Source: a virus (Duplodnaviria > Heunggongvirae > Uroviricota > Caudoviricetes). Taken from it: a stretch of 28,214 nt of DNA. Where the stretch lies: the IMG/VR virus record IMGVR_UViG_3300006143_000348; one strand, 5' to 3'. Below, piece by piece: positions 1 through 28,214 of this stretch. Below the pieces are notes generated by a model that was not told the origin of the DNA, did not search any database, and was given only the letters and a program-made list of their open reading frames with translations. Numbering within the stretch: position 1 is the first letter of the stretch; the number at the start of each line of letters is the position of its first letter. The position numbers were made by a program, and so were the translations under genes.

Positions 1-1
1 A

Positions 2-226
2 CTTAATATATTTGATAGAATTGGTGATGAAGAGAAGGCACAGTGTATAATTGTGTTGGACAAATTAAGTAACGGAAACTTAACGAAAAAGACAGATATC
101 GAGATAAAGATTAATAGTAAAAAAATTTCCCTAAAAGATTACATTGAAGAAGTATTGCCCCAAGTTGATTTCAAATCTGCTAATGAAAAGGCTACAGAAT
201 ATTTAAAGGAAGTGAATAGATTTTAG
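2..226 (+). CDS. 3' end of a hypothetical protein (partial, not in ORF track)
   Basis: Frame 2 is open from the window start (LNIFDRIGDEEK...YLKEVNRF) to TAG at 224-226 and is followed by a terminator. Confidence 0.7.
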   Translation, partial: LNIFDRIGDEEKAQCIIVLDKLSNGNLTKKTDIEIKINSKKISLKDYIEEVLPQVDFKSANEKATEYLKEVNRF

Positions 227-247
227 GAGATAAAAGGTTAGCTTACA

Positions 248-290
248 GAGCAGGAGAGAGCGTTTATCCAATTCTCTCTTGCTTTTTTTG
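248..290 (+). terminator. Rho-independent terminator
   Basis: agcaggagagag...ttctctcttgct stem (with G-U pairs) followed by a T run. Confidence 0.65.
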
Positions 291-354
291 TTTACGTAGC
301 TTACAATACAAGCAGTGACAGAGTGCGACAAAATAAATAGAAAGGTATACAGAT

Positions 355-1932
355 ATGAATATAGCTGCTTACTGTAGGGTGTCTACGGATAAAAGTGACC
401 AGATAAACAGCCTTGAAACGCAGAAGAAATTTTTCCAGGAGTATACAGAAAAAAATGGCCACAAGCTCGTAAGAGTATATGCGGATGAAGGGATTTCCGG
501 TACAAAAATCAAGAATCGAAAAGAATTCCAACAGCTCATGGAGGACTCGAAGCGTGGCATGTTTGATATGGTAGTAGTCAAGGATATCTCCAGATTTGCA
601 CGAAACACGGTGGATTTGCTACAGAGCGTCCGTACATTAAAGGCATTGGGGATTGAGATGACGTTTCTTACAGCCAATATGACCGTGTTAGGGCAGTCGG
701 AGTTTGTTCTGACTATTTTTGGGGCGCTGGCGCAGGAGGAAAGCGCAAATACTTCAAAGCGTATTAAGTTTGGAAAGAAAATGAATGCGGAAAAAGGCAG
801 AGTCCCGAATATTGTCTACGGCTATGATAAAATTTCCGGAGAATATTTCGACATGAAAATCAACAAAGAAGAGGAAAGGATTATCCACCAGATTTACGAC
901 TGGTATACGGAAGGCGGTTATGGCGCGTCAAAAATTGCAAGCATGTTAAATGAAAGAGGGTCTAGGACAAAGCGGAATAGCCGCTGGAGCCAGAACGCCA
1001 TATGTAGGATTTTGACAAACGAGCTTTATACAGGGAAAATCATCAATGGGAAGCAGGAAGTGGCAGATTTTCTAACAGGAGAAAGAAAGGATAAGGATGA
1101 GGCAGAGTGGCTGGTGACAGACAGGCCGGATTTGTGCATTATCCAACAAGAACAGTTTGACAAAGCGCAGGAAATTTTAACGGGCAGGCATAGGGCTTTC
1201 CGTATGAATAGGGAGAGGCAGAGCAATAAATACCTATTTAGTACATTAATTAAATGTAAGGAATGCGGATGGTCATTCCGGCGAACAGCTCGTACATATA
1301 AAAATACCTATGTCCGCTGGGTATGTTCCGGGCGTAATGGTAAGGGGGTAGATAGCTGTCCAAATGCTGTAACGCTGGATGAAGAGGAGTTGATTCTGGA
1401 GCTGGAGTGCTACTTCGCCCAAATGCTGAAATCGAAGAAGAAAGTTACCGAGTATTTGGTGAAGGAGTTTTCAAAAATTTATAAAGAGAAGGATGAAAAT
1501 GTAAACTACAGAAAAGAGTTAGAGGATAGCCTGACGAAGTTGAGGAAAACCCGCCAGAAGTATATGGATATGTATATGGATGACCTGATTAGCCGTGAAG
1601 AGCTGAATAAGAGAATTGGCGGGACGAAAAAAGAGATAGAGCGGCTGGAAAATGACTTGAAGCTAGTGGAGCACAATCTGGACAAGGGCAGCCAGTTGGA
1701 GAACATTATACAGAAAACGTTTAAAAATATGGAAGATATTACTTCAGTCCGTGATATGACTAATGAACAGCTAAAGCAGATTATTCAAAAGATAGAAGTG
1801 GATAAGGAAGGGAATATTGATATTTATATGCGGGTGTTAGGCGACTTAGGGCTGAGCAAGAACGTTCTGATTAGTGACTCCTGTACATACAGGAGTAACA
1901 AAATAGAACGGTTAATATGGAGAATCAAATAG
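355..1932 (+). CDS. Large serine recombinase/integrase (resolvase, recombinase and Zn-ribbon domains)
   Basis: N-terminal AAYCRVST with catalytic Ser, YADEGISG and KDISRFAR motifs, C-terminal CKECG...C...C zinc ribbon and coiled coil; RBS GAAAGG. Confidence 0.95.
   Translation: MNIAAYCRVSTDKSDQINSLETQKKFFQEYTEKNGHKLVRVYADEGISGTKIKNRKEFQQLMEDSKRGMFDMVVVKDISRFARNTVDLLQSVRTLKALGIEMTFLTANMTVLGQSEFVLTIFGALAQEESANTSKRIKFGKKMNAEKGRVPNIVYGYDKISGEYFDMKINKEEERIIHQIYDWYTEGGYGASKIASMLNERGSRTKRNSRWSQNAICRILTNELYTGKIINGKQEVADFLTGERKDKDEAEWLVTDRPDLCIIQQEQFDKAQEILTGRHRAFRMNRERQSNKYLFSTLIKCKECGWSFRRTARTYKNTYVRWVCSGRNGKGVDSCPNAVTLDEEELILELECYFAQMLKSKKKVTEYLVKEFSKIYKEKDENVNYRKELEDSLTKLRKTRQKYMDMYMDDLISREELNKRIGGTKKEIERLENDLKLVEHNLDKGSQLENIIQKTFKNMEDITSVRDMTNEQLKQIIQKIEVDKEGNIDIYMRVLGDLGLSKNVLISDSCTYRSNKIERLIWRIK
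1863..1910. other. Putative intact attP site of the serine integrase
   Basis: cgttctgattagtgactcctgta-CA-tacaggagtaacaaaatagaacg: 19 of 23 arm positions are dyad-symmetric around a central CA, with perfect 9-bp inner and 6-bp outer arms. Confidence 0.75.
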
Positions 1933-1945
1933 GCAGTAAATATAT

Positions 1946-1976
1946 AAGCTCTGAGGCGGAAAATCCTCAGGGCTTT
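1946..1976 (+). terminator. Terminator after the integrase
   Basis: aagctctgagg-cggaaaat-cctcagggctt hairpin with a short T tail. Confidence 0.65.
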
Positions 1977-1982
1977 ATCTAA

Positions 1983-2011
1983 TTGCATTTTGTTTGGGGA
2001 TACTGTAAAAT
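1983..2011 (+). promoter_or_regulatory. SigA-type promoter for the first AAA-ATPase gene
   Basis: TTGCAT-17 bp-TAAAAT. Confidence 0.55.
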
Positions 2012-2051
2012 GGGTATAAGTTTTAAAGGAGCAGGGAAAGAGGTGGTTTAT

Positions 2052-3755
2052 ATGCTAAGGACAGTAGGAATAGGACATCAGGATTTTGAGACGATTCGGA
2101 AAGAAAATTATTTTTATGTAGATAAAACAGCATTCATTCATGAATGGTGGGAAAGAGGGGATAGTGTAACTCTAATTACCCGACCGAGAAGATTTGGGAA
2201 GACATTGAATATGAGCATGTTGGAACAATTCTTTTCTGTAAAATATGTAGGCCGGGGTGACTTGTTTGAGGGGCTGTTTATATGGCAAGAGGGGAAGTAC
2301 AGGGAATTGCAGGGGAAGTATCCAGTTATAGCACTTAGTTTTTCTGATGTGAAGGAAACAACATTTTTGGGAGCGCGGAAAAAGATTTGTAAGATTATCC
2401 AGTTATTATATAACAAGTTTGATTTTTTGCTTGAGGGAGATATGCTCAACAGCAGAGAAAAAGAAGATTTCTGCAGAATTTCTGCTGAGATGGAAGATTA
2501 TATGGCGACTCTTTCTTTAAAAATGCTTTCTGATTATCTGTACCGCTATTACGGGGAGAAAGTGATTATTCTTTTAGACGAGTATGATACGCCTATGCAG
2601 GAAGCCTATGTGAATGGGTATTGGAACGAGCTTGCCGAGTTTACAAGGAGTTTGTTTAATTCTACATTTAAGACGAACCCATACTTGGAACGTGCAGTGA
2701 TGACGGGGATAACAAGAGTTAGTAAAGAGTCAATCTTTTCTGACTTAAATAACCTGAAAGTGGTGACTACCACTTCGGAGGAATATGTAGACAGTTTCGG
2801 ATTTACAGAGGAGGAAGTATTTGCGGCACTGGATGAATATGGTTTGTCGAATAAGAAACAGGATGTAAAAAGCTGGTATGACGGGTTTACTTTTGGCAGT
2901 CTGACAGACATTTACAATCCGTGGTCTATTATCAATTTGCTGGATACGAGACAATTTCGGCCATACTGGGCAAATACCAGTTCTAACAGTCTGGCCGGGA
3001 AGCTTTTGCGTGAGGGGAATAAAAAAGTAAAGCAGGAATTTGAACGGATGTTGCAAGGGGGAATCCTAAAGGCGCAGATAGACGAACAAATTCTATATGA
3101 CCAGCTTACAGGAAAAGAAAGTACTATCTGGAGCCTCCTGCTGGCAAGCGGCTATCTGAAAGCGGTTAGGACGGAATTTGTAGAGCGCACAGGGAGGGTT
3201 TATTATTATCTAGCATTAACAAATAAAGAAGTGAAGATTATGTTTGAAGGGATGATTCAAGACTGGTTTACAGAATACAGTGATAGTTACAATGATTTCA
3301 TTAATGCACTTTTAGTAAATGATTTGAAGGCAATGAATGTATATATGAACAAAGTAGCATTGGCAACGTTTAGTTATTTTGATACTGGGAAAAAGCCCTC
3401 AGAGGAAGAGCCTGAGCGTTTCTATCATGGTTTTGTCCTAGGGTTGATGGTGGATTTGACTGACCGATATATCCTGACTTCGAACCGTGAAAGTGGTTTC
3501 GGACGGTATGATGTGATGCTGGAGCCTAGGGAAAAAGGCGATGATGCAATCATTCTGGAGTTTAAGGTGCGGGATTCAGAGGATGAGAAGGAACTTTCTG
3601 ATACTGTGCAGGAAGCTTTAAAACAGATAGACAGGAAACAGTATGAGGTATCGTTGATAGAGAAGGGAATCCCTAAAGAGAAAATTCGGAAGTATGGGTT
3701 TGCGTTCCAAGGGAAACAGGTATTGATTGGGGGCGGTCAGTATGAGGCTGTATAG
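2052..3755 (+). CDS. AAA-ATPase-like protein with C-terminal PD-(D/E)XK nuclease (DUF1703/PDDEXK_9 type), copy 1
   Basis: Walker A RPRRFGKT, Walker B ILLDEYD, FYHGFVLGL, SNRESGFGRYD, ILEFK. Start moved to ATG 2052 (MLRTVGIG) on the basis of the RBS GAGGTGG and the upstream promoter. Confidence 0.9.
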   Translation: MLRTVGIGHQDFETIRKENYFYVDKTAFIHEWWERGDSVTLITRPRRFGKTLNMSMLEQFFSVKYVGRGDLFEGLFIWQEGKYRELQGKYPVIALSFSDVKETTFLGARKKICKIIQLLYNKFDFLLEGDMLNSREKEDFCRISAEMEDYMATLSLKMLSDYLYRYYGEKVIILLDEYDTPMQEAYVNGYWNELAEFTRSLFNSTFKTNPYLERAVMTGITRVSKESIFSDLNNLKVVTTTSEEYVDSFGFTEEEVFAALDEYGLSNKKQDVKSWYDGFTFGSLTDIYNPWSIINLLDTRQFRPYWANTSSNSLAGKLLREGNKKVKQEFERMLQGGILKAQIDEQILYDQLTGKESTIWSLLLASGYLKAVRTEFVERTGRVYYYLALTNKEVKIMFEGMIQDWFTEYSDSYNDFINALLVNDLKAMNVYMNKVALATFSYFDTGKKPSEEEPERFYHGFVLGLMVDLTDRYILTSNRESGFGRYDVMLEPREKGDDAIILEFKVRDSEDEKELSDTVQEALKQIDRKQYEVSLIEKGIPKEKIRKYGFAFQGKQVLIGGGQYEAV

Positions 3756-3824
3756 AAACAAGCGCATTTGCAAAACGAAGAGATGTAGGATGTGGTATAG
3801 AAAACGGTATGAAATGGAGGTAGG

Positions 3825-5537
3825 ATGATGAGGAAGCCATTGCCGGTAGGTGTTGACAATTTCGAGAAGATAATAAGAGATGGCTATTGTTATGTCGATA
3901 AGACTATGCTGATTAAGGAATTACTTGATTTGAAAGGGGAAGTGAACCTATTTACACGTCCAAGACGTTTTGGAAAAACATTAAATATGAGTATGCTCCG
4001 ATATTTTTTTGAGGATACCGGGAACGAAAAAAGAAATGAGCAAAATAGAGAACTTTTTCAGGGGATGAAGATTATGGAAGCCGGGGAAAGCTACACAAAC
4101 CAGATGGGAATGTATTCTGTGTTTGAGCTGACTTTGAAATCGGCGAAACAGGAAAACTACGATATGGCTTATTACATGATACAAAATGCAGTTAGCACGG
4201 AGTTTGAAAGGCACAGGAGCATTATAGAAGTCGGGAAAGAATGTCTATCCAACAAAGAATATAAAGAGTATACTGATATTGCGGAGGGGCAGGGTGAGGA
4301 AAAAGCAATAAGAAATTCTTTGCGGCTTTTCTGCCAATGTATGTACAAAATTACTGGCAAGAATACAGTTATTCTAATTGACGAGTACGACGTGCCATTA
4401 GAAAATGCATATTTTAGAGGCTTTTATGAAAAGATGGTCAGCTTTATCCGTTCGTTGTTTGAAGCTGCCTTAAAGACAAATCAGTATTTGCAGTTTGCGG
4501 TTATTACTGGGTGCCTGAGGATTTCAAAAGAGAGTATATTTACCGGGTTGAATCATCTGAACATTATTTCTGTGCTTGATAAAAAGTACAGTGAGCATTT
4601 TGGATTTACAGAATCAGAAGTGAGCCAAATGATGTCCTATTATGAAGTAGAAAGCCGCTTTTCGACAATGAAAGAATGGTATGACGGATATTTATTTGGA
4701 GATACAGAGGTTTACAACCCGTGGAGTGTTATTAAGTTTTTATATGATTTATATTCGGACGTCAACGCATTTCCGCGTCCATATTGGATTAATACCAGTT
4801 CAAATGATATTATTAAAGATATGATAGCCAAGGCTGATAGGGAAACGAAGGGGCAGATTGAAGCGCTCTTGAGCGGAAAGACTCTTGATATCCAGGTTCA
4901 TGAGGAAGTCACTTATGGGGACATGTACAGCAGTGATGAGAATTTGTGGAATTTTCTTTACTTTACGGGGTATCTGACGAAGGAAAGCGAATATTTCGAA
5001 GAGACATCAGTTTTTTTACGGGCACGAATTCCGAATATAGAAGTGAAGACGGTCTATCAGAACACGATTCTTAATTGGTTTAAGAATACAATAAAGAAAC
5101 AAAACTTTCATGATTTGTACCAGGCACTGGAAGATGGAAATGCGAAGAGGATGACAAATATACTGACTGAGCAGCTTGCTTATACCATTAGCTTTTACGA
5201 TAGCGCAGAAAATTTTTATCATGGATTTCTTACTGGCATTTTAAGTCAGAGTGAAAATTATCTGGTTAAATCCAACCGGGAATCGGGGTACGGGAGGTCT
5301 GATATTATGGTGAGAAGCCCTTCTTTGCGGGGCAGGTCATTTGTTCTGGAAGTCAAGGTATCAGATTCTATTGATGATTTGGAGAGCGATGCAGAAAAGG
5401 CATTGCAGCAGATATATGAAAAAAGATATAGGGAAGAGCTTCGCACAGAGGGGTATCGGAACATAGACTGTTATGGGGTGTCGTTTTTCCGGAAAGACTG
5501 TGAGGTACGATTTGGGAAAAAGGAAGCACTTTGCTAA
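3825..5537 (+). CDS. AAA-ATPase-like protein with C-terminal PD-(D/E)XK nuclease, copy 2
   Basis: [38 protein letters not shown]; RBS GGAGG. Confidence 0.92.
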
Positions 5538-5543
5538 TTCGCT

Positions 5544-5588
5544 AAAAAAAAGGCAGACTAGCCTATACGCTAATCTGCCTTCTTATTT
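5544..5588. terminator. Bidirectional terminator between convergent genes
   Basis: A run + aaggcagactagc-ctatac-gctaatctgcctt + T-rich tail. Confidence 0.75.
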
Positions 5589-5620
5589 GCCCCGACGCTA
5601 TATTTCTAGCACGGTCTGTA

Positions 5621-5896
5621 TTATTCAGTCTCTTGGGTATCCGTAGTAGAATCGTCTGGAGCAGGTTCGTCGTCCGTATAGTTTGTAGCGTCGATAGAAT
5701 AATCAACGACCTGTACTACGATGAAATCTTTTTTTGCATATCCGTCCTCATTCAGCATTTTTTCGATTCTTGCATCAAGCTGTTCTTTTGTCTCGATTTC
5801 GACCGGAGTAACAACCCCGTCGACAGTAGTTGTCAAATACTTATACAAAGACTCATAGTTGTTCCGGTGAGAAGTTACAATCATAATTCTATACAT
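5621..5896 (-). CDS. Acidic hypothetical phage protein (91 aa)
   Basis: Start MYRIMIV at 5896 with RBS GGAGGA; the ORF-track start at 6001 has no RBS. Confidence 0.7.
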   Translation of the reverse strand: MYRIMIVTSHRNNYESLYKYLTTTVDGVVTPVEIETKEQLDARIEKMLNEDGYAKKDFIVVQVVDYSIDATNYTDDEPAPDDSTTDTQETE

Positions 5897-5985
5897 ATTA
5901 TTCCTCCTGGTGAAAAGTGTGTCCAGCAAACAATGAAATTTGTACGCATGGATTACTGGAATGTGAATAGGTACAAAGGTGAAAC

Positions 5986-6020
5986 AAAAAACATCCGCCA
6001 CCTATTGTAGATACCGGATG
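5986..6020 (-). terminator. Terminator after the Panacea TA pair
   Basis: catccg...cggatg stem followed by a T run on the minus strand. Confidence 0.5.
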
Positions 6021-6044
6021 ATTGTATGCTATTATTTATGGAAC

Positions 6045-6497
6045 TTATGTGTGTTTCTTCTGAGAAGGGCATATCTCATGAAGAGGGTCATACCAGAGAA
6101 TATGAAACATTCTTCCTCTGCGAATTCCAATAATGCGCAAAAGGTTTCTAAAAGCAAATGAGAACATGCTGTCGCTGTCATCTTCCATATGTTTTGCTTT
6201 TAGTCTGTCTTGCGCATCTTTAGACATTTTCTCGTAATCTATTAAATGATGCTTTGATTTCCCATTATCATGTGTTTGTTTTTTGATGTCAGCCCAAGTC
6301 ATATTTGAATAATGAATCATCTTTTCAAGAACTTCTTTATGTTCAAAATCATCCCGGGATAAATCAAATGCAAACTTACCTGAACGGTCTATATCTGTAA
6401 ATACCCATACGGGACACTCTCTATCAGTGTTTTTGATTTCGCCTGATATCTTCTTTTCATGGCGCTTTCTGTTTTGTTTTAAAATTTTCTTTGCCAT
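6045..6497 (-). CDS. Putative RelE-fold toxin, partner of the Panacea antitoxin
   Basis: Starts 3 bp downstream of the Panacea gene; MTWADI...KHH and FSFAF...RIIGIR...FHILWYDPLHEICPS resemble MAG6450/RelE-like proteins (recalled, not searched). Confidence 0.6.
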   Translation of the reverse strand: MAKKILKQNRKRHEKKISGEIKNTDRECPVWVFTDIDRSGKFAFDLSRDDFEHKEVLEKMIHYSNMTWADIKKQTHDNGKSKHHLIDYEKMSKDAQDRLKAKHMEDDSDSMFSFAFRNLLRIIGIRRGRMFHILWYDPLHEICPSQKKHT

Positions 6498-6500
6498 AGA

Positions 6501-6935
6501 TTATAAGCTTCCATAGTATTCCCCCATAGAAGATTTAGTGATTACGTTCTGGCATCGTGCACCATCCGGTAAATCACCTCTTGCATCTTTCCAGGGCGAT
6601 TCTTCATGAGTCTGTTCCCTTAAGTCATAAGGTTCTCTGCCTGCGTATCCATTAAGGACGATATCAATTGATTCTTTTTCGTCGTCGTTCAGGCTGTTAT
6701 CGTCTCCTTTAATGATATCTTGTATATCAACAGAGAATTTCCCCTGATGCGCATGGAATAATTCAGGGCATACCGGGCCATTTGACCACGCCTGAAAATC
6801 TTCTGCGAAGATGGGATTACCTGTCCACGCAAGATGCCACGCCTGTGCATAGTAACACAACTTTTGGAGTTTCCATGTGCTCATTTTCCCACATTGACAA
6901 AGGATGTATTTTGCTACATCAAATACACATGCCAT
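6501..6935 (-). CDS. Panacea-domain antitoxin (DUF4065/SocA-like)
   Basis: KLQKLCYYAQ, FQAWSNGPVCPELF and THEESPW are the Panacea signature motifs. Confidence 0.9.
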   Translation of the reverse strand: MACVFDVAKYILCQCGKMSTWKLQKLCYYAQAWHLAWTGNPIFAEDFQAWSNGPVCPELFHAHQGKFSVDIQDIIKGDDNSLNDDEKESIDIVLNGYAGREPYDLREQTHEESPWKDARGDLPDGARCQNVITKSSMGEYYGSL

Positions 6936-6983
6936 GATTCTCGACTCCTTTCAGAATTGATATCGTATATCTGTTCTGCTTTT

Positions 6984-7012
6984 AGTATATGCGTATACTT
7001 TAACGCTGTCAA
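6984..7012 (-). promoter_or_regulatory. Near-consensus SigA promoter with palindrome over -10
   Basis: TTGACA-17 bp-TATACT; the inverted repeat agtata-tgcg-tatact overlaps -10. Confidence 0.75.
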
Positions 7013-7295
7013 TACGTGAAATAATATTCCTGATTCTACCACAGAGAGCCGTTCTGAGAGGTTTTATAAGCCTATATAGGCATTTTTATGCCTCTGATAC
7101 AATTCCCATTATCTACATACAAATACGCGTAAATGAGGCGATTATAGCGTTGGTGTAGTAAACTGCAATTCATTCCAATGATTTTCTTACTATTATAGCT
7201 GTTTCCACAAGGCCGTTTTTGTTGTAACCTTGTTTTGGCAATCCCACGATGTCGTAATCAAATTTTCTAAAACTGTACATTGGAGGTAGATATTT

Positions 7296-7466
7296 ATGAA
7301 ACCATTGAAAAGCAAAATTAGCATCACTATAGATTCAGATATAATTTTAATACTAAGAGACCTCGCAGAAGAGGACGACCGTCCTCTTAGCCAGTACATT
7401 AATCTGGTTCTAAAGAAGTATATCAAAGAGCTGAATGAACATAAAAATACAGAACGTAATTCATAA
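7296..7466 (+). CDS. Small ribbon-helix-helix (CopG-like) DNA-binding protein, 56 aa (not in ORF track)
   Basis: RBS GGAGG; MKPLKSKISITIDSDIILILRDLAEEDDRPLSQYINLVLKKYI fits the RHH beta-alpha-alpha pattern. Confidence 0.8.
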   Translation: MKPLKSKISITIDSDIILILRDLAEEDDRPLSQYINLVLKKYIKELNEHKNTERNS

Positions 7467-7476
7467 AAGGAATGGC

Positions 7477-7500
7477 AGGGGCGGTAATGCCGCCCCTTCT
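7477..7500. terminator. Hairpin terminator between the convergent RHH and endolysin genes
   Basis: aggggcgg-taatg-ccgcccct perfect 8-bp stem. Confidence 0.6.
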
Positions 7501-7502
7501 CC

Positions 7503-8372
7503 TCATACTGCTTTTATCCGGTATTTATCTTTAATTACAACCGGAAGCCAACCGGATTTAATTTGAATCCAGATACTTCCGTCCCAAGCGGTGGTGACTT
7601 TCTTAACCTCCACCACACTTCCTTTTTTGAGCTTGGCTTTATTCCCAGACAGGCGGCAGCACTTTTTCTTTGCCGACGCGGAAAGCTGTGTATACTTCAC
7701 ATACCCCGCCTGCTGGGATTTGGTTGAAACGCCGTCCCGGATGGCGATATCCTGTGTCAGCGTTACCTTCATGCCGGGTTTCAGCTCCGGTTTTTTCATT
7801 GCTTTTTCTACGTCTTTCCTAAACCCGTCCATAGTCAGGCCGAAGCGTCTCCAAACATGGTCGGGGTCACCGTGGTTTGAAGATAACCCCGCCAGATTCC
7901 CCTCGTAGTGGGAGGAAATCAAATACATCCCGTTTGGCAGCTTCGCCCGTGGATTCCAGCCGTATCTCTCACAGATGGATGCACACAGTTCCACCGCCGT
8001 CTGATAGCCACGCAGGATATCCGCTTTAAATTTCCCTGCATCCAGAACATTGTAGTTTGCCCCGCCTGTATACCGGATATAATCGGATTCGCAGATTTCA
8101 AATGTAATCAGGTTATTGTTCCCCCATCCGGCATCCGCCCAACTGCGGTAATCTTCCGGAAGAAGCTGCAAAACTTTTCCGGGGGTGTCGCAGTCTACGA
8201 CGTAATGCACACATGCTGATACTGCCCCCTGGTTCCAGTAATCTGCTACGGACTGGGCTGTTCCCTGACCTGTGCCGATAGTGTGGAGCTGAATACCGAT
8301 TTTTTTACAGCGCGTCCCTGTTTGATAGCACCTGTTCCTTGTAAGATAGTTCTTTTTAATATTTAATGTCAT
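7503..8372 (-). CDS. Phage endolysin, N-acetylmuramoyl-L-alanine amidase (Amidase_2) with basic C-terminal wall-binding domain
   Basis: IQLHTIG, ACVHYVVD, WADAG..NNNLITFEICE, ISSH, HGDP; follows the holin. Confidence 0.9.
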   Translation of the reverse strand: MTLNIKKNYLTRNRCYQTGTRCKKIGIQLHTIGTGQGTAQSVADYWNQGAVSACVHYVVDCDTPGKVLQLLPEDYRSWADAGWGNNNLITFEICESDYIRYTGGANYNVLDAGKFKADILRGYQTAVELCASICERYGWNPRAKLPNGMYLISSHYEGNLAGLSSNHGDPDHVWRRFGLTMDGFRKDVEKAMKKPELKPGMKVTLTQDIAIRDGVSTKSQQAGYVKYTQLSASAKKKCCRLSGNKAKLKKGSVVEVKKVTTAWDGSIWIQIKSGWLPVVIKDKYRIKAV

Positions 8373-8410
8373 ACGATTCTCCCTTCTTGCTGCATTTTTG
8401 CAGCACTAAA

Positions 8411-8445
8411 AAAACACCGCCCATTTCTGAGCGGTGCTGTTTTGC
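8411..8445. terminator. Hairpin/terminator just upstream of the endolysin
   Basis: A run + caccgc-ccatttctga-gcggtg + T-rich tail. Confidence 0.5.
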
Positions 8446-8530
8446 AGATACTCTTGTCGTATCATATACATTTATGCTATACTGTTTCCGTTGTCATACC
8501 CAATCCGGCAACGGAAAGGGGGTGTGTCCA

Positions 8531-8629
8531 TTGACAGAGTTTGTTATTTCCTTTTTATCCGCTGTCATGGTTAATGTAGCCTGCCACTACATTATCAAAT
8601 GGTTAGACAACGGTAATAATGACAACTAA
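8531..8629 (+). CDS. Type I TA toxin peptide, 32 aa (MTEFVISFLSAVMVNVACHYIIKWLDNGNNDN)
   Basis: TTG start after SD AAGGGGGTG; single hydrophobic helix and KWLD tail; promoter TTGTCG-18-TATACT (8454-8483); 5' ccgttgtc...ggcaacgg hairpin. Confidence 0.8.
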   Translation: MTEFVISFLSAVMVNVACHYIIKWLDNGNNDN

Positions 8630-8657
8630 CCTCGGTCTTGTCCCTCCGTAAAGGGAT

Positions 8658-8735
8658 AAAGAAAACCCCGGAAGTGCCTTTCCGGGGTTTTTGCTTTGTG
8701 TATCCATGACAGATTACTGTCATTTCCTTTTGCCT
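8658..8735 (-). ncRNA. Predicted antisense antitoxin RNA (par/Fst-like), ends approximate
   Basis: Convergent promoter TTGCAA-17-TGnTATAAT (8742-8770), shared terminator aaaaccccggaa...ttccggggtttt (8662-8691), and an imperfect repeat of the toxin start region at 8706-8730. Confidence 0.65.
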
Positions 8736-8810
8736 ATTGGCATTATAGCATATGCATTTCACGTTTGCAATATGCTTTTTGCTGCTTTCCCGGATGTGAA
8801 ATTCCCGTCC

Positions 8811-9014
8811 CTACTCTTCCAGCTCCGGAAGCCCCGCTACCGATGTAAGCATCGACACTACGCCAGCCAGTACAGAAGCAGATAACACATACTTCCAGTC
8901 AACCGCCCCCATAGCTGCGGCCGTTCCTATTCCCGCAACCGCCGCCTGTGCTACGGTCTTCACTGCTCTAATTCCTGCTGCCTTTACCCATTTTTCAAAA
9001 TTCCTATTCTTCAT
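8811..9014 (-). CDS. Phage holin (r1t-type)
   Basis: WVKAAGIRAVKTVAQ...VDWKYVLSAS...LTSVAGLPE signature; two transmembrane segments. Confidence 0.9.
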   Translation of the reverse strand: MKNRNFEKWVKAAGIRAVKTVAQAAVAGIGTAAAMGAVDWKYVLSASVLAGVVSMLTSVAGLPELEE

Positions 9015-9321
9015 AATAGTCTCCTTTCTTGTTTGCCAGGTGTAAATCCTGGATTTCTTTGTACATTTTTGTTATCATCCCGTTGCCGCCCAACTCATGG
9101 TACGCCTCGTACATCTCCACGAAATTTTGGTAGGCATAAGATGGAATATCACCTTTCGCCATATATTTATCGTGGTATTCAATGAGCTGCACACGCAGCA
9201 GGAGCATAGTGCCCATACTATTTGCGTCTCTGTCCCGTTTCTGCCTTTTCAGAATCCATACGATATAACCCAATATGATGGGCAGAGTAATGGTGTATGT
9301 CTGTAATAAAACGGTTTCCAT
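9004..9321 (-). CDS. Lysis-module membrane protein (holin-associated)
   Basis: N-terminal TM helix and YEAYHELGGNGMITKM motif typical of Firmicutes phage pre-holin genes; overlaps the holin start. Confidence 0.75.
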   Translation of the reverse strand: METVLLQTYTITLPIILGYIVWILKRQKRDRDANSMGTMLLLRVQLIEYHDKYMAKGDIPSYAYQNFVEMYEAYHELGGNGMITKMYKEIQDLHLANKKGDYYEE

Positions 9322-9347
9322 TTTTCTTCCTCCCTGATATTTGTTGA

Positions 9348-10760
9348 TTAAGTAATTACTGCCGAACAGCTTGTACTCATGCCGTTCGAAGTGGTTCCTG
9401 TAACTGTCACATTACCGCTTTTATGCCCTAAGACGTTTACGTATACGCTACCTGTTATGTTGTCTCTTGTCCGAACGGAGCAGCCTGTTACGCTAGCTAT
9501 TGTGGTGTTACTACTTACCCAGGTGATATCGTTTACATTTTCTTCCAAGATTTCTTTAGATGTCATTTTTGAGGAGTCCAGCGTCAGTCTGGCTATAAAT
9601 GTTATTGTCTGCCCTACTAGGCCAGTAATTGGTGGCTTGGACAGCAGCTTGAACTCCACGGGCTTCGCATAAAGCACCTCTTTTGCTAACTGCTTTACCA
9701 TTGCTTCCAAACTTTCTATCCGGTCAGGTACATCCCCCAGCCCAATATTTTCTTTTGTAATATTGACATCACCATTTCTATAATCTTCTTCCGCTTCGCC
9801 TTTAACACCGGTTACTTGTGTTCCCGCTAGACAATCCCAGTAGCCGTCAGCGGTGTAGTATACGTTTGTACCGGCGGGGCATTTGTGCCCAGCCCCCTCT
9901 TTGAATGTATTGTCGGTAACAAACCAATCCGTAATGTTGTACATATATCCAGCTTGCTTCGCCACAGTAGATAACTGATAGAATGCAATTGTACCCATTG
10001 GGATTAACGCACCTTGAAGCCCTTGGGATATCCTCTTCGCCTGTTCGTAGTAATATTTCGAGTTATCGACATTTTCATTTGGCCGTGCCTCAGTCCCTCC
10101 GCGGGCAAAACTTTCTGATAGCGTCATATAGCGTTCAGCCTCTTCAACACTCTCAGAAGCTTCGTTTGCTTTCGTGGATGACAAGACTTCAGAAGCTTTT
10201 GCATTGAGGGCGGACGTATTGGCGGCATTCGCCTTAATTGATGCCTGCTGATAGTAATACTTTGCGTTGTCAGCATCCTCTCCATCTCTTGTCCCGGTGC
10301 CGCCTTCCGTGTAGCTTTGGGCTTTTATGGCGGAATCAGAGGCAGCGTTAGCGGACTCGGAAGCAGCAGAGGAGAAGTCGCGGCATTCTTCGAGGACTTT
10401 GGTAATAGATATGTAATCATATGATTCTGTATAGACGAAGTTAGAAGGTTTTGGTTTTCTACGCACATTTATTCGGAAGCGGCACAGGCATCGGCTTTCG
10501 CCGTCTTTTTCAACGTTTACATATCCAATGATGGGATAAGGCTGCGTTAATAAGAAATTGGGGATTTTTACCTTGAGACGGCCATTTTCATAAGAAGAGT
10601 CTTTGACGACAAGGGCTTCATTCAATGTCTGGTTGAAGAAATGTACGGGATAAGCTTTGTCGATGATATCTTCGATTAGGCGTATGTGTACGTCGCTATC
10701 CCATTGGACTAAATCGGACAGCGGGCTGTTCTCAGTATCATATACGGTTATTTCTTGCAT
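9348..10760 (-). CDS. BppU-like phage baseplate/tail-associated protein with Ala/Ser-rich linker and C-terminal Ig-like domain
   Basis: LSDLVQWD...VKIPNFLLTQPYPIIGYV N-terminus, repeated NAKYYYQQA/NSKYYYEQA, VTGVKGEAE..YRNGDVNIT fibre motif, WVSSNTTIASV Big_2-like end. Confidence 0.65.
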   Translation of the reverse strand: MQEITVYDTENSPLSDLVQWDSDVHIRLIEDIIDKAYPVHFFNQTLNEALVVKDSSYENGRLKVKIPNFLLTQPYPIIGYVNVEKDGESRCLCRFRINVRRKPKPSNFVYTESYDYISITKVLEECRDFSSAASESANAASDSAIKAQSYTEGGTGTRDGEDADNAKYYYQQASIKANAANTSALNAKASEVLSSTKANEASESVEEAERYMTLSESFARGGTEARPNENVDNSKYYYEQAKRISQGLQGALIPMGTIAFYQLSTVAKQAGYMYNITDWFVTDNTFKEGAGHKCPAGTNVYYTADGYWDCLAGTQVTGVKGEAEEDYRNGDVNITKENIGLGDVPDRIESLEAMVKQLAKEVLYAKPVEFKLLSKPPITGLVGQTITFIARLTLDSSKMTSKEILEENVNDITWVSSNTTIASVTGCSVRTRDNITGSVYVNVLGHKSGNVTVTGTTSNGMSTSCSAVIT

Positions 10761-10785
10761 TTATTATTATCCTTTCTTTGGCATT

Positions 10786-10813
10786 AAAAAGGAGCTGGCG
10801 GATATGCCAGCTC
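10786..10813 (-). terminator. Terminator after the Rpn gene, just upstream of the BppU-like gene
   Basis: gagctggc-ggatat-gccagctc perfect stem with a U-tract on the minus strand. Confidence 0.75.
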
Positions 10814-10921
10814 TTATGGTTTTAGGGCTTCAAAATAGTGAGATTTATGGTATACTGTGTCTATCTGTAGTAGTATAGGTAGAAAAGGAATTATTGTTCC
10901 GATGGAAATAACTCGTTCGAT

Positions 10922-11149
10922 TTATCGGTTCATGACCTGCTGAATTACGGCTCCTTTATAATCATTTGGTACATTTGCCAGAATTAATGCTTTTTCCAAT
11001 GAGAATCCTTCGGATAAAAGGTTACCTATAAAAACTACAGCATTATTGATAGTTGTTTCCTTGGCAACTTCCTTGGCAACTTCCTTGGCAACTTCCTTGG
11101 CAACTTCTTTAGCTGTTTCTTCTCTCATTTCCTCTAATATTCTACACAT
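10922..11149 (-). CDS. Predicted internal RpnS-like small protein (75 aa) nested in frame
   Basis: SD AAGGAG 8 nt upstream of the internal ATG (MCRILEEMREE...). Confidence 0.6.
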   Translation of the reverse strand: MCRILEEMREETAKEVAKEVAKEVAKEVAKETTINNAVVFIGNLLSEGFSLEKALILANVPNDYKGAVIQQVMNR

Positions 11150-11794
11150 AGAAGCCACTCCTTTCTCTTCTTCTTTGAAATATTTTATTCTATCCTTCAG
11201 GATAGGGCTGTTAATGTTCGCGATATTGCTACAAGAAAAGTCATGCATTAATCTGCTCAAATCGGTATCTTCATTTTTTAGTTCGCCATTCACATAGATA
11301 ATATGTGAATCGTCGTTGAAAGGCATATCAATTTCTCTGACCATTCTATCAATATGATAGATAGGTTTATTATATCCTAAAATATCTTTTTCTGTAATAA
11401 AAATCACATAAGTCTCACGCAGGTTCTGATAATCATCTCCAGGGCTTAATATATTCGCATCTAAGATGCTGCTGTTGTATCTGGCTCTTCTGGGGCAAGC
11501 TCCTTTGTCGGCTCTTTGAATTTCGATATCATATTCTTCGCCTGATATGCTTCGGGCGTATATATCCAGGCAAATGGAATGCCCATGAAGATTTTTAAAA
11601 TTATGCTGTGTTTTCACATCTTTTATAATTAAATCATTTCTGTTTAAAATAGTCTGTAGTAAAAACTGTGAGCAAGCCTTGTCTTCGAAGACTACGCTCA
11701 TGAAATCGTCATCCATGAGGCGGAGCTTCTGGATTCTCTGTAAGTCTTTTTCATGTTCTAAGTCTGATTTGCTGTTGTAATTTGTTTTAGGCAT
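10922..11794 (-). CDS. Rpn-family PD-(D/E)XK nuclease (PDDEXK_2)
   Basis: LMDDDFMSVVF, ICLDIYA, YDIEIQRAD, RARYNSSILD, TYVIFITEKD, HIIYVNG. Confidence 0.9.
   Translation of the reverse strand: MPKTNYNSKSDLEHEKDLQRIQKLRLMDDDFMSVVFEDKACSQFLLQTILNRNDLIIKDVKTQHNFKNLHGHSICLDIYARSISGEEYDIEIQRADKGACPRRARYNSSILDANILSPGDDYQNLRETYVIFITEKDILGYNKPIYHIDRMVREIDMPFNDDSHIIYVNGELKNEDTDLSRLMHDFSCSNIANINSPILKDRIKYFKEEEKGVASMCRILEEMREETAKEVAKEVAKEVAKEVAKETTINNAVVFIGNLLSEGFSLEKALILANVPNDYKGAVIQQVMNR
11059..11106. repeat. 12-bp tandem repeat x4 encoding (AKEV)n
   Basis: ccttggcaactt, four perfect copies plus degenerate flanks. Confidence 0.95.
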
Positions 11795-11862
11795 CTTATT
11801 GCTCCTGATTTTTTCATCCCAATACTGAGGGTAGAAGAGATAGTATCTTGTTGGTTTATATA

Positions 11863-11891
11863 ATTATACCATTATAGTTCTATGGATGCAA
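11863..11891 (-). promoter_or_regulatory. SigA promoter for rpn
   Basis: TTGCAT-17-TGnTATAAT. Confidence 0.7.
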
Positions 11892-11989
11892 TTGTAAAAT
11901 GAAAGCCACCTTTGGTTGGTTACTTTGGGGCTTTCATCTTACGTATGATTTAATATAGAGTTTTGTGGTGAGGGGGGTAGTGTTAGCAC

Positions 11990-12604
11990 TTATGGGGTAG
12001 TGATATAGTCACAAAGTCCTTGTATATCTTTGCACATGCTGCTTCCTGTTTCATATGTAATTTCTACAGAATTAGCTTTTGATGTATCTAACACAATAAC
12101 TTTTGTTGCATCATGCTGATAATTTATCTCATCTATGCGATTGCGATTATTATCATATTTGATGATATGATATGCCACTAATGCAATGAGAGGTGTATTT
12201 GAATAACTCTCGAAAAGATGTAACATCCCATCATATGTGATACTGTCGTATTCTACTTTAATACGCATTGGTTTCCCAGTGTTATCCATCAAGTCGTCCC
12301 AAAGGTATAGGTTACCAGTTTCCATTATATGAAGCTTATCTAATAGAGGGATTCTGCGGTTACCTGTAGCCAAAAGCCCTAAAAGGTAAGCCATGACGAC
12401 TGAACATAGAGCAATCCCGACCATATCAACCTCATAGGAAATGCTAAAAGGTATCATACGTGCAATATGCAATATGATGTATCCAACGACTAGAGATTCC
12501 ACTAGTATATGTTCAACATCGGATGAATTTTGCTTTAACGCGACAGAGTGAAAGGTTTTGCAAAATAGATACCCAATAACAATATAGGTGATTATCTCAG
12601 GCAA
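11990..12604 (-). CDS. Hypothetical membrane protein (3 N-terminal TM helices, soluble C-terminus)
   Basis: 204-aa ORF with three hydrophobic segments; start codon uncertain. Confidence 0.75.
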   Translation of the reverse strand: MPEIITYIVIGYLFCKTFHSVALKQNSSDVEHILVESLVVGYIILHIARMIPFSISYEVDMVGIALCSVVMAYLLGLLATGNRRIPLLDKLHIMETGNLYLWDDLMDNTGKPMRIKVEYDSITYDGMLHLFESYSNTPLIALVAYHIIKYDNNRNRIDEINYQHDATKVIVLDTSKANSVEITYETGSSMCKDIQGLCDYITTP

Positions 12605-12612
12605 ATATTTAA

Positions 12613-12774
12613 TTAGTGATTCGATTGAGCAGTTCCTCCTTCATTAGTATTTTCTCCGGATTTAGGTGCAGGATGCGCAGGCCTTCTGGAGAATATATGA
12701 TTTGTTTTCGGTTGATTGTGTTTTTCTTTGGCAGTCATGTCTCGTGCAGTGTTGATAATATTAGTTTTTCTCAT
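12613..12774 (-). CDS. Small hydrophilic peptide, 53 aa (not in ORF track)
   Basis: RBS AGGAGG 8 nt before ATG; MRKTNIINTARDMTAKEKHNQPK...AQSNH; directly precedes the membrane gene. Confidence 0.6.
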   Translation of the reverse strand: MRKTNIINTARDMTAKEKHNQPKTNHIFSRRPAHPAPKSGENTNEGGTAQSNH

Positions 12775-12988
12775 TGTAAATACCTCCTATTTTTTGGTAT
12801 AAACAGTATAGCATAGAAAAATAAATAATATCAATAAATACACCATATATCGTTTTGGAATGATATATGGTTAAATAGCGGACAGGTGTTTATTAATAAT
12901 GCGCTCTTTTATCTTAAGCTATTTCACTGTTATATCTTTCAACTGCCCAAGCTATGCCAGACTTTTTTGAATCAGCCCTGTATGTTTC

Positions 12989-13462
12989 TTATTTATTATG
13001 CCGGCCATTATTTTTGCCACATCTCTCAGAAGCACATATGAGTTTATATAATGGATTTTCGACCAATTGTACAAAGCCATCATTTGCTATGGAAAATGAT
13101 AAAGCAATGATTGAGATTATATCGTTAGATGTAGTGTTTCGGTGATTTATTATGTAATTGATGCCTATAATAGAGAAAAGAGTGAAAGTGCATAAGAAAA
13201 AGACTTCCAGTAGAAATTTTAATTTTTGTTTGCTTTTTGTTGACTTTCCAGAATCAGAAATCCGTATGTTTACGGCATTATAGATATCGTTAAGCATTAA
13301 TGTGATTACGAATCCAAATGCGACTATATTGACAATAGACATTATGGTAGTTAAATCGTCGGGGTTGTTATCAGATAAGTATGCCCGTCCGACAGCTACC
13401 ATAATACCAATTGTAAGTGTTAATAGAGAGTTGTGCTGTTGATTTTTTGGGAGTTGGCTCAT
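12989..13462 (-). CDS. Hypothetical ~4-TM membrane protein
   Basis: Four hydrophobic segments; last gene of a coupled 4-gene run. Confidence 0.75.
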   Translation of the reverse strand: MSQLPKNQQHNSLLTLTIGIMVAVGRAYLSDNNPDDLTTIMSIVNIVAFGFVITLMLNDIYNAVNIRISDSGKSTKSKQKLKFLLEVFFLCTFTLFSIIGINYIINHRNTTSNDIISIIALSFSIANDGFVQLVENPLYKLICASERCGKNNGRHNK

Positions 13463-13463
13463 A

Positions 13464-13931
13464 CTATTTATTTTCCATTCTGGCTATTGATGTTAATAAA
13501 ACAGACAATCCGTCAATAAATGAATCGATTAACAATCTTATTTTGTTTCTTGATAATTCTTTGAAGTCGCTTCCGCAATACATAGAATCCAAGTATAAAA
13601 TTTGATTTGATTTTTCGTTTACAGTAAAGGTTCCGCTTTTGATTAGTTCATTAACTGAATTAACAAGTTTGTAAAAAGGATTTACGTCTTCTCCTTTTTT
13701 AAAACGATATATATTTCCAGCCAAAATAGTAAGAGAATAATCTTTAATGTTGAGATACATTAGCACAGGAATTATATCTAATTTTTTCAGATTACCCGTT
13801 GCAGGGATACAAACAATGTAGTTAATATCGTCATCATTTAAATTAATAGATTTATAAGAATAGTTTAAAGAGCGCAAGATATCTTCAAAAATAGTCACTG
13901 TCTTATCAAAGTCGTCAATATGGTTAGTCAT
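13464..13931 (-). CDS. Hypothetical protein, possibly YbjN-like fold
   Basis: 155 aa; YKLVNSVNELIKSGTFTVNE pattern reminiscent of YbjN/T3SS-chaperone-like domains. Confidence 0.55.
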   Translation of the reverse strand: MTNHIDDFDKTVTIFEDILRSLNYSYKSINLNDDDINYIVCIPATGNLKKLDIIPVLMYLNIKDYSLTILAGNIYRFKKGEDVNPFYKLVNSVNELIKSGTFTVNEKSNQILYLDSMYCGSDFKELSRNKIRLLIDSFIDGLSVLLTSIARMENK

Positions 13932-14139
13932 AAAAAAAATTCCTCAATTCTTCTAAAAGTATTTTATCCTCACGGAATAGCAAAACACGTATAACTTTTT
14001 TATCTATGCTTAATCGCATATTAGTATTTTCATAAATAGCGGTTCTTTCGTTAATCAGTATATTGCTCAAATTAAACGTATGTATTAGTTGCGATTTTTT
14101 GGCTTCTGTGAGAATACGAAAAACATAAGAATTACTCAT
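13924..14139 (-). CDS. Hypothetical protein, 71 aa
   Basis: Overlaps both neighbours by 8 bp (translational coupling). Confidence 0.7.
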   Translation of the reverse strand: MSNSYVFRILTEAKKSQLIHTFNLSNILINERTAIYENTNMRLSIDKKVIRVLLFREDKILLEELRNFFYD

Positions 14140-14452
14140 TATCGTTTCCTCCAGATTCTAAATAAGTACTATATATGTCTCTTAAATCCTCAAACTCACA
14201 AATGGATTTAATCGTTAGGCTATTGGGATAGTTGTTTTTAAATTTGGTAACTATTTCTTTATCGTGAATAGGCATTCCTTTATGTTGATTTAACAATTTT
14301 AAAGTTCGATAAATATCTGCTGGATTGTTGTTTGCGCAATAAACGCTAATTACTTTTTTATCTTTTTTATCTTGCTTTGCCAACAGTTCTTCAAGACCGG
14401 CTCTTTCTGCGAGCGATGTCTGAAGCATATCTTGCAGTTCTTCCTGTGTCAT
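14132..14452 (-). CDS. Hypothetical protein, 106 aa
   Basis: RBS AAGGAAAG; first gene of the coupled run. Confidence 0.7.
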   Translation of the reverse strand: MTQEELQDMLQTSLAERAGLEELLAKQDKKDKKVISVYCANNNPADIYRTLKLLNQHKGMPIHDKEIVTKFKNNYPNSLTIKSICEFEDLRDIYSTYLESGGNDNE

Positions 14453-14745
14453 TTTAGCACTTTCCTTTAGTTCTAATTTTCATAACTCATTTAATATTTT
14501 ATTCAAAAATGATATTATCATGTATTTGTTAAAAAGGGATTCCGTTTGAGTTAATAAAAAGCTATTAAGTAGGAAGAAAATTTTAAGTATTGTGAAATAA
14601 GTGTAACGCATACTATAAAAATAATTACAAACAATAAAATAGTAATAATTTGGTTCTAAAATACATAGACTTGTATAATCATTGTTCTAATACCTGTGAA
14701 CTATCGGTTGTTTAAAGCCAGTGGAATTGTGCTATCTTCCTTTAT

Positions 14746-14785
14746 AAAAATCACGCCAAAGCAGAGTGCTTCAGCGTGATTTTTT
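14746..14785. terminator. Terminator after the CFI-box gene
   Basis: aaaaatcacgc...gcgtgattttt dyad. Confidence 0.65.
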
Positions 14786-15701
14786 ACCATCTTCTATCTT
14801 CATAAGGTGTAGACTCAATACCATTAGATTGTAAATTTTCAACCATACGGTCAAGTTTCCCTCTCCACATTTTCTTGAACCATTCCGTGTGTCCAAACCA
14901 TTTTACAAGAGTAGGGCTAATTGCGTAATAAGTTTTAATAAATGCTCTTCCATGCCATGTTTCAGCAAGGGTGTAGTCACGATAACGACGAAGCGTCCAA
15001 ACCTGAGGACAATCATAAGAACCATAGACAGCAGTAGCTACGTAACATCCATTATTGGTTGTTTGAGCTGTTGACATTTTCTTTATAAGTTCTTGAATGT
15101 AAATGTCATTATGCTTTGCGCCGAGTTGTCTGAGTTGTGTCACAAAGGCGTTTTTTGTGGCGGTGAACAAATTTATCTGCCAATTGTTTCCACCGACTGA
15201 ATAACCAGCTTTTGTATCATAAACATAATTTATTGAGGACATTTTAAGTATTGCATCACTGATTTTAGTAAGGACGGCCTCTTTATCCTCGTCCGTTACT
15301 TCATAGTAATCATTGATAACAGAAATTGAATTATTGAGTACTGTAAACTTCTGCTGCCTTTTATAGTAATCAGAATCAGTAAGAGCTAACATAGCTTTGC
15401 CATATGCGCTAAAGAATACGGCTTCTATATTATCGGGAGAATTTTGCTCGACCATATTATAATATTTTTCTACTTCTTCCCAATCTTCTTTATCAAATGC
15501 ACGACGTGCATTTAAAAGATATTTTTGTACAAAAGATGAATTATCAATTTGAACGGTACCTTGGATATCAACATTACCCTCAATCATCATTTTCTTTGCT
15601 TCTTCAACGGAATATTTCATACCACAGTTTTGGCATACAAAGACGCCATCCTGCTTCATGAGGTCAGTTCCGCCACACATTTCACAAGTTGGTTGTTTCA
15701 T
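14784..15701 (-). CDS. Zn-ribbon + helical domain + CFI-box-CTERM protein
   Basis: CEMCGG...CQNCG zinc ribbon; C-terminal GCYVATAVYGSYDCPQVWTLRRYRD...FIKTYYAISP. Start at MKQPT after RBS GGAGGGG. Confidence 0.85.
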   Translation of the reverse strand: MKQPTCEMCGGTDLMKQDGVFVCQNCGMKYSVEEAKKMMIEGNVDIQGTVQIDNSSFVQKYLLNARRAFDKEDWEEVEKYYNMVEQNSPDNIEAVFFSAYGKAMLALTDSDYYKRQQKFTVLNNSISVINDYYEVTDEDKEAVLTKISDAILKMSSINYVYDTKAGYSVGGNNWQINLFTATKNAFVTQLRQLGAKHNDIYIQELIKKMSTAQTTNNGCYVATAVYGSYDCPQVWTLRRYRDYTLAETWHGRAFIKTYYAISPTLVKWFGHTEWFKKMWRGKLDRMVENLQSNGIESTPYEDRRW

Positions 15702-15982
15702 TTTTACCCCCTCCAATTTTATTTTAATCTATATTATCTACATTATATAACAATATTCGACAATTGAGTAGATAGAACATAAGTTTATAAATTACAATAT
15801 GCAGAGGATATATTTTGACTAGATATAATGTTTAAAGATACAATATTTAATGCATCTATTTAATAATAGCAGGAAATGAAACATAATTAAAATGGCGGCG
15901 GGAATTGTTATGACATACCTGCCGCTTCTATACACTTCAAAAAGAAAGGAGTTCTTTGTATCCGAAGAACGTGTTTAGTTTA

Positions 15983-16326
15983 TCATTCTGATGCTGATAC
16001 AGATACAGCATTTGCGTTTATGACCATATCATCAGGGTTCCCAGGATATTCGTCAGATACAGGAGCAGAATCGCTTCCTGATACGCTACCCCTCTGTCTC
16101 ATCATTTCCAGTTCTAAACCTCTTTCCACAGAATACATACCAATGTCATACTGTTGTATCTGCCAACAATTGTAGATATATTCTTATCCTCTTTCGGGTT
16201 AAACAAATATTCCGCGATTATTTTGGGGAGGTTAAAAAGAGACGCCAATATAGTAACAAATGAAGAAATTACAGCAGTGGTAGTTCCTGTGACATCACCC
16301 GTCTGAGCAATTTTATCTTTAGCCAA
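15983..16326 (-). pseudogene. 5'-truncated, frameshifted paralogue of the 19571-20155 membrane protein
   Basis: LPKIIAEYLFNPKEDKNI motif; adding one base near 16160 restores QIQQYDIGMYS...VSASE to a stop at 15983-15985. Confidence 0.7.
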
Positions 16327-16339
16327 TTTTTGACTTGAC

Positions 16340-16513
16340 TACTTGACTGCTAAAGAAGATATCTTTATTGCCAGTGGTGGGAAGCGATTGCAAAGGGTGC
16401 AAGTCCCTGAGTTTCTGCTGTAGATTCCATACGAGAGATACTAAAAGACATCCTTCCGGATATTGACTTGAAATCCTTGCGGGAGGAGCGACTGGTCAGA
16501 CATGAAGAATTAG
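16340..16513 (+). pseudogene. Decayed Phd/YefM-type antitoxin remnant
   Basis: Stitched frames give YLTAKEDIFI..GK.IAK..SP*VSAVDSIREILKDILPDIDLKSLREERL, resembling clostridial Phd antitoxins; has a stop and a frameshift. Confidence 0.5.
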
Positions 16514-16646
16514 CCCCTGTAATGTGCGGGCAACATGCCTAATTCGCTTTAGGATTACTAAACTTAACGACAATTTGTTGTCGAGTTTGCTTAGCAGGGG
16601 ATAGATGTGCATTCATTGAAGCCAATCATAGTATTATATAATTGAG

Positions 16647-16675
16647 AAAGAGCAGGAGAGTAAGCCCTGCTCTTT
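16647..16675. terminator. Terminator after the cyclase-like operon
   Basis: aaagagcagg...cctgctcttt perfect 10-bp dyad. Confidence 0.7.
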
Positions 16676-16684
16676 AGATTCTGT

Positions 16685-16885
16685 CTATGCACTTTCATTA
16701 TTATTTGATGTGTCTTCAGGTTCATTTGCAGATTCGTGCTCTGTCTTTTTGAAATCCAGAGTCCATTGTCTTCCTGTTGTGTCATGTTCCTGCGTATGTA
16801 AGATAATGTCAGTAGTATTTTTATCTTCTTTTGCACTGAAGAGATATTTGGTAATTGAGATAGGTATGGCAATTATTACTGACAC
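16685..16885 (-). pseudogene. 3' remnant of a second paralogue of the 19571-20155 membrane protein
   Basis: IPISITKYLFSAKEDKNTTDIILHTQEHDT motif; in-frame stop at 16907-16909 just upstream and no well-spaced RBS. Confidence 0.6.
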
Positions 16886-16912
16886 AAGTATTTTATCGGC
16901 TCCTAATTAAAG

Positions 16913-17932
16913 CTAATTGTAGGACGTATCACCTATTAATTTTTGAACTAAATCGTGTGCAAAATAATCTTGAACGCAATTAATAAATTTCTTTTTGTTA
17001 ACTGGAGTCGAAAAGACATCAGGAATACTGTCTAATGAATTTATATATTTTTTTAGGCAAGGGAAATTAATAAAAACACTAATAATATCTCTTAATATTC
17101 GGTTGTCAACTTTTTCACTACAAAGTATCATATCTATGATTCTAAGACAGAGGGCGTCTATTCCAATCCAGTCCTTGCATTCATCGTATCTTCCTGTAGA
17201 AATATTTATTATAATATTAAATATTTCGGGCAGACCTTTAAATGTTTTATCATCTTGTTCCCAATCCCAATTGATTTGTTTTGAATCATAACTATCCATG
17301 ATAGTAAAAAACAAAGAAGTATAGTATCTTCCGTGATTAATATTTACAGAATACGCTTTAAGTGCACTTTTGATTATTAATGAGAGGATATTTTTCATTT
17401 TTTTGTCATATGACATATTCGTTACGTCATATGCAATATCGTAATATGGCTTTAGATTATATGGATAAGATGTGTAGTAGAAGCTGTTGGCTATTTTTAA
17501 GCTCGAGATTTCATTTACCTCATTAATAAGTTGGTTATTAATTTTTATGCCAATTCCTTTAAACAAGGTCTGCTCTAAATATAGGTCTATTATTGATTTG
17601 TCCGTAAATCCTACTCCAAAAACAGGAAGTTCTTGTCCCGATGATTGGAGATTAAATGAACCCAAATCGCCTCTTGAAACTACAGCATTAAAAAATAAGC
17701 CATGTGCGCATAAGGACTCCCTCAAATAAATTAAATAATCCAGAAGCCGCTCTAAGTCCCTGGAAAAAGCGTAAACGGAGTCACTAAACAAGCCTACTTC
17801 GCCAAGCCCGCTTAAAAAAATAGTTCCTTTTTCGACTTCTGAATAAAAGATGTTAATATTTTCTTCATATTCACAAGCATCGTCTTTAAAATTTTTTGTT
17901 CCTAATAAATCAAAATATGAAATATATCCCAT
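16913..17932 (-). CDS. Hypothetical protein with class III nucleotide-cyclase-like N-terminal domain
   Basis: YISYFDLLGTK...LFSDSVY...FFNAVVSRGDL...DLYLEQ pattern; RBS GAGGTG. Confidence 0.55.
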   Translation of the reverse strand: MGYISYFDLLGTKNFKDDACEYEENINIFYSEVEKGTIFLSGLGEVGLFSDSVYAFSRDLERLLDYLIYLRESLCAHGLFFNAVVSRGDLGSFNLQSSGQELPVFGVGFTDKSIIDLYLEQTLFKGIGIKINNQLINEVNEISSLKIANSFYYTSYPYNLKPYYDIAYDVTNMSYDKKMKNILSLIIKSALKAYSVNINHGRYYTSLFFTIMDSYDSKQINWDWEQDDKTFKGLPEIFNIIINISTGRYDECKDWIGIDALCLRIIDMILCSEKVDNRILRDIISVFINFPCLKKYINSLDSIPDVFSTPVNKKKFINCVQDYFAHDLVQKLIGDTSYN

Positions 17933-17946
17933 ATCAACACCTCTGT

Positions 17947-18972
17947 TTACTTAGAAATTAATTTAAAATAGTTAAATGAGCCGTTTAATGCTAAAAACAC
18001 ACTGCTGTCTTCTACGAAATAGCAATCAGAGAGTTCAACGGAGCCCTTCTTTATAGCTACCAATGAGGGGAAGTCGACATTGTTTTGCTTACAGAAAGCT
18101 GGAATTACATCACTGATTTGCATCCGTACAGTTTTATCAAATTTGCTATATTGATTGTTTGGGTCAAACATTGTATAATTTTCTAGTAATTCTATTTCAA
18201 CGAAGAGTGTTTTAATAATTAAATTCCAGTAATCCTCTAGTAGAAAATGAATTAAATCATCCAAGCTTATGCTGTTATTGCAACAGTGTTCTAAAACTAG
18301 AGGATAGGATAATGATAGATAGCTTGTTTTATTCAATTCTGTAATATTACTTCCATAATATTTTTGGATAATTTTATTATCATTATACTTGAGGTTTAAA
18401 ATATAATCTTTTTTTTCTTTAGAAAACTTCTTCCTTTCGGATAAATTATTGCTTAACTTAAAGTATCTATAAAAGATGATATCTAACATAATAGATGATA
18501 GAATGTACTCTAAGTAATTTAAATGCGTTTCAATGTTGATATCAAAATCCTTCTGTGGGTCATATTTCCATTTGGTTTTTTCTCCGAGTTTATATTTATG
18601 AGATGTAATTGATAATGAAATTAAATGACTTATATCACTGCTGTTGTGTTTGTATGCGTCAATTATTTTGTTGTAAATATTATTGTATTTTATATCGTTA
18701 TGTTGCACCAAACATAATCGGATATTATGATATTCAGTAACTACTTTTTCATAATTAGAAACAGAAGTACATTGAATCTTAGAAGGACATTGAGTTTCGC
18801 CTATTTTTTCGCTTATCTGCTTGATAAAATGGTTAACACTATTTACTATTTCCTTCAAATCTGGGGATAACCTCATTATAGAGCGTATATTTTTTAAATC
18901 ATCAGTTTTTAGTTCATTGGGGTATAGAAAAAGCATTTTTCTTTGGTTTTTCTCTGTCATAAATACGTTCAC
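17947..18972 (-). CDS. Hypothetical protein, 341 aa, very AT-rich
   Basis: Long ORF with RBS GGTAGGTG, ending 14 bp upstream of the next gene. Confidence 0.8.
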   Translation of the reverse strand: MNVFMTEKNQRKMLFLYPNELKTDDLKNIRSIMRLSPDLKEIVNSVNHFIKQISEKIGETQCPSKIQCTSVSNYEKVVTEYHNIRLCLVQHNDIKYNNIYNKIIDAYKHNSSDISHLISLSITSHKYKLGEKTKWKYDPQKDFDINIETHLNYLEYILSSIMLDIIFYRYFKLSNNLSERKKFSKEKKDYILNLKYNDNKIIQKYYGSNITELNKTSYLSLSYPLVLEHCCNNSISLDDLIHFLLEDYWNLIIKTLFVEIELLENYTMFDPNNQYSKFDKTVRMQISDVIPAFCKQNNVDFPSLVAIKKGSVELSDCYFVEDSSVFLALNGSFNYFKLISK

Positions 18973-19410
18973 CTACCATATATTTTTTTACATTATATAA
19001 CAAAGAATAGCATTAGTCAACAATATAAAAATCCTTTTCCTAATCCTTAGTCATAAAGTTTATTAAAAAATTGAATATATTTTGACACATCATTTAATCA
19101 ATATGGTTAGTATATGCTTATTCAAATATCAGTATAAATATGTTAAAAATGTGACTATTTCAAGCGTGAAATAAACTGACGAAGCGGCAGCATTTGTTCT
19201 TTGTCTTGCGATAGTTATTTAGGGATGCAAGTGCAACATGCTCGTAGTGCTGGGATTTAGGATACTACCTGGTCTACAGTATCTTCTCTAAGGATACTAT
19301 AGAATTTCACGTTTCCGTTAACCAGAACGGACTTGAAATCAATAGTACATTCTACGAAAAGTAGGATTCTTCGTTACCGAATACGGTAACAAGAGTGGAA
19401 TGAAAGGTGG

Positions 19411-19446
19411 TTGAGCCATAGCATTTAAGCTATGGCTCAATTTTTG
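19411..19446. terminator. Strong hairpin terminator
   Basis: ttgagccatagc-atttaa-gctatggctcaa 12-bp perfect stem plus T run. Confidence 0.8.
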
Positions 19447-19450
19447 TTTC

Positions 19451-19480
19451 AAAATTCAGTCGACTTCCATTCGTTGATAT
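19451..19480. repeat. 30-bp direct repeat, copy A
   Basis: aaaattcagtcgacttccattcgttgatat; 27/30 identical to 21075-21104. Confidence 0.8.
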
Positions 19481-19570
19481 AGCGGGTGATTCGGGTATAG
19501 TTGCAGTAATTAATAGAGAGCATCAGCACTATGTGGTACTTATGCTCTTTGGGTCGCGTAGACAACATAT

Positions 19571-20155
19571 CTAACTTGCTTCTGTAGAAGTAACTTCATC
19601 AGGAACGGCTTCACTAGGAATAGGTTCTGCAGAGGTAGTTTCATCAGGAGCAGTGCCGCTAGGGTTATGCGTTAACCGTTCTTTGTATCTATGTCCATAG
19701 AGGGCTGTGTCATACCTTTGCAGATTATTTATTATTTCAACCATACTTTTTTCTTCCTTTATGTTGAATAGATATTTCGCAATAATTTTTGGTATTATAA
19801 TAAATGAAGTAGTGAGCGATACAAGTGGAGGAATAAAAGTCGCTATTAAATCCAAGACAGCTTGACTATCTAATGTCTTGTTGGTTTTAATTATATTCAA
19901 AACGCTATAAAAAGAATCGTTAAATATAAAAACCATTTTCAACCATATGTATATTGCAACTATAAAAAATGTAAATTTAAAAAGGACTTTCAAATATATG
20001 TTTATTCTTGTAGTATTTTCATATATTTTTAGTAAGTTCGTATATACCGCATTGTGCTTGGGAAGTTCGCAGTAAGCATCTTCCGGTTGCGTCAGAGCGT
20101 CATCTCTGATTGGGATTTCGCTAACACCACTCGTTCCAGCCAACGACCTAAGCAT
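19571..20155 (-). CDS. Two-TM membrane protein coupled to the ImmA/IrrE gene
   Basis: Two hydrophobic segments, IPKIIAKYLFNIKEEK motif, 8-bp overlap with the peptidase gene. Confidence 0.85.
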   Translation of the reverse strand: MLRSLAGTSGVSEIPIRDDALTQPEDAYCELPKHNAVYTNLLKIYENTTRINIYLKVLFKFTFFIVAIYIWLKMVFIFNDSFYSVLNIIKTNKTLDSQAVLDLIATFIPPLVSLTTSFIIIPKIIAKYLFNIKEEKSMVEIINNLQRYDTALYGHRYKERLTHNPSGTAPDETTSAEPIPSEAVPDEVTSTEAS

Positions 20156-20957
20156 AACAACCCACCTCGTACATTCTTTTCAAAACAGATTTTCTAGGAG
20201 CTTTAAATGTATCTGAAAGATAATCCAGAATGAATATAGGGTTGTTACTCTTAGCTCTTGCCTTATTATATTCTTTTAAGAAGGCATCCTTTGGCATAAG
20301 TAAGCTGGCTGCAAAGGCATTTGCACGCTTTTCTGCTTCTGCACTATGACTATTTTTCTTATATGTATTATAGTACACTTCAGACGTATGGTCATAATCA
20401 AACAGATAATGCGCCAATTCATGGGCAATAACAAATCTTTGTTGGTACGGATGTACTTTTCTGTTTGTAAAAATAATGTGGTCTGTCTTAAACTTTTTTA
20501 TGTACTTTTTATTGATACCAATACAACCGGATAAAAACCACAGCAAATCTTGCTGGAATGTATCAAATCCCATCGCTTTTGCGATAGACACTACTGGTGT
20601 AATACAAGAATTTCTATCATCAGTGGTGTCTGGCATGGCAGATAGGATTTCTGATGCCAGATATTCCATATCAGAAGCATAATAAATCTTATTGTTGTAT
20701 TGGCGTTCTTGCTTGATTTTATCAGTAATACTTTGTATGCTTTTTCTCATCTTCTTTTTCCCCTCAATTGTAATGCCCGTCATGCTACCACCATAACTCT
20801 CTTTGGTTAATTTAAAATGCTTATATATATGTAAATCATAAATCATCGCATTAAAACTCCCTGCATACTTGATAACACTATTATACAAGGCTTGTACAAA
20901 ATGATAAATACCCCAGTTAACGCAAGTCATGCCATGATTCATGTTTGCAGATGCCAA
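20148..20957 (-). CDS. ImmA/IrrE-family zinc metallo-endopeptidase
   Basis: QRFVIAHELAH (HExxH) and EKRANAFAASLLMP; true start may be 20783 or 20750. Confidence 0.9.
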   Translation of the reverse strand: MASANMNHGMTCVNWGIYHFVQALYNSVIKYAGSFNAMIYDLHIYKHFKLTKESYGGSMTGITIEGKKKMRKSIQSITDKIKQERQYNNKIYYASDMEYLASEILSAMPDTTDDRNSCITPVVSIAKAMGFDTFQQDLLWFLSGCIGINKKYIKKFKTDHIIFTNRKVHPYQQRFVIAHELAHYLFDYDHTSEVYYNTYKKNSHSAEAEKRANAFAASLLMPKDAFLKEYNKARAKSNNPIFILDYLSDTFKAPRKSVLKRMYEVGCYA

Positions 20958-21074
20958 GACTAGGCAGCAATCTTAAAAATATTACATTTGACACTAATAT
21001 AGTACTAAAAAAGTGTAAGTTTGTCAACATTAGACATATTTTCGTGGCTGTGTGAGTTTATGACATAATACTGG

Positions 21075-21104
21075 AAAACTCAGTCGACTTCGATTCGCTG
21101 ATAT
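21075..21104. repeat. 30-bp direct repeat, copy B
   Basis: aaaactcagtcgacttcgattcgctgatat. Confidence 0.8.
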
Positions 21105-21198
21105 TGTGAGCAATGTCTTTGGGAAAATGCGGTACACTCAGCTTAACAAAGACACTGGTGTTATGATTCGGTTTATTTTTAAGTGGTTATCTTCAGAC

Positions 21199-21330
21199 TC
21201 CACGTTTGTCTGCTTATTGTGAACTACCCACGAGCTAAAGCTCGATGGGCTTCCTGCTTCATCGACCTCGCAACCTACTATCTCCACAGGCGTTAATTCC
21301 GATAGTTCCTACCGTACTCAATATATCTAA
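21199..21330 (-). ncRNA. Predicted TnpB omegaRNA (scaffold plus flanking guide), 5' end approximate
   Basis: Established for this family: the RNA spans the tnpB 3' end through the right end; the predicted guide is aataagcagacaaacgtgga. Confidence 0.5.
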
Positions 21331-22536
21331 GCTACATCGAGTAGTCTTAACCCTTCATTAAGAATATTGATAGCGGCATTAATATCACGGTCATGTACAT
21401 TTCCACATTGAGGGCACGTCCATTCCCTGACAAATAAATTTTTCGTTTCCTCATTAACATACCCACAAATATTACACGTTTGGCTTGATTTAACAAATCG
21501 TCCAATTTTCACATACTGGCGATTATTCCAATCAGATTTATACTGTAATTGTCGTGTCAGTTCATGCCAGCCACAATCAGAAATTGCTTTTGCAAGAGTA
21601 TGATTCTTTACTATATTACTTACAGCCAAATCCTCAGTCACTATCGCTTGGTTTTCGCTTACTAGCTGACTGGATATTTTATGTAAGTAATCTTTTCTGG
21701 TGTTTGAAACCTTTTCGTGTATTTTCGCTACTTTAATTCTCTGTTTGTTCCAATTTTTACTACCTTTTACTTTATGAGATAATTTCTCTGTTCCTTTGCC
21801 AATTTATCTTCATATTTCTTAGTTAGTCTCTTGTTATCAAATTTCTGTCCATTGGAGGTAACAAGTAAATCCTTAATACCTAAATCAATACCAACTATAC
21901 AATCAGCGGGTTCCATTTGTATATGTCCTGTTTCCACAAGGATAGATACAAAATATTTTCCAGATGAAACCTGTGAGATAGTAGCAGATTTTATTTTACC
22001 GTCAAATTTTCTATGCAGTTTTGCTTTTACCAATTTAAGTTTTGGAAGTTTGATTTTGTTTGAATCAAACAATACAGCAATATTTCCGTTTGTAAAATTT
22101 GTTGTGTATGATTTATGACTGTCGTGCTTACTTTTAAATTTCGGATATCCCGCATGTTCCTTGAAAAACTTCTGATATGCAGAATCCATGTTGTAAACTG
22201 CATTTGTCAATGCAAACTTATCAACTTCCTTCAGCCATTCGTATTCTTTCTTTAATGTTTGATTGACATAGTTGTTACAAGCAACTTTATTCATGGATTC
22301 TTTCTGTTTCACATATTTTTCTTTCCTGTATGAAAGAGTATTGTTATATACAAATCTACAACACCCGAACGTCTTTTGTATTTGTTCCTCCTGTTGTCCG
22401 TTTGGATAAATACGGTATTTGTAGGCTTTTAGCATTTACTTGTCACCACCCTTCTGGCTATATATTCTATTTTTATTTTATAAATTACACCCTTAACCCA
22501 TCAGCTAAAGCTAATGGGATTGCGGGCTAAATACTT
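21219..22536 (-). mobile_element. IS200/IS605-family tnpB-only element (IS1341-like)
   Basis: Subterminal hairpins cccacgagctaaagctcgatggg (right end) and cccatcagctaaagctaatggg (left end); right end TCAC at 21219; left end approximate, after TTGAA. Confidence 0.85.
21327..22435 (-). pseudogene. tnpB: TnpB RNA-guided endonuclease split by a 1-nt deletion near 21783
   Basis: MLKAYKYRIYP, GIDLGI (RuvC-I), EDL (RuvC-II), CNICG/CPQCG zinc finger, DRDINAAINI (RuvC-III); one extra A restores EQRKLSHKVKGSKNW. Confidence 0.88.
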
Positions 22537-22632
22537 TTCAACATTCATAAAAGAAAGTAGAAGTTTGTCAAAATGCATGTTATAATAATTTCGTTGTCCA
22601 ACCAATACCCGGCAACGGGAGGAGGTGTTTGG

Positions 22633-22728
22633 ATGGAAATCGTTTCCTCTTTTTTAGTTACTGTCATGGGCGGTGTGGTTTGCCACCTCATCATCAAATG
22701 GCTTGACAGAAAACATACGGACAATTAA
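22633..22728 (+). CDS. Type I TA toxin peptide, 31 aa (MEIVSSFLVTVMGGVVCHLIIKWLDRKHTDN)
   Basis: SD AGGAGGTG, TGnTATAAT at 22581, cgttgtc...ggcaacg hairpin; paralogue of 8531-8629. Confidence 0.85.
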   Translation: MEIVSSFLVTVMGGVVCHLIIKWLDRKHTDN

Positions 22729-22761
22729 TAGCCTAGTGGGTGCTTTGCCACTCTAAAAGAA

Positions 22762-22843
22762 AAGAAGAATCCCCGAACTGTAATTGCAGTACAGTTTGGG
22801 GATTCGTTCTTCGTCCAGATGGACTCGTTTCCTCTTTTTGCCT
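22762..22843 (-). ncRNA. Predicted antisense antitoxin RNA (par/Fst-like), ends approximate
   Basis: Promoter TTGAAA-17-TGnTATAAT (22850-22878), terminator gaatccccgaactgta...tacagtttggggattc, and gatggactcgtttcctcttttt repeating the toxin start gatggaaatcgtttcctcttttt. Confidence 0.7.
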
Positions 22844-22999
22844 ACTGGCATTATAGCATATGCAGTTTTGGATTTCAAGATACTTTTTACCAGTAAAAAT
22901 AGCTAAAGAAAAGCCTCCAAACTCTAGTAACGTAGAATTTTGGGATTCGTTCTTTGCGATGTGTATTTTACGTTTGTAATATCGCATATAATATCCCAA

Positions 23000-23440
23000 A
23001 TCTTACTTTACCAATAAAAAACACTAATGTATAATTAAATCAACAAAAGCGGTAAAATAAATAGTAAAGGAGATGTATCTATGCAAAAGCACATTCATAA
23101 AATAACGCTGCTGCTCCTAACCCTATGCCTCGTCATAGCCGGAGCAATTTCCTCGCCCTCACGAGCATCCGCAGCGAAAATCAAGCTCAGTAAAAAGTCT
23201 GTTACCATCACAAAAGGCAAATCTGTCACTCTCAAGCTAAAAGGCACGAAGAAAAAACCCAAATGGTCTACAAGCAATAAGAAAGTCGCTACGGTCAGTA
23301 AGAAAGGCAAGGTCGTAGGGAAAAAGGCAGGTAATGCCAAGATTACTGCGAAAATAGGGAAGAAGAAGTATGTTTGCAAGGTTAAGGTGACGAAGCCGAA
23401 GCCGGTTCCACGGCCAGTGCCGGAACCGACGCCGCAGCCA
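23000..23440. repeat. ~430-bp direct repeat (promoter + 5' of Ig-LRR), partner ~25833-26270
   Basis: Near-identical DNA; the proteins match through about residue 118 with only a few substitutions. Confidence 0.95.
23007..23035 (+). promoter_or_regulatory. SigA promoter for Ig-LRR gene A
   Basis: TTTACC-17-TGTATAAT; the same architecture occurs at 25838-25866. Confidence 0.6.
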
Positions 23441-23941
23441 GACCCGAGTGCTCCGGTTGTTTTGAATGAAACGAATTGCGAGTATGTCGTGGAAAAGGAT
23501 GGGACTGTTACAGTTAAAGATTTCCCGCAGGATAAAGAATGGACATCTATTATTATTCCGGCTACGTTAGGGGGACGTCCAGTAAAAGTTGTAGACGACA
23601 TTATACATCATAAGAAATTAGTCGAAGTTGTAATATCTGAAGGGATAACGGAAATAACCGATGAGGCATTTCTCATGTGTCCAAATTTAATTAAAATAAC
23701 AATTCCTAGTAGTGTGATAAAGATAATGGGTAAAAAACCAGGATATTATACATCACAATATGATGAAAATGGCAATTATATACTTGACGAGTATGGCAGA
23801 CCGATTCCTTTACCCGCCCCCGTGCCTTATGGCAGTATATTTGTTCCTTCAGACCACCCCAATTTAACTATTTATGGTAAGCCGGGTTCATTTGCCGAAG
23901 AATTTGCAAATAAACAAGGAATATCTTTTAAACCATTATAA
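23081..23941 (+). CDS. Secreted Ig-like (Big_2) + Pro linker + short BspA-type LRR protein A
   Basis: Sec signal ending ASA|AK, Lys-rich Ig domain, PKPVPRPVPEP linker, ISEGITEITDEAFLMCPNLIKITIPSSV LRR_5 unit, LTIYGKPGSFAEEFA cap. Confidence 0.9.
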   Translation: MQKHIHKITLLLLTLCLVIAGAISSPSRASAAKIKLSKKSVTITKGKSVTLKLKGTKKKPKWSTSNKKVATVSKKGKVVGKKAGNAKITAKIGKKKYVCKVKVTKPKPVPRPVPEPTPQPDPSAPVVLNETNCEYVVEKDGTVTVKDFPQDKEWTSIIIPATLGGRPVKVVDDIIHHKKLVEVVISEGITEITDEAFLMCPNLIKITIPSSVIKIMGKKPGYYTSQYDENGNYILDEYGRPIPLPAPVPYGSIFVPSDHPNLTIYGKPGSFAEEFANKQGISFKPL

Positions 23942-23950
23942 AAATTATTA

Positions 23951-23992
23951 GATGGGCTACGCTTCAATGATGTAAGCATAGCCTATCTTTTT
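23951..23992. terminator. Bidirectional terminator between LRR-A and tail tip B
   Basis: gatgggcta-cgctt...aagca-tagcctatc plus T run. Confidence 0.7.
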
Positions 23993-23994
23993 AA

Positions 23995-25809
23995 TTATCG
24001 CCCTACAGGAATAGAAACAGGTTCAGGTGTAGTAGCTTCTGGGACAACCGTTTTTTCTTTTATCTTTTCAACAAACTCATTCTTTTCTTCAAGAGAAATA
24101 TCCTCCCATGAATTATGACTTGCGTGACGTGATTTCGGTGTTGAAGGTTCGGAACCATTTAAGCTGTTGATTTTATTTGATAATTCCTGAATTGCTTTAA
24201 TCAAGTAAGGAATAAATTTATCTGTCTTAATTGAAAGTTTCCCGTTTGATTCATCCTCATGCACTAAATCAGGAAGGACATTTTGTAACTGCTGAGCAAT
24301 CATAGCGATATCCTCATGATTATCATTTTCAATCCAGTCAAATTGTTTTAATTCAATCTGGTTTAAAGTATCCAATGCATTTACTTCTGTAGTTTCGATG
24401 TTTGTTTTGAGTCGGGCATCGGACGGGTTTAAGATATTGAATCCATGCATGTCTATATTCTGATAAAGATGAAGAACTTTTCGTATCTCAGCCTTAGTAG
24501 GTGTAAAAATACATACAGGATTACTATTTTTATCCATAAATGCGAAGTTATTACCATCAGCAATCGTAACAGTTGTTCCGCTTTCGTTTGCTCTAGCCTC
24601 CACACCGTTACTAAAATGCACTGGGTAATTGTCGCAATACAAATCATCCCCTAAGTGTAACCCTTCGTTTTTACCAGGAACAACCCCATCGCGGTAATAC
24701 GCAAGTTTGATATTATTTTCTCCAGCTTCATCAATCGCCGCCCAACACATGTAAGAGCCATCTTCCTGCAAAGTAAAGTGCAGCCCCTTCTCGTCAGGGT
24801 AGCTTTTTAACCCCGTCGAAACCATGCGCCCGATAGGAACCTGGTCGCTAAAGAAGTCCAATCCTTCCTCAGTCAAAACAACGTCATCTTCCCAGATATG
24901 AACATATCCGTTTTCATCGGTGAAGAATTTAGGCACGCCATCATGGCTTATCATTATAACCTCTTTCGGGTTATTGGGGTTTATCGCGACCGTAGTTATC
25001 CCGTTGGTGATTTTCAGACCGTCTTCGTCGAACTGCATCGTGTTCGCATTATTATAGATTCCCATATTCTGGCTGAGAATCATCTTCCCTACCACAACCT
25101 CGCCGTTTATACCAGGCACTTCTTTCATGGTGTTAGTCTTCGGGTCAAGGTAGATAATCCTGCCTATCGCGGCTTTCGAAGTCTTCCAGTTATCGTCGGT
25201 CATTGCAAGAGTGGAGTTAATAATCTTTAACTGCTCGTCAGCATACGAATCCGTGACGGCATCATACTTCCTAAACAGCATCCCGTGCGAATCCCAGGTC
25301 TGCGTCTGGTTATCAACCCCTCCGATAATCTTCGTATTCGTCGCGTCAAGCCCTTTCTCGACCCAGGTGTTCAGGAGAGCCTTGCTTTCCTCGCCCTTTT
25401 CCGCCTGTTTTACGACAGTGCTGTAGTTTGAGGCCATAGCCCTGGCTTTGACAAGCGTCCGGTGTATGTTGCTTCCGCTGTCGGTGGATTTCATCGCATT
25501 CGAGAACTCGATTTGGATGTTGTCCAGCTCGTTGAAATGGATAGTGTAGGAGCGGAGCCGCACACGGTAGAGTATCCCATCAACCCTGACGCGAATCCAG
25601 TTCCCGACAGAGAACTTGTCAACAATCGGGGCGAACTCCGGCATCACCAGCAGGTTCCTGAGCGTCGCAGAGATATTAGGGGAGGGCATACATGCCTTGC
25701 GGATTCTGCCCTGCACGACCTCAAGGTATTTCTGTGCGTTCTTGAAAAGCTCGGCGTTATTAAGTCCGGTGGAGACGTAGCTCTCACCTGAAGTGTAATT
25801 GTAGCAATT
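23995..25809 (-). pseudogene. 5'-truncated (silent?) tail-spike cassette with S74-type intramolecular chaperone, tip B
   Basis: Open frame from a stop at 25810-25812 with no good RBS/start; GLNNAELF...FSVGNWIRVRVDG tail motifs; SDARLKTNI...IAQQLQNVLPDLV...LIKAIQEL chaperone. Confidence 0.75.
25243..25311. repeat. 69-bp perfect direct repeat shared with 28146-28214 (cut by the window edge)
   Basis: atacgaatccgtgacggc...gtctgcgtctggtt is identical in both; the adjacent ~250 bp are diverged but alignable. Confidence 0.95.
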
Positions 25810-25837
25810 CTACCTCTTATGTCGCATATGATATTAC

Positions 25838-25866
25838 TTTACTAACAGAAAATACCAATGTATAAT
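25838..25866 (+). promoter_or_regulatory. SigA promoter for Ig-LRR gene B
   Basis: TTTACT-17-TGTATAAT. Confidence 0.6.
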
Positions 25867-25911
25867 TAAATCAACAAAAGCGATGAAATAAATAGTAAAG
25901 GAGATGTATCT

Positions 25912-26841
25912 ATGCAAAAGCACATTCATAAACTAACGCTGTTGTTCCTAACCCTATGTCTCGTCATAGCCGGAGCAATTTCCTCGCCCTCACGAGCATC
26001 CGCAGCGAAAATCAAGCTCAGTAAAAAGTCTGTTACCATCACAAAAGGCAAATCTGTCACTCTCAAGCTAAAAGGCACGAAGAAAAAACCCAAATGGTCT
26101 ACAAGCAATAAGAAAATCGCTACGGTCAGTAAGAAAGGCAAGGTCGTAGGGAAAAAAGCGGGTAATGCCAAGATTACTGCGAAAATAGGGAAGAAGAAGT
26201 ATGTTTGTAAGGTTAAGGTGACAAAACCGAAGCCGGTTCCACGACCTGTGCCGGAACCGACACCGCAACCGCAGCCTATTCCCAGTGAGCCTGAATACCC
26301 AACATATGGTGATTTTTCTTATTGGGTAGATGAAACCGGACAGGTGGAAAAAGGAGCCATTGTAATTTCGAAATATAATGGTCAGGATAAAGTTGTAACT
26401 ATACCGTCAACGATAAACGGATTGCCGGTTAGAGCAATTGGGGCTTATGCGTTTTCAGAATGTACGACCTTGACAGAGGTCAAGATACCTGAAGGGGTAA
26501 CAACAATAAGGCAGTATGCATTTTGGAGATGTACTAATTTGGTAAGCATAAACATACCTAATAGTGTAACCCAGATAGGTAGCTGCGTATTTGTACAGTG
26601 TAGTAGTTTAAGGAATATAGATATTCCAGCTAATTTAACCAAAATATTAATATACACATTTTCAGGCTGTACCAATTTAACAAAAGCAGTAATTCCTTCC
26701 AGTGTAACGTCTATACATCCTGATGCTTTTGAAGATTGCCCTAATTTAACTATTTATGGTTACGAAGGAACACATGCTAGTTCTTATGCGTCAAGTAACA
26801 AAATACCCTTTGTTGATTTAGCAGAAGATAACGAACATTAA
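25912..26841 (+). CDS. Secreted Ig-like + Pro linker + BspA-type LRR protein B
   Basis: Same N-terminus as protein A, then several IPxxVTxIxxxAFxxCxxL LRR_5 repeats. Confidence 0.92.
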   Translation: MQKHIHKLTLLFLTLCLVIAGAISSPSRASAAKIKLSKKSVTITKGKSVTLKLKGTKKKPKWSTSNKKIATVSKKGKVVGKKAGNAKITAKIGKKKYVCKVKVTKPKPVPRPVPEPTPQPQPIPSEPEYPTYGDFSYWVDETGQVEKGAIVISKYNGQDKVVTIPSTINGLPVRAIGAYAFSECTTLTEVKIPEGVTTIRQYAFWRCTNLVSINIPNSVTQIGSCVFVQCSSLRNIDIPANLTKILIYTFSGCTNLTKAVIPSSVTSIHPDAFEDCPNLTIYGYEGTHASSYASSNKIPFVDLAEDNEH

Positions 26842-26859
26842 TTATTTTGTGATATTTGT

Positions 26860-26910
26860 ATATCCTCCAGACCGAACTTTTAACTTTTGATTCAGCCTGG
26901 AGGATATTTG
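26860..26910. terminator. Bidirectional terminator between LRR-B and tail tip A
   Basis: atatcctccag...ctggaggatat 11-bp perfect stem. Confidence 0.7.
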
Positions 26911-26912
26911 AT

Positions 26913-28214
26913 TTAAATATTTATCATCCGTTCCAATTCTCTGATTTTAGCTTCGAGCATGTTGATTCTTTCATCTTTTTCTTTGTCCTTTTCAACTAAA
27001 TCTTTAACTATAGGAATCAATAAAGTCCATAGCTTTTCGTACATGATTCCTTCCACTTCACCCTCAGAATTGTACGTACAATATTTTGATAATCCTGCGT
27101 CGACAACGTCCTCAGCAATCAGCCCATAACAAGAATCAATGGTATCAATAGTACTATCTATATCAGGGTTCAGCTCATCTCCATTATATACCGCAGTGAG
27201 AACTTCGGCATAATTTTCTATGGATGTTTTATCGAACCATTGTTTAGGTATTAGCTGTAGAATATTGTAGGCGTAATCAGAGTTTTCCTCTAATGGTTTA
27301 ATATTCAGCTTATATTTAGAGGCAGAGGTTGCGCGGGTGAAACGGTTTGCAGAGTTTATGTAAACATTTGCTGTACCGCCTGTAGTATTGTACACATTCG
27401 ATGAATATAACGCACCATCAAATTTTGTAGCGCCTGAGAAGGTAGCTTCTCCATTAGTGCCATTAATAGAAACATAGGAAGTAGAAGAAGCTTTACCATC
27501 AGGAGTATAAGACAATTTTCCACACAGATGTATATTTGAATTACTAATTATATCAACATCTCCAACGGAGCCAATAGAAACGTAGGGTGTTTCTCGGTCT
27601 TCTCCGATTCCGTTGTATAAATCTAAATGTCCCATAAATTTATTGAAAGCACCTTTTAAGTACGCAAAGAATCGGTTTCTACGCAAACCATACTGCTTAA
27701 TTTTTGTTCCATCATTAAAATACGCAGTCAACCCCTCAGCGTCGCCATCATCAATATTGAACATTGACACTTTACCACTCGTAGCATTTATGCATCCAGT
27801 TACCTCTAAATCACCATCCTCATTAAATTTCAATACATCCGTATCTCCGTTCTTAATGTTCATTAGACATTCATCATTCGGGTTGACCGTGAACGTATTT
27901 ACACCATTACTTACTTCAAGCCCGTCTTCGGTAAACCTCATCGTGTTCGCAGCATTATAGATGCCTAAGTTCTGTCCCAAAATCAGCCTGCCTACAAGAA
28001 CTTCGCCGTTTATACCATAACCCTCTTTCGAGGTATCGTTTTCCGGGTCGTAGTAAATAATCTTGCCCACAGCAGTCTTTGAGGTCTCCCAGTTATCATC
28101 GGTAATCGCAAGCGTGGAATTAATGATTTTCATCTGTTCGTCAGTATACGAATCCGTGACGGCATCATACTTCCTAAACAGCATCCCGTGCGAATCCCAG
28201 GTCTGCGTCTGGTT
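26913..28214 (-). CDS. 3' part of a phage tail spike/fibre with S74-type chaperone, tip A (runs off the window)
   Basis: Frame open to the window end (NQTQTWDSHGMLFRKYD); TSASKYKLNI...YGLIAEDV...IMYEKLWTLLIPIVK chaperone. Confidence 0.85.
   Translation of the reverse strand, partial: NQTQTWDSHGMLFRKYDAVTDSYTDEQMKIINSTLAITDDNWETSKTAVGKIIYYDPENDTSKEGYGINGEVLVGRLILGQNLGIYNAANTMRFTEDGLEVSNGVNTFTVNPNDECLMNIKNGDTDVLKFNEDGDLEVTGCINATSGKVSMFNIDDGDAEGLTAYFNDGTKIKQYGLRRNRFFAYLKGAFNKFMGHLDLYNGIGEDRETPYVSIGSVGDVDIISNSNIHLCGKLSYTPDGKASSTSYVSINGTNGEATFSGATKFDGALYSSNVYNTTGGTANVYINSANRFTRATSASKYKLNIKPLEENSDYAYNILQLIPKQWFDKTSIENYAEVLTAVYNGDELNPDIDSTIDTIDSCYGLIAEDVVDAGLSKYCTYNSEGEVEGIMYEKLWTLLIPIVKDLVEKDKEKDERINMLEAKIRELERMINI

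What the first reader, a model, noticed from the sequence alone, without database searches (positions are those of the whole stretch)
16913..18972. Two-gene unit with a divergent nucleotide-cyclase-like protein: candidate second-messenger defence
Seen: a 341-aa unknown gene 14 bp upstream of a 339-aa protein with FDLLG(T), FSD, a beta-strand-G motif (NAVVSRGDL) and DLYLEQ, followed by an uncharacterised helical C-terminal half. Established: class III cyclases use two Asp in FxDxxG and (G/S)D, and the Pycsar defence system uses this fold. Inference: a cyclase or nucleotidyltransferase with a non-canonical partner, matching no system I can name.
Basis: inference. Interest (0 to 1): 0.7.

Follow-up and report, generated by a model that had tools for sequence, protein, structure and literature searches.

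The report
Cyclase-fold enzyme with bound orphan partner
A gut phage carries a conserved two-gene cassette: an enzyme built on the nucleotide-cyclase fold but with a rebuilt substrate pocket, and a partner protein of no known family that is predicted to bind it. It is most likely an undescribed anti-phage or exclusion module that is not Pycsar.

Summary
Two co-directional minus-strand genes, A (17947-18960, or 18972 from an upstream GTG) and B (16913-17932), lie 14 bp apart behind their own strong promoter. They sit in a 30% GC cargo island of a phage record.

B residues 1-170 fold as a class III cyclase homology domain (model pLDDT 93.6; VIA Z 13.7 to Rv1900c; the Foldseek PDB hits with E<=0.001 listed are all class III cyclases). 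Both metal-binding Asp are kept in 98-99% of 141 family representatives. The base-specifying Lys and the Asn/Arg pair of helix alpha4 are not kept, no cyclase HMM matches, and a 165-residue helical domain follows.

A has no family or fold match. An A-like gene sits directly upstream of B in 13 of 14 distinct loci, from gut Firmicutes to a Rhizobium plasmid, and one A-B fusion exists. A and B identities co-vary across loci (Mantel r 0.92). The complex model supports binding (ipSAE 0.75, best control 0.06).

Neighbours include Thoeris-type genes, a type IIG restriction-modification (RM) gene, Mrr and toxin-antitoxin genes on mobile elements.

Verdict: a real, uncharacterised two-gene system. It uses the cyclase fold but is not a Pycsar member. 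Its product and its role in defence are inferred, not shown. The scan found the same cassette before on another genome (e1-5418115) and reached a similar reading.

The parts
18992..19020 (-). Promoter-like site of the A-B operon (TTGACT, 17 nt, TATAAT)
   Evidence: Matches 11 of 12 consensus positions and is the best site in the region. Its -10 box is repeated in front of the neighbouring CFI-box gene (repeat D3). This is a consensus match only; transcription was not shown.
17947..18960 (-). Gene A: a 337-aa soluble protein of no known family, the dedicated partner of B. An alternative GTG start at 18972 gives 341 aa.
   Evidence: ORF. Homologues. No family hit. The model has pLDDT 73.8 and no fold match (Foldseek E>0.3, best VIA Z 4.0). 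No transmembrane segment. R85 and D164 (341-aa numbering) are invariant in 20 partners.
17933..17946 (-). 14-nt spacer carrying the GAGGTG ribosome-binding site of gene B
   Evidence: Sequence read directly.
17423..17932 (-). Gene B, residues 1-170: class III cyclase homology domain with the metal-binding Asp pair (D8 codon 17909-17911, D51 codon 17780-17782)
   Evidence: Model pLDDT 93.6, pTM 0.92, with beta1-alpha1-alpha2-beta2-beta3-alpha3-beta4... topology. The Foldseek PDB hits with E<=0.001 that were listed are all class III cyclases. VIA gives Z 13.7 to 1ybt over 151 residues at rmsd 3.2, with ranks 1-25 class III cyclases or CHD-like chains including Pycsar cyclases, and GGDEF domains at Z 8-9. 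Conservation: D8 98%, S50 96%, D51 99%.
16916..17416 (-). Gene B, residues 173-339: helical C-terminal domain with the conserved R-Y-Y motif (R202, Y203, Y204)
   Evidence: Secondary structure. Y204 is kept in 98%, Y203 in 89% and R202 in 77% of representatives. This domain was not folded or searched on its own, so no statement on its fold is possible.
16913..16915 (-). Stop codon of gene B

Best explanation
A and B form a conserved, self-promoted two-gene module that travels on phages, integrative elements and plasmids. B is a soluble enzyme. Its N-terminal half has the class III cyclase (palm) fold with an intact two-metal Asp pair, so it most likely binds an NTP and carries out nucleotidyl transfer. 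The residues that canonical cyclases use to read the base and to stabilise the transition state are replaced, and a family-specific helical domain is appended. Its substrate or product is therefore probably not an ordinary cAMP or cGMP reaction. A is an orphan protein that binds B directly. In the model, A's N-terminal helices sit on helices alpha2 and alpha3 of the cyclase domain and on the linker to the C-domain. From my own knowledge, not superposed here, this is the face on which Gs-alpha regulates mammalian adenylyl cyclase. I infer that A is the sensor or regulatory subunit that holds B in check or switches it on. The output would be either a nucleotide-derived product or NTP consumption, which would protect the lysogen against superinfecting phages or other mobile elements. 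Shown: the genes, the fold, the Asp conservation, the A-B gene linkage and the mobile, defence-rich neighbourhoods. Supported by a model only: A-B binding. Inferred: catalysis, A's regulatory role and the defence function.
For: Fold. The metal Asp pair and S50 are kept in 96-99% of 141 representatives that share at most 50% identity. An A-like gene of 313-410 aa lies directly upstream of B in 13 of 14 distinct loci. Homology of these partners to A is shown for L003, L005, L006, L007, L010, L014, L018 and L019 and is marginal for L015. One 696-aa protein joins an L015-type partner to B. Pairwise identities of A and B co-vary over 10 loci (Mantel r 0.92, permutation p 2e-4). Complex model: ipSAE 0.75 in three runs (0.76, 0.75, 0.71), best of 3 controls 0.06; this mark was reached by 58 of 80 solved complexes and 2 of 110 mismatched pairs; the runs share at least 93% of contacts and the partner's pLDDT is at least 74. 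Neighbourhoods: a Thoeris-type ThsA-Macro, a ThsB-TIR and a CAP12/PycTIR-type TIR gene directly downstream in a Ruminococcus MAG (metagenome-assembled genome), with a serine recombinase nearby. A type IIG RM gene, Mrr, an integrase and a Mob gene in L006. A toxin-antitoxin pair and conjugation genes in L003. A PLD-like gene in L015. The window itself is a 30% GC cargo island of a phage record, next to an ImmA/CapP-like peptidase. Distribution is sparse: 3 of 401 genomes of one order.
Against: No activity, product or phenotype is known for any member. No register of helix alpha4 gives a conserved Asn or Arg, and the position of the base-specifying Lys is variable, so catalysis could be lost or quite different. 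Neither protein has a recognisable effector domain or a transmembrane segment. The defence role rests on neighbourhood in a handful of loci. The complex score is a model's own confidence, obtained with my own unpaired alignments. The alpha2/alpha3 analogy to Gs-alpha was not checked by superposition because no coordinates were available to scripts.
Confidence: 0.5

Rival explanations
1. A Pycsar/Pucsar-style relay. B makes a diffusible cyclic mononucleotide on infection, and A is its receptor-effector that kills or arrests the cell.
For: Pycsar cyclases are among the structural matches (7r65 Z 11.2, 8jsf Z 10.9, 8jsz Z 10.7, and 6yii Z 9.2, which is PaPycC according to PMC11224242). The system has two genes, and some loci lie in defence islands.
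Against: A has no cyclic-nucleotide-binding, TIR or transmembrane domain. B starts directly with strand beta1 and so lacks the N-terminal helix called a hallmark of PycC. No PADLOC Pycsar model matches any of 66 B or 20 A members. A is predicted to bind B directly, which a diffusible relay does not need. The specificity and transition-state residues are not kept.
Confidence: 0.15
2. B is a pseudo-enzyme: a cyclase-fold scaffold or nucleotide sensor without turnover. The A-B complex would act purely through protein-protein or protein-nucleic-acid contacts.
For: The Asn/Arg and Lys positions are lost. A non-catalytic class III-like ATP-binding protein is how PDB entry 6yii was first titled.
Against: D8, S50 and D51 are kept in 96-99% of representatives that share at most 50% identity. 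This is hard to explain without metal-dependent chemistry or at least metal-nucleotide binding.
Confidence: 0.12
3. The module has a function other than defence: an addiction or maintenance pair, a regulator of the element's own life cycle, or a phage counter-defence enzyme that makes or removes host immune nucleotides.
For: It is always found on mobile DNA. A tightly bound pair is typical of toxin-antitoxin logic. In L001 gene A is truncated while B is intact, so B alone is at least tolerated.
Against: The same pair occurs on phages, integrative conjugative elements (ICEs), plasmids and chromosomal islands, so it is not tied to one life cycle. Two equal-sized 340-aa proteins are unusual for a toxin-antitoxin pair. 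Neighbours are often defence genes.
Confidence: 0.2

Closest known systems
Class III nucleotidyl cyclases (PF00211; e.g. M. tuberculosis Rv1900c, PDB 1ybt)
   Same: The same domain fold over about 150 residues (Z 13.7, rmsd 3.2). The same placement of the two metal-binding Asp, at the end of beta1 and in the beta2-beta3 hairpin.
   Different: No HMM-level similarity. The substrate-specifying Lys position is variable. The only well-conserved polar residues on alpha4 are Y118 and Q121, in place of Asn/Arg. A family-specific helical C-domain is appended. A dedicated binding partner is encoded upstream.
Pycsar and Pucsar (PycC/PucC cyclases with CNBD-TIR or 3TM effectors; PMC11224242, bioRxiv 10.64898/2026.08.12.744502)
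   Same: A cyclase-fold enzyme in a two-gene cassette on mobile or defence DNA. PycC structures are clear fold matches (Z 9-11).
   Different: There is no CNBD, TIR or membrane effector, and no N-terminal PycC helix. The active-site periphery differs. The partner is predicted to bind the enzyme itself. No PADLOC model matches.
Mammalian adenylyl cyclase regulated by Gs-alpha (PDB 1azs)
   Same: A protein regulator docks on the alpha2/alpha3 face of a cyclase domain. For AC this comes from my knowledge of the 1azs structure; for A-B it comes from the modelled contacts at B 35-41 and 61-77. 1azs is itself among the fold hits.
   Different: A is unrelated to G proteins, and the analogy was not checked by superposition. 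B has one cyclase domain per chain, and its oligomeric state is unknown.
Panoptes mCpol and Cas10 palm domains; GGDEF diguanylate cyclases
   Same: The same palm superfold with two acidic metal ligands. Some of these work in anti-phage signalling (PMC12657218).
   Different: The structural match is much weaker (Z 8-9 over about 110-130 residues). There is no GGDEF or GGDD motif (B has FSD) and no Pfam match.
DUF2652 cyclase-like proteins (PMC4886424)
   Same: An earlier case of a divergent bacterial family recognised as class III cyclase-like mainly by fold and by the Asp pair.
   Different: None of the 66 B members scanned matches that Pfam family. DUF2652 keeps the Arg and the Lys/Glu pair, and B does not.

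Membership tests
Class III nucleotidyl cyclase | [quoted passage not shown] | tested here: met
   Z 13.7 to 1ybt, and the listed Foldseek hits with E<=0.001 are all class III cyclases.
Class III nucleotidyl cyclase | Two metal-binding aspartates (beta1 and the beta2-beta3 hairpin) | tested here: met
   D8 is kept in 98% and D51 in 99% of 141 representatives. Their positions come from the model's secondary structure and a co-linear but non-significant hhalign to two Rhizobium cyclase domains.
Class III nucleotidyl cyclase | Substrate-specifying pair (Lys/Asp for ATP, Glu/Cys-type for GTP) | tested here: not met
   The position four residues before D51 is Y, G, F, H or R across the family. The feature is defined in PMC4886424.
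Class III nucleotidyl cyclase | Transition-state Asn and Arg on helix alpha4 | tested here: not met
   Neither of the two registers tried places a conserved Asn or Arg on alpha4 (residues 112-123). Only Y118 (87%) and Q121 (77%) are conserved there. Asn alone is dispensable, as in Rv1900c (PMC4886424). The register was not confirmed by 3D superposition.
Class III nucleotidyl cyclase | Match to the family profile PF00211 | tested here: not met
   No hit for B at E<=1, for 66 members at E<=0.1, or in a six-frame search of the phage record.
Class III nucleotidyl cyclase | Head-to-tail dimer with active sites at the interface | not tested
Pycsar / Pucsar | Effector with a cyclic-nucleotide-binding domain fused to a TIR or transmembrane module | tested here: not met
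   No Pfam or PADLOC hit in A or in 20 partners. No transmembrane segment.
Pycsar / Pucsar | PycC-type cyclase with the hallmark N-terminal helix | tested here: not met
   Strand beta1 begins at residue 2. The feature is taken from PMC11224242.
Pycsar / Pucsar | Protection against phage through cNMP synthesis | not testable with these tools
   Needs phage challenge experiments and LC-MS.
GGDEF diguanylate cyclase | GG(D/E)EF hairpin motif and a profile match | tested here: not met
   The hairpin reads F-S-D. There is no Pfam match. The fold match is only Z 8-9.
mCpol / Cas10 palm | GGDD-type palm with a profile match | tested here: inconclusive
   No Pfam hit. One Cas10-type chain appears at Z 8.1. 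No dedicated comparison was made.

The most novel reading that the evidence does not exclude
This would be a new kind of immune module built on the cyclase fold. An orphan sensor protein clamps the regulatory face of a remodelled cyclase-domain enzyme. On infection it releases or activates the enzyme, which then makes a nucleotide product not yet seen in immunity or acts itself as the effector by consuming NTPs. No separate receptor-effector would be needed.
Probability: 0.3. Interest if true: 0.8.

Novelty: new variant of a known kind. Interest (0 to 1): 0.62.

Why it matters
Cyclase-fold enzymes are already known to drive anti-phage signalling (Pycsar, Pucsar), always paired with a cyclic-nucleotide receptor. 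This cassette keeps the fold and the metal site but changes the rest of the pocket. It swaps the receptor-effector for a directly bound protein of no known family. If it is active, it would widen the chemistry or the control logic of nucleotide-based immunity. It would also give a function to two orphan families: about 184 representative clusters of B, from gut Firmicutes to Rhizobium. The module is small, soluble and has its own promoter, so it is easy to test.

Tried and rejected
**Family libraries**
- Pfam, PADLOC, PHROGs and NCBIfam gave nothing for A or B.
- Scanning 66 B members and 20 A members one by one also gave nothing.

**Solved structures by sequence**
- Profile searches of the PDB found only chance-level rows.

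**Sequence comparison with true cyclase domains**
- hhalign of the B profile against two genuine Rhizobium cyclase domains was not significant.
- The link to cyclases is therefore structural only.

**Fold of gene A**
- No Foldseek match better than E 0.3, and best VIA Z 4.0.
- The model is of middling confidence (pLDDT 73.8, N-terminal half low), so this does not show a new fold.

**A Cys-His-Asp triad in A**
- I considered C87, H116 and D144/D164 as a catalytic triad.
- I dropped the idea because C87 and H116 are not kept in the distant partners.

**Viral structure library (BFVD)**
- Only generic cyclase or GGDEF domain proteins matched, with no full-length relative.

**Collection scans**
- Pattern scans with the close alignment found nothing in the genome or viral collections.
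- The broad alignment was too variable to use.

**A third core gene**
- FHA (L006), TIR/Thoeris (L018) and an unknown gene (L016) each occur in one locus only.
- They are neighbours, not core components.

**Rhizobium and L016 partners**
- Their homology to A could not be shown statistically. Only shared motifs were seen.

**Not done**

Full report
**Observation.** Two co-directional ORFs lie on the minus strand: 17947-18972 (341 aa from GTG) and 16913-17932 (339 aa from ATG). The 14-nt spacer carries a GAGGTG ribosome-binding site. A near-consensus promoter (TTGACT, 17 nt, TATAAT) lies at 19020-18992.

The GTG at 18972 sits inside the AGGTGA ribosome-binding site that precedes an ATG at 18960. 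Homologues start at that Met, and the 337-aa form is the one seen on 266 public contigs. I therefore place the start of gene A at 18960.

**Setting.** The window is the first 28 kb of a 69-kb IMG/VR virus record, estimated 58% complete. The cassette lies in a stretch of about 30% GC. On one side is an ImmA/IrrE-type peptidase that also matches the CapP and RmrA models, together with its membrane-protein gene. On the other side is a CFI-box-CTERM protein. A lysin, a serine recombinase and a broken TnpB lie further out. Earlier first-reader notes of this scan describe the same stretch as a cargo island.

**Gene B, family.**
- No family library matches B.
- A full scan of 1.84 billion representative proteins finds 184 relatives at E<=1e-3. 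Nearly all are 310-370 aa and align end to end.
- With a 66-sequence alignment, the AlphaFold model is very confident (pLDDT 93.6, pTM 0.92).

**Gene B, fold.**
- Residues 1-170 have the order beta1, alpha1, alpha2, beta2, beta3, alpha3, beta4, beta5, alpha4, beta6, alpha5, beta7, beta8.
- The Foldseek PDB hits with E<=0.001 that were listed are all class III adenylyl or guanylyl cyclases.
- The Foldseek-independent search gives Z 13.7 to Rv1900c (151 residues, rmsd 3.2). Ranks 1-25 are class III cyclases or cyclase-homology-like chains, including the Pycsar cyclases 7r65, 8jsf and 8jsz, and 6yii.
- GGDEF domains follow at Z 8-9 and a Cas10-type chain at Z 8.1. The fold claim is confirmed.

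**Gene B, active site.** Conservation was measured over 141 full-length representatives.

| Residue | Kept in |
|---|---|
| D8 | 98% |
| G11 | 97% |
| S50 | 96% |
| D51 | 99% |
| R71 | 97% |
| G88 | 95% |
| F109 | 94% |
| Y118 | 87% |
| G126 | 99% |
| G128 | 95% |
| D165 | 99% |
| Y203 | 89% |
| Y204 | 98% |

- D8 ends beta1 and D51 sits in the beta2-beta3 hairpin. These are the two metal-ligand positions of this fold.
- A forced, non-significant hhalign to two genuine Rhizobium cyclase domains is co-linear over 149 columns. It pairs D8 and D51 with their metal Asp.
- The other defining residues of class III cyclases, as listed in PMC4886424, are not there. The position of the base-specifying Lys is variable.
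- Whichever register is used for alpha4, there is no conserved Asn or Arg. The conserved polar residues of that helix are Y118 and Q121.
- No cyclase profile matches B.
- B is thus a cyclase-fold protein with an intact metal site and a rebuilt periphery, followed by a 165-residue helical domain carrying an R-Y-Y motif. I could not examine that domain alone.

**Gene A.**
- A has no family hit in any library and no transmembrane segment.
- Its model is of moderate confidence and has no fold match. This does not prove a new fold.
- Its family is small and evolves faster than B.

**Linkage of A and B.**
- In 13 of 14 distinct loci examined, an ORF of 313-410 aa abuts or overlaps the start of B. 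In the fourteenth (L001) the A gene is truncated.
- Homology to A is strong for L003, L005, L006, L007, L010 and L014. It is clear for L018 and L019 and marginal for L015.
- For L011 (Rhizobium) and L016 only shared motifs are seen. R85 and D164 are invariant in all 20 aligned partners.
- A single 696-aa metagenomic protein joins an L015-type partner (phmmer 6e-17) to a B domain.
- Pairwise identities of A and B co-vary across 10 loci (Mantel r 0.92, p 2e-4). This shows co-inheritance as a unit.

**Predicted A-B binding.**
- The complex prediction supports binding, with ipSAE 0.75 (runs 0.76, 0.75, 0.71) against a best control of 0.06.
- That mark was reached by 58 of 80 solved complexes and 2 of 110 mismatched pairs. 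The runs share at least 93% of contacts, and the partner's pLDDT is at least 74.
- The contacts are B 35-41, 61-77 and 172-185 with A 22-45, 124-127 and 150-155. On B these are alpha2, alpha3 and the inter-domain linker.
- From my own knowledge of the Gs-alpha/adenylyl cyclase structure (1azs, itself a fold hit), this is the regulatory face rather than the dimer or active-site face. I did not superpose the structures.

**Neighbourhoods.**
- Ruminococcus MAG (metagenome-assembled genome), L018: the pair is followed on the same strand by a CAP12/PycTIR-type TIR gene, a ThsA-Macro gene and a ThsB-TIR gene, with a serine recombinase nearby. The close relative L019 lacks these, so they are neighbours and not parts of the system.
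- L006: a type IIG restriction-modification enzyme and Mrr, on an integrase/Mob element, with an FHA gene directly downstream.
- L003: RelB/ParE-type pairs and conjugation genes.
- L007-L009: genes of an integrative conjugative element (ICE).
- L015: a PLD-like gene.
- L010: Fic and GIY-YIG genes.
- Rhizobium plasmid (L011): an island of 45% GC beside a serine recombinase.
- Only 3 of 401 genomes sampled from one order carry B.
- This patchy, mobile, defence-rich pattern is what accessory immune genes look like, but it is circumstantial.

**Interpretation.**
- The best reading (about 0.5) is a heteromeric module. B performs Asp-dependent nucleotide chemistry under the control of bound A, and the module serves exclusion or defence for the element's host.
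- A Pycsar-like diffusible relay is less likely (0.15). The receptor domain, the PycC N-terminal helix and the PADLOC matches are all missing.
- A pseudo-enzyme (0.12) is disfavoured by the near-absolute conservation of the metal site.
- A non-defence role on mobile elements (0.2) cannot be excluded.

**Literature and earlier notes.**
- Searches found Pycsar structures (PMC11224242), the Pucsar preprint with its survey of immune cyclase clades (10.64898/2026.08.12.744502), Panoptes (PMC12657218) and the DUF2652 cyclase-like family (PMC4886424). None describes this pair.
- The scan had already met the same cassette on another genome (e1-5418115). Its follow-up reached a similar reading. My tests were run independently but with the same kinds of tools, so the agreement is not independent evidence.

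Noticed in passing
window 16685-16885 and 16114-16326 (minus strand): Two short ORFs just downstream of gene B resemble the C-terminal third of the 194-aa membrane protein at 19571-20155 (shared ...KYLF..KE(D/E)K... stretch). The A-B cassette is therefore bracketed by a full copy and a 3' stump of one gene, as if cassettes were exchanged by recombination there.
   Followed up: partly
window 15734-15753 and 18984-19003: The -10 region of the A-B promoter (TTGTTATATAATGTAAAAAA on the minus strand) is repeated at 90% identity in front of the CFI-box-CTERM gene. The cargo modules appear to share one promoter type.
   Followed up: no
window 19451-19480 and 21075-21104: 30-nt direct repeats (27 of 30 identical) bracket the ImmA-peptidase plus membrane-protein module.
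   Followed up: no
window 20148-20957: This M78/IrrE-type peptidase scores best against the PADLOC capP model (9.6e-20) and also matches RmrA models. It overlaps a membrane-protein gene, and no HTH partner was seen.
   Followed up: no
window 14784-15716: A protein with an N-terminal zinc ribbon and a CFI-box-CTERM domain (NF041770, 1.4e-21), carried as phage cargo.
   Followed up: no
window 21327-22435: An IS605-type OrfB/TnpB gene is split into two ORFs of 222 aa and 104 aa. It is probably a decayed copy.
   Followed up: no
window 1983-5537: Two tandem paralogues, each with an AAA-ATPase_like domain plus PDDEXK_9, lie next to a large serine recombinase at 355-1932.
   Followed up: no
L018 9029-11152: In a Ruminococcus MAG, a 216-aa CAP12/PycTIR-family TIR protein starts 14 nt after the B homologue. 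Its N-terminal part is only 69 residues, too short for a cyclic-nucleotide-binding domain. ThsA-Macro and ThsB-TIR genes follow it. It could be a second ThsB or an add-on effector.
   Followed up: partly
L001 6984-7592: In a related phage, gene A is cut to 202 aa and followed by a 400-nt gap, while B is intact. B alone therefore seems to be tolerated.
   Followed up: partly
P0068 (JGI metagenome 3300075153, no DNA available): A 696-aa protein joins an A-type partner to a B domain in which the second metal Asp is Gly (FSG instead of FSD). It is a single observation and may be a true fusion or an assembly artefact.
   Followed up: partly

Follow-up and report, generated by a model that had tools for sequence, protein, structure and literature searches.

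A tandem array of tail-tip cassettes and paired LRR genes in a temperate phage of the mouse gut, a putative reservoir for recombination with the tail-fibre gene

Introduction

Host range is a central variable in phage ecology and phage therapy, and the host-range switches known to be built into phage genomes depend on an enzyme of their own, an invertase or a reverse transcriptase. In the invertible fibre segments of Mu (G/Gin), P1 (C/Cin), e14 (Pin) and p15B (Min), a constant 5' fibre part can be joined to adjacent stored 3' cassettes by a small serine invertase that acts reversibly on short inverted sites, and each variable tip moves with a linked partner gene, which encodes a fibre assembly protein. 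In bacteria, the Neisseria pilE/pilS and Borrelia vlsE/vls systems combine one expressed locus with promoterless, 5'-truncated copies that have conserved flanks, and homologous recombination between them has been shown experimentally to effect the non-reciprocal conversion of short segments. Phages also exist with several fibres that have one N-terminal module in common, and in T5 llp, a gene for a receptor-blocking lipoprotein, lies on the other strand next to the gene for the receptor-binding protein and varies in step with receptor specificity. Temperate phages are reported to gain tail-fibre DNA from defective prophages through relaxed recombination (De Paepe et al. 2014, PMC3945230).

In this study, we examine a repeated locus in a large, temperate phage from the mouse gut, in which incomplete tail genes alternate with genes for secreted LRR proteins. 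The region is best explained, at a probability of roughly 0.6 for the explanation as a whole, as the downstream end of a row of tandem tail-tip cassettes, which would serve as a recombination-driven reservoir behind the tail-fibre gene.

Results

Organization of the repeated units

The window is the whole stretch of DNA that was analysed, 28,214 nucleotides long, and its last position (28214) is the end of the contig. Repeat comparison of its right-hand part reproduced the direct-repeat pair reported by an earlier, sequence-only reading. The left repeat (23000-23439 against 25831-26270) is 95% identical over 440 bp at an offset of 2831 and reaches about 20 bp further, to ~22979, if a 9-bp indel is allowed; the right repeat (24973-25311 against 27876-28214) is 78% identical over 339 bp at an offset of 2903, with the final 69 bp, ending at 28214, identical. 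The features are as follows.

22979-23080, plus strand: left border of the array, where the conserved block of unit B begins; the flank further left is unrelated.
23081-23941, plus strand: LRR-B, 286 aa, with a signal peptide, lysine-rich Big_2, proline linker and degenerate BspA-type LRR domain.
23942-23994, no strand assigned: bidirectional terminator hairpin of unit B (z -4.5 on the plus strand, -3.5 on the minus strand).
23995-25809, minus strand: tail cassette B, a 604-codon open frame without a credible start.
24973-25793, minus strand: part of cassette B with the conserved tail sequence (blocks R and U'), corresponding to codons ~655-930 of the full-length gene.
25794-25830, no strand assigned: junction J, where the left border of the following LRR unit meets the truncated tail copy.
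25831-26270, plus strand: putative LRR promoter and 5' part of unit A, conserved (95% identical to 23000-23439).
25912-26841, plus strand: LRR-A, 309 aa, with a signal peptide, Big_2 and BspA-type LRR_5.
26842-26912, no strand assigned: bidirectional terminator hairpin of unit A (z -3.2 on the plus strand, -7.0 on the minus strand).
26913-28214, minus strand: tail cassette A, its frame open at the edge and cut by the contig end.

A near-identical inter-unit block of ~0.9-1.3 kb alternates with a variable block of ~1.6-1.9 kb, made up of LRR domain, bidirectional terminator and tail tip, and the conserved blocks are 97-100% identical from unit to unit. This bears out the variable module as first proposed, that is, LRR C-terminus, terminator and tail tip lying between conserved blocks. 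The two anchors said to bracket the module are indeed conserved, but they are the two halves of one continuous inter-cassette block, which runs in the order tail codons ~655-830, junction, LRR promoter and first ~120 LRR codons. Similarly, the 3' ends had been called unrelated, and this is so for the tips, A and B having no significant match to each other, but not for the LRR C-terminal domains, which are 32% identical and both BspA-type. In both gaps between LRR and tail genes, each strand forms a strong hairpin flanked by A/T runs (z -3.2 to -7.0), and we therefore take the bidirectional terminator postulated for each unit to be real. The tail-to-lysis interval is a cargo hot spot, with a transposase relic and toxin-antitoxin modules.

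All units are direct, and no inverted repeats of at least 20 bp were found in 18000-28214. The sole serine recombinase found (355-1932) is of the large integrase type and lies 21 kb away, no invertase being adjacent, so that the locus falls outside the Gin/Cin/Pin/Min class of switches. Repeat searches gave no template/variable repeat pair as a DGR signature, and the variable blocks, which are 1.6-1.9 kb long and unrelated in sequence, differ from the ~100-bp adenine-specific variants of a DGR. Neither invertase sites nor a reverse transcriptase signature is involved, in keeping with the original suggestion that the array needs neither enzyme.

Tail cassettes

The open reading frame of tail B was called at 23995-25716 on the minus strand, and the same frame is open to 25809, where it is ended by an in-frame TAG (25810-25812) inside junction J, 21 bp short of the repeat border. 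Cassette B represents residues ~650-1250 of a full-length tail-fibre gene: its residues 7-279 align to 650-923 of a 1255-aa tail protein, and it maps to ~645-930 in the majority of the 150 top-ranking matches, which have a typical length of 1200-2400 aa. Tip B carries a Peptidase_S74 chaperone (54 bits, residues 432-486), as does the full-length gene with tip C in the related genome L035 (41 bits, residues 1145-1202), which places both among the fibres and spikes with a C-terminal S74 chaperone. Tail A has no Pfam match, and its end resembles the C-terminal ends of PHROG tail proteins; as protein queries, tips A and B found no relatives in viral contigs.

Both tail copies in the window are 5'-truncated at the same junction, at about codon 655 of a ~1250-aa tail-fibre gene. 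No Shine-Dalgarno sequence was found at a usable distance from any candidate cassette start, no start is credible, and homology to the middle of the full-length gene extends up to the junction, all of which fits the description of tip B as a start-less stored copy. The cassettes thus appear to be silent, promoterless and start-less, and their conserved tail segment is the homology that would permit recombination with other copies.

LRR genes

LRR-A scores above the curated Pfam cut-offs for both LRR_5 (118.5 bits) and Big_2 (35.9), as do LRR-C (105) and LRR-E (113) of related genomes for LRR_5. LRR-B, in which the first ~120 codons are conserved and the remainder is variable, reaches only 23.5 bits for LRR_5 against a cut-off of 27.7 and is therefore regarded as a degenerate BspA-type member. 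Each LRR gene has its own promoter-like site, at 23007-23035 within the left border for LRR-B and at 25838-25866 for unit A, together with a strong ribosome-binding site, so that all LRR copies can be expressed. Promoter-like matches in a scan of the region were no commoner than in shuffled sequence, and the LRR promoter call is thus made on conservation and position solely. The LRR proteins have no lipobox; they are probably lysogen surface proteins, and we speculate that they target the same receptor as their tip, giving superinfection exclusion. N-terminal LRR relatives in other viral contigs (L009, L011) had no informative gene context.

Arrays and full-length genes in related genomes

Related genomes carry arrays of the types C-A (L021), E-A2 (L022), C-A2 (L037) and A-A2 (L020). 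In L021 the order is LRR-D, J, cassette C, LRR-C, J and cassette A; this counterpart of the window's cassette A (99.8% identical) is a truncated copy of 544 aa with the same junction and another LRR gene ahead of it. Tip A, which had seemed a possible end of an expressed full-length gene, is therefore part of another unit, being truncated at the common junction in L021 and accompanied by two junction copies as judged from Logan depth. Both tandem units first described are real in the window, but the arrays of relatives have at least three, with the full-length gene further upstream.

That arrangement is seen in L035, where a tape measure gene, a Dit-like gene and a full-length 1253-aa gene with tip C are followed by LRR-C and then by J and a cassette. 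Over 3.3 kb, L035 and L021 have 98.9% identity, and homology stops at codon ~655. L046 has the L035 backbone (98.3%) with an A-type tip on its full-length gene, an A-type LRR and no cassettes. Modules C and A are thus found both in use, on full-length genes, and in storage, in cassette arrays. L035, L046 and L003 have the same order of tape measure, a gene of ~100-120 aa, DUF6558 Dit-like gene and a 1253-1288 aa gene, which puts the last at the Tal position of a siphovirus-type tail module; the contig of the window holds neither the phage's own full-length tail gene nor its tape measure and Dit-like genes.

Tip and LRR alleles stay together, as had been anticipated, in every unit seen, including the distant lineage L052, in which a B-type tip is paired with a B-type LRR. 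The identities of tip and LRR domain fall in parallel (85/84, 67/72 and 38/45 percent, then none/32). Moreover, in this comparison between genomes, the states found in the relatives are precisely those expected from crossovers in the conserved blocks. More than six cassettes (544-607 codons) have no internal stop or frameshift, all their indels are in frame, and their dN/dS is 0.14-0.35, a low value that could stem from periods when each tip was at the expressed site. The conserved tail segment shared by cassettes A and B is only ~83% identical to that of known full-length genes, implying a lower rate of exchange with the expressed copy. Two short homologues, P0077 and P0020, whose beginning appeared to coincide with that of the cassette, proved to be scaffold-gap and contig-edge fragments and not cassettes of other lineages.

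Junction J and alternative readings

Junction J is identical in every cassette examined. Logan contigs span 25830/25831 with 0-1 differences in three mouse-gut runs and as a variant in a fourth, and the junction stretch is present in 20 runs from 13 studies; the exact junction pattern had no match in viral contigs, nor had a conserved 33-mer in species-representative genomes. An assembler could have chained two strain variants of a single-unit locus, given that the contig stops within the repeat immediately past the 69 identical bases and that the samples are metagenomes with several strains (run X17). Against this, J has a sequence of its own that is common to neither flank, contigs from other assemblers bridge it in at least eight assemblies or runs, and the depth of junction contigs is steady at ~2:1 relative to unit-specific contigs across three studies. 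Bridging by independent contigs in four runs and presence in 20 runs argue that the array is no misassembly, and such an artefact is very improbable.

A more substantial alternative is that the cassettes are inert by-products, dead remnants of unequal crossovers at a hot spot that are never re-used and are kept for the adjacent LRR genes. Their lack of start codon and ribosome-binding site, the ~17% divergence of their conserved segment from that of the expressed gene, the cargo-rich surroundings and the zero recombinants in the Logan contigs of four runs all agree with this, whereas their intact frames under constraint, the 97-100% identity of conserved blocks and the occurrence of modules C and A on full-length genes in near-identical backbones do not. 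We consider it unlikely, yet worth keeping in view. The open frames, for which gene callers choose internal ATG or GTG starts, and a weak promoter-like site (9/12 matches) on the tail strand of the junction could instead suggest extra fibres, expressed from an internal start and a promoter divergent from the LRR gene, that make the phage multivalent by an added receptor-binding protein in the manner of phages whose fibres have a common N-terminal module. Such fibres would lack ~650 N-terminal residues and a Shine-Dalgarno sequence at a workable distance, which the LRR genes have in strong form; homology to the middle of the full-length gene continues right to the junction, the promoter-like site belongs to a class no commoner than in shuffled sequence, and the apparent short homologues elsewhere are contig-edge or gap fragments. 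This reading we regard as improbable.

Discussion

The reading that we prefer is that the row of units is a reservoir of tail tips. As in relatives, one full-length ~1250-aa tail-fibre gene would lie upstream of the window, past the tape-measure and Dit-like genes, and behind it would stand the repeated units, each with a tail copy that lacks promoter and start and covers the final ~550-600 codons of that gene, and with an intact gene, for a secreted Big_2 and LRR protein, that converges with the tail copy on a common terminator. Either host RecA or phage ERF would, through homologous recombination or single-strand annealing between the conserved tail segments of the expressed gene and a cassette, delete the intervening DNA and join the expressed 5' half to a stored tip, creating a new receptor specificity. 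Unequal crossovers between genomes would add units and move the former tip into storage, and each tip would retain its LRR partner because no conserved sequence separates the two. The genome codes for an annealing protein of the ERF family; the RecT and YqaJ families are absent from this genome fragment. The proposed co-switch of host range and surface protein is half right under this scheme, for deletion would drop the LRR partner of the discarded tip but would switch none on.

Because one and the same tip is in use in some related genomes and stored in others, the array probably gives the phage a way to alter its host specificity through simple recombination. The predicted deletion junctions were absent from the Logan contigs of four runs, in which the only joints lay inside the neighbouring toxin-antitoxin repeat. 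Neither a recombinant junction nor a circle the size of one unit turned up in any single run, although rare variants are lost from Logan contigs, which cannot show rare forms. The case for switching is therefore one of genome comparison, modules C and A having been found on full-length genes and as cassettes in different genomes. A further step, which we put forward tentatively, is that the array has been selected as a device for switching, the phage equivalent of pilS, in which whole tips are archived and retrieved by recombination or annealing, while the paired secreted LRR (or LysM) protein recognises the same host structure and protects the lysogen from phages with any tip of the repertoire.

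If true, a stored-tip array accessed through ordinary recombination would add a third way of changing host range, one free of a dedicated enzyme. It would also explain why the contigs of such phages break at the array, and receptor-binding diversity would then be underestimated in short-read viromes. That each tip is always paired with a secreted protein offers a testable lead on the possible exclusion of related phages by lysogens of gut Clostridia. Laboratory mice often carry the phage (13 studies), which makes it accessible to experiment.

A literature search on silent or partial tail-fibre cassettes found no matching description, and the locus has partial likeness to several systems. As in the Mu, P1, e14 and p15B segments, a constant 5' fibre part can be joined to adjacent stored 3' cassettes and each tip travels with a linked gene. 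Here, however, the repeats are direct, homology extends over ~1 kb, switching by deletion would go in one direction only, and the partner is a secreted LRR protein encoded on the opposite strand. As in T5, a gene for an exported protein lies beside a receptor-binding gene on the opposite strand, but Llp is a small lipoprotein of shown function, whereas the LRR proteins have another fold, no lipobox and a putative role only. De Paepe et al. 2014 (PMC3945230) describe Rad52-like phage annealing proteins that recombine diverged homologues and so swap tail-fibre modules, with donors that reside in the host chromosome; here, the donors would form an ordered array in cis on the phage. There is also a likeness to pilE/pilS and vlsE/vls, since an expressed copy accompanied by several promoterless, 5'-truncated copies with conserved segments is also what the related phages contain. 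In contrast to those bacterial systems, the evidence in this phage is comparative, and the units concerned are whole modules of 1.6-1.9 kb, each with a second, intact gene.

Layout and assembly of the array

The window covers bases 1-28,214 of a 69,188-bp IMG/VR virus record (estimated completeness 58%), read as the reverse complement, and position 28214 is therefore the contig end. The sequence-only reading had proposed that 22980-28214 holds an exchangeable tail-tip and LRR cassette in two versions, an observation that we confirm and extend with further units and with the full-length gene in relatives. Its gene set agrees with our ORF and domain calls:

23081-23941 (+): LRR-B, secreted protein; signal peptide, lysine-rich Big_2, proline linker, BspA-type LRR domain
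23995-25716 (-), as ORF: tail B, tail gene
25912-26841 (+): LRR-A, secreted protein; signal peptide, lysine-rich Big_2, proline linker, BspA-type LRR domain
26913-28214 (-): tail A, tail gene, frame open at the window edge

Ahead of the LRR genes lie a conserved promoter-like site and a strong ribosome-binding site. As had been noticed, a bidirectional terminator stands between the two genes of each convergent pair; it is a strong hairpin with flanking A and T runs that folds well on both strands. Both repeat pairs are also present: 23000-23439 and 25831-26270 are 95% identical over 440 bp, and 24973-25311 and 27876-28214 are 78% identical over 339 bp, with identity climbing toward the window edge and the final 69 bp identical. 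The 3' ends had been called unrelated; this holds for tips A and B but not for the LRR domains, which are distantly related (32% identity).

The junction (25794-25830) joins a truncated tail copy to the left border of the next LRR unit. This stretch turns up in 20 public runs, drawn from 13 studies and all of mouse gut or related material. Logan contigs bridge 25830/25831 in all four runs compared, with 0-1 differences in three of them, and the depth of junction contigs is roughly double that of contigs confined to unit A or unit B (9.7 vs 5.7 and 4.3; 9.8 vs 4.2 and 4.7; 9.3 vs 5.3). Such a ratio is expected of a genome with two junction copies, which would also be why the assembler stopped at 28214. 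Together these data rule out an assembly artefact; the bridging contigs speak directly against a misassembly of two co-infecting phages, the risk raised beforehand.

Several other elements lie nearby. Just left of the array, an IS605-family TnpB (OrfB) gene (21327-22435, -) is split into two ORFs, one of 222 aa (HTH and start of the OrfB domain) and one of 104 aa (Cas12f-like TNB domain), and is a broken transposon-nuclease relic. A family of ~310-bp repeats, 66-82% identical and in both orientations, occurs at 22558-22887, at 8473-8782 and twice ~25 kb left of the window start; one copy directly adjoins the array, and in Logan contigs the family stands out by its very high depth and numerous loose ends. 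At 355-5537 (+) are three large ORFs in tandem (525, 590 and 570 aa); a large serine recombinase (integrase) is encoded by the first, and the second and third have no PHROG match.

Headless tail copies and the full-length gene

The tail B frame is open to 25809, and a TAG then closes it, no more than 21 bp from the 25831 repeat border. A related phage encodes, after tape-measure and Dit-like genes, a 1255-aa protein whose residues 650-923 align with the extended frame from residue 7 onward. Of 2070 relatives found by an exhaustive search, the best 150 mostly have lengths of 1200-2400 aa, with the matching segment at ~645-930. No candidate tail B start has a Shine-Dalgarno at a usable distance. 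The suspicion that tip B lacks a proper start was thus borne out, and tail B is, on these alignments, a headless copy of a longer tail gene. Tail A is headless likewise: L021, a 5-kb contig from another sample, matches it at 99.8% identity, and there tail A has upstream the conserved tail segment and the junction known from tail B, together with the 5' end of one more LRR gene. The contig continues into a second truncated tail (tip C), upstream of which a fourth LRR gene starts. Arrays can accordingly exceed two units; unit orders in other contigs are C-A2, E-A2 and A-A2.

The junction sequence is identical in all cassettes examined, which implies that it arose once and that the units multiplied later. 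The conserved inter-block stretch (tail codons ~655-830, junction, LRR promoter and first ~120 codons) is 97-100% identical between units. Within the junction, a five-codon mini-ORF (25810-25827, -), ATG to TAG, lies in the cassette frame and is identical in all junction copies. Between its ATG and the 604-codon cassette frame stands a single TAG; the mini-ORF is probably without meaning, but would matter if the TAG were read through.

A search of the window's own contig found neither a tape-measure nor a Dit-like gene, nor the N-terminal part of a tail protein. These are at the end of L035, a 53-kb contig, in the order 2614-aa tape-measure gene, 102-aa gene, Dit-like DUF6558 gene, full-length 1253-aa tail gene with S74 chaperone, LRR-C, junction and cassette start. 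L035 and L021 share 3.3 kb at 98.9% identity, with homology stopping at codon ~655 of the full-length gene; hence tip C and LRR-C are joined to the expressed 5' half in L035 and stored headless behind another LRR gene in L021. Past the junction, L021 is cassette-type for the first ~30 nt and then of expressed-gene type, a switch that is the footprint of a crossover right where the homology begins. L046, a 127-kb contig, shares the L035 backbone (98.3% from tape measure through tail codon ~1085) and is in the single-unit state: an A-type tip sits on its full-length gene, an A-type LRR gene follows, and there are no cassettes.

Pairing of tips with secreted proteins

The proposed co-occurrence of tip and LRR alleles was upheld: the types agree in every unit with both halves visible (A, A2, A3, B, B2, C), and the two divergences run in parallel.

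Identity between alleles of the tip and of the LRR domain
A vs A2: tip 85%; LRR domain 84%
B vs B2: tip 67%; LRR domain 72%
A vs C: tip 38%; LRR domain 45%
A vs B: tip none; LRR domain 32%

The pairing extends to L052, a far more distant phage with a tail N-terminal part only 47% identical, whose full-length gene bears a B-type tip (60% over 603 aa). A B-type LRR gene is nearby, with a MazE/PIN pair inserted between the two. Physical linkage alone could explain this co-occurrence.

The secreted protein has at least eight alleles whose N-terminal 120 residues are 98-99% identical. One, the protein match P0151, keeps the same 120 residues but has a long Pro/Thr linker, and a LysM domain replaces the LRR domain. 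This arrangement fits a conserved export/wall-association module joined to a variable surface-binding module. In L056 (5909-6817), a C-type LRR domain stands behind a different signal peptide and adjoins a Tn916-type Xis and tyrosine integrase, at the edge of an element that borders host ABC-transporter genes; variable domains thus circulate outside this phage lineage too. In the public run X17, the dominant strain (~167x) has 89 differences at 26396-26860, clustered in the LRR-A C-terminal domain, and unit B is at only ~10x, which shows strain-level turnover of LRR domain and array content within one sample.

Discussion

We propose that the ~1-kb direct repeats recombine during phage replication. 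If the conserved segment of the expressed gene crossed over with that of a cassette, the 5' half would be fused to a stored tip and the intervening units would be lost, the old tip and LRR gene among them; a crossover between two cassettes would only shorten the array. Unequal crossover between two genomes would add units and put a tip that had been expressed into storage, an event to which the L021 footprint points. A candidate catalyst is an ERF-family annealing protein encoded in the same genome, outside the window (locus L057, G000:C1:43231-43689, -; 52 bits, cut-off 25; open frame of 236 aa). One source describes ERF-type proteins as promoting annealing of diverged repeats (PMC3945230).

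The main rival explanation holds that the units are inert recombination relics. A weak point for exchange is that cassettes A and B match known expressed genes at only ~83% identity in the shared segment; Logan contigs of four runs, which cannot show rare forms, contained no detectable recombinants within a run. More than six cassette copies of 544-607 codons have no internal stops or frameshifts, all indels are in frame, and dN/dS between alleles is 0.14-0.35, in tips and LRR domains alike. These data show selection on coding function during cassette divergence, whenever that selection acted. A reservoir of exchangeable tip and LRR modules is the best-supported explanation, to which we assign a probability of about 0.6.

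Full-text literature searching found no description of such an array. Functionally it is comparable to the tail-fibre segments that invert in Mu, P1 and p15B, but it has neither inverted repeats nor an adjacent invertase. In layout it resembles silent cassettes of the pilE/pilS type, but it sits in a phage and swaps whole modules of 1.6-1.9 kb, each with an intact second gene.
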